Shown: positions 1 through 41,836 of the stretch, in pieces
Layout of the letters: each line of letters opens with the position of its first letter
Position numbering within the stretch: position 1 is the first letter of the stretch
DNA from: an uncultured Candidatus Saccharibacteria bacterium
GTDB lineage: Bacteria; Patescibacteriota; Minisyncoccia; Phycocordibacterales; DATDWN01
Direction: 5' to 3'
NCBI GenBank assembly: GCA_964608465.1
Contig: CAZSNI010000004.1
Location: 1-41,836, forward strand
Length of the DNA stretch: 41,836 nt
Program-made: the position numbers and the translations under genes
The notes under the pieces: model-generated
What the model saw: the letters and a program-made list of their open reading frames with translations, nothing else
What the model was told of the DNA's origin: nothing
The model's database searches: none

Positions 1-2610
1 TGCGAATGTTTGTAGTGCTGTCCATGAGTTAGCGTTACCTAGGTTAAGAGAAAGATTTCCTGATACCCCACCCACTAGATTACCTAGTGTTCCAGAGTAT
101 GAAAGTGAAGCTCCTACTGTAGGTGTACTTGTTCCGACTGATTGTAGCGCTCCTGTTCCTGCTCCATATATTAGATTACCTGATGTAAATGATTGTGCTC
201 CTGTACCTCCACCATTAACAGTAAGTGTGCCAGATACAGAAGGTGTAAATGTTAACGCTCCAGATGATGGAACTATTGTTTGTCCAAAGGTTAGACCATT
301 AAATGATGTTGATGTTGTAGAGAATGCAATAGCTGTATCTGAAGTTGTTGAGTAGCCAGAACCTAGAGCTGTTAGAGTTCCACCGCCTGAAATAATTCCA
401 AGAGATGAAGTAGAGGTTAGTGTGTACCCACCAGATGAGTTACCAACCAAAACTTGTCCATATGTTGGCGCAACAGCAAGTCCAGTTCCACCATATATAG
501 TACCTATACTAGTTGTTGCACTAACTACCCCACCATTTACTTGTAGAGGACCGTTTAGTCCAGAGAACAAACTTAGTGTTCCAATATTTGCATTAGTACT
601 AGATGAATATCCAAATGAAGCTAGTGTAGTTGATGTATTAGAGAATGTGTTAAGTGCTGTGAATGTATTAGCAGTGTATGTCTTTGGAATTGTTGTTGAT
701 GCAGCGATAAATGAATTTATAGAAACATTTAGAGATGTAGAATCCAAAGTTAATGCGCCTCCCACATTAGACAATCCTGTACCTAATAGGTTATTAAATG
801 ATGAACCGTTTATAACAAGGTTCGTTGTACTTGCTGTTGTAAATGATCCATATGTTGTTGATGAGAATACAAATGTTTGCAAGTTAGCCCAAGTATTTGC
901 GGTTGTTGTTCCGAATGCAAGACTTATTGTATTTAAAGTATTAACTAGTGGGTATGTGAATGTTAATGCCGATCCTCCACCAGTTACACAACTTCCGTTT
1001 ATCGCAAAACATCCCCCAGTTAGATTAAGACCATTAGCAAATGTAGAAGTAGCTGTTGTAGATGTTACTGAAAGTAGATTTGTAGATATTCCACCGATAA
1101 ATGTAGAAGTCGCTGTCGATGTTGCTAGAAGATTCCCTACAGTTAATTGTGTACCTGTAGCAGTAAGCGCACCCAGTGAATCAGTTGTGATGATTGAATT
1201 TGGAGCTCCTGTGAAAGATGTGCCGTTTATAGTAACAGTTGTGACTCCAGCTAAGTCAGTTGCAGTAACACCCCCACCAACAAAGTTTATTGTTGATCGA
1301 GCCACAAGATCCACCCCTTCATCTTGTATCAAGTTGTATCCACCATTCCCAGTTCCCAAACATACACCATTTACAGAAACACACCCACCAGAAAGTGATA
1401 TTCCTCCAGCAAATGTAGATGTGGCTGTGTTTGTAACTGTAAGGCTAGTTATTGTTCCCCCATTAATAGTAGGGTTATTTATAACTGTATTTGTAAGTTG
1501 GTCTATTCTCTGACTTTGCGCGATTTGTTGATATACATTAGTTATATTTCCTCCAGTTCCGGTTGATAGAGCGTATAGTTTTGAAAGAATCTCATTATTA
1601 AGTTGTTGCAAACTAGTTTGTAAATCTGCAGTTGTTACAGTTCCAGAAACAGGCTTCTCAATTATTCTTTCAACAACTCTTGTTGTATTAACTATTTTTG
1701 TTTGTGGGACATTTGTAGCAACCACTATTGGTTGTGTCTTAACTGGTGTATCGTTTTTAACAATACTGTTTGTGTTAACAATAATTGATGCCGGAGCAAA
1801 CAAACCTTCAAACCAACTGTTAATTTTTCTATAAACGACAATTCCTGAGTGGTCAACTGGATTCAAATTACTTGTAGATTCAACGACTGCTGCGACTTGT
1901 GAACGTGTCCCCTGCATTACATTTCCGACATTTCCGTAAACTGATTTTAGATTATTTGAGTACAGATCCATTACATCAGCAAATGCTGTATAGAAAAATT
2001 TTGGAGTATCAAGTATAACTTTTGTGACACCAGAGATAGATACATTTTTGTCTACAGAATACTCAGCCACAGAATTTCTTGTTTTTGAAAAATCTGCAAA
2101 ACTATTTCTTAGTGAAAATCCTCCTAGAAAAACTAAAACTAGAACCGCAACAGGAACTAGTCTCTTTGAAAAATTCAGATCAAATGCAAATAAAACTTCA
2201 TGCAAAGAATGAGCCTTACTAGTTTTGTTTTGAGATGAAATTACTTCTGATTTAGGAACTTCATTTTTTGTCACAATCACAACCTCAGAAACCACAGGAG
2301 CAACAACTTCTGGTAATGTAACTGTGTCAAATTTTTCCTCTACAACTACCGCATTGACAACTGGAGTTTCTGTGACGATCTTAATATCCTTTTTTGCATA
2401 TAAGTTTTTTGCAAAATCAAAAGTTGTTGGAGTATTCTTGTAAGTTAGAAGTGACTCCTCTTCAACATACCAAACACGACCAACTCTTTTAGATAAAACT
2501 TTTTCACTTCGGCAAAGTTGACCGATGTAATCTTTAGAGTAACCTGTTAACGCAGATGCGTCTTTAACAGAAATGTATTTTTTATTTTCAAAAAATATAT
2601 CCGAAACCAT
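1..2610 (-). CDS. Giant membrane-anchored surface/fibre protein with N-terminal excisionase-like HTH (5' part only; runs off the left edge, >=870 aa)
   Basis: Manual translation from ATG at 2610, frame spot-checked at several points to base 1: MVSDIFFENKKYISVKDASALTGYSKDYIGQLCRSEKVLSKRVGRVWYVEE (HTH_17/Xis-like), hydrophobic RLVPVAVLVLVFLGGFSL, then Thr/Ser/Gly-rich repeats (TATSTF, GGCxxxNGxC, NTWxxLQTF). Absent from the ORF track, presumably because its stop lies outside the window. Confidence 0.9.
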   Translation of the reverse strand, partial: MVSDIFFENKKYISVKDASALTGYSKDYIGQLCRSEKVLSKRVGRVWYVEEESLLTYKNTPTTFDFAKNLYAKKDIKIVTETPVVNAVVVEEKFDTVTLPEVVAPVVSEVVIVTKNEVPKSEVISSQNKTSKAHSLHEVLFAFDLNFSKRLVPVAVLVLVFLGGFSLRNSFADFSKTRNSVAEYSVDKNVSISGVTKVILDTPKFFYTAFADVMDLYSNNLKSVYGNVGNVMQGTRSQVAAVVESTSNLNPVDHSGIVVYRKINSWFEGLFAPASIIVNTNSIVKNDTPVKTQPIVVATNVPQTKIVNTTRVVERIIEKPVSGTVTTADLQTSLQQLNNEILSKLYALSTGTGGNITNVYQQIAQSQRIDQLTNTVINNPTINGGTITSLTVTNTATSTFAGGISLSGGCVSVNGVCLGTGNGGYNLIQDEGVDLVARSTINFVGGGVTATDLAGVTTVTINGTSFTGAPNSIITTDSLGALTATGTQLTVGNLLATSTATSTFIGGISTNLLSVTSTTATSTFANGLNLTGGCFAINGSCVTGGGSALTFTYPLVNTLNTISLAFGTTTANTWANLQTFVFSSTTYGSFTTASTTNLVINGSSFNNLLGTGLSNVGGALTLDSTSLNVSINSFIAASTTIPKTYTANTFTALNTFSNTSTTLASFGYSSSTNANIGTLSLFSGLNGPLQVNGGVVSATTSIGTIYGGTGLAVAPTYGQVLVGNSSGGYTLTSTSSLGIISGGGTLTALGSGYSTTSDTAIAFSTTSTSFNGLTFGQTIVPSSGALTFTPSVSGTLTVNGGGTGAQSFTSGNLIYGAGTGALQSVGTSTPTVGASLSYSGTLGNLVGGVSGNLSLNLGNANSWTALQTFA

Positions 2611-2617
2611 TGATGTA

Positions 2618-2623
2618 ATTATA
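2618..2623 (-). promoter_or_regulatory. -10 box (TATAAT) 7 nt upstream of the giant gene ATG; leaderless-type promoter
   Basis: Minus strand reads TATAAT-tacatca-ATG with no SD. Confidence 0.6.
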
Positions 2624-2654
2624 TCTGTAAAAAAAATATAATTCGACAAAAATA

Positions 2655-2663
2655 TGTGGATAA
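2655..2663. promoter_or_regulatory. Perfect DnaA box upstream of the giant gene
   Basis: TGTGGATAA (reverse complement TTATCCACA). Confidence 0.5.
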
Positions 2664-2682
2664 ATAAGGCTTTCTCGTTTAA

Positions 2683-2738
2683 CCGAGATTTTTTTGAATC
2701 CGAGAATTTGGTAAATTAATGATCCGAGATTTTGGTAA
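2683..2738. repeat. Three CCGAGA-core direct repeats
   Basis: CCGAGA at 2683, 2700 and 2724; ATCCGAGAATTTGGTAA (2698-2714) and ATCCGAGATTTTGGTAA (2722-2738) match 16/17. Confidence 0.75.
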
Positions 2739-2974
2739 GAAAAAGTAAAAAATATTGGATTCAATTTAATTAGAACTGAATAAAAAATATGGAGTTGAAC
2801 TGGGTAAGGATATGCGGATATTTAGACCAAAATGAGCCAGGACGTATTGATAAAGAGTTGAACGATAGCTTGTTAGTGAAAGGCATAAACTAGATCACTA
2901 CCAAGTTAAACTACAAGCTAGATTCTTAAACTTTAATAAATGTATCTATCTTTTATTATAGTTTACCTATAGGA

Positions 2975-2997
2975 TTATCAATGTTTATCAATGTTTA
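2975..2997. repeat. 10-bp-period direct repeat (TTATCAATGT x2 + TTA); putative operator, copy A
   Basis: Contains GTTTATCAATGTTTA (2983-2997), identical to 3851-3865; overlaps the -35 region of a minus-strand TATAAT at 2955-2960. Confidence 0.7.
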
Positions 2998-2999
2998 AG

Positions 3000-3383
3000 T
3001 TAATTATTATGAGATCGTAAATATTTTCTAATGCTCTTTGGACTAACATCTAGAGTCTTCTGTTTCTTTGATTTTAGTAATACAGATATCTTTTCAGGTG
3101 ACATTCCTTGCTGGTTATACTTCAGTATTAGATTCTGTAGTTTTGAACTCTTGGCCACCTTATTCTGGTTAGCTTTCTTACTCTCCTGTCTCTCTATTGC
3201 TCTTATATGTGCTGTGCCTGAACTGTAGTTTGTCTTGCCTCCATTTCTACTAACTTCCTCACTAATACTTGATATGCCTCGTTCTAGAAGCCTGGCGATC
3301 TCTGTGACACCTTTTCCAACCTTAAGCATCTTCTCTATTAGAAATCTCTCTTCTTTTTTTATGTGTAATTTTTTATTTTTCAT
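3000..3383 (-). CDS. Solo IS30-type N-terminal DNA-binding protein (HTH_38-like), no DDE catalytic domain
   Basis: EERFLIEKMLKVGKGVTEIARLLERGISSISEEVSRNG...Y...A...R and SPEKIS...VSPKSIRKYL match the IS30 transposase N-terminus; ends at 127 aa with TAA. Confidence 0.75.
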   Translation of the reverse strand: MKNKKLHIKKEERFLIEKMLKVGKGVTEIARLLERGISSISEEVSRNGGKTNYSSGTAHIRAIERQESKKANQNKVAKSSKLQNLILKYNQQGMSPEKISVLLKSKKQKTLDVSPKSIRKYLRSHNN

Positions 3384-3811
3384 GTTATTGTTGATTCTAC
3401 ACTCTTCGTATTTAAAGGTAAAGGTAGCATTTACAGAATATGTTGATAAATTCCAATATATCGGATAATTCAGTACAAAACTCGATACTACGTTAGTATC
3501 ATAATTATACTTTATACCGCATCAAAAACGCCATGGTTTTATGTGGCGGTGTAGTTAAAAACTAAAGTAATGCGTTCCCCACTAATACAGTATTCTGGAC
3601 AATCAATTTGGCCCTATATGACACATATAGTAGTAAAGTTAGTACACATACTCACCTCTGCAGTGATTATGGTATATAACTTGAACATTGTTTGTCTTGA
3701 TATTGAACTTAATCAAAGTATTAAGAAATGAATTTGCCAATATAAGTAATATCATATAGCGATTGAAGTAAATGACCGAAGTTCACTGTCCACATTTTAA
3801 ACAAAGAAACA

Positions 3812-3870
3812 TTGCTATTAATATATAAACCTAATAAAATATGTATATACGTTTATCAATGTTTATAAAA
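3812..3870 (+). promoter_or_regulatory. Sigma70-type promoter (TTGCTA-17 bp-TAAAAT) followed by operator-like repeat GTTTATCAAT GTTTATAAAA (copy B)
   Basis: -35 at 3812-3817, -10 at 3835-3840, repeat at 3851-3870 just before the ATG at 3886. Confidence 0.6.
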
Positions 3871-3885
3871 CTTTAATTCAACAAA

Positions 3886-4128
3886 ATGGCTAATTTATAC
3901 ATAACAATTAAACAGGCTTCTAAGATACTTGGAGTCTCTCCACTCACCCTTCGCAACTGGGATAACAATGGAAAGCTCAAAGCCCATCGCCACCCAATGA
4001 ACAACTATCGGGTTTATAAAATTGAGGATCTAGAAAAAGTAATTCATGAGATCGAAGTTAATGCGGGAATGAGAAAAAGTACCAAAAAGGAAGTTCACAA
4101 ACTCATTGTTAAGCATTTAAGAGATTAA
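3886..4128 (+). CDS. Small MerR-family/excisionase-like (BldC-like) HTH DNA-binding protein, 80 aa
   Basis: YITIKQASKILGVSPLTLRNWDNNGKLKAHRHPMNNYRVYKIEDL is a typical MerR/HTH_17 winged helix. Confidence 0.85.
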   Translation: MANLYITIKQASKILGVSPLTLRNWDNNGKLKAHRHPMNNYRVYKIEDLEKVIHEIEVNAGMRKSTKKEVHKLIVKHLRD

Positions 4129-4133
4129 AGTTC

Positions 4134-4177
4134 AAATACAAAAAAATACCTCCGTCAAGAGGTATTTTTTTGTATTT
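4134..4177. terminator. Bidirectional intrinsic terminator between the HTH gene and gatB
   Basis: Perfect 19-bp inverted repeat AAATACAAAAAAATACCTC-cgtcaa-GAGGTATTTTTTTGTATTT between convergent stops. Confidence 0.85.
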
Positions 4178-4193
4178 TACTGAAATTATTTTT

Positions 4194-5624
4194 TTATTTA
4201 TTTAGCAGTTCCATAACAATTTTTTTAAACACTTCTGGATTTACTGAACCCTTACTCACTTTCATCCCCTGCCCCACAAAAAACTGTAACAAGGATTCCT
4301 TTCCGGATTTGTATTCCGAAACTGAAGCAGGATTATCATCAATTATTTTCTGGGCCATCTTTTTAATTTCTTCAGTATCATTTTTTTGAATTAAACCTTT
4401 TTCGTTTGCAATAGTTTCCGCATCCCCACCAACCTCAAAAATAATTTTTAAAATATCTTTTGCCCCACGTGACGACAAGTCACCGTTTCCAATCATTGTT
4501 ATAAGTTTTACAAAACTAGCATTTTCAATCTTACCAACAGAAAAGTCTGTTTTTAGGTTTTTAGAAAAACCAACAATATCTGAGGTTATATAGTTTGAGG
4601 CAGTTTGAACTAGTTGTCCCCCACCAAGTTTTGAAGCCACTTCTTCAAAAAAGTTACCTGCTGAAACATTACCAATGTACACCTCAATATCGGAATCTTT
4701 GATTCCGTAAGTTTTTGAAAGTCTCTGCCTTTTTAGTTCTGGGATTTCTGGAAGGTCTTTTGAAAGAGCATCTTTTGAAAAGTCAGGAACTTCACTTGTT
4801 ATAAGTTTAGGAAGATCTGGGTCAGGAAAATATCTATAGTCGTTTGCAGACTCCTTCAATCTTTGTGAAAAAGTAGATCCTTTGTTTTCATCCCAACCTC
4901 TTGTTTCCTGAACAACTTGCTTCCCCTCTTCAATAAGTGAAGTCTGTCTTTTGAACTCGTAATCAATTGCCTTACCAGCAGCCTTAAATGAGTTGATGTT
5001 CTTAACTTCAACTTTAGTCCCGAACTTATCAGAATCTGAAACAGAAATATTTACCTCAACTCTCATCTCACCCTTTTCCATATTTGCATCTGACACATTT
5101 AAGTATTGTAGGAGTAGTTGTAGTTCCTTAGCAAAGTTCATTGCTTGCTCACTACTATGTATTACAGGCTCAGTTACTAACTCTAAAAGAGGCACTCCAG
5201 CACGATTATAATCCACAAGACTAACACCTGGAGTTTCGTGCGAGGAACGCGCTGTGTCCTCTTCTAGATGTATTCGGGTTAATTCTACCCCAGCAATAGA
5301 TCCTCCACTCACCAGCGGATACTTATACTGACTAATCTGATAACCCTTTGGGATGTCAGGGTAGAAATAGTTTTTACGATCAAACTCCGTAAAATCAGCT
5401 AGTTTACTACCTATAGAATGTCCAACAAGAAGCACTTTTCTTACTGCCTCCTTGTTAATAGTTGGTAGAGTACCTGGATGACCCAAGCAAATAGGACAGA
5501 TGTTAGTGTTAGGAGCCACCTCTTTCTTATCAAAAGAACTGTTCTTGCACCCACAAAACATCTTACTCTTGGTATTTAGTTCGGCATGTATCTCCAAACC
5601 TATTGTCATCTTATACTTATCCAT
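4194..5624 (-). CDS. gatB: Asp/Glu-tRNA amidotransferase subunit B
   Basis: IGLEIHAEL..SKMFC, CPICLGHPGTLP, RKNYFYPDIPKGYQISQ, RIHLEED, YRYFPDPDL. Confidence 0.97.
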   Translation of the reverse strand: MDKYKMTIGLEIHAELNTKSKMFCGCKNSSFDKKEVAPNTNICPICLGHPGTLPTINKEAVRKVLLVGHSIGSKLADFTEFDRKNYFYPDIPKGYQISQYKYPLVSGGSIAGVELTRIHLEEDTARSSHETPGVSLVDYNRAGVPLLELVTEPVIHSSEQAMNFAKELQLLLQYLNVSDANMEKGEMRVEVNISVSDSDKFGTKVEVKNINSFKAAGKAIDYEFKRQTSLIEEGKQVVQETRGWDENKGSTFSQRLKESANDYRYFPDPDLPKLITSEVPDFSKDALSKDLPEIPELKRQRLSKTYGIKDSDIEVYIGNVSAGNFFEEVASKLGGGQLVQTASNYITSDIVGFSKNLKTDFSVGKIENASFVKLITMIGNGDLSSRGAKDILKIIFEVGGDAETIANEKGLIQKNDTEEIKKMAQKIIDDNPASVSEYKSGKESLLQFFVGQGMKVSKGSVNPEVFKKIVMELLNK

Positions 5625-5647
5625 TTGTTTTAATTTACACTAAAATA

Positions 5648-6613
5648 CTACATTTTCCTAAGCATTTTTACCAACTCATCACTTAGTTTTTTAACTGATT
5701 CATCGTCTAATATAGAAACTGTTAGCACATCTTTGTTTTTCTTTTTAAGTGTAACCAGGAGCTTTTTAAGACTTTTCTCATCTGTGGTGTCAGTTTTGGT
5801 CACAAGAACAATTTCAGGTTTATCAAGTAAAGCTTTATCATACTTACCCAATTCAACCCTAATAAGCTTATAGTCACTTAATGGGTCTGCATTTTCGGCC
5901 GATATACAATGTAGCAATGCTTTTGTTCTAGATATATGCCTCAAGAAGTTATGCCCAAGCCCCTTACCTTCTGAAGCTCCTTCTATTAACCCAGGAATGT
6001 CAGCTATAACAAAACCGTACAAATCCCCTAGATTAGGAGCTATGGTTGTAAATTGATAACTTCCAACTTTTGCCTTAGCGGAGGTTAGAGAGTTTAGTAA
6101 GCTTGATTTACCAGCATTTGGAAAACCAACCAAACCAAGATCAACCACAAGTTTAAGTTCTATTTTATATAGTCCACCTTGAGCAGGTTTGCCAGGTGTA
6201 CTTTCTTTAGGGTTTATATTCTTAGGACCCTTGAAGTGTGCGTTTCCATAACCCCTATTTCCTCCTTTCAGAAAAAACACCACTGACTCATCCATAACCT
6301 CTACAGAATCCCCTGTGTCTAAATTAGTAACAACACTACCGATGGGAAGATCCAAAACCAGGTCTTCTCCTGCTTTTCCATGCATACAGTTTTTACTTCC
6401 ATTTTTACCATCTTCCGCTCTAAAATCCTTAATAAACCTGTACTTATATAATAGTGCAATATCACGAACACCACGAAGATATACATCTCCCCCCTTTCCT
6501 CCGTTTCCGCCCCCGGGGCCAGCATGGTCTATGCCCTTAAAATGCATCCAAGAAACAATGCCGTCCCCTCCTTTTCCAGAGTGAATCTCTACAGTTAGTT
6601 CATCTATAAACAT
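5648..6613 (-). CDS. obgE: Obg-family GTPase (no C-terminal extension)
   Basis: Gly-rich Obg fold (GKGGDG, GGNGGKGGDV), GFPNAGKSS, YQFTT, DIPGLIEGA, TKTD. Confidence 0.95.
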   Translation of the reverse strand: MFIDELTVEIHSGKGGDGIVSWMHFKGIDHAGPGGGNGGKGGDVYLRGVRDIALLYKYRFIKDFRAEDGKNGSKNCMHGKAGEDLVLDLPIGSVVTNLDTGDSVEVMDESVVFFLKGGNRGYGNAHFKGPKNINPKESTPGKPAQGGLYKIELKLVVDLGLVGFPNAGKSSLLNSLTSAKAKVGSYQFTTIAPNLGDLYGFVIADIPGLIEGASEGKGLGHNFLRHISRTKALLHCISAENADPLSDYKLIRVELGKYDKALLDKPEIVLVTKTDTTDEKSLKKLLVTLKKKNKDVLTVSILDDESVKKLSDELVKMLRKM

Positions 6614-6711
6614 ATGGGTACTCTATCAGAAAACCCTCAGCAAACCAAATTTATTATTATCCGAATTATTCAAACTTGCATACATTATAAGTATCTGATA
6701 TACACTATCAG

Positions 6712-6720
6712 TTATCCACA
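6712..6720. promoter_or_regulatory. Perfect DnaA box in the obgE / acidic-protein divergent intergenic region
   Basis: TTATCCACA. Confidence 0.5.
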
Positions 6721-6804
6721 AAAAGTATTAATGTATTGTTTTCAAAACATACAGAATTTGATACAAATTATTTAGCATTATTCGACATAAAATATATTTA
6801 TAAT

Positions 6805-7011
6805 ATGAGTGACGATGAAAAAGAAGTAGATGGTGAACTTAACCCAGATTTACTTGAAGCTGGTTTGGACGATGAGCCAGCACTAGATGGTGACGATGTT
6901 GCTGAAGATGATGGCACTGTACCACTAAGTAAACTAATTGATGATGAAGAAGAAGAGGGTGCAGAGTCTGACAGTTTCGACGATGTAGAAAGAGAAGATA
7001 AGTTATGGTAA
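6805..7011 (+). CDS. Very acidic 68-aa hypothetical protein
   Basis: ATG at 6805 (the track uses an upstream TTG at 6736); 30/68 residues D/E; followed by a terminator. Confidence 0.7.
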   Translation: MSDDEKEVDGELNPDLLEAGLDDEPALDGDDVAEDDGTVPLSKLIDDEEEEGAESDSFDDVEREDKLW

Positions 7012-7041
7012 CAAAAAAAACGCCCTAGGGCGTTTTTTTGT
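7011..7041. terminator. Bidirectional terminator between the acidic gene and tyrS
   Basis: ACAAAAAAAACGCC-ctag-GGCGTTTTTTTGT. Confidence 0.85.
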
Positions 7042-8264
7042 TATATTACTTTGATTTTTATAAACCTTCTCTTACCTATCTTGTATACACCTGTGTCTAC
7101 CTTACTTTCAACATTGGATATTCTCTCTCCGGTGTTTGTGTTTGTTATTGCCCCTTCAGAAACAAGTCTTCTGAATTCTGATTTAGAAATTACTATTTGG
7201 TTTAACATTAGTATGTCAGAAAGCAAGACGCCACTTGCAACATTTACCTCTATTGTATCCTCTGGAACACCACCTTTTGAAAAGGTGTTTTCAAAACCAT
7301 CCTCAGCCTTCTTGGCAGTGGCCTCGTCGAAACAAAGCTTCACCAACTCTCTAGCAAGAAAAACTTTATAGTCTCTAGGATTCTTACCTGAAGTTAGTGA
7401 CTCTTTGATAGACTCTATGTCACTAAGTGGCACATCTGTGACTATTTCAAGACCAGGAACTATCATCTCATCTCCCCAACTCATAACTTTTCCAAACATT
7501 TCTTCTGGAGATTGATCGAGGGAAACCATATTATTCTCAGTCTTACCCATTTTTTTACCTGTTGGATCAACTAGGAGTTTGGTCGCTAGCACAAACTTCT
7601 CTTTGTTTTTTAATGTTTTCATCAAATCCCTTCCTGCCAACATATTCCAAGTTTGATCATTTCCACCTATTTCCCCGTCCACATTCATAGCTACAGAGTC
7701 ATACCCCTGCATAAGTGGGTACATGAACTCAGAAAGATTTATCGGCTTACCTTCTTTCATTCTCACAGAAAACATTTCCCTCTCTAACATTTGTTGAACA
7801 GTGAAATTAGATGATAATTCCAAAACATCTTCAAAAGTCATTTTACTGTGCCAGCTTGAATTAAATTTAAGTTCTGCCTTATTGTTACCTTCAAAATTTA
7901 TAAACTTGGAAGCTTGTTTCTTGTAATTCTTGAGATTATTAAGAACTTCATTTTTTGTAAGTTTTTTTCTTGTAGCCGTCTTATCTGTAGGATCACCTAT
8001 CATCGCAGTAAAATCTCCCATGAGAAAAATAATCTGGTGACCCATTTTTTGGAACTTTGAAAGTTTTAATATTGGTATGACATGACCTAGATGGAGAGTT
8101 GGCCCGGTAGGATCTACACCTAAATACATAGTGAGTCTTTCACCTTTCAACATTTTAGATTTTAAAAAATCTTTATTAGGAAAAATATTTTCTACACCCC
8201 TAGACAGAAGTTCTTCAATTTCTTTTTCGTCAGTTGTTACTTTTGATTTTTTAAAGCTAAACAT
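7041..8264 (-). CDS. tyrS: Tyrosyl-tRNA synthetase
   Basis: YLGVDPTGPTLHLGH (HIGH-like), YPLMQGYD, GGNDQ, KMGKT (KMSKS-like), C-terminal S4-like domain. Confidence 0.96.
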   Translation of the reverse strand: MFSFKKSKVTTDEKEIEELLSRGVENIFPNKDFLKSKMLKGERLTMYLGVDPTGPTLHLGHVIPILKLSKFQKMGHQIIFLMGDFTAMIGDPTDKTATRKKLTKNEVLNNLKNYKKQASKFINFEGNNKAELKFNSSWHSKMTFEDVLELSSNFTVQQMLEREMFSVRMKEGKPINLSEFMYPLMQGYDSVAMNVDGEIGGNDQTWNMLAGRDLMKTLKNKEKFVLATKLLVDPTGKKMGKTENNMVSLDQSPEEMFGKVMSWGDEMIVPGLEIVTDVPLSDIESIKESLTSGKNPRDYKVFLARELVKLCFDEATAKKAEDGFENTFSKGGVPEDTIEVNVASGVLLSDILMLNQIVISKSEFRRLVSEGAITNTNTGERISNVESKVDTGVYKIGKRRFIKIKVI

Positions 8265-8301
8265 GGTATTACTTTACCACAAATGTGTTAAAATACGAGT
8301 T

Positions 8302-10467
8302 ATGCCGAAAAATCTAATTAAAAAACACGGGTTAAGAAACATCCTTATTTTTGCTGTTTCTTCAGGTATCATTGTGATGGGAATGCTCATTATATGGGTA
8401 TCTACGTTCAAAATCCCCTCTCTAGACACCATAGAAGCCAGAAAAATAGGTCAATCCACAAAAATCTACGATAATACAGGTAAAATACTACTATACGATG
8501 TATTCCAAAACGCAAAAAGAACAGTGGTACCTTTTGAGGAAATATCTGAAAATATAAAATCAGCCACAGTTTCTATAGAAGATAAAGATTTTTATACACA
8601 CAGTGGTTTTAAACCAACATCTTTTATTAGAGCAATTGTGGTCAACACTTTATCTGCAGAATACTCACAAGGAGGATCAACGATAACCCAGCAGGTTGTG
8701 AAAAACTCTCTATTAACAGGAGACAAAAGTTTTCTAGGAGGCCCAACAAGAAAACTTAAAGAAATAGCTCTTTCACTTAAACTAGAAAAGGTTTTGTCTA
8801 AGAATGAAATTCTTTCTATGTATCTAAATGAGAATCCTTACGGTGGCACAATATATGGAATAGAAGAAGCTAGTCAGGCTTTTTTTGGAAAATCATCAAC
8901 TGATGTAACGTTGGCCGAAGCCGCTTACCTAGCTGCAATACCACAAGCGCCGACAAGACTTTCACCTTATGGTCAAAACAAAAACAAACTTGATGAAAGA
9001 AAGAATTTAGTTCTAAAGGAAATGTTAGAGGACGGCAAACTCACTCAAGAACAGTACGAGGAGGCAGCATCTGAAGTTGTTACATTTCTACCAAAATCAA
9101 ATTCCGGTATAAAAGCTCCGCACTTTGTAATGTTTGTAAAAGACTACTTGGAAAGAAAATACGGAAAGGATGTTATTGAGCAAGGAGGACTTAGAGTTAC
9201 AACTACTCTAAATTACGAATTACAAGCAAAGGCTGAAGAAATAGCACTAAAATACGCAACTATAAATGAAAAGAATTTTAATGGCAAAAACGACGCATTT
9301 GTTGCAATAGATCCAAAAACAGGAGGAATATTGACGATGGTTGGTTCTCGAGACTATTTTGACAAGACCATGGATGGTAATTTCAATGTAACAACAGCCC
9401 ACAGACAACCTGGTTCAACGTTTAAACCTTTTGTTTATGCGCAGGCTTTAATAAAAGGTTATACATCTGAGACTGTTTTATTTGACTTAAAAACTCAATT
9501 TTCAACAAAGTGCCCGAAAGAAAACCTGACAAGCGAGAATGGTTGTTACTCCCCTAACAACTATGATGACAAGTTTAGAGGGCCAATGACACTTCGCGAA
9601 GCTCTGGCACAATCAATAAACGTACCCGCTGTTAAAACTCTATACTTAGCTGGAATCAAAGAATCAATCGCACTAGCAGAAAGCATGGGAATAACTGGCC
9701 TAGGTGATGCAAATCAATATGGGTTAACTTTGGTTCTTGGAGGTGGAGAAGTTTCTCTTCTTGAAATGACTTCTGCATATGGAGTCTTTGCAACAGAAGG
9801 AGTTAGAAATCCTTATGTAAGCATACTTAGAGTTGAAGACAGTACAGGAAAATTACTTGAAGAATATAAACCTCGACCAACAAAGGTATTAGATGCTGAA
9901 GTAGCAAGGAGTATATCTGATATATTATCTGATAATGTAGCCAGAACTCCTTTATATGGAGCAAACTCAGCTATTTACTTTGGAGAAAGACAGGTAGCTG
10001 TAAAAACTGGTACTACTAACGACTATAAAGATGCTTGGACTATTGGATACACACCTAATGTGGTAGTTGGAACATGGGCTGGAAATAACGACAACACTTC
10101 TATGGAGAAGAAAGTTTCTGGCCTTATAGTTGCTCCAATGTGGAGAGCCTTTATGGATGAGGTATTAAAAACAATACCATCTGAGAACTTTAATAAGCCC
10201 CAAAACGAAGATTCTTATGAAATAAAACCTGTGCTTAGAGGTAAGTGGCAAGGTGGTATATCAAGTGTTGTAAACAATGATTCTTCTGTAGATATACCTT
10301 ATAACTCAGTTCAAGAAACATTAAGTGGTGGAGTACACTCTATTTTATACTGGCTAGATAAAGATAATCCTAGAGAAAATACTGAAGTCATACCTGAAAA
10401 TGATCCTCAGTTCGAAAGATGGGAATACCCTATTAGATTATGGGCAACTTCTCAAGGACTGCAATAG
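8302..10467 (+). CDS. Class A penicillin-binding protein (GT51 transglycosylase + transpeptidase)
   Basis: EDKDFY, GGSTITQQVVKN, RKLKE, EILSMYLN; STFK, SIN, KTGT. Start placed at ATG 8302 (TGt-TAAAAT 7 nt upstream) because the track start at 8131 overlaps tyrS. Confidence 0.93.
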   Translation: MPKNLIKKHGLRNILIFAVSSGIIVMGMLIIWVSTFKIPSLDTIEARKIGQSTKIYDNTGKILLYDVFQNAKRTVVPFEEISENIKSATVSIEDKDFYTHSGFKPTSFIRAIVVNTLSAEYSQGGSTITQQVVKNSLLTGDKSFLGGPTRKLKEIALSLKLEKVLSKNEILSMYLNENPYGGTIYGIEEASQAFFGKSSTDVTLAEAAYLAAIPQAPTRLSPYGQNKNKLDERKNLVLKEMLEDGKLTQEQYEEAASEVVTFLPKSNSGIKAPHFVMFVKDYLERKYGKDVIEQGGLRVTTTLNYELQAKAEEIALKYATINEKNFNGKNDAFVAIDPKTGGILTMVGSRDYFDKTMDGNFNVTTAHRQPGSTFKPFVYAQALIKGYTSETVLFDLKTQFSTKCPKENLTSENGCYSPNNYDDKFRGPMTLREALAQSINVPAVKTLYLAGIKESIALAESMGITGLGDANQYGLTLVLGGGEVSLLEMTSAYGVFATEGVRNPYVSILRVEDSTGKLLEEYKPRPTKVLDAEVARSISDILSDNVARTPLYGANSAIYFGERQVAVKTGTTNDYKDAWTIGYTPNVVVGTWAGNNDNTSMEKKVSGLIVAPMWRAFMDEVLKTIPSENFNKPQNEDSYEIKPVLRGKWQGGISSVVNNDSSVDIPYNSVQETLSGGVHSILYWLDKDNPRENTEVIPENDPQFERWEYPIRLWATSQGLQ

Positions 10468-10722
10468 CTACCTGATTTCTATATTTTTAAGTGCAGAATT
10501 TTCTTCTATATCTTTTACTATTGATTCTTTAAAGATAAAAATTTTATTTTTAATTCCTGGTGAGGTTTTTAATAAAACTAAATTACTTTTTAACTCAAAA
10601 TCAGAAGATTTTAAATCTAAATCAGTATGTTTTTTAATTATTTCTATAATAGTATTATTTAGTATTTCTCCTGATTCTAGGTTTTTTTTAAATTTTTCTA
10701 AGTATTTAGATATATTTAGCAT
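10468..10722 (-). CDS. Small protein downstream of dnaN, probable DciA/DUF721-like (DnaA_N-fold) protein
   Basis: 84 aa; helix-beta-beta-helix pattern (FELKSNLVLLKTSPGIKNKIFIFKESIVKDI); position in the dnaA-dnaN cluster. Family call is inference. Confidence 0.55.
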   Translation of the reverse strand: MLNISKYLEKFKKNLESGEILNNTIIEIIKKHTDLDLKSSDFELKSNLVLLKTSPGIKNKIFIFKESIVKDIEENSALKNIEIR

Positions 10723-10745
10723 AATTTGTATTTTTAAAATTAGTT

Positions 10746-10848
10746 AAATTGCCTTAGATACTAGGCGCTGGAGATTTTGAGAGTGAGCCTTACTGATAGT
10801 AAGGTGAATAAACAAAATTGAACAGCAACAACGTAGATAGGGTAATTT
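10746..10848. repeat. Palindromic intergenic element, copy 1
   Basis: AGATAC...GCCTTAC-tgata-GTAAGGTGA...GTAGAT; extra pairings ATTTTG/CAAAAT and GCTG/CAGC; near-inverted termini; related to 33531-33656. Confidence 0.7.
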
Positions 10849-10857
10849 TACTAATTT

Positions 10858-11958
10858 TTACTTATTCATTGGCATAACTAGATACAAAAATGATTTATCG
10901 GAAACACCTTGTATAACCATAGGTCTGTTTGTGTCTGAGAAAGTAAGACTTATACTGTCTGCATCAATAGATTGGAAGCAATCGGTTATATACTTGTAGT
11001 TGAAACTTATAGTTAAATCCTCCCCTTTTAGTACAGCATCTAGGTTACTTGTGTTTTCTCCAACATCCATATTTTTAGTTGAAATTTTAAACATTTTGTT
11101 TTTTGGGGATATTTGAAAAGTAACCTGACTGAATTTATCAGCAAATATATTAGATATTTTAAGTGAACTTATAAAATCTTGCTTTAAGACGGTTACTTCT
11201 GTTTTTACTTCCTTAGGTATTATTTGTTTGTAGTCTGGAAAAACACCATCAATCACACGTGAGGTTATATATACTTCATTAAATGAAAAAGCAATTTGGT
11301 TTTCATTTAAAAAAACAGTGACATCATCTTTTGTATCTTCTAGTGTTCTAATAATCTCACTTATATTTTTAAATGGAATTAGTATTTGATTAAACTCTTT
11401 GTGTTTTTTAACACCTATTCTCTTTTCACTTAATCTAAATGAGTCTGTTGCCACAAAAACAACATCATCATCTTCAGATAAAACCAAAACACTAGATAAT
11501 GTTGGTCTTATTGTAGAGGTAGAAGCACTGTACATAACTGACTTTAAGCCCTTTATTAAATTAGGAGCATTAAAAGTAAAAGGATTTTCATTAGTAACTT
11601 TTGGTATATTTGGAAAATCATCTATAGGAAATGATTTTATTATAGATTCAGAATGGTTAGTAGACACTCTTAAATTACCCTCTATCTCCTCTAGAGTTAC
11701 ATTCTTATCATTAATAATATTCGATATAAAACTGTATAAAACTGAGCCGGAAACAGCTATTTTGCCTGGTTTATTAACTTTAACAGGAATACTTATCTCG
11801 ATACCTAGATCTAGATTTGTTGCTCTTATAGTAAGTAAGGAGTCTTTTGCTTCTAAAAGTACACAACTTAAAATAGGTAGAGTTATATTCTTACCAGTAA
11901 TTTTCTCTACCTTTCCAATAGCGTATGAAAGTTTATCTTTTATGCATTCAATATTCAT
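10858..11958 (-). CDS. dnaN: DNA polymerase III beta clamp
   Basis: LPILSCVLL, ATNLDLGI, VATDSFRLS, SRVIDGVFPDY, YLVMPM. Confidence 0.97.
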   Translation of the reverse strand: MNIECIKDKLSYAIGKVEKITGKNITLPILSCVLLEAKDSLLTIRATNLDLGIEISIPVKVNKPGKIAVSGSVLYSFISNIINDKNVTLEEIEGNLRVSTNHSESIIKSFPIDDFPNIPKVTNENPFTFNAPNLIKGLKSVMYSASTSTIRPTLSSVLVLSEDDDVVFVATDSFRLSEKRIGVKKHKEFNQILIPFKNISEIIRTLEDTKDDVTVFLNENQIAFSFNEVYITSRVIDGVFPDYKQIIPKEVKTEVTVLKQDFISSLKISNIFADKFSQVTFQISPKNKMFKISTKNMDVGENTSNLDAVLKGEDLTISFNYKYITDCFQSIDADSISLTFSDTNRPMVIQGVSDKSFLYLVMPMNK

Positions 11959-12176
11959 AGTATTAGTTTATTTATTTTATTTAAAGAATTCTAACTATAT
12001 ATACTGTGTATAACTGGATAACTCTGTAAAACCTATATTTGTAGCAGTATATTTGGATTAGTGCTGTGGATAAATCCATTAAAACAACTTATAAGATTTT
12101 TTTGAAACCTTATAATCAACACCTTTTATATATTTACTAAGAACTTATATACACACTATACACAATCTTTTACACA
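11959..12176. other. oriC candidate: DnaA-box cluster between dnaA and dnaN
   Basis: TGTGTATAA 12005-12013, TGTGGATAA 12065-12073, one-mismatch boxes ATATACACA 12147-12155, CTATACACA 12156-12164, TTTTACACA 12168-12176; AT-rich tract ~11959-12000. Confidence 0.8.
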
Positions 12177-13510
12177 AAGATAGACCTTAATTGGTTTATC
12201 TCTTGAACCAAAATTTCATCGGTTTTTATATCATTTTTTATTTTTTCACATGAATGCATAACTGTAGTGTGGTCTCTACCACCAAGTTTTTCTCCTATGG
12301 CAGGGAAAGATATATTAAAATCCTCCCTAAGTATGTACATTATTATTTGTCTCGGTTTAATAATCTCTTTTTTACGAGTTTTATCGTATATAAGCTGCTC
12401 TTCTATGTTATAAAATTCAGAAACAGTCTTAACGACCTCTTTAATAGAAATAATCTTCTTAGGTTTGGTGTTATTTTTAACAAAACTTTTAACCTCAGCA
12501 AGAGTTAATTCCCTACCCTTTAGTTGTGATTGGCAAGTAATTGAGTTTATTGTGCCTTCTAATTCTCTTATGTTTCCATTTATAGAGTAAGCAAGATATT
12601 CAACCACATCTTTTGCTAAAGGATACTCACTAGCGTTCAATTTAGCCTTAATTATGGCTATTCTAGACTCATTATCTGGTGTAGGTATATCTACAGTCAT
12701 TCCAGCACTAAATCTAGATTTTAAACGGTCCTCAAGGTCTTGTATTAAGGCGGGATGTTTATCTGAAGAAAAGATTATTTGTTTGTTGTTTTCATATAAG
12801 TGGTTAAACAAATGAAAAAGTTCTTCCTGAGTCTTCATTTTTCCAGAGAAAAATTGTACGTCATCCATAATAAGCACATCATATTTCCTGTATTTCTCCT
12901 TAAAGAAGTTTGGTTTGTTTGATTGAATAGCATTTATTAACTCCTGTGAAAATTTTTCAGAAGTAGTGTAAAAAACTTTTCTACCTCCAGAAGATTTCAA
13001 GTAATTCCCCATCGCTTGTATTAGGTGAGTTTTTCCATGCCCAGTTCCTCCATATATAAATAAAGGGTTATAGACAATTCCAGGCTTCTTTATTACCGCT
13101 TGAGATGCTGCGTAAGCGAACTCATTGAATGGCCCAACAACAAAAGTATCAAAGGTATACCTCGGGTTTAAGTTATCTTCTTTGTTTATGTATGTATCTG
13201 CTATTGGTAGTTCGCGCGTAATTGGTTGAGGTTTTTCTGAGAAGGCCTTTTCCCTCATCTCCTCTTTGGAGATTACATAGTTAAGTGATTGAACGTTACT
13301 AGACAGGTTTCTGAGAGTTTTAAGTATGGCGTTATGGAATTTACTAGATAACCAGTCTTGAACGAAAGTGTTTGGAACCCCCAAATGAACAGTTCCATTT
13401 TCTTGCTTAACAATAAACGTATCTTTGAACCAAGTGTTGAAGTTTGGTTTAGATAAAGTTAATTCCATCTCAACCAAAACACCATCCCAAAGTTTTTTAT
13501 TGTCCATCAT
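12170..13510 (-). CDS. dnaA: Chromosomal replication initiator DnaA
   Basis: LNPRYTFDTFVVG, YNPLFIYGGTGHGKTHL, DVLIMDDVQF, NIRELEG, GGRDHTTVMH. Confidence 0.98.
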   Translation of the reverse strand: MMDNKKLWDGVLVEMELTLSKPNFNTWFKDTFIVKQENGTVHLGVPNTFVQDWLSSKFHNAILKTLRNLSSNVQSLNYVISKEEMREKAFSEKPQPITRELPIADTYINKEDNLNPRYTFDTFVVGPFNEFAYAASQAVIKKPGIVYNPLFIYGGTGHGKTHLIQAMGNYLKSSGGRKVFYTTSEKFSQELINAIQSNKPNFFKEKYRKYDVLIMDDVQFFSGKMKTQEELFHLFNHLYENNKQIIFSSDKHPALIQDLEDRLKSRFSAGMTVDIPTPDNESRIAIIKAKLNASEYPLAKDVVEYLAYSINGNIRELEGTINSITCQSQLKGRELTLAEVKSFVKNNTKPKKIISIKEVVKTVSEFYNIEEQLIYDKTRKKEIIKPRQIIMYILREDFNISFPAIGEKLGGRDHTTVMHSCEKIKNDIKTDEILVQEINQLRSIFV

Positions 13511-13621
13511 AATCTAGATATTATATAGAAAAGAAAAAAAGATAGCACTTGTTAAAAACATTCATTTATGTTAATAATGTGTGTACAAGGTGTTAATAAC
13601 AATAAAAGATAATTTTACAAC

Positions 13622-13759
13622 ATGTCTCAAACATATCAACCAAAAAAGAGAAAGAGAGCAAAGTCACACGGATTTCTTACGAGAAGTAAGTCAGCTGTAG
13701 GTAGAAAGACGCTTCTAAGACGAAGAAGAAAGGGACGAGCAAAATTGTCTACTGTATAG
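13622..13759 (+). CDS. rpmH: 50S ribosomal protein L34 (missed by the ORF track, 45 aa)
   Basis: Manual translation: [45 protein letters not shown]. Confidence 0.96.
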
Positions 13760-13788
13760 CACATAATATTCCCTATTACTTCTATAAA

Positions 13789-14136
13789 ATGTTGCCTAAA
13801 ACAAGAAGAATAGAGAGAAAATACTTCAGTCATATTTTAAGCTCAGGTAAAAGGTATAACTCCCAGTCTTTTACCCTTTATATCTCTAAAATTGAGGATA
13901 GTAGCCCTAAAAACCACTCAAGGGTGGCTTTCTCTGTGTCAAAAAAGGTTGTTAAAACAGCAGTTGGTAGGAATAAACAGAGAAGAAGGGGTTATTCTGC
14001 TATATCTAAAGTCTACCCCACAGTAAAACCAGGGTATTTCCTATTTTTTGTATATAAAAAGGGTTTTGAAATAGACTACAGTTCTCTAGAGAAAGAAATA
14101 AGCGCATTACTTTCACACTCTCTTGTGATAATATAG
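13789..14136 (+). CDS. rnpA: RNase P protein component
   Basis: RVAFSVSKKVVKTAVGRNKQRR (RNR-type motif); rpmH-rnpA-yidC synteny. Confidence 0.92.
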   Translation: MLPKTRRIERKYFSHILSSGKRYNSQSFTLYISKIEDSSPKNHSRVAFSVSKKVVKTAVGRNKQRRRGYSAISKVYPTVKPGYFLFFVYKKGFEIDYSSLEKEISALLSHSLVII

Positions 14137-14140
14137 TCAA

Positions 14141-14860
14141 ATGACTTCAATATTTCACACACTTGTTTCTGAGCCTCTTTATAGCGGCCTTGTTTTCCTT
14201 ATAAACTCACTTTCTTTTTTTGATGTTGGTGTTGTAATAATTATATTTACAATTATTACCAAGATTATACTTCTCCCCCTTTCTATTAAAGCATCAAAAG
14301 CACAATTAGAAATGAAAGGTGCGGAAAAAGACCTTGCAGTAATAAAGCAGAAATACACTGACAAAACAGAACAGGGTGTTAAGGTGATGGAATACTACAA
14401 GGAAAAAGGAATTAATCCTTTTTCTGGAATATTGGTGCTCATAATTCAACTGCCCATACTAATCGGTCTTTATAGAGTTTTTTTGGGATTACCAAAAATT
14501 AACCCGGATTATCTTTACAGTTTTATACCAGTTCCAGAGACGATAAACATGATGTTTTTAGGTTTTGTTAATATGGCGGAAAAAAGCCTTGTTTTGGCCC
14601 TTTTGGTTGGTATAAGTACATACATTCAAACAAGCATTGCTAGTTCTGGTCAAAATCAGGTAAGCGATGGTAGTAAGCAGGGTGAGCTAGCAAAAGCAAT
14701 GGCATTTCAGATGAAATACTTCCTTCCTCCGTTTATTGCGATCATTGTATACAACATCTCCTCTGCTGTAGCTTTATATCTACTAGTAAGTAACACATTC
14801 TCAATTCTTCAAGAGTTGTATATAAAGCGAAGATATCACAAGAGTATCGTGGTTGTTTAA
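14141..14860 (+). CDS. yidC: Membrane protein insertase YidC/Oxa1 (short form)
   Basis: IIFTIITKIILLPL, YKEKGINPFSGIL..IIQLPILIGLY, ALYLLVSN.FSILQ. Confidence 0.93.
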   Translation: MTSIFHTLVSEPLYSGLVFLINSLSFFDVGVVIIIFTIITKIILLPLSIKASKAQLEMKGAEKDLAVIKQKYTDKTEQGVKVMEYYKEKGINPFSGILVLIIQLPILIGLYRVFLGLPKINPDYLYSFIPVPETINMMFLGFVNMAEKSLVLALLVGISTYIQTSIASSGQNQVSDGSKQGELAKAMAFQMKYFLPPFIAIIVYNISSAVALYLLVSNTFSILQELYIKRRYHKSIVVV

Positions 14861-14867
14861 ACTGAAA

Positions 14868-16091
14868 CTATTTAGTAAGGTCTAGGCTCCAAAGAGAGTT
14901 GTCTCTTTTGTTTATAAACACTAGGTATTGATCATTGTCTGAAAGAACTGGTTTAACCACATCAATATTCTCACCAGATTCTTTGTTCAAATCCGCAACT
15001 ATCATTGAGGTTTTATTTTCTAGGTCATATTTCCAAACATCGTCATTTGTTGAAATATTACCTTTGTACCAATTTGTAAGTTCGCCGGCACCTATAAAGT
15101 TTTTAGGAACTGCACAGTATACAAATTTAGTATCCTTTTTACCCCATGCACATTTCTCAGGGAACGTTGCTGGAGCTGCGTTGTCACTTGCCATAGTTTT
15201 AATATCATAAGTATACATAAGAGCCCCTTCCCCTTGATCTAAGTATAGAACACTTGTACCGGCAGGATTTGCTAGTGTAGATAATCCATTTATATTTCCA
15301 AGAACTTTTCGAGTGGCTCCAGTGTTTGTATCTATAAAATACATAAATCCAGGTATGCTCTGCTCTGGTTTTGTGGTTAGTGCAACTGTCTTAGTGTTTA
15401 CATATTGAGAGAGCAGTTCTTTTATAGGAGAATTCCAGATTTGTTTTTTGTTTTTTCCATCAAAATTAGAAACATAACCATAGGAGGCATTACTTACTTG
15501 CTCTAAATAAAACATACTAGTTCCAAAAGTAGAAACACTAGAAATATTGAGCGGCATAGCTGTACCGGATATTGTGTTTTCTGTCGTAGTGCTTATGTTT
15601 TTTAAAGTAATTGAGTAGGTGTCTACTGTGGTGTCATCCTCTTTAAGGTATTGAGCCACTAAAGAGTCATTTTTATTGCCCCAAAAAGCTTCGTACACCA
15701 TTGGGATTGTAGTGTTGGATATTCTACCTGCTCTAGGAGAAAAAAGTTCTACTTCGTATATGTGTCCAGTTGCTCTTTCTATGTATCTTAAAACAGATCC
15801 AGCTTTAACATCTACTAATCCAGCCCCCGCAACTTGTTCAGAAGTAATTTTTCTTAGTTTCTGGTTAAAATCAGTGGTTACAGGTGGTGGGATGTCGTCA
15901 GTGCTGTCGCTTGGTGTGCCGTCATTGTTTGTTACAGGATCTCCCCCAAAAGGAAAGAAGTTTTTAAACACATTGTTTACACTAGGGGTTGAACCGTCTG
16001 GGTTTTTTGCTAGTAAATAGTAAGAAAAAAGTAATGCAAGAATGATAACTAATACAACCGAAATAATTATATAAATTGTTTTTTTAGACAT
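14868..16091 (-). CDS. Membrane-anchored hypothetical protein, probable beta-propeller
   Basis: Start at ATG 16091 (MSKKTIYIII...); N-terminal TM, Pro/Asp linker, beta-strand-rich repeats, CAW...YCAVP; last gene of the T4SS-like cluster. Confidence 0.8.
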   Translation of the reverse strand: MSKKTIYIIISVVLVIILALLFSYYLLAKNPDGSTPSVNNVFKNFFPFGGDPVTNNDGTPSDSTDDIPPPVTTDFNQKLRKITSEQVAGAGLVDVKAGSVLRYIERATGHIYEVELFSPRAGRISNTTIPMVYEAFWGNKNDSLVAQYLKEDDTTVDTYSITLKNISTTTENTISGTAMPLNISSVSTFGTSMFYLEQVSNASYGYVSNFDGKNKKQIWNSPIKELLSQYVNTKTVALTTKPEQSIPGFMYFIDTNTGATRKVLGNINGLSTLANPAGTSVLYLDQGEGALMYTYDIKTMASDNAAPATFPEKCAWGKKDTKFVYCAVPKNFIGAGELTNWYKGNISTNDDVWKYDLENKTSMIVADLNKESGENIDVVKPVLSDNDQYLVFINKRDNSLWSLDLTK

Positions 16092-16095
16092 AATT

Positions 16096-17142
16096 TTAGA
16101 ATTGAATGTGCCAATGGTTTCCAGTAGCTCTACCATTATCCCCTGTGACTTCATATGTAGCCGTGCCTCCCCCAGGAATACTCACTGAAGTTGCTGGTAT
16201 GTAACCAGGAGTTCCTCTGACTCCAGAAGCACCCCTTGGAGTTCTAGCTTGAGGGTTAGTTCTTGCAAAGTAAGTTCTGATTGATTGGCTGTCGGAAATA
16301 TCTACATTTGCTATGTTTGGACCGTGTGTTGCGTGTCCTCCTTCGGCACCACCTGTAACTTGTAAGTAGCAGTCAGCAACAACAGATGAACAAGCATTTT
16401 TTATGGCTTTTAGTCTGCTTATTGCAAGTGGTGGTAATCCAACTAAGTTTGTACAACCAGTTATTCCTCCAGTTGCACATGCACCCGCGTTTACCTCAAC
16501 GGTGTCAGGCACAGCATTTAAAACACCGCGTAGTCGATCGTTTTCAGTAACTTGTGCAGCTGTTAATGTGTATCCATTCAAGATTCTTGTTCCATTGGCA
16601 TTTGTTCTGTACGTACAACAAGGCGCAGCTCCAGTTACTCCCCCCGTGCCACCTGTACCACCAGTTCCTCCTGTACCGCCCGGTCCTGGAGGAGCGACAA
16701 CAAATCTATCTATGCCTAACCTAAAACTAAGAATTTGTGGGTTTATGGTTTGCAAAATTACATAAGCACCAATAACTAGCAAAAGTCCCCACAGAGCGTT
16801 CTCAATAAGCTCTCTACCTTTAGATTTACCACTAAGCGCATCCGATGTAGCATATGTCACTCCCCCAACCGTGATAACGATGAATGCTAGTGCCACAGCA
16901 ATACCAATAGTTAAATTAAAGGCGTTAGGTAGATAGGTTTCTAAGTTGGAGCATTCTGTTGTCACTGTAACCCCTTGGTTATTTACGACATTACAATTAA
17001 AGGTTGTGCCAGGAAGTGGAACTAAAACAGCATAGTCTGGAACAGTTTGAGTTGCCTGCGCTGAAACATCTTTACTTACTGGTAAAAGGAGAAGAACTAG
17101 TGCTAGTAACAGTATTGTTTTTTTAATGAATTTTAAAGACAT
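16096..17142 (-). CDS. VirB2/TrbC-like pilin fused to a putative Zn-dependent Hedgehog/DD-peptidase (M15-like) domain
   Basis: Signal peptide; two-TM pilin block (NAFNLTIGIAVALAFIVITVGG...KGRELIENALWGLLLVIGAYVILQTINPQ); (GGT)n linker; VTGGAEGGHATH...VD...HWH C-terminus. Confidence 0.7.
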   Translation of the reverse strand: MSLKFIKKTILLLALVLLLLPVSKDVSAQATQTVPDYAVLVPLPGTTFNCNVVNNQGVTVTTECSNLETYLPNAFNLTIGIAVALAFIVITVGGVTYATSDALSGKSKGRELIENALWGLLLVIGAYVILQTINPQILSFRLGIDRFVVAPPGPGGTGGTGGTGGTGGVTGAAPCCTYRTNANGTRILNGYTLTAAQVTENDRLRGVLNAVPDTVEVNAGACATGGITGCTNLVGLPPLAISRLKAIKNACSSVVADCYLQVTGGAEGGHATHGPNIANVDISDSQSIRTYFARTNPQARTPRGASGVRGTPGYIPATSVSIPGGGTATYEVTGDNGRATGNHWHIQF

Positions 17143-17145
17143 AAA

Positions 17146-18168
17146 CTAATTGTTTTCGTTATTAAAAACCAGGCTAAAGGTATTCGAACTTGATTGTAGT
17201 ATTTTATCTAGATTTTCAACATTTAGAGATATGTTCGATGAACCTCTGGTCCCGTCACTAGGTCTGAATGTTTGGATCCACTGGCTTTTTTCATTACCTA
17301 GAGGATTGCCATTAATAAACCAACTGTTTACAAGAGATTTTGAAGCGTGAGCCTCTCTGTCGAAAAAGAATGGTACACCCACGACTGTTATTTCGTTTAT
17401 TCCATTTAGAATCAAACTTTTATCTAAAACTTTCTGGAACTGGATGCCATAAGTCGGGTCTTTTTTATACATAACCACGTAAGGTTCTACAGGGTTAATT
17501 ACTATACTTCCGTAAGCTTCCCCACTATCAGATGATACTTCTACGTTTACAGTCATTGGTCTAGATATAATAGAACCTTCGAGAGTAATACTGTTTTTAC
17601 CAAAACCAGATGCAGTTTCTATAACGGAACCATTTCTTTTCCATTTGTATACAAGATTTTTAGGATTCAACTCTGCACCATTTGAACCGAGTATGTGTGG
17701 AAAAGCTATTATGGTTACTTTGTTTTGGTGTGCAAAAAGAGCTTTACCTTTATAAAAAGGAGGAACGAAACCGTGACTTTCCCACATTAGGTCAACACTA
17801 GCAGGTCTAATCTTGAAGTTTTTCTGTATTGTTCCAGAGTCAGTAGTTTTTACTGTGATGTCCAAGGTTGTTACTTGTCCCTCTAGTCCCATAGTAAAGT
17901 TAAATATTTTCTCCCCAACTCCAGTTTTTATAGTTTTACCATTTACTTTCCAGGTGATTGTTGCTGTGTCTATGTTCGATGCATAGCTAGTTAGATAAAC
18001 ATATACAGAGTCCCCTGCTTTGGGTATTTCTGGCACCATTTGAATATTTAATATTTCAGATACACCAAGACCCTGACCAGTTACTCTTCCAGAGAAGCCA
18101 AAGAAACATAAAATAAAGGAGAGGCAAATAGTTGAAATAAAAATAGCACGTTTCATCTCTATAATCAT
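17146..18168 (-). CDS. Secreted/membrane hypothetical protein with tandem Ig/PKD-like beta domains
   Basis: Signal peptide; repeated P..G..V...ITW..NG and YKW..NG / SWFING motifs. Confidence 0.75.
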   Translation of the reverse strand: MIIEMKRAIFISTICLSFILCFFGFSGRVTGQGLGVSEILNIQMVPEIPKAGDSVYVYLTSYASNIDTATITWKVNGKTIKTGVGEKIFNFTMGLEGQVTTLDITVKTTDSGTIQKNFKIRPASVDLMWESHGFVPPFYKGKALFAHQNKVTIIAFPHILGSNGAELNPKNLVYKWKRNGSVIETASGFGKNSITLEGSIISRPMTVNVEVSSDSGEAYGSIVINPVEPYVVMYKKDPTYGIQFQKVLDKSLILNGINEITVVGVPFFFDREAHASKSLVNSWFINGNPLGNEKSQWIQTFRPSDGTRGSSNISLNVENLDKILQSSSNTFSLVFNNENN

Positions 18169-18209
18169 AGCACCCAGTTTAGAATAATTATATTACTTTA
18201 TACACAATA

Positions 18210-18662
18210 TTAAGCGGCTTTCTGTTCATCATCTCGCATATTTCTGTTTATCACTCTTTTTGCTTTAGGTACGAACTGTACGACTTTTTCACCTGTCCTT
18301 ACTATTTTTTCTGCAACTGGAACAACCGCGATTATCTTATCGCTCTTTGAGATCATCATGTTGTATATACCATCAAGTCCCCATAGAGGTAGTTCGCTGA
18401 CCAGGGGTATCATTTCAAAACCAAAAGTAGCGAGCAATCCAAAGAGCCGTTTTGGATTAGCTAAGCTTTCCCCTCTTAACTGCAGGTAGAGTCCAAAACC
18501 AAACCCAACAGCCAGGTCTATACAGATGTTTATTATTACACTAGCACCTGCAATCCATATAAGTAACCATTCGATTACTATCTGAATCGCGTCTATAGTA
18601 AATAATGTACCAATCACCAAGCCCCACTCTATGTTGCTAATTTTTGATTCGTTTTCTTCCAT
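18210..18662 (-). CDS. Small multi-pass membrane hypothetical protein
   Basis: 150 aa with hydrophobic helices and a charged C-tail; TATAAT 7 nt before the ATG. Confidence 0.8.
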   Translation of the reverse strand: MEENESKISNIEWGLVIGTLFTIDAIQIVIEWLLIWIAGASVIINICIDLAVGFGFGLYLQLRGESLANPKRLFGLLATFGFEMIPLVSELPLWGLDGIYNMMISKSDKIIAVVPVAEKIVRTGEKVVQFVPKAKRVINRNMRDDEQKAA

Positions 18663-18712
18663 TAACTAAATTATACTACTTTCAAATATATTTGCAGACT
18701 ACACCTATGCAG

Positions 18713-20524
18713 TTATTTACTACTCTCTAAGTCGTTTCTGGCTTTTTTTATAGAAAGTATTTGTGAAGGGTCAGAAGTGATGATCTGATCTTCTGTATAA
18801 GAAGCAATAATTTTGATAGCAACATGTTTTAGTCCAGCAAAGAAGATTCCCTCCCCCACATCAGACTCAAGTAATAGGTATTTTTCCTCATCAGTAAGAC
18901 TAAATGCTTGTTGTAGCTTATCTATAGCAGTTGGAGATTGTTTTAGAAGGATTTGGATAGAAGAGTTTGTGATAATCGGTAATCCATATGGGGATTTTAG
19001 GAAATCGTCCACGTCCTGGGTAATAGTCGCTAGTCCTAGGTAGTATTTTCTTCCTCTTTTTGCCAAAGATAGCAAGAAAGAAGCTGTATCTTCAGATTTC
19101 ATCATCCACCAAGCCTCATCGATAACTAAAAGTCGTTTCTTAAGCTTCTTTCGAATCATGTTCCAGATATAGTGCATGATGATATACATAGCAATAGGTT
19201 TTAACTCATCCTCCATGTCTCGTAGAGAGAAAACGATAAATCTCTTGTTAATATCAACATTACTTGGTCTGTTTATAAAACCTGCCCATGTTCCTCTGGT
19301 GTATTTTGTAAGTCTTTGTGCGAGTGAGTCCCCTCCTTCCATTCCTGAAAGCACTAGCTCGAAGTCAGAAAGTAGTGGTGGTTCAACATTTTCAAAATTA
19401 GAATCCGCAGTAATATCTTTCAGTGCATATGTCTCTGTGATTGCACGATCAATAATCGCATCTTCTTCTGGAGAAAGACCTCCCATCATGATTCTGAAAA
19501 GTCCTACAAGGTTGATTATGTTTGAACGCAATACACTAGCAAATGACTCACCTTCCCCAGGAATCGGAAGCTCGAATGGGTTTATGTGGTGTTCTGAGTT
19601 AAGAGAAATATTGAAAAATCTTCCACCTACCGCTTCTGCTAGATACTCATATTCTTTTTCTGGGTCGAGCACTATAACATCTGTATCGAACATAAGTGTT
19701 CTAAGAATTTCTATTTTTGTTGCATATGATTTTCCTGAACCAGATTTTGCAAAAGTAATAGAGTTGTAGTTTTCTAGTGAAAATCGGTCGAAAAGTACCA
19801 AAGATGAGTTGTGCCGGTTAATTCCATACAAAATTCCCTTGTCTGAAGTTAGGTCAAAAGAAACGAAAGGAAAAAGAGATGAAAGCGGAGAAGAATTCAT
19901 TTTGCTGTAAACTTGCAAACCATCTGTTGCAATTGGAATAGCTGCTTTAAAGGCTTGTTCTTGCTGGAAAAGTGCTGGTTTTAGGTATACAAGCTTCGCT
20001 TCTAGGATAGATTTTATTTCTGACTCTACTTTGTCTAGTTCTTCACTAGAGTCTGCATACATAGTAATGTATAGCCCTACATCAAAAAGTCTTTCCTGGG
20101 CCTGTTGCAGGTTGTCACGAAGGTTCTCTAGGTCTTGGTAAGCTGTGTCGAGCATCGGGTCTCGAACTAACCCCTTCGCTTCCCTAGCGTTGATCTGGCT
20201 TTGCACCTCAGCCACTTTTTTCTGGAAGTTTCTTAAAACTCCAGAAGTTTCAATTGGTTTAATGAATATAGAAACATCAAAAATCTTGTCCAGGTTAATT
20301 ATTGGTGAAAACCAGTTGTCAGAAAGAAATCTAGGGTATGAAATTACAAAGAATGATCTTAAAACTTTTTCCCCGAGGTTTATTTCCTTCGGAGACACCT
20401 TTAGTGCACTAGGAGCAATAACATCTTTCAGTTCTAGACTACCAGAGTCATATATTTCTTGCGGAAGAATTGTTGATATTTCCTTCTCCTCCTTTTTTGG
20501 TTTTAAAAAATCAAATAGCGACAT
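18713..20524 (-). CDS. virB4: VirB4/TraC-like secretion ATPase
   Basis: YGINRHNSSLVLFDRF, Walker A AKSGSGKS, DPEKEY, Walker B LLVIDEAWWMM, RGRKY, TQDVDDF. Confidence 0.9.
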   Translation of the reverse strand: MSLFDFLKPKKEEKEISTILPQEIYDSGSLELKDVIAPSALKVSPKEINLGEKVLRSFFVISYPRFLSDNWFSPIINLDKIFDVSIFIKPIETSGVLRNFQKKVAEVQSQINAREAKGLVRDPMLDTAYQDLENLRDNLQQAQERLFDVGLYITMYADSSEELDKVESEIKSILEAKLVYLKPALFQQEQAFKAAIPIATDGLQVYSKMNSSPLSSLFPFVSFDLTSDKGILYGINRHNSSLVLFDRFSLENYNSITFAKSGSGKSYATKIEILRTLMFDTDVIVLDPEKEYEYLAEAVGGRFFNISLNSEHHINPFELPIPGEGESFASVLRSNIINLVGLFRIMMGGLSPEEDAIIDRAITETYALKDITADSNFENVEPPLLSDFELVLSGMEGGDSLAQRLTKYTRGTWAGFINRPSNVDINKRFIVFSLRDMEDELKPIAMYIIMHYIWNMIRKKLKKRLLVIDEAWWMMKSEDTASFLLSLAKRGRKYYLGLATITQDVDDFLKSPYGLPIITNSSIQILLKQSPTAIDKLQQAFSLTDEEKYLLLESDVGEGIFFAGLKHVAIKIIASYTEDQIITSDPSQILSIKKARNDLESSK

Positions 20525-20528
20525 ATAT

Positions 20529-21161
20529 TTATGAGGTTTTAATTGGCTTCTCTGTTTCTCCGGGGTTAAATATCTTATAGAACAACTCTATATCCTCTTC
20601 TGTTCCTAGTCTTACTACACGAATACCGCACCTTGAGAGTCCTTGTTCAACAACAGAAACTCTTTGTTCTAACTGAGTCCTGTTCTCTTCAAAGCTCACT
20701 TCTTTTTTTTGTAGTGCTTCGGCACTAGATGTTTTTTTAAAAAATCCAGAACTAGATTTTATGTTTATCATTGCTGGGTCATAAGGAACAACTATAAAGA
20801 AACTTTTTGTCATTATATTGGTTGTTTCTGTGAATTTTTTTATAAATTCAATGTATTCCCTAGTTTGAATTTTCATAAGGTCATTCATCTGCTCCTTGTA
20901 TCTATCCTCTAAAAGGGCTATATAAGGCCGTATATCCAGTCTTCTGGACTGTATGGATATTTGAACTGTGAAATCTAAGGAGTTCAGAAAATCCTGAAAC
21001 TGTAGAACGATTGCTTTTCTTTCGTCTTCAGATTTTAAACTAAAGTTCAATGAAGAAGTAAGTATAACACTTCTAAGTGAATCATCTTTTAGTATTATTG
21101 CTCCATCGCGAACTTCTTTTATCGGAACAAATTCTTGTGTTGCTTTTGAGTTTACTGCCAT
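20529..21161 (-). CDS. VirB4/TraC N-terminal-like accessory protein
   Basis: IKEVRDGAIILKD...NFSLKSEDE...FQDFLNSLDFTVQISIQSR resembles the N-terminal region of PrgJ/TraC-type ATPases; directly upstream of virB4. Confidence 0.7.
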   Translation of the reverse strand: MAVNSKATQEFVPIKEVRDGAIILKDDSLRSVILTSSLNFSLKSEDERKAIVLQFQDFLNSLDFTVQISIQSRRLDIRPYIALLEDRYKEQMNDLMKIQTREYIEFIKKFTETTNIMTKSFFIVVPYDPAMINIKSSSGFFKKTSSAEALQKKEVSFEENRTQLEQRVSVVEQGLSRCGIRVVRLGTEEDIELFYKIFNPGETEKPIKTS

Positions 21162-21188
21162 ACGTTTTATTATAACAGAAAAATAAAA

Positions 21189-21626
21189 TTATTTTGTTGT
21201 TTTTCCATCTTTTCCAGTTAATGGATTTAGATTTTCATTAATATCCAGCGTCCAAGTTAAATCTTTTAGTCGACTGTCAGATATTTTTGGAACATATACT
21301 TGAGCAGGCTGGTTTACGGGTGCATTTTCCTGCCTCAAAATTTGTTTATCTTCCCTTTTCCAGATATACAGGTTTTGTTTAGTGTAAAAAAGAAATGCAG
21401 ATTCCATAAAATCGATAAAAGGTTTGTTGTTTATTTTGTAGAATGCTAGTGCAACTGAAACAGGAGCAATAACTGCTATGAGTAGTATGGAAATATATAT
21501 AGGAAGGTATTTAAACACCACAAAAGACATTCCCGCACCTCCAGCGAGGTAGATGAATTGTTTTACAGTTAAGGGTCCAATGACTTTGTCCTCAACATCT
21601 ATGAATTGTGGTACTTGATATCTCAT
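21189..21626 (-). CDS. prgI: PrgI-family (VirB3-like) membrane protein
   Basis: MRYQVPQFIDVEDKVIGPLTVKQF, two TMs, FYKINNKPF; start placed at ATG 21626. Confidence 0.85.
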   Translation of the reverse strand: MRYQVPQFIDVEDKVIGPLTVKQFIYLAGGAGMSFVVFKYLPIYISILLIAVIAPVSVALAFYKINNKPFIDFMESAFLFYTKQNLYIWKREDKQILRQENAPVNQPAQVYVPKISDSRLKDLTWTLDINENLNPLTGKDGKTTK

Positions 21627-21650
21627 ATTCAGTTTTAAATATATCAACTG

Positions 21651-22532
21651 TTACTCCAACGCCTCTCTGTACGGGTCCTTCACGTATTTTGTTTCTATCG
21701 GTTTGATAGTAGGAGTAACATTGTTTAGTTTGTTGCTAACCAAATTCCCCGATGACGGTGCAATGTTTGTTTCTTGTGGGGCAAGTTTGTATATATCTTC
21801 AGTTGCATATCTAGGAACACCAACTACCATTCCATCTGAAGGTCTTTGTTTGTCTAAAGCTTCATTTTGCATTGCTGGCTTCATCATTTCCTTAGGAACG
21901 TTCAAGGTTCCACCAAAACTTTCAGTTTGTGGAGCTGTTTGTTTTGTTTCTGAAACTACGTATTTCGAAGGTTCTGGTTTTTCGCCTATCTTTACTCCCC
22001 TTTCGAACACTCTACTTTCAAGTTCAAAAACAATTTGTTCTGAAAGTAAGTTTGAAATGTTTAGTAAGTTAACAAGATCTAGGGCAGTAATTTTTTCATT
22101 TTTATCCCTTTCTATTACACTCATAACCTCATTTTCTAGTACTGTTGCTTGGCTAGTGCTAAGTCCATACTTACCAACAATTTCCGCAACCCTTTTCTTG
22201 GCTGAAATCACATCAGTTTTTTTACTTCCAGAGTTTGCAGACTGAATTTTGCTAAATATATTTTCCTCAAGTTTAGACTTTAGGATTGTAAGTTCATCAC
22301 CACTTTTTTTACTAACTTTAGTTATATTCTCAATTGCAGCATCTAAGGTTTGTAATCCGTACATTGCATTCAGGACTTCACTGTCCGCTAAGTTTATTTG
22401 TTTGACATCTAATCCAGATTGCTTAAGGTACTCTGCTATCTGTTCCGTCGTGTCGTTATCCATCACAAAAGTTTGTTCACTGGGTGAAAGTTTCTCAAAA
22501 GCGACTTTTTTTTGTTGTAAATTAAATGACAT
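21651..22532 (-). CDS. Cytoplasmic hypothetical protein of the T4SS-like cluster
   Basis: 293-aa ORF; helical N-half, Pro/Thr-rich C-half, ends DPYREALE; tightly packed between neighbours. Confidence 0.8.
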   Translation of the reverse strand: MSFNLQQKKVAFEKLSPSEQTFVMDNDTTEQIAEYLKQSGLDVKQINLADSEVLNAMYGLQTLDAAIENITKVSKKSGDELTILKSKLEENIFSKIQSANSGSKKTDVISAKKRVAEIVGKYGLSTSQATVLENEVMSVIERDKNEKITALDLVNLLNISNLLSEQIVFELESRVFERGVKIGEKPEPSKYVVSETKQTAPQTESFGGTLNVPKEMMKPAMQNEALDKQRPSDGMVVGVPRYATEDIYKLAPQETNIAPSSGNLVSNKLNNVTPTIKPIETKYVKDPYREALE

Positions 22533-22537
22533 ATTTT

Positions 22538-25180
22538 TTAACTAAAATCTACTACTCCGCCTGCAGGATCTTCCAGCCAGTCTATTGTATCTTGTTTTGT
22601 GCCAGCTCCAGCGGATAACAAATCCCCCCTCAATGCTTGTATGTCACCTGTCGTCATCTTCGCTGCCATTCTCTTTAGCATATTTGGTGTATAAGCAGGT
22701 TGTAAATAGGCATCTCTAATAATACTTTGCCCAGCAGCATTTCTTCCAAGTGCTGCCACTTCTTCTGGACTCATACCTTGCACTATTCCAATCGCCACTG
22801 TTCCATTTCCAGCAGCAAGTGCTGCATCCAGAGGGGCTCTTCTTAATGCTTTTAAGTTATCTTTCTGAACTCTAGTGAAGTCGTTACTCTTTGTTACTGC
22901 TTCTATCTGACTAGATTTTAGTTGTGCAACGAAAGTAGGGTTAGTCAGGTAGTCGCGATTTATTGTTTCTAATTCAGAATCAGTAAGTGATTTAATTGCG
23001 CTAGCTGCCGGGCTATTTGGTACAACAATTCCTGCGCCTCCGGCACCCATTGCTGTAATAATAGTTGAAAATCTAACTTTGTGTATTTCCTCTTTTTGTG
23101 TAGTTGAGAAATTGTCGCTCTTATTAATAGCTTCAATTTGTGATGGTTTAAGATTGTTTACAAAAGTATCATCGGAGAAGTAAGAAGAGTCAAGCATTTC
23201 AAGTTCGGACTTTCCAAGTGATCTTATTTCTTTATGCAGAGCTGAAGTTTGTGCGGCTGTCATGCTTCCAGGATTTGTTCTCATTGTCTGCATACCCTGA
23301 TTTATACTAAAGAATCTAGAATCTTTCAGAGTTTGCTTATCGCTATCATCTAGTAAGTCGTTTTTATTAAGCGCTTCAAGTTGTTTAATACTCAATGCAT
23401 TTGCAAAGTTCTGACTATCTAGCAACTCCCTATTACCATCAACCAACTCCGCAGTTTGCTTATCAGTAAGTTTTGCAAGTGCTTTTTCCATTTCTTCTAT
23501 TTCAGTAGCAGATGCTCCATTTATTGATCCTGTTTTTATCTTCTCCTTAGCTTGCGCTACGGCCAGTTCGTTGTTATCTGCAGTTTCTCTATCCCTAACT
23601 CGTTTTGAACTCTCTTTCTTTTCACTTTCATATGTTGTTGTTCCACCCTTTCCTGCTCCAAGTGAATCGCTTACTCCACCCATTATTGGGATACTTCCTG
23701 TGTTTACATCATTAAGTCCCATAGCCTTCCCTTTTTCAGTTCTTCCAAGTGTACCTCGTATAACATCCCCTATCATACTGGTCGGAACTGATGCATTTCT
23801 ACCATCATATGTTGCATCCCTTGCTGTTCTGGCACTATATAATACTGTTCTAGCAGTTGCCCCAGCAACAGAATCCCAAACACCTTTTCTTGATCTGGAA
23901 GCTTCACTCTGTAGGTCAGCACTACTTGCTATTCCACTTCCAGCGTAGCCCAAAGTTCTTCTTCCGATCCATGCAGTTCCGCCGAATACTGCTGAGCCCG
24001 CTTTATCAGAAGCCATATCAGTAAACTTTGATAGTTGCTTTGAACCTTGAGAAGCGTATCTTTTAGAAACAACTAGTGATGCGACAATAAGTCCAATAAG
24101 TATTGCAAAGTTGAAAACAAGACCAATCGGACTTTGTTGATAAGGGAGGTTTGCAGCAATCTGTTCTCCATTTACTAACTGACCCCAAGTAGCTCTGTTT
24201 GCTGAAATAAAACCACTTGTGCTCATAAGTGTCAGTACTATCCAAGTCATAATCATGTATAAGGGACCGAAAAGAAGTTGTCCCGAAAATGTAGACCACC
24301 AGTCTTTTGAATACTTACCTAAAAATGGTAGTGCCGAACCCATATAGGCAATTGGTGAGAGTATGAGAAGAATAATTAGCACTATGTAACGTATAATAAA
24401 AATTGCTGCAACAGCTACAAAAACCATTGCAGTAATGAGGAATAGAAAAATTCCAATTAGAGGAGTAAGTACCATGTTCCAATTTCCACCCACAGAAGTT
24501 CTTACAGCATCAAATCCATCTGTACCCCAGAAAGTGGTAAGACCCAAATTTGTCATAAAAGGAACAGAGATACCTGTAATGTTAAGTGCGGTTTGTCCTG
24601 TAGGTAGTGTTATTGGTATTGATCCGCCACTACTTTCAACTATGGTTTTATAAAAACCAAGAGTCACTATGTTAGATGCGTCTATGAGTACTCTGGTGAA
24701 AAATAAACTAAAGTTCACGAGAAGGGCGGCAATAACTAGTGCCGAGATAAAGTTTTTTATTGATTCTTTACTACCAACACCGATGATGAGCTCAATTCCC
24801 TTGTATATAAGTATGAATATAAATGCAATATTCATTAAATCCTTTATAACTTTCCATGCTATGTTTATCCCAGTAAGGCTTTCCAAGTTTAATTTAAGGT
24901 CAATTATTGTGTATTTAAGTACGAAGTCCAGTAAAGTTCCGGCTATATAAAGAATAAAGGCAATTATTGTAAGAACTATATATAATATAGAAGCAAAAAT
25001 ATCTCCAAGTGCATTTGTGAAGTATGTCCAAACGGAACTACCTATTCCTGTATTTGCTGCTTCACCCAGTGGTGGGTTTACTGTCCCCCCTCCCGTTGCT
25101 TGTGCACCAACATAAACAGGTGCAAATATCATCGCAAGCATTACGAGTATTAAGATGTGTGATAGGATTTTTTTAATCAT
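22538..25180 (-). CDS. VirB6/TrbL-like polytopic membrane protein with a long repetitive C-terminal domain, 880 aa
   Basis: Signal peptide; AWKVIKDLMNIAFIFIL, LLVNFSLFFTRVLIDASN, RYIVLIILLILSPIAY, W..WW..F...L.FGP; three helical repeats in the C-half. Confidence 0.75.
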   Translation of the reverse strand: MIKKILSHILILVMLAMIFAPVYVGAQATGGGTVNPPLGEAANTGIGSSVWTYFTNALGDIFASILYIVLTIIAFILYIAGTLLDFVLKYTIIDLKLNLESLTGINIAWKVIKDLMNIAFIFILIYKGIELIIGVGSKESIKNFISALVIAALLVNFSLFFTRVLIDASNIVTLGFYKTIVESSGGSIPITLPTGQTALNITGISVPFMTNLGLTTFWGTDGFDAVRTSVGGNWNMVLTPLIGIFLFLITAMVFVAVAAIFIIRYIVLIILLILSPIAYMGSALPFLGKYSKDWWSTFSGQLLFGPLYMIMTWIVLTLMSTSGFISANRATWGQLVNGEQIAANLPYQQSPIGLVFNFAILIGLIVASLVVSKRYASQGSKQLSKFTDMASDKAGSAVFGGTAWIGRRTLGYAGSGIASSADLQSEASRSRKGVWDSVAGATARTVLYSARTARDATYDGRNASVPTSMIGDVIRGTLGRTEKGKAMGLNDVNTGSIPIMGGVSDSLGAGKGGTTTYESEKKESSKRVRDRETADNNELAVAQAKEKIKTGSINGASATEIEEMEKALAKLTDKQTAELVDGNRELLDSQNFANALSIKQLEALNKNDLLDDSDKQTLKDSRFFSINQGMQTMRTNPGSMTAAQTSALHKEIRSLGKSELEMLDSSYFSDDTFVNNLKPSQIEAINKSDNFSTTQKEEIHKVRFSTIITAMGAGGAGIVVPNSPAASAIKSLTDSELETINRDYLTNPTFVAQLKSSQIEAVTKSNDFTRVQKDNLKALRRAPLDAALAAGNGTVAIGIVQGMSPEEVAALGRNAAGQSIIRDAYLQPAYTPNMLKRMAAKMTTGDIQALRGDLLSAGAGTKQDTIDWLEDPAGGVVDFS

Positions 25181-25185
25181 TCTAT

Positions 25186-26910
25186 TTACCTAAATATCGC
25201 TCCAACCGTTCCGTTACCTGTAATATTCCCTTGGCATTGTGGATTCGGGTTAAAAACCGCACACGGTCCTGTCCAACCAGCAAAAGTTGTTCCACTGCCG
25301 ATATCAGGGATAGCAGTTAGGGATACAAAAGAATCAATAGGATAAGGCTTGCTACAAGTTGTTGTAGCTGGACTAGATAGATTTGCACACGTATCTATGT
25401 TATCTGTTACAGAGCCGCGGCCTACAATTTGCATTGTAAGAGTATATGTTCCTACACCCGGAAGAGGGATTGGTGGGTTTGTTGCCGGGCTTCCAGAAGG
25501 GTTTCTGTTGCAAGCACATTCAGGTCCCCATCCCCAACCACCTTCAGCAAGAGAATCTTCACCATCTGGTCCTGCATTTCCAACAGCACCAATCATTACG
25601 TCCACTACCATTCCATTTCCAAAATCAAACTTATCCAGTCTTATTGGGTGTTGCAATAGCACACCTCCGAACTGAGACCGAATTAATGGTGCCGCCAATC
25701 TCATACCATTGTTTGATGGAGGATAGTTGTTTAGAACTGCCAAAACAGCTCCACTGCTTACTCTGGTGCAGTCTACAGATGGGTCTGGTGTGTATGCTGG
25801 ACAAGAATGTCCTCCACTTCCACCTGAACCAATAGGCCAGGCTGGTAAACCAGAAACTGATGGTGGCGTACTTGTGCATCTTGTAGAACCTCCAGTTCCT
25901 CCTGTGTATGAGTCGATTATTCCATCCCCGTCAGTGTCTACTCCTGTTCCAGATGTTCCTCCTGTTGAACTACAGTTGAGTGACCCCGGTGAAGCACTTA
26001 TTTGATAGTTTACTATTGGTTGTGGTTCTGCAGCGATTTGGTCAACAAGAGAAGGCGCTTGAGTTCCATTGTTTCTAGTTGTTGTTTCACTTGCACCCAA
26101 AAGTCCATTAGCGTTTCCTGCAACTTGTTCAATAAGTTGTGACACAAGAGCTGTAATTATTTCGTTAAATTCATCAGCAGAAACCAATTCTCCCCATTTT
26201 GTTCCTAAAGTTTCTTTTATTTGGTCACTAATAACTGTTCCCGGAGTAACTGTTTCTTCTTTTACAGAACAACCAGGAATAAGTGTTACTGGGTCTGTTA
26301 TGGTTATAGCTCCCCTAGGACATCTCTTATAACTCAAAAATCCACTACCTAGCTCAACTTCTTTTTGCTTGCTTTCGATTTCAGTACCAACTTGCATCGA
26401 TAAAGAGTTTTTTGCTGCAAGATAAGCTCCATAAGGGTTGTTTTGTTGGTTTTGTGTTATTTCAAACCATCCCTGCCATCCTCCTTGTGTAAAGTCCTGA
26501 GTAAAAGCGTTGTAGTTATTTTGCAAAATGCTCAATGTACAAGAGTAGTTGTTGTCGTCATTTATGTAGTTTTTTGCAAGAGCAAGTCGTACCTGAGCTT
26601 TGAATGGGCTACAAAGTTTGTTTATTCCAGCTTGTGAGAGGAATTGAGATGCTAGGTCATCTCCAACATTAAGGAAAAACTGTTCTGGGTCAGTTAAGTA
26701 TCCAGGATTTCCCTTAAAGCCGTTGTTAATCCAGTTTACGGTTTTCTGAGTAAGTTTTCGAGTTACAGTTTTTGCCACCATATACGCAACAGAGTCCAGA
26801 CCATACTCTTTTGTTGTGTTTGCAAGGTCAGTATATTGCGCGTAAGTTTTTTGAGGAGCAACAAATGACAACAAAGATAAAATCATCGTTATCGCTAGAA
26901 ATTTCTTCAT
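25186..26910 (-). CDS. Secreted modular protein of the T4SS-like cluster with a DxDxDG motif and a C-terminal InlB-B-repeat-like domain
   Basis: Signal peptide MKKFLAITMILSLLSFVAPQKTYA (ATG 26910); TVNWINNGF...LTDP..F; GGW.GW; DTDGDGIIDS; YTLT...GRGSV...VSLTA.P...F.GW.G.C. Confidence 0.75.
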   Translation of the reverse strand: MKKFLAITMILSLLSFVAPQKTYAQYTDLANTTKEYGLDSVAYMVAKTVTRKLTQKTVNWINNGFKGNPGYLTDPEQFFLNVGDDLASQFLSQAGINKLCSPFKAQVRLALAKNYINDDNNYSCTLSILQNNYNAFTQDFTQGGWQGWFEITQNQQNNPYGAYLAAKNSLSMQVGTEIESKQKEVELGSGFLSYKRCPRGAITITDPVTLIPGCSVKEETVTPGTVISDQIKETLGTKWGELVSADEFNEIITALVSQLIEQVAGNANGLLGASETTTRNNGTQAPSLVDQIAAEPQPIVNYQISASPGSLNCSSTGGTSGTGVDTDGDGIIDSYTGGTGGSTRCTSTPPSVSGLPAWPIGSGGSGGHSCPAYTPDPSVDCTRVSSGAVLAVLNNYPPSNNGMRLAAPLIRSQFGGVLLQHPIRLDKFDFGNGMVVDVMIGAVGNAGPDGEDSLAEGGWGWGPECACNRNPSGSPATNPPIPLPGVGTYTLTMQIVGRGSVTDNIDTCANLSSPATTTCSKPYPIDSFVSLTAIPDIGSGTTFAGWTGPCAVFNPNPQCQGNITGNGTVGAIFR

Positions 26911-26999
26911 ATATGATTTATTTAAAATATACAAGTTAATTGTATACTATTATATTAAAGAAATCCTCGTAAAACTAGGAAATGTGTTGAAAACTAAAA

Positions 27000-27839
27000 C
27001 TAGAATATCTTAACCGTTGAATTTTTTAGTAAATATTCGTTCATATTTATTACAGCATTTCCAAAATTGATCATATTTTGTGAATAGTTGCCTGCAGATG
27101 TGAAAATTTTTACTGGATCAGACAAAGCAATACGCATAGCTTCAAGATCTGTAAGTAAATCAGAGGAAGCATTTAGTAAATTTAAGTGAAATCCTATAGC
27201 TCCCTCCGGAACTTCTATTTCTAGGAGGCTTTTAATGGCCGTTTTATTAATGGCTATTATAGGGTCTAGCTTTTTAAGCTCAGTTTCCTGTTCAGATTGT
27301 AGGCTATTTATAAGAATAGTCATTGGGTTGTCTTTCAGGTTGTAGTATAGAGGAATAAGTACTTGGTTTATTTTATCTCTGTATGCTCCAATACTCACTG
27401 GATCAGTTTTTTTGACTATTTTTAAGTTTTCTTTGATATACACTATAGAAATAGGGTTGTAATCCGGCAGGGATAAGGTGTTTAGGGCAATTTGTTCTGC
27501 GACTTCAGGAGTCACTTCCGTCCCATTCTTTACAGCTATGAGGTACTGAGATAGAAAATCTCGAGACATTTGGTCTGTTAAGGTCGTTCCCTCTTCTCCA
27601 ATTGCAGTTGTTTTTGTCAGATCGACAACTTTTTGGTTCTTTGGAGCACTATCATTTAGTATTTTTTTCCAATCGTAGTCAGTATTCTTTATTGCAATTG
27701 CAGGTTCTGCTTTTACGCCATTATTGTTATTTATCGCGTTATTCTGAGATAAACTTTGTCTTTTTGATGTAACAAACCATACAGAAACAACAATACCAAA
27801 ACATAATATAAAAATAGTAAGTATTTTATTACTTGGCAT
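27000..27839 (-). CDS. Membrane-anchored hypothetical protein
   Basis: ATG 27839 (TGt-TATTAT 6 nt upstream); N-terminal TM followed by a helical extracytoplasmic domain. Confidence 0.8.
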   Translation of the reverse strand: MPSNKILTIFILCFGIVVSVWFVTSKRQSLSQNNAINNNNGVKAEPAIAIKNTDYDWKKILNDSAPKNQKVVDLTKTTAIGEEGTTLTDQMSRDFLSQYLIAVKNGTEVTPEVAEQIALNTLSLPDYNPISIVYIKENLKIVKKTDPVSIGAYRDKINQVLIPLYYNLKDNPMTILINSLQSEQETELKKLDPIIAINKTAIKSLLEIEVPEGAIGFHLNLLNASSDLLTDLEAMRIALSDPVKIFTSAGNYSQNMINFGNAVINMNEYLLKNSTVKIF

Positions 27840-27859
27840 AAATATATAATAACACAATT

Positions 27860-29512
27860 CTAGACCAAGTTATAAACACTGTTAAGCCAAAATATGATTA
27901 AATAGCAAATCCCTATCGCTCCAAGGAAGAAAAATCTCAGGGTAAATATGTGTTTTTCTACGTACGGTTTTTTGACTAAGAGTTTGTAGCCAATTATGGA
28001 TGCAGGCACAGATATAATATAAAGTAGATAAAAATTAAGGAAAATTGGCACAAGTAATATGCTTATCGAAAAAAGTAGAGCGACTATTCTGATTCCATAC
28101 TTAGGAAACAAGTTTGGTATTGTCATTATTCCATTAGTTCTATCTCCGTCAATATCTTTTATGTCTTTAAAATTTATTGCTAAGGTTACCATTATTACTA
28201 TTCCGATTGCCAAAAAAATTGGAAATGCATATATTTCCTTTCTTGTTGATACAAAAAAGAATCCAGCGAGTATTGTTGCAAGACAAGCAACTCCAATCAA
28301 AAAAGATGGAACTAAAGGTAATCTACGAAGTCTAAGGGGTGGCACAGAATATATATATGAACATGCAATGTATACAAGCGCCATAAAAAATGGGTAAAAA
28401 CCCGCACACCAACTCCCAACGAGAGCTATTCCTAACCAAAGTTTGCTTATGTCTCGCATCTCCACAATACTCAAAGAGTTGTTTACTAGAGGCCTGTCGG
28501 TGTTTGATATTTTATCAATCTCAATATCATATATGTCGTTTAGGTGTACAGCATGCATCCATAGTGCCGTCCAAGAGATAAATAAACAAAAACCCCCAAA
28601 TATATCTATTGGAACTATTGCATTCCCTAGTCTGTTTAAGTATGCAAAAACTATTCCGCAAAAAAGCGATGCGGTGTAGAAGTTTATTCTTTCAGGTCTA
28701 GAATTTCTTATAATTGATAAAAATTTTTCTTTGTTAATTCTCCAAAAAAGTAATCCCCCGATAAAAATTGAAATAATAAAAAGAATTTGAGACATAAGTT
28801 TGTCAAAACCCAACTCAAAAAATCTTGTAGTAGAGACTGACAAAAAACCTTCTCTTAATGTGTTGTGTGAAATGGTAGAGCGAAGTATATTTTTCTCAAA
28901 AAAACTAATAACTTCTGATGTTTCAACAGGTGTTGGGCTTGGGTTTGATAATGTATAAATAATTCCTGGGAGTGTGGCCATAATAAAAACAAATATATAA
29001 ATAAAAACAACGCCAAGTATTGTTTTAGCTTTATTTTTTGTTTGTATCCACATTAAATACCCAATTGTAATAAGAGAAACTGCGATTCCAATACGTATTC
29101 CAACTGTTGCGCCCTTTGTAAGAGTTGGTCCAAAAAAAGTTACAAAATCAAATAAAAGTTTTGATCCCGTATCAAATATATAACTCATTCTGAAACCCAC
29201 TCCTCCACTTACAAAGACATCTATAATTGGCGCAAGCCAGATAAGTGGCAGTCCAAAAAGTATTATTTTTGAAGAATTTTTATAGTCAGAAGTTATATGG
29301 CCGTATATAAGTATTGTTCCGAGTGTTACCGCAAGAAAATACAAACTATAGTGTACTAGTGTGTAAGGGTCCGACGGTATTATTCCAGAACTAGATGGGC
29401 TAGAAATAGATTCAAAAATAAACCTAACAAAGAGTATACCAACGAAACCATAAATCCACTCAGTTATGCTTACCTCTTGATTTCTGATGGTATCTAGAAT
29501 CTTGTTTATCAT
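27860..29512 (-). CDS. UbiA-family prenyltransferase with an N-terminal membrane extension
   Basis: LNDIYDIEIDKISNTDRPL (NDxxDxxxD...RP) and FKDIKDIDGDRTNG (DxxDxxGD); YSVPPLRLRR. Confidence 0.85.
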   Translation of the reverse strand: MINKILDTIRNQEVSITEWIYGFVGILFVRFIFESISSPSSSGIIPSDPYTLVHYSLYFLAVTLGTILIYGHITSDYKNSSKIILFGLPLIWLAPIIDVFVSGGVGFRMSYIFDTGSKLLFDFVTFFGPTLTKGATVGIRIGIAVSLITIGYLMWIQTKNKAKTILGVVFIYIFVFIMATLPGIIYTLSNPSPTPVETSEVISFFEKNILRSTISHNTLREGFLSVSTTRFFELGFDKLMSQILFIISIFIGGLLFWRINKEKFLSIIRNSRPERINFYTASLFCGIVFAYLNRLGNAIVPIDIFGGFCLFISWTALWMHAVHLNDIYDIEIDKISNTDRPLVNNSLSIVEMRDISKLWLGIALVGSWCAGFYPFFMALVYIACSYIYSVPPLRLRRLPLVPSFLIGVACLATILAGFFFVSTRKEIYAFPIFLAIGIVIMVTLAINFKDIKDIDGDRTNGIMTIPNLFPKYGIRIVALLFSISILLVPIFLNFYLLYIISVPASIIGYKLLVKKPYVEKHIFTLRFFFLGAIGICYLIIFWLNSVYNLV

Positions 29513-29519
29513 TTCAGTA

Positions 29520-30308
29520 TTATACTACTAAAATTTTTGTTAAATTTAACCATATTTCAAGAGGTAAATCTTCAGCTCTGGATTTTAAATCTAAACTAAG
29601 CTTTTCAAATGCATCAATAACTTTTTCTTTCGGAAAGTCGTTCGAGAGGTTAGGTAATAATTGTTTTCTTTTGTGAGCAAAACCCGAGTGTATTACGTTG
29701 AAAAAATCTTTGGACTCCATGCCTTCAATGTTTTTATTTGAAACATTCTCTATGTTTATTACAGCCGAGTCTACATTTGGAGCCGGGCTAAACGCTCCCC
29801 TCCCAACGGTTCGAATAATTTTTGGATCCCCAAAAACTTTTACAGAAAGTGAAAGTAAACTTTCTTTTTTATCTCTCGCAACTATTCTTTCAGCAACTTC
29901 TTTTTGTACGAGCAGTGTCATGCTCACAGGTTTATTTTTTGCCTCTAAGAATTTTCTAATTATTTGACCAGTAATGTAGTAAGGAATATTTGCAACAATT
30001 TTATACTTGTTTTTTACTATTTCAGTTTGATCTATATTAAACTCAAGTATATCCGCCTCGATAATTTCTAAGTTTCCATTTGTTACCTCCCTTTCAAATT
30101 TTTCTTGGAGTATCGGTATTAATCTGTGGTCTTTTTCTATAACCACCACTTTTCCTGCTTGCTTCAATAGTTCCATTGTCATAACTCCCTCTCCTGGGCC
30201 AATTTCTAAAACAGTATCATCTGCTGTTACTTTACCGGCAGAAACTATATCACTTACTATTTTAGGTGATTTAAGAAAATTTTGACCGAGTGATTTCTTT
30301 TTAAGCAT
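29520..30308 (-). CDS. rsmA: 16S rRNA dimethyladenosine transferase
   Basis: KKSLGQNFL, LEIGPGEG, VANIPYYIT, F.PAPNVDS. Confidence 0.96.
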   Translation of the reverse strand: MLKKKSLGQNFLKSPKIVSDIVSAGKVTADDTVLEIGPGEGVMTMELLKQAGKVVVIEKDHRLIPILQEKFEREVTNGNLEIIEADILEFNIDQTEIVKNKYKIVANIPYYITGQIIRKFLEAKNKPVSMTLLVQKEVAERIVARDKKESLLSLSVKVFGDPKIIRTVGRGAFSPAPNVDSAVINIENVSNKNIEGMESKDFFNVIHSGFAHKRKQLLPNLSNDFPKEKVIDAFEKLSLDLKSRAEDLPLEIWLNLTKILVV

Positions 30309-30309
30309 T

Positions 30310-32250
30310 TTAGAAGTCTATACTAAACAAAGGTTTTCTAGGAGACTCATCTTCCCCATAATGTTCTTTTTCGGTGTATTTTTCAGGAATGTCATCCAGA
30401 AACTCTGAAGGAGAGTTGATTTCCCTATTTCCAAATATAGTACGTGTTACTGCCCAAGTCAAAAAAAGCTTTTTTCCAGCACGAGTAATTGCTACATAGA
30501 AAAGCCTTCTTTCCTCCTCGTTATCTTCACCGGATTTTCTCTCTCCCATTCTTCTGTGAGGAAAAAGATCTGATTCTAGTCCTGTGACAAATACAAAATC
30601 AAATTCCAAACCCTTAGATGAGTGCACTGTCATTAGTTTTACACCAGTTTTTTTACCATCTAGAGAGTCTTGGTCTGAGGCTAGAGAACTGTCGGTTAAA
30701 AACTTCTCAATCCCTTCCTCTGGAGTATTTTCATCATAAAGAGACGCCAGAGATACGAGTTCCATGATGTTCTCTAGTCTTTCAGTGTCTTCTTCTTGTC
30801 CTGTGCTATATAAATCCTCCATACCAGTTACTTTTATGACAAACTTAATTGCTTCACTGGTTTTCTGCGTTAAAAGCGCATCTTTTATTTGGAGCAGTAA
30901 TCTTTTGAATTCTGCAAGTTTTTCCCTGGTTTTTTCTGGGAGTTCAGCTTCCTTCCCTTCAATAATTTTAGAAATGGTCGTTTTACCTATTCCCCTAGGA
31001 GGAATATTTATTATTCTCATTAAATCTGTTGTTGAGTCGGTGTTTAAAGAGGCTTTTATAAAACTCACCACATCTTTAACTTCTTTTCTTTCAAAGAACT
31101 TAGTTCCAAGCATCTGATAATCCACTCCAAATGCAAGAAAGGCGTCCTCCAGAACTCTAGATTGAAAGTTTGCTCTATATAAAACAGCAATGTGCTCAGG
31201 GCTGACACCGCTCTCAATGATGTTTTTGGCTTTCAGAGCTATGAACTGGGCTTCGTCCACTTCACTTCTTCCCTCAAAAATAGAAATTTTCTCGCCTTCA
31301 TGGTTTTCGGTAAAGAGCTTTTTAGGGATTCTGTAGTCATTTTTCTCTATTATAAGGTTTGCGACCGCAAGAATGTTCTTTGTTGATCTATAATTCTGCT
31401 CCAGAAAGAAAGTCTGGGCTTCCGAGTATGTTTTTTCAAAATGAAGCATATTTTTTATTTCGGCACCTCTCCAGCTGTATATATTCTGATCCGTGTCTCC
31501 CACAACACATATGTTTCTATGTTTTTTCGCAAGCATTTCTACAATGTCATTTTGCACTTTGTTTGTATCCTGGTATTCATCCACATGTATATATTTGAAC
31601 CTATCTTGGTATTTTTCTAGTACTTCCGGGTACTTTTTAAGAAGTTTGAGGGTTTTTAGTAGTAAGTCGTCAAAATCTAAGGCACTTTCCTTTTTTAGGG
31701 TTTCTTCATACTTAGTCCAGACTTTTTTTGTCAGTTCTGAGGAAAAATCATATGAGCCTCTTTCGTTGTATTCGCCAATGTCCACACCCCTTCCCTTTTC
31801 AGCAGATATAATATGTCTAACTTTATCTAAGTGGTCTTTTGGGTCCAAACCAACCGAGATTATGGACTCTTTTATAGCTTTTTTGGAATCTGAGGTGTCA
31901 AAAATTGTAAAATGTCTTGGAAGTTTTAATACATCCGAGTTCTCTTTTATTATCTGAACCCCTAGTGAGTGGAAAGTGCTCATGAACGGAGCCCCTCCTC
32001 TTAGGTGTATTAAATTCGGGTCACTTTTCATTAGGCTCACCACCCTTTCTCTCATTTCCTTAGCAGCTTTGTTAGTAAATGTTATTGCAAGGATGTTCTC
32101 TGGTCTTACTCCACTGTGCATTAGGTGTAAAATCCTGTGAGTAATGGTTTTTGTTTTGCCGGCACCTGCACCCGCAACTATAAGAACAGGTCCTTCTATG
32201 GCTAAAACAGCACTTTTCTGTTCTGAGTTTAAGGTTTTTAGATAGTCCAT
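30310..32250 (-). CDS. uvrD: UvrD/PcrA-family SF1A DNA helicase
   Basis: AGAGAGKT, AITFTNKAA, VDEYQD, VVGDTDQNIYSWRGA, LEQNYRST, LMTVHSSKGLEF, EERRLFYVAITRA. Confidence 0.95.
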   Translation of the reverse strand: MDYLKTLNSEQKSAVLAIEGPVLIVAGAGAGKTKTITHRILHLMHSGVRPENILAITFTNKAAKEMRERVVSLMKSDPNLIHLRGGAPFMSTFHSLGVQIIKENSDVLKLPRHFTIFDTSDSKKAIKESIISVGLDPKDHLDKVRHIISAEKGRGVDIGEYNERGSYDFSSELTKKVWTKYEETLKKESALDFDDLLLKTLKLLKKYPEVLEKYQDRFKYIHVDEYQDTNKVQNDIVEMLAKKHRNICVVGDTDQNIYSWRGAEIKNMLHFEKTYSEAQTFFLEQNYRSTKNILAVANLIIEKNDYRIPKKLFTENHEGEKISIFEGRSEVDEAQFIALKAKNIIESGVSPEHIAVLYRANFQSRVLEDAFLAFGVDYQMLGTKFFERKEVKDVVSFIKASLNTDSTTDLMRIINIPPRGIGKTTISKIIEGKEAELPEKTREKLAEFKRLLLQIKDALLTQKTSEAIKFVIKVTGMEDLYSTGQEEDTERLENIMELVSLASLYDENTPEEGIEKFLTDSSLASDQDSLDGKKTGVKLMTVHSSKGLEFDFVFVTGLESDLFPHRRMGERKSGEDNEEERRLFYVAITRAGKKLFLTWAVTRTIFGNREINSPSEFLDDIPEKYTEKEHYGEDESPRKPLFSIDF

Positions 32251-32309
32251 TGAGATTTGATTATAGCATTTGTTAAAAACTTACTTTTGTGACCTGTTTA
32301 TAACTCCTA

Positions 32310-32389
32310 TTGACCCTAGTTTGAGACTATATATAATAGATAAGTACGGAAATATTGATAGAAAATATGGCTCTGTTAAGCCATATTTT
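32310..32389 (+). promoter_or_regulatory. Promoter (TTGACC-16-TATAAT) and a perfect 11-bp hairpin in the leader of the LysM-M23 gene
   Basis: -35 at 32310-32315, -10 at 32332-32337; AAAATATGGCT-ctgtta-AGCCATATTTT at 32362-32389. Confidence 0.55.
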
Positions 32390-32428
32390 ATACGGAGATT
32401 CTGAATTTGAATTAAATTTTAGCTTATT

Positions 32429-33529
32429 TTGAGGTCCACACAAGATCCTCATTTTAGGTCAGGTCTTAAAATCGCCAGCACAGCTTTTGTAAAAAATTGC
32501 AGTCAGGTGGGATCTACCAAAAATGTGGTGAAAATACTAGCTTTTTTGGCCATTAATCCGGCAGTTTTACTGTCTTTGGCACTACCTATACAGGCTTCTG
32601 CCTGTGGTATTTTTGATATTAAATCTTGTTTTAGTAGTAGCAGTAAAGTTGAGGCTCAGGAAGTCTCTACTTCAAACTCTCAGAACATTGCTCTGCTACA
32701 GGCCCCACTTTCACCTTTTCATTCAGCATCCTCTACTGAAGACGATTCTTCTATAATCGAAGATTCATACCTAACATCAGAAATACAGGTTGTGGACGAG
32801 TCTAGAACGATTGATGATGAGCAAATTAGTGTATATGTCGTGCATGGCGGGGATACACTACCTGCTATAGCTAAGATGTTTGGGGTTACTGTAAACACTA
32901 TCCGATGGGGTAACGACCTTAAGTCAGACAAACTGACTCCTGGGCAGACTTTGATTATCCTACCTATTTCCGGAGTTAAACACGTTGTTAAGTCAGGTGA
33001 GACTATTGCTGGTATAACAAAATTACATAAGGGTGATTTGGACGAAGTTTTGCAATACAACAACCTTACAAAGTCTTCTAAGTTGGTTATTGGTGATGTT
33101 ATTGTGATCCCAGACGGTGAATTGGTGGCTGTTTCTGCAGGTACAAAGAAAACTACAGCCAAATCAAATTATTCTGGCCCAACATATAGTGGATACTATA
33201 TGCGACCTATTGTCGGTGGTATTAAAACACAAGGAGTTCATGGTCATAACGGAGTAGATCTAGCATCTAGTTACGGAGCAAATATTTTAGCAGCTGCTTC
33301 AGGAGAAGTAATTGTCGCTAGAACTGGTTATAACGGTGGCTATGGTACGTATATTGTTATTAAGCACGCAAATGGTACACAAACTTTGTACGGACATCTA
33401 AGTTCACTTAGTGTTTCTGCTGGAAACAGAGTTTCACAGGGTCAGATAATAGGAAAAATGGGAAGTACTGGAAAATCAACAGGCACACACTTACACTTCG
33501 AGATTCGAGGTGCTCGAAATCCCTTCTAG
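32429..33529 (+). CDS. LysM (x2) + M23 metallopeptidase (start codon uncertain)
   Basis: YVVHGGDTLPAIAKMFGV and HVVKSGETIAGI LysM repeats; HGHNGVD (HxxxD), YGHL, STGTHLHFE (HxH). Confidence 0.92.
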   Translation: MRSTQDPHFRSGLKIASTAFVKNCSQVGSTKNVVKILAFLAINPAVLLSLALPIQASACGIFDIKSCFSSSSKVEAQEVSTSNSQNIALLQAPLSPFHSASSTEDDSSIIEDSYLTSEIQVVDESRTIDDEQISVYVVHGGDTLPAIAKMFGVTVNTIRWGNDLKSDKLTPGQTLIILPISGVKHVVKSGETIAGITKLHKGDLDEVLQYNNLTKSSKLVIGDVIVIPDGELVAVSAGTKKTTAKSNYSGPTYSGYYMRPIVGGIKTQGVHGHNGVDLASSYGANILAAASGEVIVARTGYNGGYGTYIVIKHANGTQTLYGHLSSLSVSAGNRVSQGQIIGKMGSTGKSTGTHLHFEIRGARNPF

Positions 33530-33530
33530 T

Positions 33531-33656
33531 TAAAACTTCCAAATTTAGCGATCTACTCGTTTCGTAATATAAAAAGTTCGTCACCTTACTGTGTGTAAGG
33601 CTTCTCACTTTTTCAATTCCTCAACTTCGTATCTCATCTAAATTGTGAAAGCTTTA
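33531..33656. repeat. Palindromic intergenic element, copy 2 (opposite orientation)
   Basis: Minus strand AGATAC...GCCTTAC-acaca-GTAAGGTGA...GTAGAT with near-inverted termini; same core and similar spacing as 10746-10848. Confidence 0.7.
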
Positions 33657-35198
33657 GTATTTCTTTGGTCTATATTGTAGAGCCTCAAGTATGTGATTTT
33701 CTGCAATATCTTCTTTTCCCTCTAGGTCGGCGATAGTTCTAGCTAGTTTTATGATTCGGTGGTAGGAGCGTGCAGATAGATCCAGTTTTTTAGCAGATTC
33801 GTTTAATAACTCTTTTACTTTTTCTGAAAGAGGGACGGTTTTTACTAGATCTTTTGAAGAGAGCTCAGCATTTGTTTTAATTTTTAAATTTGAGAATCTT
33901 TTTTCTTGTATTTTTCGAGCCTTTTCTACTCTAGGTTTTATTTTTTGTGTTCCTTCGTGCAGGTCTCTACTGTCTGTTAGTTTTTCATATTCAACTTTTG
34001 AAACTTCTACCCAAAGATCTATTCTGTCCATTATTGGTCCAGAAAGTTTTCTTTTGTATTTTTCTATTGCAACTGCAGAACAAACACATTCTTTGCCTTT
34101 TACCCCGTAGTTTCCACACGGGCAAGGGTTCATTGTTGCCACTAAAATAAAATGCGCTGGATAACGCACAGAGCCTTTGGCACGTGACACTGTCACCACT
34201 CTATCTTCTAGTGGTTGTCTAAGTGATTCAAGAACTTTTTTATCAAATTCTGGAAACTCATCCATAAACAAAACCCCTTTATGTGCCAAAGTTACTTCTC
34301 CAGGTTTTAAGTTAGCTCCTCCACCAACAAGTGATACATAAGACGCAGTATGATGAGGGGAACGAAACGGAGGTTCATTTATAATTCCATCCAGTAACAT
34401 TCCTCCTATGGAATATATTGAAGTCACCTCTAGTTTTTCATCGAACGAGAGTTCGGGAAGTAAATTTGAAAAGGCTTTTGCAAGCATGGTCTTACCTGTG
34501 CCCGGAGGTCCAAACATAATTATGTTGTGGCCTCCTGCCGCTGCTATTTCCAGTCCTCTTTTTGCTGATTCCTGGCCTTTTATATCAGAAAAATCAACAT
34601 CGATTTCTTTTTCTTTTTTCTCTTCAATTTTTTTAATAAAAACTTCTAATTCTTGTTTAGAGAAATTCTCATCCGGGATTTCTTTTGTATTTATATGTTT
34701 TACTACATCTAGCAGACTTTCTGCGCCATAAACATCTATCCCCTCTATGTTTCCCGCTTCTTCTACATTATCTTTGGGTAAGAATATTTCTTTAAAACCT
34801 TCTTTTTTGGCCTTTTGAGTTATCGGTAAAACTCCTTTAACTCCCCTAAGTTTTCCATCAAGTGATAGCTCGCCTATAAAAAGTCTTTTGTCAGTATCTG
34901 CTTTTATCTCGTCAGACGCTATAAGATATGCAAGAGCAATAGGAAGGTCAAAGATCGGCCCTTCTTTTTTAACATCTGCAGGAGCGAGAGCCACAACAAC
35001 TTTCTGATTTTTATTCTTTGGAGATTTCCAACCTGAGTTTTTTATTGCTGATGAAACTCGGTCTTTGGCTTCGTCCACAGACTTATCTCCTAATCCTACT
35101 ATAGAAAAAGAGTGGAGCCCCCGAGAGAGATCCACCTCTAAATCTATAATTTGAGCTGAAAGTAGTGTTGCCTGAGCGCTGTAGATTTTAGCTACCAT
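33654..35198 (-). CDS. comM: ComM/YifB Mg-chelatase-like AAA+ ATPase
   Basis: ATG 35198 (MVAKIYSA); FSIVGLGD..V.EAKDRV, GELSLDG, GPPGTGKT, FRSPHH, LFMDEFPEF, NPCPCG, LSARSYHRIIKLARTIADL. Confidence 0.92.
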   Translation of the reverse strand: MVAKIYSAQATLLSAQIIDLEVDLSRGLHSFSIVGLGDKSVDEAKDRVSSAIKNSGWKSPKNKNQKVVVALAPADVKKEGPIFDLPIALAYLIASDEIKADTDKRLFIGELSLDGKLRGVKGVLPITQKAKKEGFKEIFLPKDNVEEAGNIEGIDVYGAESLLDVVKHINTKEIPDENFSKQELEVFIKKIEEKKEKEIDVDFSDIKGQESAKRGLEIAAAGGHNIIMFGPPGTGKTMLAKAFSNLLPELSFDEKLEVTSIYSIGGMLLDGIINEPPFRSPHHTASYVSLVGGGANLKPGEVTLAHKGVLFMDEFPEFDKKVLESLRQPLEDRVVTVSRAKGSVRYPAHFILVATMNPCPCGNYGVKGKECVCSAVAIEKYKRKLSGPIMDRIDLWVEVSKVEYEKLTDSRDLHEGTQKIKPRVEKARKIQEKRFSNLKIKTNAELSSKDLVKTVPLSEKVKELLNESAKKLDLSARSYHRIIKLARTIADLEGKEDIAENHILEALQYRPKKY

Positions 35199-35215
35199 AT
35201 GCCGGTAGCATACTC

Positions 35216-35572
35216 CTACATATGAGTTTTGCAAGTGGTAGCCGAAGGACTAGCTTCTAGTCTATCTTCTTCTATATCATTACCACAAACAGAACATTTT
35301 CCAAAAGTTCCGTCTTCTATTCTAGCTAATGCCTCGGTTACATTTTTCAACTGTATTTCAAGTTGACCAAGAACTGCATTGTCATTTTCATATGTTTCTA
35401 TTCCCTCTGCTACGTCTAATTCGTCTGCCTCGTCTACGTCACCTTCTTTTCTTACAGTTTCCCAGTCCCCAGCTTCATCTGGGTTTTTTCTACCAAGAGT
35501 ACCTAATTGTCTTTCTAGTTCTACTGATTCTCTGGTCAATACTTCTTTAAAGTGGTTTGTATCTTTAGTCAT
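35216..35572 (-). CDS. TraR/DksA-family C4-type zinc-finger protein
   Basis: DEADELD, ALARIEDGTFGKCSVCG..I...RLEASP.ATTC..H. Confidence 0.9.
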   Translation of the reverse strand: MTKDTNHFKEVLTRESVELERQLGTLGRKNPDEAGDWETVRKEGDVDEADELDVAEGIETYENDNAVLGQLEIQLKNVTEALARIEDGTFGKCSVCGNDIEEDRLEASPSATTCKTHM

Positions 35573-35609
35573 AGGCTTATTGTACCAGACTGACTTTTGT
35601 ATGCAATTG

Positions 35610-36482
35610 TTACTTAACCTGTTTACTTATTATGAGTTTTCCTACAATCGCAGATAGCATATTCTCATTTTTAGTAATAACTAATGTTTTTCTATCAATG
35701 AAAGAGTATAGAAGTATGGAGTTTCCAACTGAGTCCTTCAAAACTCTTATGTCTCTATTTTTTATAACTTCATCGATAAATAGCTTTTGAGTTGTGCTAG
35801 ATATATTCGGTGTGTAGTTAAAGATCTCTCCTAAGTCATTTGCCATCGATTCTTCCCATTTGAGCATTCCTGGATATGCGAGCGAATAATCTTTTACAGT
35901 GAGGATAATGAAAGGTTCGTTGGTGTCATAAGAGTAAACACCAAGCATGTATTCCTTATCAAAAGATCTAGTAAGAGATGGAAGCATGCTAGGGGCAATA
36001 ACTGAAAGAAGGTTCTCTGTAGAAACTTGATTGTCGTTCAGCAAAGGGTTTATATATATAATTGAATTTACAACAAGTCCATTTTTGTTTTTATTTTCGA
36101 CAACTTTTTCAAAAATTTCTTTTCTATTCACAGTTGTCATCGACACAGGGCTTTCCTCGGTAAAAGCAATTATTGCTTTTGTTTGTTTCTCAATTACAAC
36201 CTCCTCATTTGATTTTATGTAATACAGGGCCGCAACAGACACTATGCCGACTACAATAAAAAAAATACCAAATATTATAAATGTTTTGTTTCTTGCATTT
36301 GATTTGCCTAGAACTTCAGCAGTCTCTATTGGATTTTCTTGTTTTCTTACTTGCTCTTTTACCAGAATCGTCGTTGCAGAATAGTTGTTTTTTGATATGG
36401 CCTCCTGAACATCCCCTTGGAATGTTCTAAGAGACTTTATCGGTATTCTTTCTTCCTTTTTTTTATTTTCTTCAGGATTCAT
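35610..36482 (-). CDS. Membrane-anchored hypothetical protein
   Basis: ATG 36482 (MNPEENK; TGt-TACAAT 8 nt upstream); SLRTFQGD N-terminal motif, single TM, ...WE...DL...F...DR.I.N.D.R-type C-domain. Confidence 0.8.
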   Translation of the reverse strand: MNPEENKKKEERIPIKSLRTFQGDVQEAISKNNYSATTILVKEQVRKQENPIETAEVLGKSNARNKTFIIFGIFFIVVGIVSVAALYYIKSNEEVVIEKQTKAIIAFTEESPVSMTTVNRKEIFEKVVENKNKNGLVVNSIIYINPLLNDNQVSTENLLSVIAPSMLPSLTRSFDKEYMLGVYSYDTNEPFIILTVKDYSLAYPGMLKWEESMANDLGEIFNYTPNISSTTQKLFIDEVIKNRDIRVLKDSVGNSILLYSFIDRKTLVITKNENMLSAIVGKLIISKQVK

Positions 36483-36530
36483 TTTTCTTAATTGTAACAA
36501 AATCCTATTGAATTAAAAACTAACAATCTT

Positions 36531-37088
36531 TTACTTTAGGGGAATTCTAGGAACTCTACGATTTCTTTTGTTCCCTCCACCAAAGCCTAATAAGTATTTT
36601 GAAGGATCTTGATCTAAATCCATAAAGTCGTCGCAAACTTCAATGAGCTTGCTAGAAGAAGATTTTCCAAATGACATAACTTCAACTTGGCAACCCTCGT
36701 TTACTTGCAAGTATTCAACTAGCGGTACGAAATCTCCGTCCCCTGTTACTAGAATTATTGCATCTAATTTTGGTGCAAGTTTTATTGCATCAACCGCTAA
36801 GCCCACATCCCAGTCGGCTTTTTTAGCTCCACCAGAAAAAATCTGTAGGTTTTTAGTTTTAGTCTCTATTCCCATTTTTCCGAGAGCTTCGAAAAAATTT
36901 TTCTCATCCCCTGCCTCTGTGGTAATAACATAAGCCACTGCTCTAATAAGTTGTCTTCCAGCTAAACCGTCTTTTACAACTTGGTCAAAGTTTACTCTAG
37001 TGTTGTAAATGTTTTTTGCTGAATGGTAGAGGTTTTGGGTGTCTATAAAAATACCCACTCTCTGATCTTTGTGTTTAATTACACTCAT
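36531..37088 (-). CDS. NYN-domain (LabA/DUF88) PIN-like nuclease
   Basis: IFIDTQNLY, KKADWDVGLAVD, LVTGDGDFVPL. Confidence 0.92.
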   Translation of the reverse strand: MSVIKHKDQRVGIFIDTQNLYHSAKNIYNTRVNFDQVVKDGLAGRQLIRAVAYVITTEAGDEKNFFEALGKMGIETKTKNLQIFSGGAKKADWDVGLAVDAIKLAPKLDAIILVTGDGDFVPLVEYLQVNEGCQVEVMSFGKSSSSKLIEVCDDFMDLDQDPSKYLLGFGGGNKRNRRVPRIPLK

Positions 37089-37187
37089 AATTTATAAAAA
37101 ATTAATAATAACGTTCAAATATTAAAATTAACTGACAAGTTAATTGTATATTATTTAAAATACAATGCTACGAAGTTGTTGCTTAAA

Positions 37188-37215
37188 TGAAAACAAACCC
37201 GAAGGTTTGCTTTCA
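37188..37215 (-). terminator. Terminator after rpsO with a C(UUCG)G tetraloop
   Basis: Minus strand TGAAAGCAAACC-TTCG-GGTTTGTTTTCA. Confidence 0.8.
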
Positions 37216-37222
37216 AGAGATA

Positions 37223-37489
37223 TTATTTCTTTAGACCAAGCTTCTTGTTTAGGGCGTTGAATCTTTTTGGATTCTTTTTCTCTAGATACTTCATGTGAGT
37301 CTTTCGACTTGCAACCATTTGTAGTAACCCTCTTCGAGAGTGGTTATCCTTAGCATTTTTCTTCAAGTGAGAAGCTAGTTCGTCAATTCTTTTAGTCAAA
37401 ATAGCAATCTGAACCTCTGGAGAACCAGTGTCAGTCGCGTGTACTTGGACTTCTTTAACGATTTTTGATTTCTTTGTCTTTGTAAGCAT
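37223..37489 (-). CDS. rpsO: 30S ribosomal protein S15
   Basis: DTGSPEVQIAILT.RI..L..HLK...KDNHSRRGLL.MV. Confidence 0.98.
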   Translation of the reverse strand: MLTKTKKSKIVKEVQVHATDTGSPEVQIAILTKRIDELASHLKKNAKDNHSRRGLLQMVASRKTHMKYLEKKNPKRFNALNKKLGLKK

Positions 37490-37589
37490 TGTCCCAATAG
37501 GATATCACACAATATAGGCATTTGCAAGCCTTTTTATATCGAATCCAATACTAACCGTGTCGCACAATATTTGGTATAATATTTTGGTA

Positions 37590-38540
37590 ATGGCTTCTCT
37601 TAAACAACTAAAGCAACAGTTTCTGGAGTATATCGAGATTGAAAGAGGCCGATCCCTTAAAACTGTTGAAAATTACGACCACTACCTTAGTCGTTTTATG
37701 GATTTTACCAAAAATGACAACCCAGCAAACATAACAGATCAGTCGGTGCGAGAGTTCCGTTTATGGTTAAACAGACAAACTATTGGTGACAAGCGTAAAC
37801 CAAACGACACCTTGTCGAAAAAAACTCAGAACTACTATCTGATTGCCCTTCGTGCTTTCTTGAAATACCTAGCCCGCCAAGAAATAAAAACTTTGCCTGC
37901 AGAGAGGATTGAACTAGCAAAGGTAGGAGAAAGGTCTCTCGATCTTATCACCGACCTCGAACTCGGAAGACTTCTCGACTCCCCTAAGGGAACAGAACTC
38001 AAAGATTTGCGCGACAGAGCGATACTCGAGCTACTTTTTTCTACTGGTCTTCGTGTTTCTGAACTCTGTGCACTGACAGCAGATATAGATTTAAGTTCTG
38101 ATGAGCTTTCTGTGAGAGGAAAAGGAGGAAAAGTCAGAGTGGTTTTCCTTTCTGATACAGCTAAAAAGGCTGTGCGGGATTATCTGACAAAAAGAAAAGA
38201 CTTCAACGATGCGCTTTTTGTTCAGGTGGGCGTTGAGGTTAGAAAGAAAAAGGATGAAGAGAAAAAATCTAAAAACAAAAGTACTCTTGAAACAGGCGCT
38301 CTAACTAAAAGATCAGTAGAGAGAATTGTTAAACAGCATGCTATAAAGGCCGGAATTTCTAAAAAAGTTACTCCCCACACAATTCGCCACCTTTTTGCTA
38401 CAGGGCTTCTTTCAAATGGAGCAGACATACGTTCTGTCCAAGCGATGTTGGGACACTCTAGTATTATAACTACGCAAATCTATACCCATGTGACTGACAA
38501 GCACCTACGAGACACCCACAAAAAGTTTCATAAAAGATAG
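37590..38540 (+). CDS. XerC/XerD-family tyrosine recombinase
   Basis: All catalytic motifs present: GLRVSE, GKGGK, HTIRH, LGH, TQIYTH; N-terminal SAM-like domain; start placed at ATG 37590. Confidence 0.92.
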   Translation: MASLKQLKQQFLEYIEIERGRSLKTVENYDHYLSRFMDFTKNDNPANITDQSVREFRLWLNRQTIGDKRKPNDTLSKKTQNYYLIALRAFLKYLARQEIKTLPAERIELAKVGERSLDLITDLELGRLLDSPKGTELKDLRDRAILELLFSTGLRVSELCALTADIDLSSDELSVRGKGGKVRVVFLSDTAKKAVRDYLTKRKDFNDALFVQVGVEVRKKKDEEKKSKNKSTLETGALTKRSVERIVKQHAIKAGISKKVTPHTIRHLFATGLLSNGADIRSVQAMLGHSSIITTQIYTHVTDKHLRDTHKKFHKR

Positions 38541-38551
38541 TATTGAATTAC

Positions 38552-38623
38552 TTGACAATATATACATACTATGCTATAGTATACGTAGTAAGTTATGTTT
38601 GGCATTCCGCCAAGCACAGGAGG
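38552..38623 (+). promoter_or_regulatory. Near-consensus sigma70 promoter and strong SD of the high-GC gene
   Basis: TTGACA (38552-38557), 17 bp, TGc-TATAGT (38575-38580); AGGAGG at 38618-38623, 5 nt before ATG 38629. Confidence 0.85.
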
Positions 38624-38628
38624 TTCCA

Positions 38629-38904
38629 ATGCGCCACATCTGTCTCGATTGCCGCAAGTTCGTCTCGTTTGCCGACTCGATGCCTGCCGCGGGCCGCCCG
38701 GGTCGCGTCCACCGACCGAACCTCGGATGCCAGAAGAAGCACGCCGAAGCCGGTAAGGTCGTCACTCAGGTCCAGAAGCCCGTGGTCGTCGCCCTCAAGG
38801 TGCTCGACAACCAGTTCCACGGGAACTTCGGTCTCCGGCCGGGCCAGTTCAGGCTTCGTTCCGGCATGGTGGTGACTCCACCCGCTCGTCACACGTCGGC
38901 CTAG
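38629..38904 (+). CDS. High-GC 91-aa hypothetical protein with Cys/His motifs
   Basis: 74/91 codons end in G/C by manual count; AGGAGG SD; HICLDC...GCQKKH. Confidence 0.8.
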   Translation: MRHICLDCRKFVSFADSMPAAGRPGRVHRPNLGCQKKHAEAGKVVTQVQKPVVVALKVLDNQFHGNFGLRPGQFRLRSGMVVTPPARHTSA

Positions 38905-38925
38905 AAGGACGACGACACCGAGATC

Positions 38926-38967
38926 AGCTCGGCTCACATCAACTCGTTTGGTGAGAGTCGAGCTTTT
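38926..38967 (+). terminator. Intrinsic terminator of the high-GC unit
   Basis: AGCTCGGCTCAC...GTGAGAGTCGAGCT followed by a T-run. Confidence 0.7.
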
Positions 38968-38994
38968 CATTTACATAATTTTTTTATGTTAAAC
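38968..38994. other. dif-like Xer recombination site candidate (5-nt spacer)
   Basis: CATTTACATAA-TTTTT-TTATGTTAAAC; right arm is 10/11 identical to the E. coli XerD arm TTATGTTAAAT; also overlaps the xth -10 box. Confidence 0.35.
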
Positions 38995-39001
38995 TACTTT
39001 T

Positions 39002-39796
39002 ATGAAAATTATCTCTTGGAATGTAAATGGAATACGTGCGGTTCACAAGAAGGGTCTACTTGTGCCTTTTGTTGAAAAATACAAGCCAGACATTCTTTGC
39101 CTGCAAGAAACCAAGGCACAACAGGATCAAAGTGAGGTAGATTTACCTGATTACTCTGAGTATTGGAATTCTGCTGTGAAAAAGGGCTACAGTGGTACGG
39201 CTATTTTTACAAAAGAGGAACCAATATCTGTCGTACTAGATTTTCCTACTGATATTTTAAAAAAATACAAACTAGAGGATAAATACGGCGATCCAAACAC
39301 TGAAGGAAGAATAATAGTTGCGGAGTTTTCGGTTTTTTACCTTATAACTGTCTATACACCGAACTCAAAAGATGATTTGTCTCGAATTCCCCTAAGACAC
39401 AAGGGCTGGGACAAGGCATTTTTAGAATACGCACAAAAGCTTGAAAAGAAGAAACCAGTTATTTTTTGTGGGGATTTAAATGTTGCCCATACAGAGGACG
39501 ACCTGGCTCGCCCAAAGGAAAACGTTGGCAAAAAAGGTTTTACCTCTGAGGAACGTGAGGGAATTGATAACTTTATTAAAGCTGGTTTTGTAGATACATT
39601 TAGACTTTTCACAAAAGGAAATGGTTTTTACACTTGGTGGAGTAACTTTGGTGGTGCAAGAGAAAGAAATGTGGGTTGGAGAATAGATTATTTTTTTGTG
39701 AGTAATAAAATAAAAGAAAAAGTTAAACAAGCAAGAATTCATCCAGATATTTTAGGGTCGGATCACTGCCCTGTCTCTATAGAAATTGAAATCTAA
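39002..39796 (+). CDS. xth: Exodeoxyribonuclease III / AP endonuclease
   Basis: ISWNVNGIRA, LQETK, GDLNVAH, GWRIDYF, GSDHCPV. Confidence 0.95.
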   Translation: MKIISWNVNGIRAVHKKGLLVPFVEKYKPDILCLQETKAQQDQSEVDLPDYSEYWNSAVKKGYSGTAIFTKEEPISVVLDFPTDILKKYKLEDKYGDPNTEGRIIVAEFSVFYLITVYTPNSKDDLSRIPLRHKGWDKAFLEYAQKLEKKKPVIFCGDLNVAHTEDDLARPKENVGKKGFTSEEREGIDNFIKAGFVDTFRLFTKGNGFYTWWSNFGGARERNVGWRIDYFFVSNKIKEKVKQARIHPDILGSDHCPVSIEIEI

Positions 39797-39863
39797 TTTT
39801 AGTTTTCCACAGTTTTGTTTGATGTGTCCTTTACATTATTTTTTAAAAGACATAAACTAATTT

Positions 39864-40156
39864 CAGAACGTAGATTAGATGTCCGATATAATAAACCCTG
39901 TATCGGACTGACGTTCTGCAATTTGTTCTTTGTCGTGCGACCCATTTTGGGAGTCGGCCGACTCCCCTCTTAGAAGACTACTTGGTTTCCAATCAAGAAA
40001 TAGGTGTAAACGAACCCTCGCTATCTACTTATATCTTTGGAGTTCAGTTACAACATCTAGCTTCACGGATGCTGTGTAGGTCTTCTCTTCAAACCGCTCA
40101 ATGATGAGTATTCGTGCAAAGATAACGCACTAATATTGATTATTGGGCGGTTTTTT
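39864..40156 (+). ncRNA. Candidate ~290-nt structured non-coding RNA of unknown family
   Basis: TTTACA(39830-39835)-17-TAAACT(39853-39858) promoter points at the first base of a long hairpin; several helices; terminal hairpin plus T6; the one ATG I traced (39879) gives only 10 aa, and the track has no ORF starting before 40143. Confidence 0.55.
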
Positions 40157-40163
40157 AATTATA

Positions 40164-40280
40164 AAAGGCAAGATTCGGCCTATTTCTTCGTTGGAACTGC
40201 AAAATATTCGTCAATGTATTTCTACATACACCTCCTCATATTTTTTGTTCCGCCTTGAACTAGACTCAAATCCTGCCTTT
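40164..40280. ncRNA. Rod-like 117-nt hairpin with a central 17x17-nt bubble (6S-like or cca 3'-UTR structure)
   Basis: AAAGGCAAGATT/AATCCTGCCTTT, GGAAC/GTTCC, AAAATAT/ATATTTT and TGTAT/ATACA nested stems. Confidence 0.4.
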
Positions 40281-41749
40281 TATTTTACCTTGTGCGCAGA
40301 GCGAATTTTCTTTATTTCCTGCTCATCAGCCTCTTCTTTTGACATTTTCCCCTCCTCTCCCAGCGCTCTTAGTTCATTCTCAGGTAGATTAAATAGCTCT
40401 AAAGCTCTTTTCTCAAGATACTCCTCTGTATTTTTAGTAGGATCTTCCAAAACTTCCTCTAAAAGTGCATGCAAAGTAAAACCTATCTTAGGTCCTGGAG
40501 TAATTTTAGTAATTTCCATAATTTTTTTACCATCAATCTTTAACATTCCAACAGAAATCGGGTCCCGAAGAGCTTCTTCAATCATTGCGTGATATTTTCG
40601 GAGACGGTATGGGTCTTCTTTGGGTCTACCAGCCCCTATACGGTCGCATATGCGTAGATTCATGAGATCCCATATATTATCTCGTCCAACATTTACAATC
40701 ATTCTACGGACCGCTGAGAGGCTAATTTGCTCTGTGTCAGAAAAAAACATATGCCATCTAATCATTGATACAGTTTTTTCAATAATTTTTGTTGGATACT
40801 TTAATTTTTCAAGAATCTTTTTAGTTTTTCTTGCTCCAAGTACTTCGTGACCAAAAAAAGTCCATTGCTTATTCTTTCCCCCGCCCCTTCTAGTCTCTGG
40901 CTTAGAGATGTCATGAAAGAGTGCAGAAAGTCTTAGCTCTAGAGGGTACTCTTTATCTGCAGAGTGCTGTAATGACCTCAACAGATGTTCCCATACGTCA
41001 TAAGCATGTATACCTCCCTGCTCTACGCCTATAGCATCCTCTAGTTCTGGCACCACGTATTGCAAAACATTTAGTTTTTTCATGGTCAAAATCCCCTTCA
41101 TTGGGCTTTTTGACATAATTATTTTTGTAAACTCATCTCGAATTCTCTCTTTTGAGATATTTTCAAGTAAGTTAGCATTTTCTAGTATAGCCTTCTCTGT
41201 ATTTGGCTCGATATCAAACTCAAGTTCAGTACTTAGACGTATTGCTCTGAGAATTCTAAGGCCATCTTCTTTGAATCTGTGTTCCGCCTCCCCCACTGTT
41301 CTAACTATCTTGTCTTTTATATCCATCTTTCCATTGTAAAGGTCAATAACCTCATTCTTTAAGACAGAATATGCAAGACAGTTCATTGTGAAGTCTCTCC
41401 TTTTTAGGTCATCTTCAATTTTCTGGCTAAAAATAACAGTATCCGGGTGTCTATTGTCGGAATACTCCCCTTCTAGTCTATACGGGGTAACTTCAATAAC
41501 CTTTAGTGTCTCATTTTCTGACTCTATCTTTACTCCAACTGTTCCAAATGTATTTTCATAGAAAGAATCTGGAAAAAGTCTAGTTATTTTCTCAGGAGTC
41601 GCATTTGTCGTTACATCCCAGTCCTTAGGAGTTCTGTCTAATATCAGATCTCTAACACATCCTCCAACCAAAAAAGCCTCGAATCCCCCATCCTCGAGTG
41701 TTTCTATAACTTTTCTTACTTCATTTGGAATAGATAATTCTTTATTCAT
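40280..41749 (-). CDS. cca: CCA-adding enzyme / poly(A) polymerase family nucleotidyltransferase with HD domain
   Basis: LVGGCVRD, DWDVTT, RRDFTMN, EDGLRILRA, LFHDISKP. Confidence 0.88.
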   Translation of the reverse strand: MNKELSIPNEVRKVIETLEDGGFEAFLVGGCVRDLILDRTPKDWDVTTNATPEKITRLFPDSFYENTFGTVGVKIESENETLKVIEVTPYRLEGEYSDNRHPDTVIFSQKIEDDLKRRDFTMNCLAYSVLKNEVIDLYNGKMDIKDKIVRTVGEAEHRFKEDGLRILRAIRLSTELEFDIEPNTEKAILENANLLENISKERIRDEFTKIIMSKSPMKGILTMKKLNVLQYVVPELEDAIGVEQGGIHAYDVWEHLLRSLQHSADKEYPLELRLSALFHDISKPETRRGGGKNKQWTFFGHEVLGARKTKKILEKLKYPTKIIEKTVSMIRWHMFFSDTEQISLSAVRRMIVNVGRDNIWDLMNLRICDRIGAGRPKEDPYRLRKYHAMIEEALRDPISVGMLKIDGKKIMEITKITPGPKIGFTLHALLEEVLEDPTKNTEEYLEKRALELFNLPENELRALGEEGKMSKEEADEQEIKKIRSAHKVK

Positions 41750-41764
41750 TCGAATAAATTATTG

Positions 41765-41836
41765 TGCTCCCGGCAGGAATCGAACCCACATCCACGGTTC
41801 CGAAGACCGGTACTCTATCCATTGAGCTACGGGAGC
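41765..41836 (-). tRNA. tRNA-Arg (anticodon UCG), CCA end not encoded
   Basis: GCTCCCG/CGGGAGC acceptor stem, D-arm GCTC-AATGGATA-GAGT, anticodon loop CTTCGGA, T-loop GGTTCGATTCC; 3' flank reads A-CAA. Confidence 0.95.

Follow-up and report, generated by a model that had tools for sequence, protein, structure and literature searches.

We found that positions 1–2610 of the window, i.e., of the whole 41,836-nt stretch of DNA analyzed here, hold 870 codons from the 5' end of a gene, single-copy and syntenic, that encodes a giant type II membrane protein, in which a cytoplasmic helix-turn-helix (HTH) domain is combined with an outer fiber. According to our best overall reading, drawn from sequence and given roughly even odds (probability about 0.5), the membrane-anchored giant binds to the promoter of its own gene and controls that gene. 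It is the matching motif in the promoters of family genes that suggests that the fiber probably controls its own gene.

Reading Frame and Extent of the Giant Gene

The minus-strand frame opens at 2649 (TTG) or 2610 (ATG) and stays open to base 1, where it leaves the contig; the window coordinates (C4:1-41836) place the start of contig C4 at this same base. Translation from the ATG at 2610 gives 870 aa (P0001) without internal stops, and the N-termini of orthologues, M-x-S-[DE]-[IL]-F-F-[ED]-N-K-K-Y, agree with this start. The ORF, absent from the annotation track and placed at 2610 in a preliminary description, is thus a real gene truncated by the contig end. The following features were assigned to it:

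1..2610, minus strand: giant HTH-membrane-fiber gene, 5' part (870 codons), running off the contig start
2434..2598, minus strand: excisionase/MerR-type winged HTH, aa 5–59 (Pfam, AF2, Foldseek, family profile)
2167..2433, minus strand: Val/Glu/Lys-rich disordered cytoplasmic linker, aa 60–148 (composition, pLDDT about 50, alignment A3)
2110..2166, minus strand: single transmembrane helix, N-terminus inside, aa 149–167 (hydropathy, model, charge bias)
1786..2109, minus strand: extracellular juxtamembrane helices and conserved LNPVDHSGvVVYxxVNSWF motif, aa 168–275 (alignment A3, motif profile)
1456..1713, minus strand: conserved neck VIERIIEK...LQxLNNxI...QQIAQSQRIDQLTNT, aa 300–385 (alignment A3, helix 327–339 in the model)
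1..1455, minus strand: Thr/Gly/Ser-rich fiber, aa 386–870 (composition; repeated modules common to complete orthologues)

The remainder of the gene is probably an open-ended frame of 1,491 aa on contig C7, since C7 carries the only other open-ended fiber-like frame of the assembly, this frame begins inside the same repeated module as the C4 part, and both pieces align in order on one complete orthologue. No synteny was found between the genes downstream of the C7 frame and those downstream of complete orthologues. The incompleteness of the gene and its position at a contig end could point to a mis-assembly or a mis-start by which a fiber gene was fused to a small HTH gene unrelated to it. Yet, such an artefact is effectively refuted by the recurrence of the same continuous frame across dozens of assemblies made independently, among them complete orthologues of 1,689 to 4,124 aa, and by the lack of internal stops. 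The giant fiber gene is the largest gene of this genome.

The N-Terminal Domain Is an Excisionase-Type Winged HTH

The only Pfam match of the giant protein is HTH_17, at aa 12–59 (profile positions 1–48 of 51; 19.1 bits, E 0.0016, below the cut-off of 27 bits), and a search of NCBIfam with it gave no match. Family members do pass the HTH_17 cut-off (P0020, 41.7 bits; P0011, 32.6; P0094, 28.2), and P0020 also lies above the cut-off of TIGR01764 "excise" (42.1 bits). The AF2 model, built with 38 orthologues, shows aa 5–56 as beta-beta-alpha-alpha-beta-beta-alpha with a pLDDT of about 93; the modeled elements (one strand, two helices, a wing of two strands and a last helix; pLDDT likewise about 93 over aa 11–50) superpose on those of solved members. 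The nearest folds found by Foldseek are Pukovnik Xis (4j2n; TM 0.73, rmsd 2.0), TraN and RdfS, at E-values that are weak (0.03) due to the small size of the domain, while those of a two-HTH relative are TraN (E 1.5e-3), RacA-DNA, BldC-DNA and RdfS. All of these nearest solved structures are DNA binders of the MerR superfamily. A chance match is ruled out by the HTH profile, which recovers the window site at E 8e-33. Nine columns are invariant among the 38 sequences of alignment A3, including Y24, D27, Y28, Q31, L32, and R34, located within or just ahead of the second helix (aa 26–34), and the family HTH domains bear a net charge of +2.7 to +4.6. AF2 and Foldseek thereby agree with the earlier description of the N-terminus as an Xis/HTH_17-like winged HTH, at a sub-threshold Pfam score. 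The fold, the positive charge of the domains and the promoter motif described below suggest, indirectly, that the HTH of the giant may bind DNA.

Membrane Topology and the Outer Fiber

The linker, in which Val, Lys and Glu account for 20, 11 and 10% of aa 63–145, is modeled as disordered and ends in a conserved pre-membrane motif, HEvLFafDlNFSKr (alignment A3). It leads into the sole hydrophobic helix, KRLVPVAVLVLVFLGGFSL (aa 149–167), where the model has a helix at 152–187. Composition, hydropathy and the AF2 model all concur with the Val/Glu-rich linker and single hydrophobic helix proposed previously. Neither an N-terminal hydrophobic stretch nor a signal peptide is present in the giant protein. 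Family-wide, K+R residues amount to 3.5 ahead of the helix vs. 1.4 past it, being more numerous ahead of it in 113 of 138 proteins and past it in 10. The N-terminus is thus neither cleaved as a signal nor predicted to be extracellular; the charge bias puts the HTH in the cytoplasm. Cysteine pairs are confined to the region past the membrane helix. The giant is a type II (N-in, C-out) protein, with a cytoplasmic HTH, a linker of around 90 residues, a membrane helix and an outer fiber, an orientation that we deduce from the charge bias.

When the outer juxtamembrane motif was used as a profile, the matches listed comprised 25 homologues, long or truncated, and not one two-HTH protein of ~300–360 aa; as the profile misses these short proteins, homology of their tails is not demonstrable. 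Further out, the Thr/Ser/Gly-rich region reported earlier was recovered (19% Thr, 15% Gly, and 13% Ser in aa 336–870). The fiber consists of repeated ATSTF...GGCxxxNGxC modules, with Cys pairs at 410/417 and 534/541. For the C7 frame, matches were obtained to phrog_863 (E 4e-6; "tail fiber assembly", of the tail category) and to Gly_rich_2, and a PDB sequence search with this frame returned nothing. The Peptidase_S74 domain (PF13884) is absent from the window part of the incomplete gene and from the C7 frame, and is found in homologue P0011 (47.8 bits). The composition of the fiber, the tail-type PHROG match and the tail-spike-type domains of homologues suggest that the fiber may contact a host or another surface.

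These features also bear on a contact-released transcription factor, in which a pull on the fiber or its binding would trigger proteolysis next to the membrane and release an HTH that acts elsewhere, in a manner akin to regulated intramembrane proteolysis or to MYRF. Conserved motifs flank the membrane helix on both sides (HE.LF..D.NFSKK ahead, another past it), and the S74-bearing homologue joins HTH, membrane helix and this self-cleaving domain in one protein. In MYRF, cleavage releases a DNA-binding trimer. Eukaryotic MYRF/MrfA has the same parts list, with a DNA-binding domain, a membrane helix and an S74-type trimerizing domain (PMC3828593, PMC8094900). However, domain order and membrane side differ between the two. 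In the homologue, S74 is located at the far outer end (aa 3578–3635 of 3878), so that cleavage there would leave the HTH unreleased. With S74 found neither in the window part nor in the C7 frame, and other target sites in the genome not evident, we give this mechanism a slim chance.

The HTH-Membrane Module Defines a Large Patescibacteria Family

We determined that a large, unnamed family of Patescibacteria proteins is characterized by an HTH combined with a membrane helix. The family amounts to 4,103 clusters (E<=1e-3), and the HTH is retained in homologues as the best-conserved part of the proteins. In the best 150 of the 4,103 clusters, one or two N-terminal HTH copies are present throughout, hydrophobic helices number one in 131, two in 1 and none in 18, and the region past the helix varies from 40 to over 4,000 residues. 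The 18 helix-less members among these 150 are mostly short fragments. The members that carry a name are all annotated as "hypothetical protein" and come from Patescibacteria, and we found no literature description of the HTH-membrane family. Similar giant proteins of Parcubacteria, mentioned in the preliminary description, do exist. Of 24 genus-mates, 22 possess the domain, and in 18 of these there is exactly one copy. A related giant, L110, has a signal peptide in place of the HTH and membrane helix, and the module is thus not strictly required by the fiber.

Genetic Context of the Giant Gene

The giant gene is neighbored upstream by two small HTH-encoding genes:

3000..3383, minus strand: 127-aa HTH_38 (IS30-type) gene (Pfam, 32.1 bits)
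3886..4128, plus strand: divergent 80-aa MerR/HTH_17 gene, MerR80 (Pfam MerR, 42.8 bits)

The HTH_38 gene is found in a subset of the genus loci only. MerR80 adjoins the giant gene in most loci of the order, and a homologue is located near the family gene in just 2 of 32 distant loci. The dnaN-PBP-tyrS-obg-gatB-(MerR80)-giant organization is kept in most of 58 loci. In related lineages, gatB is followed by a short gene encoding two HTHs and a membrane helix (2xHTH-membrane), and then by the HTH-membrane-giant gene, while this genus retains the giant only. A reading of the short two-HTH genes as orthologues of the giant by position was rejected, since a giant HTH gene comes after the short one and the two are adjacent paralogues. 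Neither an integrase partner nor a mobile element is present at the giant locus. The dnaA gene lies at 12170–13510, and five clustered DnaA-box-like sites are found at 12005–12250, about 9.4 kb from the start codon of the giant, which fits the distance of ~10 kb from oriC given before.

Promoter Elements and an Operator-Like Array

The upstream region contains three types of elements:

2618..2623, minus strand: TATAAT -10 box, 7 nt ahead of the ATG (sequence; same place in most of 50 orthologous promoters)
2655..2663, minus strand: TTATCCACA box (DnaA-box consensus), with TATCCACA from -52 relative to the ATG (orthologous promoters)
2673..2730, minus strand: operator-like array, with repeats ATCTCGGAT (2722–2730), TTCTCGGAT (2698–2706) and ATCTCGGTT (2681–2689)

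The end of the -10 box is 7–8 nt from the ATG in most loci, and the mRNA would be leaderless or nearly so. The 7-mers TATCCAC and ATCCACA occur in 38 of 50 orthologous promoters (2 expected), and TATCCACA is positioned at -51 to -54 in most of them. The TTATCCACA 9-mer is also found with a -10 box upstream of nrd, mraZ and two pilin genes, without a flagged -10 box upstream of dnaN, and also within the oriC-like cluster; no conservation of the box with the family was seen outside the order. This distribution, together with the lack of family-wide conservation beyond the order, makes DnaA a more likely reader of the box at -52 than the HTH of the giant.

The three repeats of the operator-like array are irregularly spaced (24 and 17 nt), and ATCTCGGTT pairs with ACGAGA (2673–2678) as an imperfect palindrome. 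In orthologous promoters, CCGAGA occupies position -68 or -69 and is accompanied by palindromes or by repeats phased at 10 bp. Among loci, operator variants include ATCTCGGAT and ATATCGGAT. Genome-wide, the motif has 18 matches, and the only cluster is the three-copy array at the giant's own promoter. The promoters of the short 2xHTH-membrane genes carry the same elements. We further counted the hexamers TCGGAT/ATCCGA/CTCGGA/TCCGAG within 150 nt upstream of the gene at 29 distant loci in other genomic contexts. At least one hexamer was present in 16 of the 29 loci and at least two in 13, vs. 7.3 and 1.4% of background windows (p 2e-11 and 5e-17, values that ignore shared ancestry, with near-duplicates among the 29 loci). 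Across the phylum, the repeat motif thus follows the gene family without a neighboring MerR gene. Within this order, a trans-acting factor could read the motif, the MerR80 and HTH_38 neighbors being candidates.

Comparison With Known Systems and Alternative Roles

TraN (ORF14) of pIP501 and AM32 of pAMbeta1 (4p0z, 4pm3, 4p0y, 6g1t) possess an excisionase-type winged HTH like that of the giant. TraN is the best PDB sequence match (E 0.04) and the best structural match of the two-HTH relatives (E 1.5e-3), and shares 27% identity with the giant's domain at an rmsd of 2.5. It is described as a dsDNA-binding repressor (PMC6158623) and a small cytosolic protein (PMC10877727) and, unlike the giant, has neither a membrane helix nor an outer domain. 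TraN and AM32 consist of two packed excisionase-like halves, whereas the giant has a single HTH followed by membrane helix and fiber; the tandem arrangement resembles the short two-HTH family, yet in the model of a two-HTH relative the domains are not packed as in TraN (rmsd of about 11 Å across both).

Excisionases and recombination directionality factors (HTH_17, TIGR01764; Xis 4j2n, RdfS 8dgl) match the giant's HTH in fold and size, and BldC (6ama) gives a TM of 0.73–0.77 with a two-HTH relative. Proteins of the excisionase/BldC type bind head-to-tail on direct repeats, a mode that, together with oligomerization on DNA, would fit the 10-bp-phased CCGAGA repeats of some loci. Such oligomerization is frequent among them (PMC11963761). 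Yet, these are small soluble proteins, which the giant is not, and the recognition-helix motif Y-x-x-D-Y-I-G-Q-L-x-R is particular to the giant's family.

With respect to layout, the closest parallels are found among membrane proteins. ToxR, CadC and TcpP bind DNA at the membrane and share the layout of the giant, provided that its topology follows the charge bias: the DNA-binding domain is N-terminal and cytoplasmic, and a single membrane helix separates it from an outer domain. They carry, however, an OmpR/PhoB-type winged helix (Trans_reg_C, absent from the giant protein in the Pfam search) and a compact periplasmic sensor, in contrast to a MerR/excisionase-type domain and a fiber of thousands of residues.

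RodZ shares with the giant an HTH, a basic juxtamembrane stretch, a single membrane helix and an outer domain, and its cytoplasmic HTH binds MreB. By analogy, the giant's HTH might be a protein-docking module that couples the fiber, or the small outer tail of the short protein, to the cytoskeleton or another cytoplasmic partner. MreB is encoded in this genome (C24:2344-3324; 453 bits), where RodZ_C and HTH_25 were not found, and it is present in 43 of 45 family-positive genomes vs. 175 of 256 others (Fisher p 4e-5, phylogeny ignored). HTH_25-like matches in relatives are small and weak (14 of 41). Nevertheless, we consider such docking unlikely. The fold is of the MerR/excisionase and not the Xre type, neither HTH_25 nor RodZ_C matches the giant protein, the close structural matches are all DNA binders, the HTH domains are net positive, the promoter motif co-varies with the family, and the family is missing from most MreB-positive genomes.

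RacA of Bacillus subtilis uses a MerR-like winged HTH to anchor origin-proximal DNA to the cell envelope; it is soluble, reaches the membrane via DivIVA and has many binding sites. It is a structural match of the giant's family, the two-HTH relative resembling RacA-DNA structures with a TM of 0.58–0.61. In a comparable manner, the giant's HTH might keep origin-proximal DNA at the membrane beneath the fiber, with gene control being secondary. The 9.4 kb to the DnaA-box cluster and the conserved position in the order agree with such a tether, and coupled transcription, translation and membrane insertion of so long a gene might by themselves pin the locus at the membrane. But the giant's HTH is covalently joined to its membrane anchor, and only one motif cluster exists, at the giant's own promoter, as opposed to the many sites of RacA, and neither a coiled-coil nor a DivIVA-type partner is evident. 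Moreover, outside the order the family is located in other contexts, with no match to dnaA, dnaN, obg or gatB within about 9 kb of its genes. The single cluster weakens the idea of a chromosome anchor, while still compatible with one origin-proximal tether; as the main role of the HTH, tethering seems decidedly unlikely.

Proposed Mechanism and Significance

In the preferred reading, autoregulation from the membrane, the HTH would bind the ATCTCGGAT-type repeats 70–120 bp upstream of its own leaderless start. The HTH would be the first part translated from the leaderless mRNA, right beside its own promoter, and could for this reason act in cis during transcription of the very long gene. Such binding may curb synthesis of what is the most expensive protein of the cell and keep the locus, which is 9.4 kb away from oriC, close to the membrane, and DnaA reading the TTATCCACA box would tie the giant gene to the replication and division regulon.

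A bolder version, which we regard as quite improbable, is that the cell surface and the chromosome are wired together physically and directly by the fiber and its HTH. The tail-spike-type domains of homologues suggest a trimer, and in a trimeric fiber three HTHs, each at the end of a flexible linker of 90 residues, would be placed over the three phased ATCTCGGAT repeats of the giant's own leaderless promoter, 9.4 kb from oriC. Host contact or fiber tension would then alter repeat occupancy, and this change would switch fiber synthesis and pin the origin region under the attachment site without a kinase, second messenger or soluble factor. The short 2xHTH-membrane paralogue, where kept, might be a partner setting the threshold.

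CPR/Patescibacteria are thought to be host-attached and have very small genomes with few recognizable regulators. In the present genome of 0.65 Mb, the largest gene comes with a DNA-binding fold of its own, facing the cytoplasm, in a module common to thousands of unnamed proteins. If the HTH binds the motif, membrane-tethered autoregulation of a giant adhesin would represent a minimal coupling of surface to expression, and motif and domain would provide an experimental handle where genetic manipulation is next to impossible. The TTATCCACA element, in turn, appears to be common to the giant, nrd, mraZ and two pilin genes and is also located upstream of dnaN, which hints at DnaA as a global regulator joining replication, division and surface appendages in reduced genomes.

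Architecture of the giant gene

The window begins where contig C4 begins, in a 649-kb genome of 38 contigs and approximately 38% G+C, and the gene leaves the contig at this end: a minus-strand open frame starting at 2649 or 2610 runs through to base 1. We take the ATG at 2610 as the start, since it fits the N-termini of the orthologues (M-x-S-[DE]-[IL]-F-F-[ED]-N-K-K-Y), which gives the 870-aa partial protein P0001. Its sole Pfam match is HTH_17, covering nearly the whole profile at aa 12–59 with 19.1 bits against a cut-off of 27, and the PHROGs match is annotated as ‘excisionase’ (E 0.0025). Hydropathy places a single membrane helix at aa 149–167, preceded by a linker enriched in Val, Lys and Glu, while the part beyond aa 336 consists of 19% Thr, 15% Gly and 13% Ser. 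The excisionase-like HTH, Val/Glu-rich linker, hydrophobic helix and Thr/Ser/Gly-rich fibre of the preliminary description were all recovered in their proposed positions by Pfam, hydropathy and composition. An origin of P0001 as an assembly artefact was ruled out by many independent complete orthologues, which range from 1,689 to 4,124 aa.

The AlphaFold2 model, built with 38 orthologues, folds aa 5–56 into two strands, two helices, a two-stranded wing and a closing helix (pLDDT ~93), followed by a disordered linker and a long helix across the membrane segment. The top Foldseek match of the domain is Xis of mycobacteriophage Pukovnik (TM 0.73, rmsd 2.0), and lower matches include TraN of pIP501 (27% identity) and RdfS; the small size of the domain (~50 residues) keeps the E-values weak (0.03). 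A two-HTH relative was modelled equally well (pLDDT ~95 per domain), its best structural match being TraN (E 1.5e-3), followed by RacA-DNA, BldC-DNA, Xis and RdfS. Every one of these matches is a DNA-binding protein from the MerR superfamily.

The N-terminus of P0001 is predicted to be cytoplasmic (N-in), because it has no hydrophobic stretch, the family HTH domains carry a net positive charge, the cysteines C-terminal to the membrane helix form close pairs, and the flanks of the helix are biased in charge. Lys+Arg number 3.5 in the 15 residues preceding the helix and 1.4 in those following it (138 family members compared), the count being higher on the N-terminal side in 113 members and on the C-terminal side in 10. 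Release of the HTH by cleavage is highly improbable, as no cleavage domain lies on the right side of the membrane; a DNA-binding domain that stays tethered is the preferred reading.

Probable continuation of the gene on a second contig

Only one other contig end of this assembly carries an open fibre-like frame.

C7:1-4476, plus strand, open-ended fibre-like frame of 1,491 aa (L001)

This frame starts inside a GGCxxxNGxC module that recurs in P0001 and matches Gly_rich_2 and a PHROG of the tail category. The two parts align in order along one complete 4,124-aa orthologue, P0001 at residues 3–824 and the C7 frame at residues 3219–3811, with repeated modules matching further along and earlier, respectively. 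Downstream synteny gave no support for the C4–C7 join. The C7 frame is the probable remainder of the gene, in which case the protein would be longer than 2,360 aa. The 3′ part of the frame runs from the Gly-rich domain through a conserved ADLAEIY...GD-type domain to two near-identical C-terminal repeats rich in Pro, Glu and Thr. In many assemblies, contig breaks at giant genes sit in repeated modules.

A large family of HTH-membrane proteins

A full HMMER scan with aa 1–340 of P0001 returned 4,103 cluster representatives at E<=1e-3, of which 715 reach E<=1e-10. Each of the best 150 of the 4,103 clusters carries the domain at its N-terminus, once or twice; a single hydrophobic helix follows in 131 and two follow in one, and the 18 without a helix by hydropathy scan are mostly short fragments. 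Tails vary from ~40 to more than 4,000 residues (median 54), and one 3,878-aa member carries Peptidase_S74 and a surface Ig-like domain close to its far end. Conservation is highest in the HTH domain: Y20, R30 and W43 are invariant in a 34-domain alignment, and the motif Y-x-x-D-Y-I-G-Q-L-x-R lies in and directly ahead of the second helix. Some members pass the HTH_17 and TIGR01764 cut-offs.

Where a locus has an organism name, it is nearly always one of Patescibacteria (Zambryskibacteria, Paceibacterota, Nomurabacteria, Kaiserbacteria, Minisyncoccia); one short contig carries the label Nitrospira. Of 24 genus-mates, 22 have the domain, 18 of them just once; it was detected in 10 of the 17 genera searched within the order and in 45/301 genomes sampled across the phylum. 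Every member looked up is named ‘hypothetical protein’ at its source, and we found no description of the HTH-membrane family in the literature.

One alternative gives the HTH a RodZ-like docking role. MreB is present in this genome (C24:2344-3324) and in nearly all family-positive genomes, and canonical RodZ (RodZ_C, HTH_25) was not detectable here or in most genus-mates; we regard this role as unlikely and favour DNA binding.

Gene context

The giant gene follows dnaN-PBP-tyrS-obg-gatB in most of 58 loci, usually with a divergent 80-aa MerR-type gene (MerR80) upstream; part of the genus has an HTH_38 gene as well. In related lineages, a short gene encoding a two-HTH membrane protein follows gatB. 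These short genes were considered as positional orthologues of the giant and dropped, since their context shows the giant after the short gene. The short gene follows gatB in all eight Kaiserbacteria-type contigs, and in seven of the eight a giant of up to 8,485 aa comes next on the same strand. The nearby giant opens with its own single HTH in 7/8, with a hydrophobic stretch behind it where inspected (L109, L116), whereas the giant of the other contig begins with a signal peptide. Seven further loci have, behind the short gene, a second gene whose product carries one HTH at its N-terminus. P0001 aligns with the giants that follow short genes over aa 1–418 or 1–559 (E ~1e-30). The ancestral locus was therefore gatB, short gene, giant, of which the window's genus retained just the giant.

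Among the largest members seen is the gene called at 8,485 aa at L109:10410-18939 (GCA_013565675.1, JACCDV011310181.1), with the same HTH and membrane helix at its start; it follows a 312-aa two-HTH membrane gene, itself located after secA-gatB. At L110:10206-18425, the giant beside the short two-HTH gene starts with a classical signal peptide in place of the HTH and membrane helix, and is a natural ‘HTH-less’ control; its C-terminal domain shares 46% identity with aa 884–1012 of the C7 frame. In one Kaiserbacteria-type contig, secA and gatB flank a further 289-aa HTH_17 gene of opposite orientation (L113:6330-7199, minus strand), so the module can occur three times in one locus.

Promoter region and repeat motif

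The region upstream of the giant gene contains the following features:

2618-2623, TATAAT -10 box, 7 nt ahead of the giant's ATG
2655-2663, TTATCCACA box, upstream of the ATG
2681-2730, three ATCTCGG[AT]T copies, upstream of the ATG
2968-3003, second repeat TTATCAATGTTTATCAATGTTTA, at the 3′ end of the HTH_38 gene
3000-3383, minus strand, 127-aa ORF with an IS30-type HTH_38 as sole domain, between MerR80 and the giant
3846-3881, 81%-identical copy of TTATCAATGTTTATCAATGTTTA, directly ahead of the MerR80 start
4134-4177, perfect AT-rich inverted repeat (19 nt, 6-nt loop) immediately past the stop codon of MerR80; probably a terminator, which may be shared with the convergent gatB

The last ATCTCGG[AT]T copy forms an imperfect palindrome with ACGAGA. 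In most of 50 orthologous promoters the position of the -10 box is kept and TATCCACA starts at -51 to -54; TATCCACA 7-mers occur in 38 of them (2 expected). CCGAGA lies at -68 or -69, often forming part of a TCTCGG-N4-CCGAGA palindrome or of a run of three to four direct repeats spaced 10 bp apart, and the repeat consensus is AATCTCGGATA.

The motif also accompanies distant relatives. We scanned 150 nt upstream of 29 members from other families of the phylum and other genomic contexts, and found at least one core hexamer in 16 and at least two in 13, compared with 7.3% and 1.4% of background windows (p 2e-11 and 5e-17, with no correction for shared ancestry). These upstream regions contain, for example, ATATCGGATAACCGATATCGGAT, TATCCGATAACCCTATCGGATA and TCCGAGAAAACTCGGA. 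A MerR80 homologue is near just 2/32 distant loci. The repeat motif tracks the gene family, and on the simplest reading it would be the family's own near-invariant recognition helix that reads it.

The TTATCCACA box matches the DnaA-box consensus. Exact 9-mers occur at these positions:

2655-2663 and 12065-12073 in the window
C1:45103, C9:17733, C11:10229 and C37:1552 elsewhere in the genome

Together with a -10 box, TTATCCACA precedes ribonucleotide reductase, mraZ, a T4SS pilin and a type IV pilin, lying 28–43 nt upstream of the -10 box there and at the giant fibre gene; one copy upstream of dnaN has no flagged -10. It also belongs to the cluster of five DnaA-box-like sites (TTWTNCACA) within 250 bp, at 12005-12250, in and around the dnaA-dnaN spacer, probably all or part of oriC (14 such sites in the window, 6.5 expected). 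We assign the box to DnaA and not to the fibre's HTH because of this oriC-type cluster, the replication and division promoters, and the finding that it does not accompany the family beyond the order. These promoters resemble a DnaA-type regulon that would link replication and division with surface appendages.

Proposed role of the HTH

The preliminary description had offered chromosome anchoring and autoregulation on host contact as alternatives. A pure origin tether is very unlikely: the three-copy array is the sole cluster among 18 motif hits in this genome, and the family has no origin linkage outside the order. Both ideas are hypotheses, of which autoregulation is the better supported.

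The architecture first described is borne out by fold, membrane helix, fibre and family. The giant appears to be of the membrane-tethered DNA-binding regulator type, but its DNA-binding fold is that of excisionases and its outer part is a giant fibre; the CPR family to which it belongs is large and unnamed. The fibre would mediate contact, as suggested by its composition, paired cysteines and tail-type matches. The HTH would bind the ATCTCGGAT repeats; on a leaderless mRNA it would be translated first, beside its own promoter, and could therefore act in cis during transcription of the remaining 7–12 kb, and insertion of the membrane helix would then hold the locus at the membrane. Such action in cis would meter the production of a very costly protein.

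Follow-up and report, generated by a model that had tools for sequence, protein, structure and literature searches.

Two tandem-repeat modules beside a small MerR-type regulator in a Patescibacteria genome as candidate promoter-operators

Two identical 15-bp sequences, found in a window of 41,836 nucleotides (the whole stretch of DNA analysed), are probably the downstream arms of two paralogous promoter-operator modules of ~60–80 bp, through which MerR80, a MerR-type protein of 80 amino acids encoded at the same locus, would act as a repressor. One module (B) surrounds the predicted promoter of MerR80 itself, and the other (A) lies between an IS30-derived gene and a giant surface-fibre gene.

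To our knowledge, next to nothing has been learned of how CPR/Patescibacteria control transcription, and genomes of 0.6 Mb such as the tiny Parcubacteria genome that holds this locus carry very few regulators. MerR80 and its candidate operator form a sharply defined, testable regulator–operator pair, with an unusual operator made of inverted arrays of head-to-tail 10-bp units, and the pair adjoins giant HTH-anchored fibre genes, whose presumed role is in attachment. The locus also appears to be a clean natural case in which an IS30 DNA-binding domain, together with one IS end, was domesticated in a control region, and in which the neighbouring operator has been duplicated and both copies retained. 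For Patescibacteria, a literature search returned no description of this regulator or of IS30 HTH genes that had been domesticated. If MerR80 binds head to tail, the BldC mode would occur in a distant phylum, there with units of another length and in a palindromic super-arrangement.

The repeats, MerR80 and its promoter

The features around MerR80 are as follows.

3787–3819, plus strand: upstream part of module B, with a degenerate TTATCCACA-type box, TGTCCACA, at 3787–3794 and the inverted arm AAACATTGCTATT at 3807–3819
3807–3880, plus strand: module B as a whole, the candidate promoter-operator of MerR80 itself
3812–3840, plus strand: predicted MerR80 promoter TTGCTA-17-TAAAAT, from the promoter scan, at the same position in orthologous loci
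3851–3880, plus strand: direct arm of module B (copy B), at roughly +4 to +30 relative to the predicted transcript start
3886–4128, plus strand: MerR80, 80 aa, a stand-alone MerR/HTH_17-type winged helix with two extra C-terminal helices
4134–4177: perfect 19-bp inverted repeat resembling a bidirectional terminator, between MerR80 and the convergent gatB

The 15-mer GTTTATCAATGTTTA matches perfectly at 2983–2997 (copy A) and 3851–3865 (copy B), as an earlier note on this DNA had reported, and these are its only exact occurrences in the entire 649-kb assembly. A third copy with one mismatch lies at 2973–2987, and the three matches seen in the window at up to two mismatches compare with 0.32 expected from its dinucleotide shuffles. 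Both copies are embedded in 2.5–3 head-to-tail 10-bp units of the pattern TTTAnnAAnG, again as had been noticed, reading GATTATCAAT, GTTTATCAAT and GTTTAAGTTA at 2973–3002 for copy A and GTTTATCAAT, GTTTATAAAA and CTTTAATTCA at 3851–3880 for copy B. The degenerate motif TTTANNAANGTTTANNAA has three exact matches genome-wide (none in shuffles), two of them at this locus, and one of the three is the inverted arm of module A. The near-matches inspected elsewhere in the assembly all lay within long ORFs and gave no sign of a wider MerR80 regulon. In the whole genomes of relatives, four of four exact motif matches fell at the MerR80 locus, and three genomes lacking MerR80 had zero matches to the tandem motif. 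The genome-wide scan that the earlier note had called for thus found a motif that is essentially locus-specific in the assembly and in relatives, and genome-wide background is ruled out as the source of the repeats.

Copy B begins 11 nt past the TTGCTA-17-TAAAAT promoter, in agreement with its earlier placement just downstream of it. A palindromic candidate operator surrounds the MerR80 promoter: its inverted arm, AAACATTGCTATT, contains the −35 hexamer, and copy B is its downstream arm. Upstream of MerR80 orthologues, where the earlier note had suggested looking for the repeat, the direct arm (consensus TTTATTAAgGTTTATtAATGTttAa from 51 loci) lies 10–65 nt 5′ of the ATG in 51 of the 79 species, where chance would give 0.005 per locus, and an inverted arm is found in 29, commonly ~40 bp upstream. 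The direct arm at no more than one mismatch is missing from the other 28 loci, which counts against reading it as the MerR80 operator. In relatives, the box of module B reads GTTATC(C/A)ACA and the inverted arm CATTG(A/C)TAA or TTGCTAAACCTTACTAAA. The operator layout recurs 5′ of MerR80 homologues in ~80 species, down to 44–58% protein identity, and homologues at that distance, which belong to other families, keep it with two to four tandem 10-bp units. Modules of the B type are present in ~70 species without the IS30-derived HTH_38 gene and at loci without the giant-head gene, so that neither is needed to explain them. The earlier proposal that the repeats are cis-elements of the 80-aa MerR-like protein is upheld by these occurrences, by the recurrence of the motif in other families and by its restriction to the locus in relatives, and autoregulation of MerR80 through module B, as predicted from sequence comparison, is well supported.

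MerR80 carries an N-terminal MerR HTH (Pfam MerR PF00376, E 4.7e-11, 42.8 bits against a cut-off of 28.2) and also matches HTH_17 (E 4.1e-8, 33.8 bits, cut-off 27). It scores 25.8 bits against the excisionase model TIGR01764, below the cut-off of 28.8, and is far under the cut-off of all NCBIfam MerR-type equivalogs. Within the genus the protein is 80–99% identical, compared with 59–90% for the neighbouring GatB, and the segments LTLRNWD and RHPxNYRVY (recognition helix and wing) are invariant in 36 MerR80 sequences. Against the closest relative its dN is 0.016 and dS is saturated; since synonymous sites are saturated even at this distance, the conserved non-coding blocks of the locus are under selection.

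In the AF2 model (pLDDT 83.8), two helices (residues 46–60 and 67–79) follow the wing. Foldseek searches with the model retrieved BldC, Xis, RacA and MerR N-domains, with E values of only ~3e-3. The predicted winged helix superposes on BldC (6amk_A; rmsd 1.5 Å over 49 columns, TM(target) 0.80, E 3.9e-3) and on Pukovnik phage Xis (4j2n; 36% identity over 52 columns, TM(target) 0.73), which is in line with the earlier description of a BldC/Xis-like regulator. The N-domains of classical MerR proteins match the scores of BldC and Xis, which counts against a head-to-tail reading, and given its two extra C-terminal helices and the partly palindromic operator, MerR80 could be a symmetric dimer.

According to the favoured reading, each module would consist of an inverted unit array over the −35, the −10, and then 2.5–3 TTTAnnAAnG units a few bases past the start site. 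We infer that MerR80 is the binder, with protomers that might stack head to tail along each arm, by analogy with BldC and Xis on direct repeats, and would bracket the promoter. Stacked in this way, the protein could cover the −35 and halt elongation at an early stage, with tight autorepression as the result.

The IS30-derived gene and module A

Between the fibre gene and module B, the following features were resolved.

2923–2940, plus strand: inverted arm of module A, TTCTTAAACTTTAATAAA, the reverse complement of two tandem units
2923–3002, plus strand: module A as a whole, a candidate second full promoter-operator copy
2933–2962, plus strand: promoter-like TTAATA-18-TATAGT (consensus match only), rightward, toward MerR80 and antisense to HTH_38
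2973–3002, plus strand: direct arm of module A (copy A), abutting the HTH_38 stop codon
3000–3383, minus strand: HTH_38 gene, 127 aa, the two-HTH DNA-binding N-terminal half of an IS30-family transposase (Pfam HTH_38)
3394–3427, minus strand: left inverted repeat (IRL) of the former IS30 element, with the reverse complement CTACCTTTACCTTTAAATACGAAG at 3404–3427; holds the predicted HTH_38 promoter
3422–3394, minus strand: predicted HTH_38 promoter TTTACC-17-TAGAAT, from the promoter scan
3438–3463: 26-bp block ATATGTTGATAAATTCCAATATATCG just outside the IS end, conserved in 7/7 type-b loci

The 127-aa protein aligns with positions 1–84 of 267 of the NCBIfam IS30 transposase model at 31.6 bits (cut-off 80), and full-length IS30 relatives of 333–335 aa, which reach 182 bits, are 46–51% identical to it over the N-terminus. 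With neither a DDE domain nor the second end left, the gene is a derivative rather than an IS30 transposase. The remaining end at 3404–3427 matches the ends CCTCTCCCCACCTTTAAATACGAAG of full-length elements and is nearly invariant across type-b loci, and the IS remnant spans only 3000 to ~3427. The adjoining 26-bp block carries a TTATCAACA-type box on the minus strand.

The gene is intact in 10 species at 40–75% identity, with a dN/dS of 0.11–0.16 that indicates purifying selection (dS 1.5 against the closest relative). What the earlier note called an IS30 remnant is a selected gene rather than debris and, to judge by its sequence, the domesticated DNA-binding half of an IS30 transposase. On the GatB tree, the distribution of the HTH_38 cassette is patchy and forces at least two changes. 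With respect to the 10-bp repeats, the IS30-derived gene is a bystander and not their source. The RNA evidence, a lone unstranded 210-nt contig at 3304–3512 in one metatranscriptome, was set aside as too sparse.

A second copy of the operator occurs only at loci where MerR80 is separated from the giant gene by the 127-aa gene. Module A was found in 8/9 HTH_38 loci at no more than one mismatch and in 9/9 under relaxed matching; similar matches in loci without HTH_38 are chance-like (4/70). Its direct arm is the sole well-conserved island in the otherwise unalignable spacer of seven type-b loci, and its first repeat unit agrees with that of module B in 8/10 loci. Covariation of two variable unit positions between A and B was set aside as evidence because the loci are phylogenetically clustered. 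Helical phasing of the A–B spacing was rejected, as the distances across nine loci (~868, 892, 872, 878, 812, 810, 802, 779 and 738 bp) share no phase.

The geometry of module A is that of module B, comprising an inverted arm, a −35/−10-like pair and a direct arm, and it points away from the giant gene. The inverted arm overlaps a −35-like TTAATA at 2933–2938, equivalent inverted arms lie 41–51 bp 5′ of copy A in loci L021–L025, and a −10-like hexamer precedes the direct arm by 11–14 nt in 7/7 type-b loci. The promoter-like hexamers are weakly conserved, which counts against a second-promoter geometry. According to the earlier note, copy A overlaps the −35 region of a distal promoter directed at the giant gene; such a promoter would read TTGATA-15-TATAAT, with a non-standard spacer of 15 nt, and is missing from the output of the promoter scan, which instead gave the plus-strand TTAATA-18-TATAGT just 5′ of copy A. 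Promoter-like matches in total equal the shuffle expectation, so neither of the two promoter calls at copy A carries statistical weight.

It is reasonable to suggest that an IS30 element inserted between MerR80 and the divergent giant fibre gene and was then reduced to its DNA-binding half, and that module A has been retained by selection since the insertion. Because module A is oriented like B, we infer that it is most likely either a second promoter or a boundary. As a second MerR80-controlled promoter, it might yield antisense or read-through RNA across HTH_38 toward MerR80; as a boundary, it might be occupied by MerR80 between HTH_38 and the giant gene.

The giant fibre gene and alternative readings

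The fibre gene and its control region are described by two features.

1–2610, minus strand: 5′ part of the giant surface-fibre gene, with its ATG at 2610–2608; runs off the contig end
2655–2738: proximal control region of the giant gene, the best-conserved block beside its start in type-b and type-a relatives

The giant protein begins with an HTH_17-like head (a weak Pfam match) followed by a transmembrane helix, and its orthologue in a relative (G016) has 2788 aa with FG-GAP, Peptidase_S74 and Ig-like domains. A BLASTP comparison of MerR80 with the giant head found no similarity (E > 100) and so no sign of paralogy. The proximal control region contains TGTGGATAA at 2655–2663 (reverse complement of TTATCCACA), the palindrome TCTCGTTTAACCGAGA at 2673–2688 and tandem copies of ATCCGAGAnTTTGGTAA at 2698–2714 and 2722–2738, and the stem of the palindrome covaries from CTCGg/CCGAG to CTTGG/CCAAG.

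Alternatively, module A might serve as the operator of a distal giant-gene promoter, so that MerR80 would co-control the fibre and its own gene, which we regard as possible but doubtful. MerR80 is divergent to an HTH-plus-membrane-helix gene, often giant, in 58/80 species. Module A lies ~310–370 bp from the giant-gene start, a distance that resembles that seen for the single module where the IS30-derived gene is absent, and a second operator 868 bp from an autoregulated promoter would not persist over such a time unless it had a local function. Read as its reverse complement, the direct arm also offers TTGATA hexamers toward the giant gene. However, the minus-strand promoter that this requires would have the 15-nt spacer already mentioned, and the giant gene has conserved TTATCCACA and CCGAGA palindromes of its own at its start. 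The other loci checked, which lack HTH_38, carry a single tandem module at MerR80 and none nearer the giant gene. The earlier claim of an operator that co-controls the giant adhesin is thus not sustained, since copy A occurs only where the IS30-derived gene intervenes and faces away from the giant gene.

A broader two-regulator circuit, in which MerR80 would be the soluble partner of the giant head in governing the largest surface structure of the cell, seems unlikely. The membrane-tethered head would occupy the CCGAGA/TTATCCACA sites beside the start of its own gene, and MerR80 oligomers on one or two palindromic arrays ~300 bp upstream would wrap or loop the shared control region, so that fibre synthesis and regulator level could be set jointly. 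The IS30 insertion would have forced duplication of the whole operator, keeping both genes controlled. If this were true, MerR80 would be a BldC-like architectural regulator across Paceibacteria, dedicated to host-attachment fibres.

Binding of the repeats by another HTH protein, whether the giant head, HTH_38 or DnaA via TTATC(C/A)ACA-like parts, is rather improbable. Three DNA-binding domains are encoded in 1.3 kb, and the TTATCAA core resembles the TTATCCACA/TTATCAACA boxes ~10 bp 5′ of the −35 arm. Both the −35 arm and the GTTATC(C/A)ACA box 5′ of it also look like DnaA boxes, so another factor is possible there, which counts against MerR80. Nevertheless, the three genomes without MerR80 are also without the motif, and the B modules in ~70 species lacking HTH_38 and at loci lacking a giant-head neighbour argue against either protein; the expected target of HTH_38 is the conserved IS30 end at 3404–3427, which is unlike the repeats, and the giant head, which shows no detectable resemblance to MerR80, has candidate sites of its own in the CCGAGA palindromes.

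It is less probable still that the TTTA..AA units act as curved or AT-tract leader DNA, or as a 5′-UTR RNA element, for promoter strength or translation. The conserved positions do amount to phased A/T tracts with a 10-bp period, and the direct arm is transcribed ahead of a MerR80 gene without an obvious Shine–Dalgarno sequence; yet the inverted units lie upstream of the start site and are untranscribed, position 10 of the unit has a conserved G, the motif occurs at no other promoter in the assembly or in related genomes, and module A persists without a downstream ORF.

The 15-mers are very improbable as recombination ends (target-site duplication, IS ends or att-like sites) of the ~870-bp segment that they flank as direct repeats, an alternative raised by the earlier note that fails because the true IS30 ends, CCTCTCCCCACCTTTAAATACGAAG in full-length relatives, are unrelated to the 15-mer. 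The predicted excisionase-like fold of MerR80 and the patchy HTH_38 cassette, which fits occasional loss by inter-module recombination, would favour it, but the IS remnant stops ~420 bp short of copy B, copy B is present in ~70 species without the IS30 fragment, both copies are conserved far past neutral decay, and the ORF list and Pfam place no recombinase gene adjacent. In the contigs of seven metagenomic DNA runs the integrated form is contiguous and no A|B excision or deletion joint was found, although rare forms could escape contigs.

Comparison with known systems

BldC binds direct repeats head to tail as cooperative multimers, with a unit of AATTxxxx(C) and 9 bp per protomer (PMC5859096). 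Like BldC of Streptomyces (6ama, 6amk), MerR80 appears to be a small stand-alone winged helix without an effector domain, and its candidate sites, as far as their sequence tells, are head-to-tail direct repeats of variable number, whose core is AT-rich and lies a few bp from a conserved G/C. It differs from BldC in being 24% identical, with no BldC match in a sequence-level search, in its two further C-terminal helices (residues 46–79), in its 10-bp unit TTTAnnAAnG and in arrays that form an inverted pair bracketing its own promoter. The MerR80 regulon is apparently its own locus only, whereas BldC is pleiotropic.

For excisionases, cooperative binding to phased direct repeats is an established mode. 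The predicted wHTH of MerR80 resembles the fold of lambda Xis, Pukovnik Xis (4j2n) and RdfS. In contrast, its locus is without an integrase, att site or mobile element and has gatB, obg, tyrS and the giant gene as neighbours, and the gene is a chromosomal one, vertically inherited, with conserved synteny of the giant gene, MerR80 and gatB across the genus and beyond.

The N-domain of MerR80 also superposes on those of classical MerR proteins (MerR, BmrR, MtaN and HiNmlR), but the long coiled-coil dimerisation helix and the effector domain are absent. Its promoter has a 17-nt spacer, compared with 19–20 nt in MerR-family promoters, and its candidate sites lie over the −35 and past the start site instead of forming one dyad in the spacer. 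The 127-aa neighbour resembles the IS30 family in its two-HTH region and in a retained terminal repeat that doubles as promoter region, and differs from it as a fragment without the DDE domain or second end that is selected in at least 10 species.

The repeated 15-mer and the genes around it

The earlier note described an identical 15-mer lying within two 10-bp tandem repeats, and this description held: GTTTATCAATGTTTA occurs exactly at 2983-2997 (copy A) and 3851-3865 (copy B), with a one-mismatch version at 2973-2987, and both copies sit in head-to-tail 10-bp units, namely GATTATCAAT + GTTTATCAAT + GTTTAAGTTA at 2973-3002 and GTTTATCAAT + GTTTATAAAA + CTTTAATTCA at 3851-3880. The genome searched is a 649-kb assembly of 38 contigs, in which the window is the complete 41.8-kb contig C4, and the runs containing the window sequence are for the most part from wastewater. 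The genome-wide scan set the motif apart from background, as the entire assembly holds only these two exact 15-mers (dinucleotide shuffles of the window yield 0.32 matches when two mismatches are allowed), and the degenerate motif TTTANNAANGTTTANNAA has three exact matches genome-wide, two of them at the locus of the regulator MerR80, versus none in shuffles. Those of its near-matches elsewhere in the genome that were inspected lay within long ORFs. The genes concerned, from Pfam (and, for the first, the ORF list), are:

1-2610, minus strand: 5' part of the giant surface-fibre gene, encoding a TM helix and a weakly matching HTH_17 head
3000-3383, minus strand: HTH_38 protein, 127 aa
3886-4128, plus strand: MerR80, MerR/HTH_17 protein, 80 aa
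4194-5624, minus strand: gatB

The synteny of giant gene, MerR80 and gatB is conserved among relatives, and an iterative search with the N-terminal head of the giant protein placed a divergent gene with this head immediately upstream of MerR80 at 58 of 80 loci, such genes being either giant or 280-420 aa long. In one relative (G016) the giant-gene orthologue encodes a protein of 2788 aa that carries Ig-like, FG-GAP and Peptidase_S74 domains. MerR80 and gatB converge, and the space separating them contains a perfect inverted repeat (4134-4177; 19-bp arms, 6-nt loop) that is probably a bidirectional terminator.

The MerR80 operator and its candidate binder

MerR80 shares 80-99% identity in 21 of 24 genomes of the same genus, and relatives are encoded by 404 stretches of the species-representative collection. 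When 80 oriented MerR80 loci were compared, allowing up to one mismatch, the tandem motif was found on the coding strand at 51 of 79 loci, 10-65 nt before the MerR80 ATG (against 0.005 per locus predicted from the background of these loci), with the direct-arm consensus TTTATTAAgG TTTATtAATG TttAa. Inverted units lie farther upstream at 29 loci, commonly spaced ~40 bp start to start, and the inverted arm carries the -35, e.g. TTGCTAAACCTTACTAAA or CATTGATAA. With tandem units direct downstream and inverted upstream, the operator is thus a large palindrome of tandem units around the -10. In the window, copy B does stand beside the MerR80 promoter, as had been proposed, and module B (3807-3880) comprises:

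3807-3819: inverted arm AAACATTGCTATT, from operator comparison
3812-3840: MerR80 promoter TTGCTA-17-TAAAAT, from the promoter scan
from 3851: direct arm, at ~+4 of the predicted transcript

Distant homologues in the order's other families (44-58% identity) retain the recognition helix xTLRNWD and the wing RxPxNxYRxY, and have 2-4 tandem 10-bp units upstream, such as TTTATAATGT + TTTATAGTGT + TTCATAATGT + CTTTAATAAT in genome G039. The expected co-occurrence of motif and regulator was also borne out in eight whole genomes of the genus, in which all four exact motif matches fell at the MerR80 locus and the three genomes lacking MerR80 had none; a reversed control pattern gave four scattered matches. 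Against the closest relative, MerR80 has a dN of 0.016 with saturated dS, and HTH_38 a dS of 1.5; since synonymous sites are saturated even at this distance, conserved non-coding blocks indicate selection.

Among the three local DNA-binding domains, only MerR80 co-occurs everywhere with the tandem motif, and neither its recognition helix nor its wing varies in 36 sequences, in parallel with the invariant TTTA/AA/G positions of the motif, pointing to MerR80 as the candidate binder of the tandem units. No similarity between the giant head and MerR80 was detectable, and the head's own candidate sites are:

2655-2663: TGTGGATAA, at the giant gene start, conserved in relatives
2673-2688: palindrome TCTCGTTTAACCGAGA, at the gene start, with covarying stems in relatives
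within 2673-2738: tandem ATCCGAGAnTTTGG (two ATCCGAGAnTTTGGTAA units), upstream of the giant gene, conserved in relatives

The palindrome/tandem block 2673-2738 has compensatory changes in relatives (CTCGG/CCGAG to CTTGG/CCAAG). A DnaA-box-like TTATCCACA adjoins the giant gene start (2655-2663), and a degenerate copy, GTTATCCACA or GTTATCAACA in relatives, lies at 3787-3794, preceding the MerR80 -35 arm by ~10-15 bp; exact TTATCCACA occurs 21 times genome-wide versus ~8 expected from a base-composition estimate.

Module A and the IS30-derived gene

In loci without the HTH_38 gene (type a), the giant gene starts ~300 bp upstream of MerR80, and the sole tandem module is at MerR80, with none near the giant gene. 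The HTH_38 gene intervenes (type b) in the window, in nine of the 80 loci, and in L107, a second locus of another species. A second plus-strand module was found at 8/9 HTH_38 loci (9/9 at relaxed match) and at four of the other 70, poorly matching and in unrelated places. In all seven aligned type-b loci, copy A (tTTATyAAkGTTTATnAA) is the sole well-conserved island between the giant-proximal block and the HTH_38 stop, and in several species its inverted arm lies 41-51 bp upstream. Besides the direct arm, module A (2923-3002) contains:

2923-2940: inverted arm TTCTTAAACTTTAATAAA, from degenerate-motif search and locus comparison
2933-2962, plus strand: promoter-like TTAATA-18-TATAGT, a hexamer call that alone is without statistical weight

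The direct arm begins ~+4 from this promoter-like sequence, which is the geometry of module B, and copy A is, by these sequence comparisons, a second complete module tied to the IS30-derived gene. Its plus-strand geometry directs it toward MerR80, antisense to the HTH_38 gene, with the giant gene lying behind it. The overlap of copy A with the -35 of a minus-strand promoter facing the giant gene, as the earlier note had it, did not stand, the spacer being 15 nt and the promoter absent from the scan output. It is unlikely, in our judgement, that module A controls the giant gene, with MerR80 co-controlling the fibre gene and itself, a reading favoured by the conserved divergent pairing of MerR80 with the giant head and by the retained distance (~310-370 bp) from module A to the giant start. 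A link of the MerR80 operator to the fibre gene would be the more exciting possibility.

The assembly graphs of runs X2, X3, X4, and X7 fork at the modules (3799-3853 and 2648-2997): a co-occurring relative has module B in common (five differences) with other upstream sequence ending ..ATATCCACAGAATC, and another contig has in common just copy A and the giant-proximal block, separated by 298 unrelated bases.

The HTH_38 protein carries both HTH motifs of the IS30 transposase N-terminus (positions 1-84 of 267 in the NCBIfam IS30 model), and ten species have the gene in intact form (40-75% identity), with dN/dS of 0.11-0.16 where dS is measurable. Full-length IS30 relatives (333-335 aa, 182 bits on the IS30 model) are 46-51% identical to it over the N-terminus and set the element ends as CCTCTCCCCACCTTTAAATACGAAG. 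The DDE domain and right end are lost in the window, and what remains of the left end is:

3404-3427: left IS30 end (reverse complement), from the match to full-length element ends, nearly invariant across type-b loci
inside this end: HTH_38 promoter TTTACC-17-TAGAAT, from the promoter scan

The open frame reaches to within a few codons of copy A, and species differ in its tail beyond ..SIRKY. The HTH_38 gene is a domesticated DNA-binding half of an IS30 transposase; the IS end is the predicted, conserved target of its own protein, and the two look like a transposon-derived protein/site pair that is self-contained. In the GatB tree, six of the type-b loci group in a single clade and the others fall in three further lineages, forcing at least two changes; this distribution would fit a single insertion followed by losses, for which recombination between modules A and B could be an easy route. 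The alternative that the 15-mers are recombination ends of the IS30-bearing segment, as IS ends or target duplication, is rejected: the element ends are others, the fragment extends only from 3000 to ~3427, ~70 species have copy B without it, so that copy B is older than the fragment or independent of it, and, as a weak negative, contigs of seven metagenomic DNA runs held no A/B excision joint, the integrated form being contiguous.

Immediately outside the IS end, a 26-bp block ATATGTTGATAAATTCCAATATATCG (3438-3463) is conserved in all type-b relatives and presents on the minus strand a TTATCAACA-type box ~20 nt upstream of the HTH_38 -35. A 210-nt metatranscriptome contig (one run, 97% identity, 3304-3512), the sole match to the first 20 kb of the window, spans the HTH_38 5' end, the IS end and 85 nt more, passing the predicted HTH_38 start site; it is unstranded. 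One related long-read MAG (CAVSGX01, MFD01476.bin.1.25) has six near-identical full-length IS30-family elements (L124-L129; transposase 318-331 aa, ends ..CCACCTTTGAAGTAGGACAG..), showing that the family is active in the lineage. L107 (JBAQTF010000010.1, 1837-3464) is a second whole locus with a MerR80 paralogue, modules B and A (both TTTAGTAATG), the HTH_38 gene and the giant gene; the paralogue is disrupted, with altered motifs and an in-frame stop, and the intact orthologue is on a separate contig (L061). In the source genome, a MerR80-like HTH stretch on contig C2 (26329-26514, minus strand; 44% identity over residues 6-64, two in-frame TAA), directly upstream of a 463-aa ORF, may be either a decayed MerR80 paralogue or the HTH part of an IS607-like gene.

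Proposed mechanism and comparison with known regulators

Judging from the geometry, MerR80 oligomers would repress the MerR80 promoter by sitting on both of its arms, the inverted one across the -35 and the direct one at +4 to +30. Module A is a selected duplicate of the whole promoter-operator unit. It might serve economically either as a second MerR80-controlled rightward promoter, giving an antisense/read-through transcript across the IS30-derived gene, or as a boundary, occupied by MerR80, that separates this gene from the giant gene of like orientation. No published description of this regulator-operator system was found in the literature; the pair is well defined, in a phylum with unexplored regulation, and the adjoining IS30 domestication is an instructive case.

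AF2 models MerR80 as a winged helix with two further helices after it (pLDDT 83.8). Foldseek matched the model in the PDB, at E ~3e-3, to the N-domains of BmrR, MtaN, and HiNmlR, to RacA, to Pukovnik Xis (36% identity), and to BldC (TM(target) 0.80, with an rmsd of 1.5 A across 49 columns). Unlike classical MerR proteins, MerR80 lacks both a coiled coil and an effector domain; its promoter has a 17-nt spacer, and the operator sites are located outside this spacer. With neither integrase nor mobile element at the locus and with vertical synteny, MerR80 is not an excisionase in context. By analogy with BldC and Xis, it could work on phased direct repeats. BldC forms head-to-tail cooperative multimers on 9-bp direct repeats, AATTxxxx(C) (PMC5859096). 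The tandem 10-bp units of MerR80 fit this repeat mode, here predicted from sequence, whereas its extra helices and the palindromic super-arrangement of its operator differ from BldC.

Follow-up and report, generated by a model that had tools for sequence, protein, structure and literature searches.

A very GC-rich, self-contained gene between xer and xth, and the apparently genus-restricted family of predicted zinc-ribbon proteins to which it belongs

How does a very GC-rich gene come to stand alone between two housekeeping genes of an AT-rich genome? Atypical GC is the textbook sign of recent horizontal transfer, with amelioration to the composition of the new host assumed to follow, and the original prediction took this gene to have been captured from a high-GC organism, possibly the host. 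Our analysis of the window (the whole 41,836-nt stretch of DNA, 36% GC) and of related genomes points, by analogy with a known class of phage genes, to what is probably a stand-alone accessory transcription unit, moron-like but chromosomal: a zinc-ribbon gene restricted to one genus, whose GC-richness persists.

A transcription unit in the gap between xer and xth

The gap holds a complete unit of promoter, leader, Shine–Dalgarno (SD) sequence, open reading frame and terminator at 38552–38972 (plus strand, as are all features below unless called antisense), with 65% GC and a GC3 of 0.81. Recounting gave exactly the figures first reported: 13 of 60 positions are G or C at 38521–38580 against 40 of 60 at 38641–38700, as are 74 of the 91 third codon positions (45 C and 29 G). 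In a 200-nt profile, GC peaks at 0.64–0.65 over the island compared with about 0.37 in the flanks; GC at the three codon positions of the coding sequence is 0.67/0.46/0.82, and at four-fold sites 0.76. GC-richness is limited to the transcribed part, and the island is present once in its own genome.

Both neighbours are taken from the ORF list. Upstream, a gene for an Xer-type tyrosine recombinase (327 aa; 37557–38540) ends 11 nt before the cassette starts; downstream lies xth, encoding exodeoxyribonuclease III (39002–39796), with orthologues in 37 of 41 relatives. Their adjacency is conserved across the genus and the order. The right limit of the insertion slot is a probable extended −10 element of xth, TGtTAAACT (38987–38995); a TATGTTA motif precedes xth at filled and empty sites alike (L009, L010, L012, L016 and L020).

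The predicted sigma-70-type promoter (38552–38580) comprises a −35 element TTGACA (38552–38557), a 17-nt spacer and an extended −10 element TGcTATAGT (38572–38580), whose hexamer TATAGT occupies 38575–38580; these are the elements originally read, and our count gives 11 matches at the 12 consensus positions, plus the TG extension. Near-identical promoters stand before family members in G016, G024 and G044, and in a diverged metagenomic allele of the same cassette (X11) the hexamer is TATAAT (38579 G>A). The position of the −10 element would place the transcription start at about 38588, giving a leader of about 41 nt (38588–38628) with an 8-bp hairpin at 38596–38616 (dG −12.1; z = −2.0, a weak signal); two changes in the 3′ arm of the X11 hairpin (38613 A>G, 38614 G>A) leave base pairing intact at both positions. 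The SD sequence AGGAGG at 38618–38623 ends 5 nt upstream of the ATG at 38629. This site had been thought the only well-spaced AGGAGG before a gene start in the window; the site itself stands, but its singularity does not, as a second precedes the ORF at 9331. Genome-wide there are 38 such sites, 61% of them before ORFs with a GC3 of at least 0.5.

The coding sequence (38629–38904, stop included; 65% GC) specifies the 91-residue protein P0001, a call drawn from its translation, the X11 allele, family alignments and codon statistics. Behind it lies an intrinsic-terminator-like hairpin (38926–38963; feature with T-rich tail, 38926–38972) with a 16-bp stem (dG −24.7 kcal/mol, z = −3.8) followed by UUUUCAUUU, which agrees with the GC hairpin terminator first described, though a simple scanner, whose rules on stem and loop are strict, missed it. 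Equivalent 3′ hairpins follow every family member, and in the G016/L069 pair the stem has undergone a compensatory A–T to G–C change. Promoter and terminator thus frame a single ORF, as would those of an autonomous transcription unit; among the sequencing runs that hold the cassette sequence, none is an RNA-seq run.

Sharp compositional boundaries in a metagenome-assembled genome are what an assembly chimera would produce if a read from a high-GC organism had been joined into an AT-rich contig. Such an artefact is now hardly conceivable and we rate it already refuted: both junctions are crossed in independent assemblies, made in other studies of other biomes (X3 and X6), so the island is not chimeric; X11 has its diverged allele in this slot too, at a depth of 53x; and homologous cassettes occur in four other species. 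This confirms a real, self-contained, very GC-rich gene in the gap between two housekeeping genes, and the single-gene organization proposed for it, with near-consensus promoter, strong SD sequence and terminator, is upheld.

A small basic protein with a predicted zinc ribbon

We wondered whether the product of the unit is a protein at all. In AT-rich genomes, a GC-rich island downstream of a strong promoter often proves to be a stable RNA, and the ORF could be incidental to the GC-rich sequence of a structured non-coding or dual-function RNA; in line with this, promoter, leader and 3′UTR are perfectly conserved between G024 and L150 while the coding sequence has diverged, and the whole region folds with a z of about −2.2. 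That value is the same on both strands, however, and is uninformative for GC-rich sequence. Rfam gave nothing in the window at the gathering threshold, nothing relevant for 38400–39100 even at E ≤ 10, and no match for the genome's 20 strongest GC islands, while the sole find of ARAGORN was a flanking tRNA. Substitutions are instead biased to third positions of the plus-strand frame: the 24 between X11 and P0001 fall 5/4/15 over the codon positions (third-position excess P = 0.003), changing 12 codons synonymously and 8 non-synonymously, and in the sister pair P0002/P0007 third positions account for 20 of 29 differences, with a dN/dS of 0.12. Across members that have diverged widely in nucleotide sequence, the zinc ligands do not vary and the C-terminal peptide motif is conserved. 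An RNA explanation is consequently very improbable, and the island is, on its coding pattern, a protein gene. A 125-aa antisense ORF (38593–38970) had no Pfam match and was rejected because the substitution-rich sites would be its first codon positions.

P0001 is as basic as had been claimed (pI 11.2; 15 K+R against 4 D+E). Its N-terminal module (residues 1–36; 38629–38736) carries C5, C8, H28 and C34, the four residues invariant across an alignment of 14 family members, in the spacing C-x2-C-x19-H-x5-C; the X11 allele retains all four. The original prediction had proposed a CxxC plus a C-x3-H as a possible zinc site, and its CxxC (C5, C8) is indeed invariant, but C-x3-H (C34...H38) is not what the family conserves. 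The predicted Cys2-His-Cys site would bind zinc. Residues 1–30 of the AlphaFold model form a three-stranded sheet with pLDDT of 86–92, and P0002 has the same module, the models of the two proteins showing an N-terminal unit of 3–4 strands with pLDDT of 75–92.

The C-terminal half of P0001 is modelled poorly (pLDDT 50–63). It contains a degenerate form of a family motif identified by alignment (N66–V82, NFGLRPGQFRLRSGMVV; 38824–38874), which typically reads G-[FI]-N-x-[LM]-A-x-A-[FL]-x-[RK]-[AS]-G-[IV] and folds as a short helix, predicted at residues 78–86 in the P0002 model; in X11, a different sequence replaces everything beyond 38868. The two sequence modules are thus kept across 14 divergent members, and the models suggest a small, basic, probably cytoplasmic protein consisting of zinc ribbon, flexible or helical linker and short C-terminal helix motif.

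Searches of Pfam, PHROGs, NCBIfam, PADLOC and PDB sequences with the P0001 family returned no match, and Foldseek, run with two models against the PDB and BFVD, found only generic zinc knuckles, none of them significant (all at E ≥ 0.065; PDB, E ≥ 0.5). None of the libraries returned a match that would bear out the candidate role first suggested, an effector, anti-defence or toxin gene. The family shares with the zinc-ribbon/treble-clef class a set of four conserved Cys/His ligands in two knuckles. Small zinc proteins of prokaryotes include the gyrase inhibitor YacG and the haloarchaeal CPxCG zinc-finger micro-proteins, and P0001 resembles proteins of this type in size (60–110 residues), in having one predicted four-ligand zinc knuckle with a putative partner-contacting tail, in being basic and in lacking an enzymatic domain; unlike theirs, its family's ligand pattern and C-terminal G-F-N-x-L-A-x-A-F-x-R-A-G-I fit no described family in the sequence searches above. 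From this architecture we tentatively propose, as one possibility, a small binding factor whose zinc ribbon might dock on nucleic acid or a core machine while the C-terminal helix takes a second partner, perhaps serving a strain-specific purpose, for instance in conflicts with phages, hosts or competitors.

Distribution of the family and its slots

A homologue search from P0001 alone found nothing, and the family was recovered only through six-frame searches of relatives' whole genomes. A profile search over 1.84 billion protein representatives then yielded just 7 small-protein clusters; two long matches, P0008 and P0013, were discarded as spurious, being tandem-repeat proteins whose scores add up over the repeats. 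Divergence within the family alignment was too great for locus searches by pattern. Of the 41 species of the genus, 5 have members; of 400 other genomes in the order, none does; and among the 14 genera of the taxonomic family only this genus, g1, carries them; searches of phages, plasmids, IMG/VR and metagenome contigs gave no relatives. Wherever a context was readable, it was among Paceibacteria-type genes in chromosomal housekeeping surroundings. This distribution indicates an orphan family that is confined, as far as its sequences can be recognized, to one genus of Paceibacteria (Patescibacteria/CPR). GC-rich members share only 25–45% identity, and GC3 across the family runs from 0.89 down to 0.38, a spread that an amelioration series could account for.

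The xer–xth slot is hypervariable. It is empty (2–25 bp) in at least 7 relatives and holds unrelated ORFs in about 12, so the cassette is not the ordinary syntenic gene that would have refuted the original prediction; the empty-site joint is itself present in run X3, and the same metagenomes contain empty or short-filled forms too. Other cargo genes of the slot are unrelated to one another and to this genome's genes; a shared cargo pool was rejected as an account of the slot on the grounds that its cargo genes are mutually unrelated. The family uses four intergenic slots: xer–xth, clpP–rny, 2-Hacid_dh–EamA and SWIB. In this genome the clpP–rny slot is empty, no GC island lies around SWIB, and the 2-Hacid_dh gene does not adjoin EamA.

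A start only 11 nt past a tyrosine recombinase gene, cargo that differs between species and a GTTAAAC string at the right edge together recall an integron-like cassette, put in by the adjacent Xer-type enzyme at a specific attachment site. Integron cassettes end in an attC site, usually hold a promoterless ORF and lie beside an integron integrase with its attI; the present units are likewise small, single-gene and varied in content beside a tyrosine recombinase gene, but they have their own promoter and terminator and no attC, and the recombinase gene here, a conserved housekeeping gene of the Xer type, points towards the slot rather than being divergent. Moreover, the other three slots of the family have no recombinase nearby, the ends of different xer–xth cargos have no sequence in common, let alone an attC-like repeat, and GTTAAAC belongs to the conserved −10 element of xth, present also at empty sites. 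Recombinase-driven insertion is therefore largely refuted and, in our estimate, has only the slimmest chance of being correct. Filled and empty clpP–rny junctions compared showed neither target duplication nor terminal repeat, and integron- or transposon-type insertion was set aside on such junctions.

By analogy, the closest counterpart of the cassette is the phage moron. Work by Hendrix and Juhala reportedly described morons as autonomous promoter–ORF–terminator units between conserved genes of lambdoid phages (such as HK97/HK022). As in a moron, one ORF with its own predicted promoter and terminator sits between conserved neighbours, is present or absent among close relatives, has a composition unlike its surroundings and comes without mobility genes of its own. 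Unlike a moron, the cassette is chromosomal, between housekeeping genes rather than in a phage or prophage, and has neither PHROG matches nor relatives in phages or IMG/VR; it also appears persistently GC-rich across saturating divergence and not merely 'foreign'. The absence of transposase and phage genes noted originally is borne out here, as the flanks are xer and xth and no PHROG match was found.

Such a moron-like layout could also reflect an unsampled, GC-rich mobile reservoir in Paceibacteria, be it a phage, a plasmid or a higher-GC sister lineage, that re-seeds chromosomes so often that copies lack the time to decay. The xer–xth gene of G006 has only 27–28% identity to P0001 between flanks at 93–95%, which fits replacement, and the family member P0011 sits in a 52% GC contig, so a higher-GC relative could be the source. 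Yet no viral or plasmid relatives were found, all recovered contexts are chromosomal housekeeping ones, no GC-rich contig with a member was found, and the cassettes of G024/L150 and G016/L069 have diverged in place along with their flanks. We regard a reservoir as quite unlikely. Under the stand-alone accessory unit that we prefer, a near-consensus housekeeping-type promoter, hairpin leader, strong SD sequence and strong terminator would surround a 91-codon gene lodged after the stop codon of xer and ahead of the promoter of xth, without mobility genes, terminal repeats or target duplications; gain, loss and replacement would probably proceed by recombination in the conserved flanking genes after DNA uptake.

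Apparent persistence of GC-richness and its possible cause

We compared cassette alleles at increasing silent-site divergence. The two P0001 alleles have a GC3 of 0.84 and 0.875; member pairs have 0.86 and 0.90 at a dS of 0.38, 0.86 and 0.73 at 1.0, and 0.61 and 0.61 at 1.6. In the pair at 0.38, C<->G exchanges make up 7 of 20 third-position changes, and the cassette dS is not above that of flanking host genes (clpP, 1.26; rny, about 0.4, a figure taken from a positional mismatch list). These comparisons, each between two alleles per cassette with unpolarised substitutions, point to GC-richness as a long-lived property of the unit and not a relic of recent import; because there are only two alleles and the changes are unpolarised, slow decay from an ancestor with a GC3 of about 0.94 would also be compatible with them.

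These results bear directly on the origin first proposed, capture from a high-GC organism. Spelled out, this would be import, recent or repeated, from a donor such as the host of an episymbiont, followed by slow amelioration; each GC-rich member would have been imported separately, and the less GC-rich ones would be older arrivals. Capture draws on the enrichment of GC at all three codon positions, the family's GC3 gradient, the patchy presence of the gene, and two-allele comparisons that suit decay from a still more GC-rich ancestor. The cassette does resemble atypical-GC islets of horizontal origin in its sharp GC discontinuity, patchy distribution and intergenic hotspot; unlike them, it has no detectable donor, its GC3 is undecayed over a dS of 0.4–1.6, and its discontinuity coincides with the transcribed unit, while about a tenth of the genome's ORFs are alike. 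Homologues outside the clade were found neither among the 1.84 billion representatives nor in phages, plasmids or IMG/VR, and with identities of 25–45%, import would have to have happened independently many times, out of a diverse family of donors that databases should show. Silent-site rates no higher than in host genes, equal GC3 in lineages 1.6 apart in dS and over-represented C<->G changes likewise speak against import, and we consider capture unlikely.

The suggestion that the gene belongs to a wider class of solo GC-rich cassettes is supported: the genome's GC3 distribution is bimodal, with about one tenth of ORFs in the GC-rich class, and of 15 promoters of the consensus extended −10 type in the whole genome, the cassette's included, 11 drive units with at least 50% GC (P = 6e-13). 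Translational selection was rejected as the cause of the high GC3, since four-fold-site GC in EF-Tu, RpoB/C and S12 is 0.06–0.13 (EF-Tu, 0.06) compared with 0.76 in P0001, the opposite pattern. More probably the composition is kept up by selection, or by biased repair or conversion, at the level of the DNA or the mRNA.

One speculative reading, which we put forward as possible rather than expected, is that two compositional equilibria are kept in one 0.65-Mb genome: strongly promoted accessory units, a minority class that includes this zinc-ribbon gene, would be actively held at a four-fold-site GC of about 0.6–0.8, the bulk of the genome lying at about 0.2 and the housekeeping genes with the highest expression at about 0.06, with the edge of the transcribed unit as the boundary. 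With neither translational selection nor recent import at work, the force would have to act on the DNA or mRNA of these units. It could be selection favouring GC-rich mRNAs that are structured and resist nucleases, a need of frequently exchanged DNA to avoid AT-rich restriction targets, or a strongly GC-biased conversion limited to exchanged cassettes.

The family defined here by sequence, a putative new orphan family of small zinc-ribbon proteins, is lineage-restricted and stands at a GC3 of 0.6–0.9 inside genomes whose silent sites are near 0.2–0.3, and the hypervariable xer–xth cargo slot can be used for sampling strain-specific genes of uncultivated Paceibacteria. If our reading is true, composition-based calls of horizontal transfer in candidate-phyla genomes would mislead for a whole class of genes, and a force so far unrecognised would shape the base composition of accessory units that ultra-small symbiotic bacteria express strongly.

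A protein-coding cassette in a GC-rich island

The metagenome-assembled genome G000 (649 kb, 38% GC), of which the window is contig C4, has relatives labelled Paceibacterota, Nomurabacteria or Parcubacteria, and its organism is present in wastewater, groundwater and drinking-water metagenomes. The genome, 86% complete, yields only 32 ARAGORN-called tRNAs, including the unusual anticodons Ser-ACT, Ala-AGC and Ile-TAT and a TTA anticodon, labelled 'Stop', that would read UAA; the calls may be wrong, or may point to a suppressor-like tRNA.

The counts on which a GC-rich gene had been proposed between xer and xth (plus strand, approximately 38552–38972) were exact, with 13/60 G or C at 38521–38580 and 40/60 at 38641–38700; its GC3 of 74/91 was reproduced, and the 200-nt GC profile peaks at 0.64–0.65 versus ~0.37 outside. 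The proposed promoter is present at 38552–38580 (TTGACA, a 17-nt spacer and a TG-extended TATAGT, matching 11 of 12 consensus positions), as is the terminator, a 16-bp hairpin at 38926–38963 (dG −24.7 kcal/mol, z = −3.8) followed by UUUUCAUUU, which a strict pattern scanner did not call. An AGGAGG Shine–Dalgarno sequence (SD) lies 5 nt upstream of the ATG at 38629; it is not, as had been thought, the only one in the window, since a second AGGAGG-spaced start lies at 9331. Chimerism had also been raised. Both cassette junctions are spanned by contigs from other studies and biomes (metagenome X6, 38524–38684 and 38711–39225; metagenome X3, 38501–38578 and 38607–39031), ruling out an assembly artefact as the source of the island.

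Strong promoters followed by GC-rich sequence in an AT-rich genome bring a stable RNA to mind; the region matches no Rfam family, even at E ≤ 10, and its RNA folds are unremarkable on both strands. A 599-nt contig from the drinking-water metagenome X11, at 53x depth, carries a ~87% identical allele in the xer–xth slot. The 24 listed coding substitutions between this allele and that of the window product, P0001, fall 5/4/15 across codon positions 1/2/3 of the plus-strand frame (P = 0.003), with 12 synonymous and 8 non-synonymous codon changes, and leave the proposed zinc ligands C5, C8, H28 and C34 unchanged. In the best-matched family pair, P0002 (from relative G024) and P0007, third positions account for 20 of the 29 differences, with a dN/dS of 0.12. 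We take these substitution patterns as direct evidence that the cassette ORF encodes a protein. A 125-aa antisense ORF is not the gene, because the X11 substitution sites would be its first codon positions. The X11 allele carries 66 unrelated letters in place of the final 12 codons and the first part of the 3′UTR (window 38868–38919), so even close alleles do not share the extreme C-terminus of P0001 (MVVTPPARHTSA).

An orphan family of predicted zinc-ribbon proteins and its shared layout

As a lone query, P0001 had no match in a word-indexed search or in Pfam. Six-frame searches of relatives revealed a 90-aa ORF in G024 with the same N-terminus and a 60-aa ORF in G006 occupying the same xer–xth slot. 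A profile search added a tandem pair in G016 and one member in G044. A second, of 1.84 billion cluster representatives, yielded only 7 more small proteins of 71–110 aa; its two other matches were repeat-protein artefacts. The family alignment has two conserved modules: an N-terminal C-x2-C-x2-F...P-x-P-G-G-x2-R-[RV]-H-x3-G-x-G-C-x-K with four invariant ligands, and a C-terminal G-[FI]-N-x-[LM]-A-x-A-[FL]-x-[RK]-[AS]-G-[IV] that is degenerate in P0001. AlphaFold confidently predicts a small beta-sheet zinc-ribbon unit in P0001 (pLDDT 86–92) and, in the more typical P0002, also a long helix (41–73) and a short C-terminal helix (78–86) that coincides with the C-terminal motif. All members are basic (pI 9.5–11.2).

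The family is unrecognised by Pfam, PHROGs, NCBIfam, PADLOC and PDB sequences, and fold searches with family models returned only generic zinc knuckles, none significant. It is present in 5 of 41 species of the genus, absent from the 13 other genera of the taxonomic family and found in none of 400 genomes sampled across 223 genera of the order. We describe P0001 as a small predicted zinc-ribbon protein from an orphan family confined to the genus. Our best guess at its function, a tentative one, is that it is a small factor that binds or regulates in some strain-specific role. Just upstream of the G016 tandem pair (locus L040, 961–1313, minus strand), two small ORFs (65 and 69 aa, ~47% GC) overlap; both have CxxC...CxxC patterns and may be another small zinc-protein family in the G016 variable region.

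Every family member is a discrete GC-rich island of common layout: a near-identical promoter (aCTTGACA-N15-TGnTAnnAT), a ~50-nt leader containing a small hairpin, a GGAG-type SD before the ORF and a strong hairpin terminator after it. Between G024 and locus L150, promoter plus leader (115 nt) and 3′UTR plus terminator (87 nt) show no difference at all (identical stretches: locus L003 1285–1356 and 1630–1745 against L150 406–520 and 764–850), while 10.6% of coding sites differ, as do 8–20% in the outer spacers and genes. In that cassette, constraint is therefore stronger on the untranslated parts than on silent sites, which is puzzling. The leader varies between the P0001 and X11 alleles, where both changes in the 3′ arm of the hairpin keep pairing and the X11 −10 is a perfect TATAAT, and the G016/L069 terminator stem has a compensatory A-T to G-C change.

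Slots and insertion

Family members occupy four slots: xer–xth (G000, G006 and the X11 allele), clpP–rny (G024, L150 and the P0012 contig), 2-Hacid_dh–EamA (G044 and L063–L066), and a SWIB-adjacent site (the tandem pair in G016, L069 and L067). In G000 itself the clpP–rny slot is empty (337 bp, 29% GC), the SWIB neighbourhood has no GC island, and the 6.7 kb separating 2-Hacid_dh from EamA is only AT-rich sequence (36% GC). A filled clpP–rny site is simply an empty one plus the insert, and shows neither a duplication nor a terminal repeat.

The xer–xth slot is hypervariable. It is 2–25 bp long in seven relatives and ~150 bp without an ORF in G002, it holds small ORFs unrelated to one another in a dozen other relatives, and X3 and X11 also contain related genomes in which it is only 18, 57 or 147 letters. 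Its cargo is GC-rich with its own TTGACA promoter, SD and terminator in L016, L024 and L034, and AT-rich in L020 and L022. The cargos of L016, L021, L024, L034, L014, L017 and L022 showed no likeness to each other or to G000 sequence; L016 carries a 139-aa membrane-anchored ORF (GC3 0.69, TTGACA-17-TATAAT promoter, GGAGG SD), L024 a 211-aa reverse-strand ORF with several CxxC pairs, and L022 an AT-rich RelE/ParE-like toxin–antitoxin pair. A TATGTTA motif is conserved before xth whether or not the site is filled. It resembles an extended −10 of xth itself, so that cargo would land after the xer stop codon and ahead of the xth promoter. In two relatives xth appears to be split: into two adjoining pieces with an in-frame TGA in G009 (C14:38415–39187), and into N-terminal and C-terminal parts on separate contigs (C3 and C6) in G012. 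The locus may have undergone pseudogenisation there, or the assemblies may be broken at it.

Between G000 and G006 the flanking xth proteins are 93% identical (dS 1.41, dN 0.036), whereas the slot genes are 27–28% identical (dN ~0.94, GC3 0.82 versus 0.56) and no alignment was possible for their promoters, leaders or terminators, indicating either replacement by another family member or very fast divergence.

A wider class of GC-rich units and the question of capture

GC3 of G000 ORFs is bimodal (~600 ORFs at 0.2–0.4, ~85 at 0.5–0.75), and the units behind 11 of 15 consensus extended −10 promoters have at least 50% GC (background 4.1%, P = 6e-13), bearing out the original suggestion of a wider class of solo GC-rich cassettes. 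Complete AGGAGG SDs are over-represented ahead of GC-rich ORFs, though composition partly confounds this test. No known RNA is among the 20 strongest GC islands of G000, and we found no publication describing the phenomenon. The second most GC-rich unit (L050 234–477, C6:8683–8926; 244 nt, 67% GC) has a near-perfect minus-strand promoter, TTGACA...TGCTAATAT, at C6:8979; with no convincing minus-strand ORF with a start codon and no Rfam match, it is a candidate for an uncatalogued RNA gene, or for a very short cassette.

An origin by capture from a high-GC organism, possibly the host, had been proposed, and our data do not support it: no donor is visible, GC3 is persistent and silent rates are not raised. 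All relatives with readable context lie among Paceibacteria-type housekeeping genes, phage, plasmid and IMG/VR collections hold none, and the sole compositional exception, P0011, is on a 52% GC contig that is otherwise CPR-like. GC3 is 0.84 and 0.875 in the P0001 alleles (G000 and X11), 0.86 and 0.90 in P0002/P0007 at dS 0.38, and 0.86 and 0.73 (dS ~1.0) or 0.61 and 0.61 (dS ~1.6) in more diverged pairs. Seven of the 20 third-position differences in P0002/P0007 are C↔G transversions, as expected if A/T variants are removed and G↔C changes tolerated. Silent sites of a GC-rich sequence decaying under the AT-biased mutation of G000 should outpace those of host genes; the cassette dS of 0.38, set against 1.26 in the neighbouring clpP fragment and about 0.4 in that of rny (an estimate from 11 differences, all in one codon phase), counts against capture. 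Import followed by slow decay is nevertheless kept as the main rival, because the family's GC3 range, from 0.89 down to 0.38, can be read as an amelioration series and two alleles per cassette leave the substitutions unpolarised. We rejected translational selection as the cause of the high GC3: four-fold-site GC runs the opposite way in highly expressed genes, at 0.06–0.13 in EF-Tu, RpoB, RpoC and S12, against 0.22 in the bulk genome and 0.76 in P0001. These four genes favour C in two-fold NNY codons (0.57–0.74), and codon bias in highly expressed G000 genes is strong and unusual for so small a genome.

We conclude that the island is a genuine accessory gene cassette.

Follow-up and report, generated by a model that had tools for sequence, protein, structure and literature searches.

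A candidate family of structured non-coding RNAs with a boxA-like motif and a palindromic hairpin in one order of Parcubacteria

The intergenic gap at 39797-40279 of the window (the whole 41,836-nt stretch of DNA analysed here), which is flanked by the genes xth and cca, very probably contains a real plus-strand gene for a structured non-coding RNA (ncRNA) some 290 nt long. The family to which it belongs is undescribed and found throughout one order of Parcubacteria/Paceibacteria, with no family match in Rfam 15 and no description in the literature within reach of our search. A first-pass annotation had proposed an unannotated structured ncRNA of this length with its own promoter and terminator, and the proposal is upheld by conservation in 35 loci, strong covariation and the lack of a conserved ORF.

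The locus and its predicted transcript

The plus-strand RNA from 39864 to 40156 folds at -98.7 kcal/mol with a z-score of -6.24 relative to dinucleotide shuffles (0 of 200 as good), and the minus strand gives z = -3.41 by the same comparison. Transcription would start at the A at 39865, 7 nt past the -10 element and within a conserved UUUCAGA, and the 3' end is predicted to lie in the U-run of an intrinsic terminator. The assembly of the window's genome is 86% complete. The features of the locus are as follows:

39002-39796, plus strand: xth, the exonuclease III gene
39803-39811, plus strand: DnaA-box-like site TTTTCCACA, matching TTATCCACA at 8/9 positions, 18 nt 5' of the -35 element
39825-39858, plus strand: promoter, with TGTCCTTTA overlapping the -35 element TTTACA, a 17-nt spacer and the -10 element TAAACT (promoter scan and conservation)
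39830-39835, plus strand: -35 element TTTACA
39844-39852, plus strand: TAAAAGACA, the inverted partner of TGTCCTTTA, inside the spacer
39853-39858, plus strand: -10 element TAAACT
39865-40156, plus strand: predicted transcript of about 292 nt (promoter and terminator positions; full length kept in 35 loci)
39870-39919, plus strand: P1, a two-tier hairpin (R3 alignment, see below, and per-sequence folds)
39870-39874 with 39915-39919, plus strand: outer helix of P1, GUAGA/UCUGC
between the outer and inner helices of P1, plus strand: internal loop of about 6x6 nt
39881-39889 with 39900-39908, plus strand: inner helix of P1
39890-39899, plus strand: conserved loop of P1, AAUAAACCCU
39924-39934, plus strand: boxA-like motif UGUUCUUUGUC, unpaired in the fold (conservation and consensus match)
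39932-39948, plus strand: variable spacer, a small hairpin GUCGUGCGAC followed by a U-run
39949-39966, plus strand: P3, an 18-nt perfect palindrome GGGAGUCGGCCGACUCCC (DNA GGGAGTCGGCCGACTCCC; covariation)
39972-40086, plus strand: domain D, a long irregular hairpin (rod) of 115 nt (R1/R2 alignment A5, see below)
at the base of domain D, plus strand: closing helix AGAAG/CUUCU
39983-39986 with 40071-40074, plus strand: invariant tandem-wobble block, UGGU with GCUG
within domain D, plus strand: three inner helices
40021-40029, plus strand: conserved CUAUCUACU in the apical loop of domain D, which also has a U-rich tract
40091-40156, plus strand: intrinsic terminator, the hairpin AAACCGCUCAAUGAUGAGU...AUUAUUGGGCGGUUU (40091-40153) followed by U6 (40151-40156) (fold and covariation at the stem base)
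40280-41749, minus strand: cca, the gene for the CCA-adding enzyme

The elements on which the first-pass annotation had built its case are all there: the TTTACA-17-TAAACT promoter (39830-39858), a hairpin at the 5' end (39864-39918, seen in the fold), the perfect 18-bp palindrome and the long terminal hairpin with its T6 run. Its account of the helices required revision in several places (see below).

Conservation and phyletic distribution

In a blastn comparison with 60 relatives, 33 of the 36 genomes of the window's genus ('Ca. Zambryskibacteria'-like) proved to carry the element, at 66-83% identity; the three genomes of the genus without it are assemblies that are 76-86% complete. An nhmmer profile matches each of the 35 loci of these 33 genomes end to end, with promoter, transcript and terminator conserved jointly in the order DnaA-box-like site, -35, -10, start UUUCAGA, transcript and the near-invariant GGGCGGUUUUUU at the terminator. 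Throughout the genus the element adjoins the 3' end of cca and is usually preceded by xth, and many of these xth-cca gaps are only 340-380 nt long, so that the element fills them.

Beyond the genus, we used a covariance model of domain D built from 35 sequences (R2). In a sample of 301 genomes of the order it matches 15, including all five genomes of the window's own family (four genera) and, with lower scores, members of seven other families. Of 80 cca loci it matches 33, all with a cca of 70% identity or more, a level reached by 34 of the loci. The distant copies retain the box, a GTCCTTT promoter, GUUCUUU, a GGCC- or GCGC-tipped hairpin, the rod and the terminator. One family has the RNA gene in inverted orientation between cca and xth, and in some genomes xth or cca is missing or re-oriented beside the element, which keeps its own promoter and terminator.

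Of 401 genomes of the order, 42 (in 36 of 223 genera) have a single copy of a strict composite pattern (TTATCCACA-N3-30-GTCCTTT-N70-100-GTTCTTT), whose reversed form, used as a control, has zero matches. When a phylum-wide sample of 401 genomes was searched, the sole match was a genome of the same order; the pattern is absent from the approximately 390 genomes of other orders and classes in that sample. Its true spread in the order must be wider than 42 of 401, as the window's own copy fails the pattern by a single mismatch in the box. One homologue (L038 in genome G041) has the promoter and the boxA-like motif and is matched by none of the three covariance models.

Promoter, upstream sites and terminator

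Taken by itself the promoter match is not significant, since TTTACA-17-TAAACT scores 9 of 12 matches and the region has five such sites against 4.0 expected; its weight rests on conservation. Across the 35 loci GTCCTTTAC is near-invariant, as is TGTCCTTTACA, which includes the -35 element, and the -10 element reads TAAACT, TACAAT or TAAAAT. The same promoter module recurs across the order. Upstream, an exact TTATCCACA, which we take to be the textbook DnaA-box consensus, occupies the same position in nearly all homologues and is present in distant families as well; the 35-locus alignment shows this DnaA-box-like site as AGTTATCCACA, and the window's version is TTTTCCACA. The gene is thus preceded by a conserved sigma-70-type promoter flanked by DnaA-box-like and TGTCCTTTA sites, and from the first of these we infer that DnaA binds at 39803-39811. 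A role of TGTCCTTTA as a marker of stable-RNA genes was considered and rejected, as it also lies 5' of valS.

At the other end of the gene, the base of the terminator stem covaries, with one pair being CG in 25 sequences, AU in 5 and UA in 3, and another AU in 26 and GC in 6. A simple terminator scan misses the hairpin at 40091-40153, whose loop and stem exceed the limits of the scan.

Covariation of domain D, the coding strand and P1

Covariation is strong in P1, P3 and domain D among the 35-45 homologues collected. Compensatory changes occur in 20 of the 35 pairs that RNAalifold found in a MAFFT alignment. For two sequence types MAFFT gave conflicting alignments of the inner rod, and since this part was thus mis-aligned we built covariance models. 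The model R1, built from 18 sequences, was aligned to all 35 (alignment A5). In A5, 87.5% of the cells of domain D are paired compared with 70.8% in shuffles, 22 of 29 pairs show double changes, and the covariation score is 0.456 against 0.178 (reached by 0 of 500 shuffles), with controls in which the partners were slid scoring 0.08-0.11. The apical loop in this alignment has CUAUCUACUAU followed by a U-run.

The first-pass annotation had drawn 39972-40086 as a multibranch domain closed by AGAAGAC.../...GTCTTCT. The closing helix stands, and the multibranch arrangement turns out to be the minimum-energy fold of the single sequence only; in the window's sequence it lies merely 0.6 kcal/mol from the rod (-29.6 against -29.0 kcal/mol), and the covariation in 35 homologues identifies domain D as one unbranched hairpin. 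Two inner helices had likewise been read as favouring the minus strand. The conserved G-U and U-G pairs sit on the plus strand instead: in the rod they are UG in 34 of 35, GU in 35 of 35 and UG in 27 of 35 sequences, and position 6:13 of P3 is U-G in at least 11 sequences. On the opposite strand these would be A-C mismatches, which fixes the strand as plus.

The size and high conservation of the RNA, its invariant unpaired positions and its conserved tandem G-U block (such blocks are frequent metal-ion binding sites) invite comparison with self-cleaving or otherwise catalytic RNAs, the ribozyme-like alternative of the first-pass annotation. We nevertheless regard a ribozyme as highly improbable: the hairpins simply follow one another, covariation supports no junction or pseudoknot that might house an active site, no known ribozyme family matches it at E<=10, and the genomic context suggests no substrate. 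An mRNA or a dual-function RNA for a small protein is less credible still, and can be virtually dismissed. The window's copy does hold ORFs of 40-52 codons with TTG starts; however, the indels among homologues are not multiples of three, there is no conserved pair of Shine-Dalgarno sequence and start, and from each homologue to the next the longest ORF changes in frame, start and length, on which ground a coding function was rejected.

For the 5' part a further covariance model (R3) was aligned to 45 homologues, giving 88.0% paired cells against 66.9% in shuffles, double changes in 17 of 18 pairs and a covariation score of 0.572 against 0.231 (0 of 500 shuffles). The first-pass annotation was correct as to the presence of a first hairpin, and its outer helix CAGAACGU/ACGUUCUG is replaced by the one that is conserved in the 45 homologues, GUAGA/UCUGC. 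All seven pairs of the outer helix have double changes, the inner helix is 93% paired in the 45 homologues, and the per-sequence folds agree with a two-tier P1; the conserved loop is given by R3 as AUAAACCC. A long-range pairing of the 5' GUAGAU with the loop AUCUAC, seen by eye, was dropped, as the loop is invariant in the family and absent in distant homologues.

Most relatives carry UUUGUAC/UGUGC and a U-run in the spacer between the boxA-like motif and P3, which is thereby GU-rich and boxC-like. A second palindromic element (P2) was accordingly rejected as a general feature of the spacer; it is confined to a subset, most members having the GU-rich UUUGUAC/UGUGC.

A boxA-like motif and a possible link to Nus factors

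The most conserved element of the entire RNA is UGUUCUUU(G/A) at 39924-39932, in which the core GUUCUUU is invariant or near-invariant. GUUCUUU is also present in 7 of 7 distant homologues, about 25-35 nt 5' of the rod; these were found via domain D alone, independently of the motif. The Gram-positive boxA consensus is of the UGUUCUUUGAAAA type. For gamma-proteobacteria the boxA consensus is GYTCTTTAANA (PMC5725501). The window's UGUUCUUUGUC matches the 7-nt core GYUCUUU, as do all the homologues, and does not keep the 3' half (AANA), and some of its relatives match 10-11 of the 11 positions of the gamma-proteobacterial consensus, for instance GTTCTTTAAAA in L018. The motif lies about 60 nt from the predicted start, after P1 and before the GU-rich spacer and P3.

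Given that no 16S rRNA or rRNA operon was found in the window's own MAG, the rRNA leaders of relatives were used for comparison. In three genomes of the same genus and several of the same order, the 16S leader has a hairpin and, after it, (A)GUUCAUUGAAAAUU, GGUCUUUGAAA or CUUCUUUGAAAACUAAA. One genome (G018) carries both kinds of motif in near-identical form, UAGUUCAUUGAAAAUUUGUUAC in the rrn leader and UAGUUCUUUAAAAUUGUAC in the ncRNA, and its rrn leader has UUUGUUAC after boxA, similar to the spacer of the ncRNA. All 16 genomes searched for NusB (PF01029), the window's own among them, encode it, and the presence of S10, as a ribosomal protein, is assumed.

The ncRNA thus resembles the boxA of rrn leaders and the lambda nut site, which act with NusB-NusE/S10, NusA, NusG and SuhB, in having a single-stranded G(U/C)UCUUU(A/G)A about 60 nt into an untranslated transcript, in the order hairpin, motif, GU-rich stretch and hairpin, and in the encoded NusB. 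It differs from them in being short and stand-alone, with a strong terminator close by, whereas the rrn boxA stands ahead of kilobases of rRNA; binding of Nus factors is here predicted from sequence. As that terminator lies only about 230 nt past boxA, there is little left to antiterminate, and as no Rho signature was found in the 86%-complete assembly, classical anti-Rho antitermination may have no target. The motif is also a short, U-rich word, with 19 chance occurrences in the AT-rich genome of the window. Weighing these points, we consider a functional link between the motif and Nus factors to be evenly poised.

A special case of such a link, in which the purpose would be binding rather than antitermination, is that the RNA serves as a decoy or sponge for NusB-S10, titrating the pair and tuning rRNA transcription; gated by DnaA, this would tie ribosome production to replication. 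It would suit boxA being the best-conserved element, the conserved DnaA-box-like site upstream, the NusB encoded in all sampled genomes and the few regulators of the genome. We think it rather unlikely, as an RNA of about 290 nt with a single boxA makes a poor sponge, and as it leaves the rod, the P1 loop and the palindromic hairpin unexplained.

The self-complementary tip of P3

In the window P3 forms a hairpin of 7 bp with the self-complementary tip GGCC (4 nt). We took 33 unique 22-nt segments, each centred on its best palindrome, and scored them under a zero-loop pairing scheme: 93.9% of the cells are paired, and double changes occur at 9 of 9 pairs, the two central ones included. These two innermost pairs are Watson-Crick in all 33 segments, with 7 and 10 double changes, and the tip varies among GGCC, GCGC, UGCA, GUAC and ACGU. 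Thirteen awkward sequences were omitted from this count, 12 of which have a GC-rich palindromic tip by inspection (the exception being L027), which brings the palindromic tip, again by inspection, to 45 of 46 unique members. In alignment A9 all seven stem pairs of P3 covary. Palindromic tips of unrelated sequence recur in the distant families, where the hairpin that comes after boxA carries GAUC, UCGA, GCGCGCGC, GCCGGC, UAGCUA and AACGUU, and also UCGGAUCCGA, GAAGUCGACUUC and AAACGUUU. Two of the distant hairpins have 9-nt loops, one with UAGCUA and one with GCGC.

A single hairpin cannot form the innermost pairs, and the tip stays self-complementary through sequence change; two copies of the RNA therefore probably pair with each other, and selection for pairing between two RNA molecules is probably the simplest reading of P3. 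A thermodynamic estimate for the isolated 22-mer puts the duplex at -43.7 kcal/mol against 2 x -12.4 kcal/mol for two hairpins, a preference for the dimer of 18.9 kcal/mol, and the preferred dimer of isolated P3 is an 18-bp duplex. The main alternative is that palindromes of this sort can arise when they are regenerated by template-switch mutation, and overall we place RNA-RNA self-pairing at P3 slightly short of an even chance.

The closest likenesses are viral: the HIV-1 DIS and the coronavirus s2m element (GUAC tip) are palindromic dimerisation hairpins (PMC7357161, PMC12291111). With them P3 shares a GC-rich self-complementary 4-6-mer at the tip that remains palindromic through sequence change, and some distant homologues resemble HIV-1 DIS in having a 9-nt loop that holds a 6-nt palindrome. 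Unlike them, the ncRNA is bacterial and chromosomal and its dimer is a prediction. In the genus the hairpin is one uninterrupted palindrome with only a 4-nt tip, an arrangement more favourable to an extended duplex than to a kissing complex.

The symmetry of P3 is conserved and its sequence is not, which makes a binding site for a DNA-binding protein unlikely; P3 as a parS site or another protein operator was rejected for its unrelated sequence and its covariation. The parS sequence TGTTNCACGTGAAACA has no match in the window at <=3 substitutions, and the assembly's only site (C16:375) is on another contig. These results bear on a broader proposal, that the whole region acts at the level of DNA, as protein-binding or origin/centromere sites or as convergent terminators for xth and cca. 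It could draw on the DnaA-box-like site and the repeated 9-mers, and on parS-like sites that lie just 3' of the element in other families. We judge it very improbable: the helices keep their pairing through sequence change, which points to selection on RNA structure and not on a DNA site, the U-G wobbles are systematically on the plus strand, P3 is unlike parS, whose sole likeness in the assembly is on that other contig, and promoter and terminator are kept where xth or cca is absent or re-oriented.

Comparison with known RNA families

A search of the whole window against Rfam 15 at gathering score returned nothing except a tRNA at the contig end. The region itself at E<=10, and 12 diverse homologues at E<=1, gave only chance-level matches to eukaryotic miRNAs and snoRNAs. 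The ncRNA is thus none of tmRNA, RNase P RNA, SRP RNA or an intron, as had been argued in the first-pass annotation from missing signature motifs. RNase P RNA lies at G000:C7:19165-19500 and is found in 14 of 16 genomes, at other loci, and tmRNA exceeds its family cut-off at other loci in 13 of 16. A divergent SRP RNA was rejected as well: neither RF00169 nor RF01854 matches in any of the 16 genomes, the Ffh M domain (PF02978) is absent from the same 16, no SRP-GTPase motif was found in the genome's own ORFs, and the loss of SRP in Parcubacteria has been published (PMC4508563). No Rfam 15 covariance model of a known ribozyme, a riboswitch or the OLE, ROOL, GOLLD, raiA and HEARO RNAs gave a match.

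6S RNA calls for closer comparison. RF00013 is unmatched in the window (E<=10), in the 12 homologues (E<=1) and in 16 of 16 genomes of the order, and together with the wrong architecture this led us to reject 6S RNA itself. A functional analogue, an abundant RNA that sequesters the RNA polymerase holoenzyme and thereby fills the gap left by the missing 6S RNA, is a separate matter. Like 6S RNA (RF00013) and Ms1, the ncRNA is a stand-alone, stable-looking RNA of housekeeping type that runs from a strong promoter of its own to a terminator, and its long rod has a large open loop rich in U and A. However, its 5' and 3' ends form no closing stem, each lying in a hairpin of its own; where 6S RNA has a central bubble flanked by a helix on either side, this RNA has an open terminal loop, closed on one side; it exceeds 6S RNA by about 100 nt and is divided into four separate domains; and not even a weak match to RF00013 appears at E<=10. 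We consider such an analogue improbable.

A possible mode of action

The combined picture that we prefer is that of a stable, Nus-factor-binding, self-pairing RNA with a trans-acting rod, to which we would assign about an even chance. The 5' third would play the part of an rRNA-operon leader or a phage nut site, with NusB-S10 binding boxA as it emerges. Two options follow: RNA polymerase might be converted to a Nus-modified form that assists the folding of this untranslated RNA, or the finished RNA might hold the Nus factors. Two finished molecules could then pair via the palindromic P3, and the rod domain with its conserved loop would offer a protein-binding surface in trans. If boxA does function in a stand-alone RNA, it would widen Nus-factor biology past rRNA, phage, suhB and CRISPR leaders; a survey of Nus targets explicitly left non-coding RNAs open as targets (PMC5725501). 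If the palindromic tip is indeed under selection, it would represent a natural RNA homodimer from a bacterial chromosome and a good structural target.

A more ambitious extension of this picture, which we offer as a long shot, makes the homodimeric 'boxA RNA' a hub: DnaA and a factor binding TGTCCTTTA would set its synthesis, the RNA would capture NusB-S10 and perhaps other proteins on the rod, and rRNA transcription and ribosome assembly would be coupled to the replication cycle. It would then regulate the antitermination machinery much as 6S RNA regulates RNA polymerase. The setting would be minimal cells without SRP or detectable 6S RNA. The order-wide retention of a 290-nt RNA gene and its promoter in genomes of 0.6-0.9 Mb that lack SRP and most regulators argues for an important function, whichever it may be, and an Rfam entry for the family would fill an annotation gap that extends over hundreds of CPR genomes.

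Among large bacterial ncRNAs, the family is comparable to OLE, ROOL, GOLLD, raiA and HEARO, all of them lineage-restricted, large and conserved RNAs found by comparative genomics. It differs from these in being a smaller and simpler string of hairpins, in its occurrence in CPR bacteria, in its boxA and in falling outside the families of Rfam 15. Several of these large orphan RNAs form homo-oligomers, and the self-association predicted for the ncRNA is a possible parallel.

Recurrent DNA words at promoters and the candidate origin

The predicted ncRNA gene lies between xth and cca, and the 9-mer TGTCCTTTA overlaps its -35 element. Together with the further copies found in the assembly from which the window derives, its sites are as follows:

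window 39825, TGTCCTTTA overlapping the -35 element of the ncRNA promoter
contig C7:19586, minus strand, TGTCCTTTA
contig C18:4958 and 4980, plus strand, TGTCCTTTA
contig C10:8388, minus strand, TGTCCTTTA

The RNase P RNA gene (C7:19165-19500) has a copy 86 nt upstream, and valS is preceded by two. These sites could constitute a small regulon of a further DNA-binding protein.

The DnaA-box consensus TTATCCACA is present in 21 copies in the whole assembly, as against about 8 expected from an estimate based on base composition; examples are:

contig C8:19959, TTATCCACA
contig C9:874 and C9:17733, TTATCCACA
contig C11:10229, TTATCCACA
contig C37:1552, TTATCCACA
window 2663 and 6712, TTATCCACA

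Many of the copies in this assembly are followed, 10-50 nt downstream, by -35/-10-like hexamers; the excess and this placement suggest that this minimal genome has a general regulator acting close to promoters, be it DnaA or some other factor binding TTATCCACA. Contig C16 carries the sole parS-like site of the assembly (TGTTTCACGTGAAATA, region C16:205-375), and because this site adjoins DnaA boxes and tRNA genes, the origin/centromere probably lies on that contig. In other families (homologous loci L162 and L163), parS-like TTTCACGTGAAA sites are situated directly downstream of the ncRNA gene.

rRNA leaders, NusB and variable parts of the ncRNA

The 16S rRNA leaders of five relatives within the order (L139, L143, L144, L140 and L142) share a clear consensus promoter followed in order by a boxB-like hairpin and a boxA, the last being of the type GUUCAUUGAAAA or GUCUUUGA(A/C)AA, and help to define the boxA consensus of the lineage. 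All 16 genomes encode a NusB domain (C1:6154-6543 in the window's own assembly and 15 loci in relatives); since its 133 positions sit inside open frames of about 300 aa, NusB may be fused to, or stand in frame directly before, another domain.

Among the ncRNA homologues, L080 and L048 have one more hairpin, placed after boxA and before the rod (domain D), and L026 and L009 a 35-45 nt insertion within the terminator region; both mark sites that tolerate expansion. The internal loop of the 5' hairpin P1 (window 39875-39880 with 39909-39914) is near-symmetric, with UUGAAU versus UGAAUC in many relatives. Tandem sheared G-A pairs, a motif typical of protein-binding sites, could form in it.

Undetected stable RNAs and a GC-rich island

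Neither SRP RNA nor a match to the Ffh M domain was found in 16 genomes of the order (G000-G009 and G037-G042), and the window's own assembly (G000) has no SRP-GTPase motif at all, thus confirming the published finding that Parcubacteria have lost the signal recognition particle (PMC4508563). The same 16 genomes gave no match for 6S RNA, and the Rho signature motif was not found in G000.

Flanked by a Xer-like recombinase gene and xth, window 38552-38967 is an island of 65% GC in a genome of 38% GC; it has no Rfam match and contains a putative near-consensus promoter, TTGACA-17-TATAGT.
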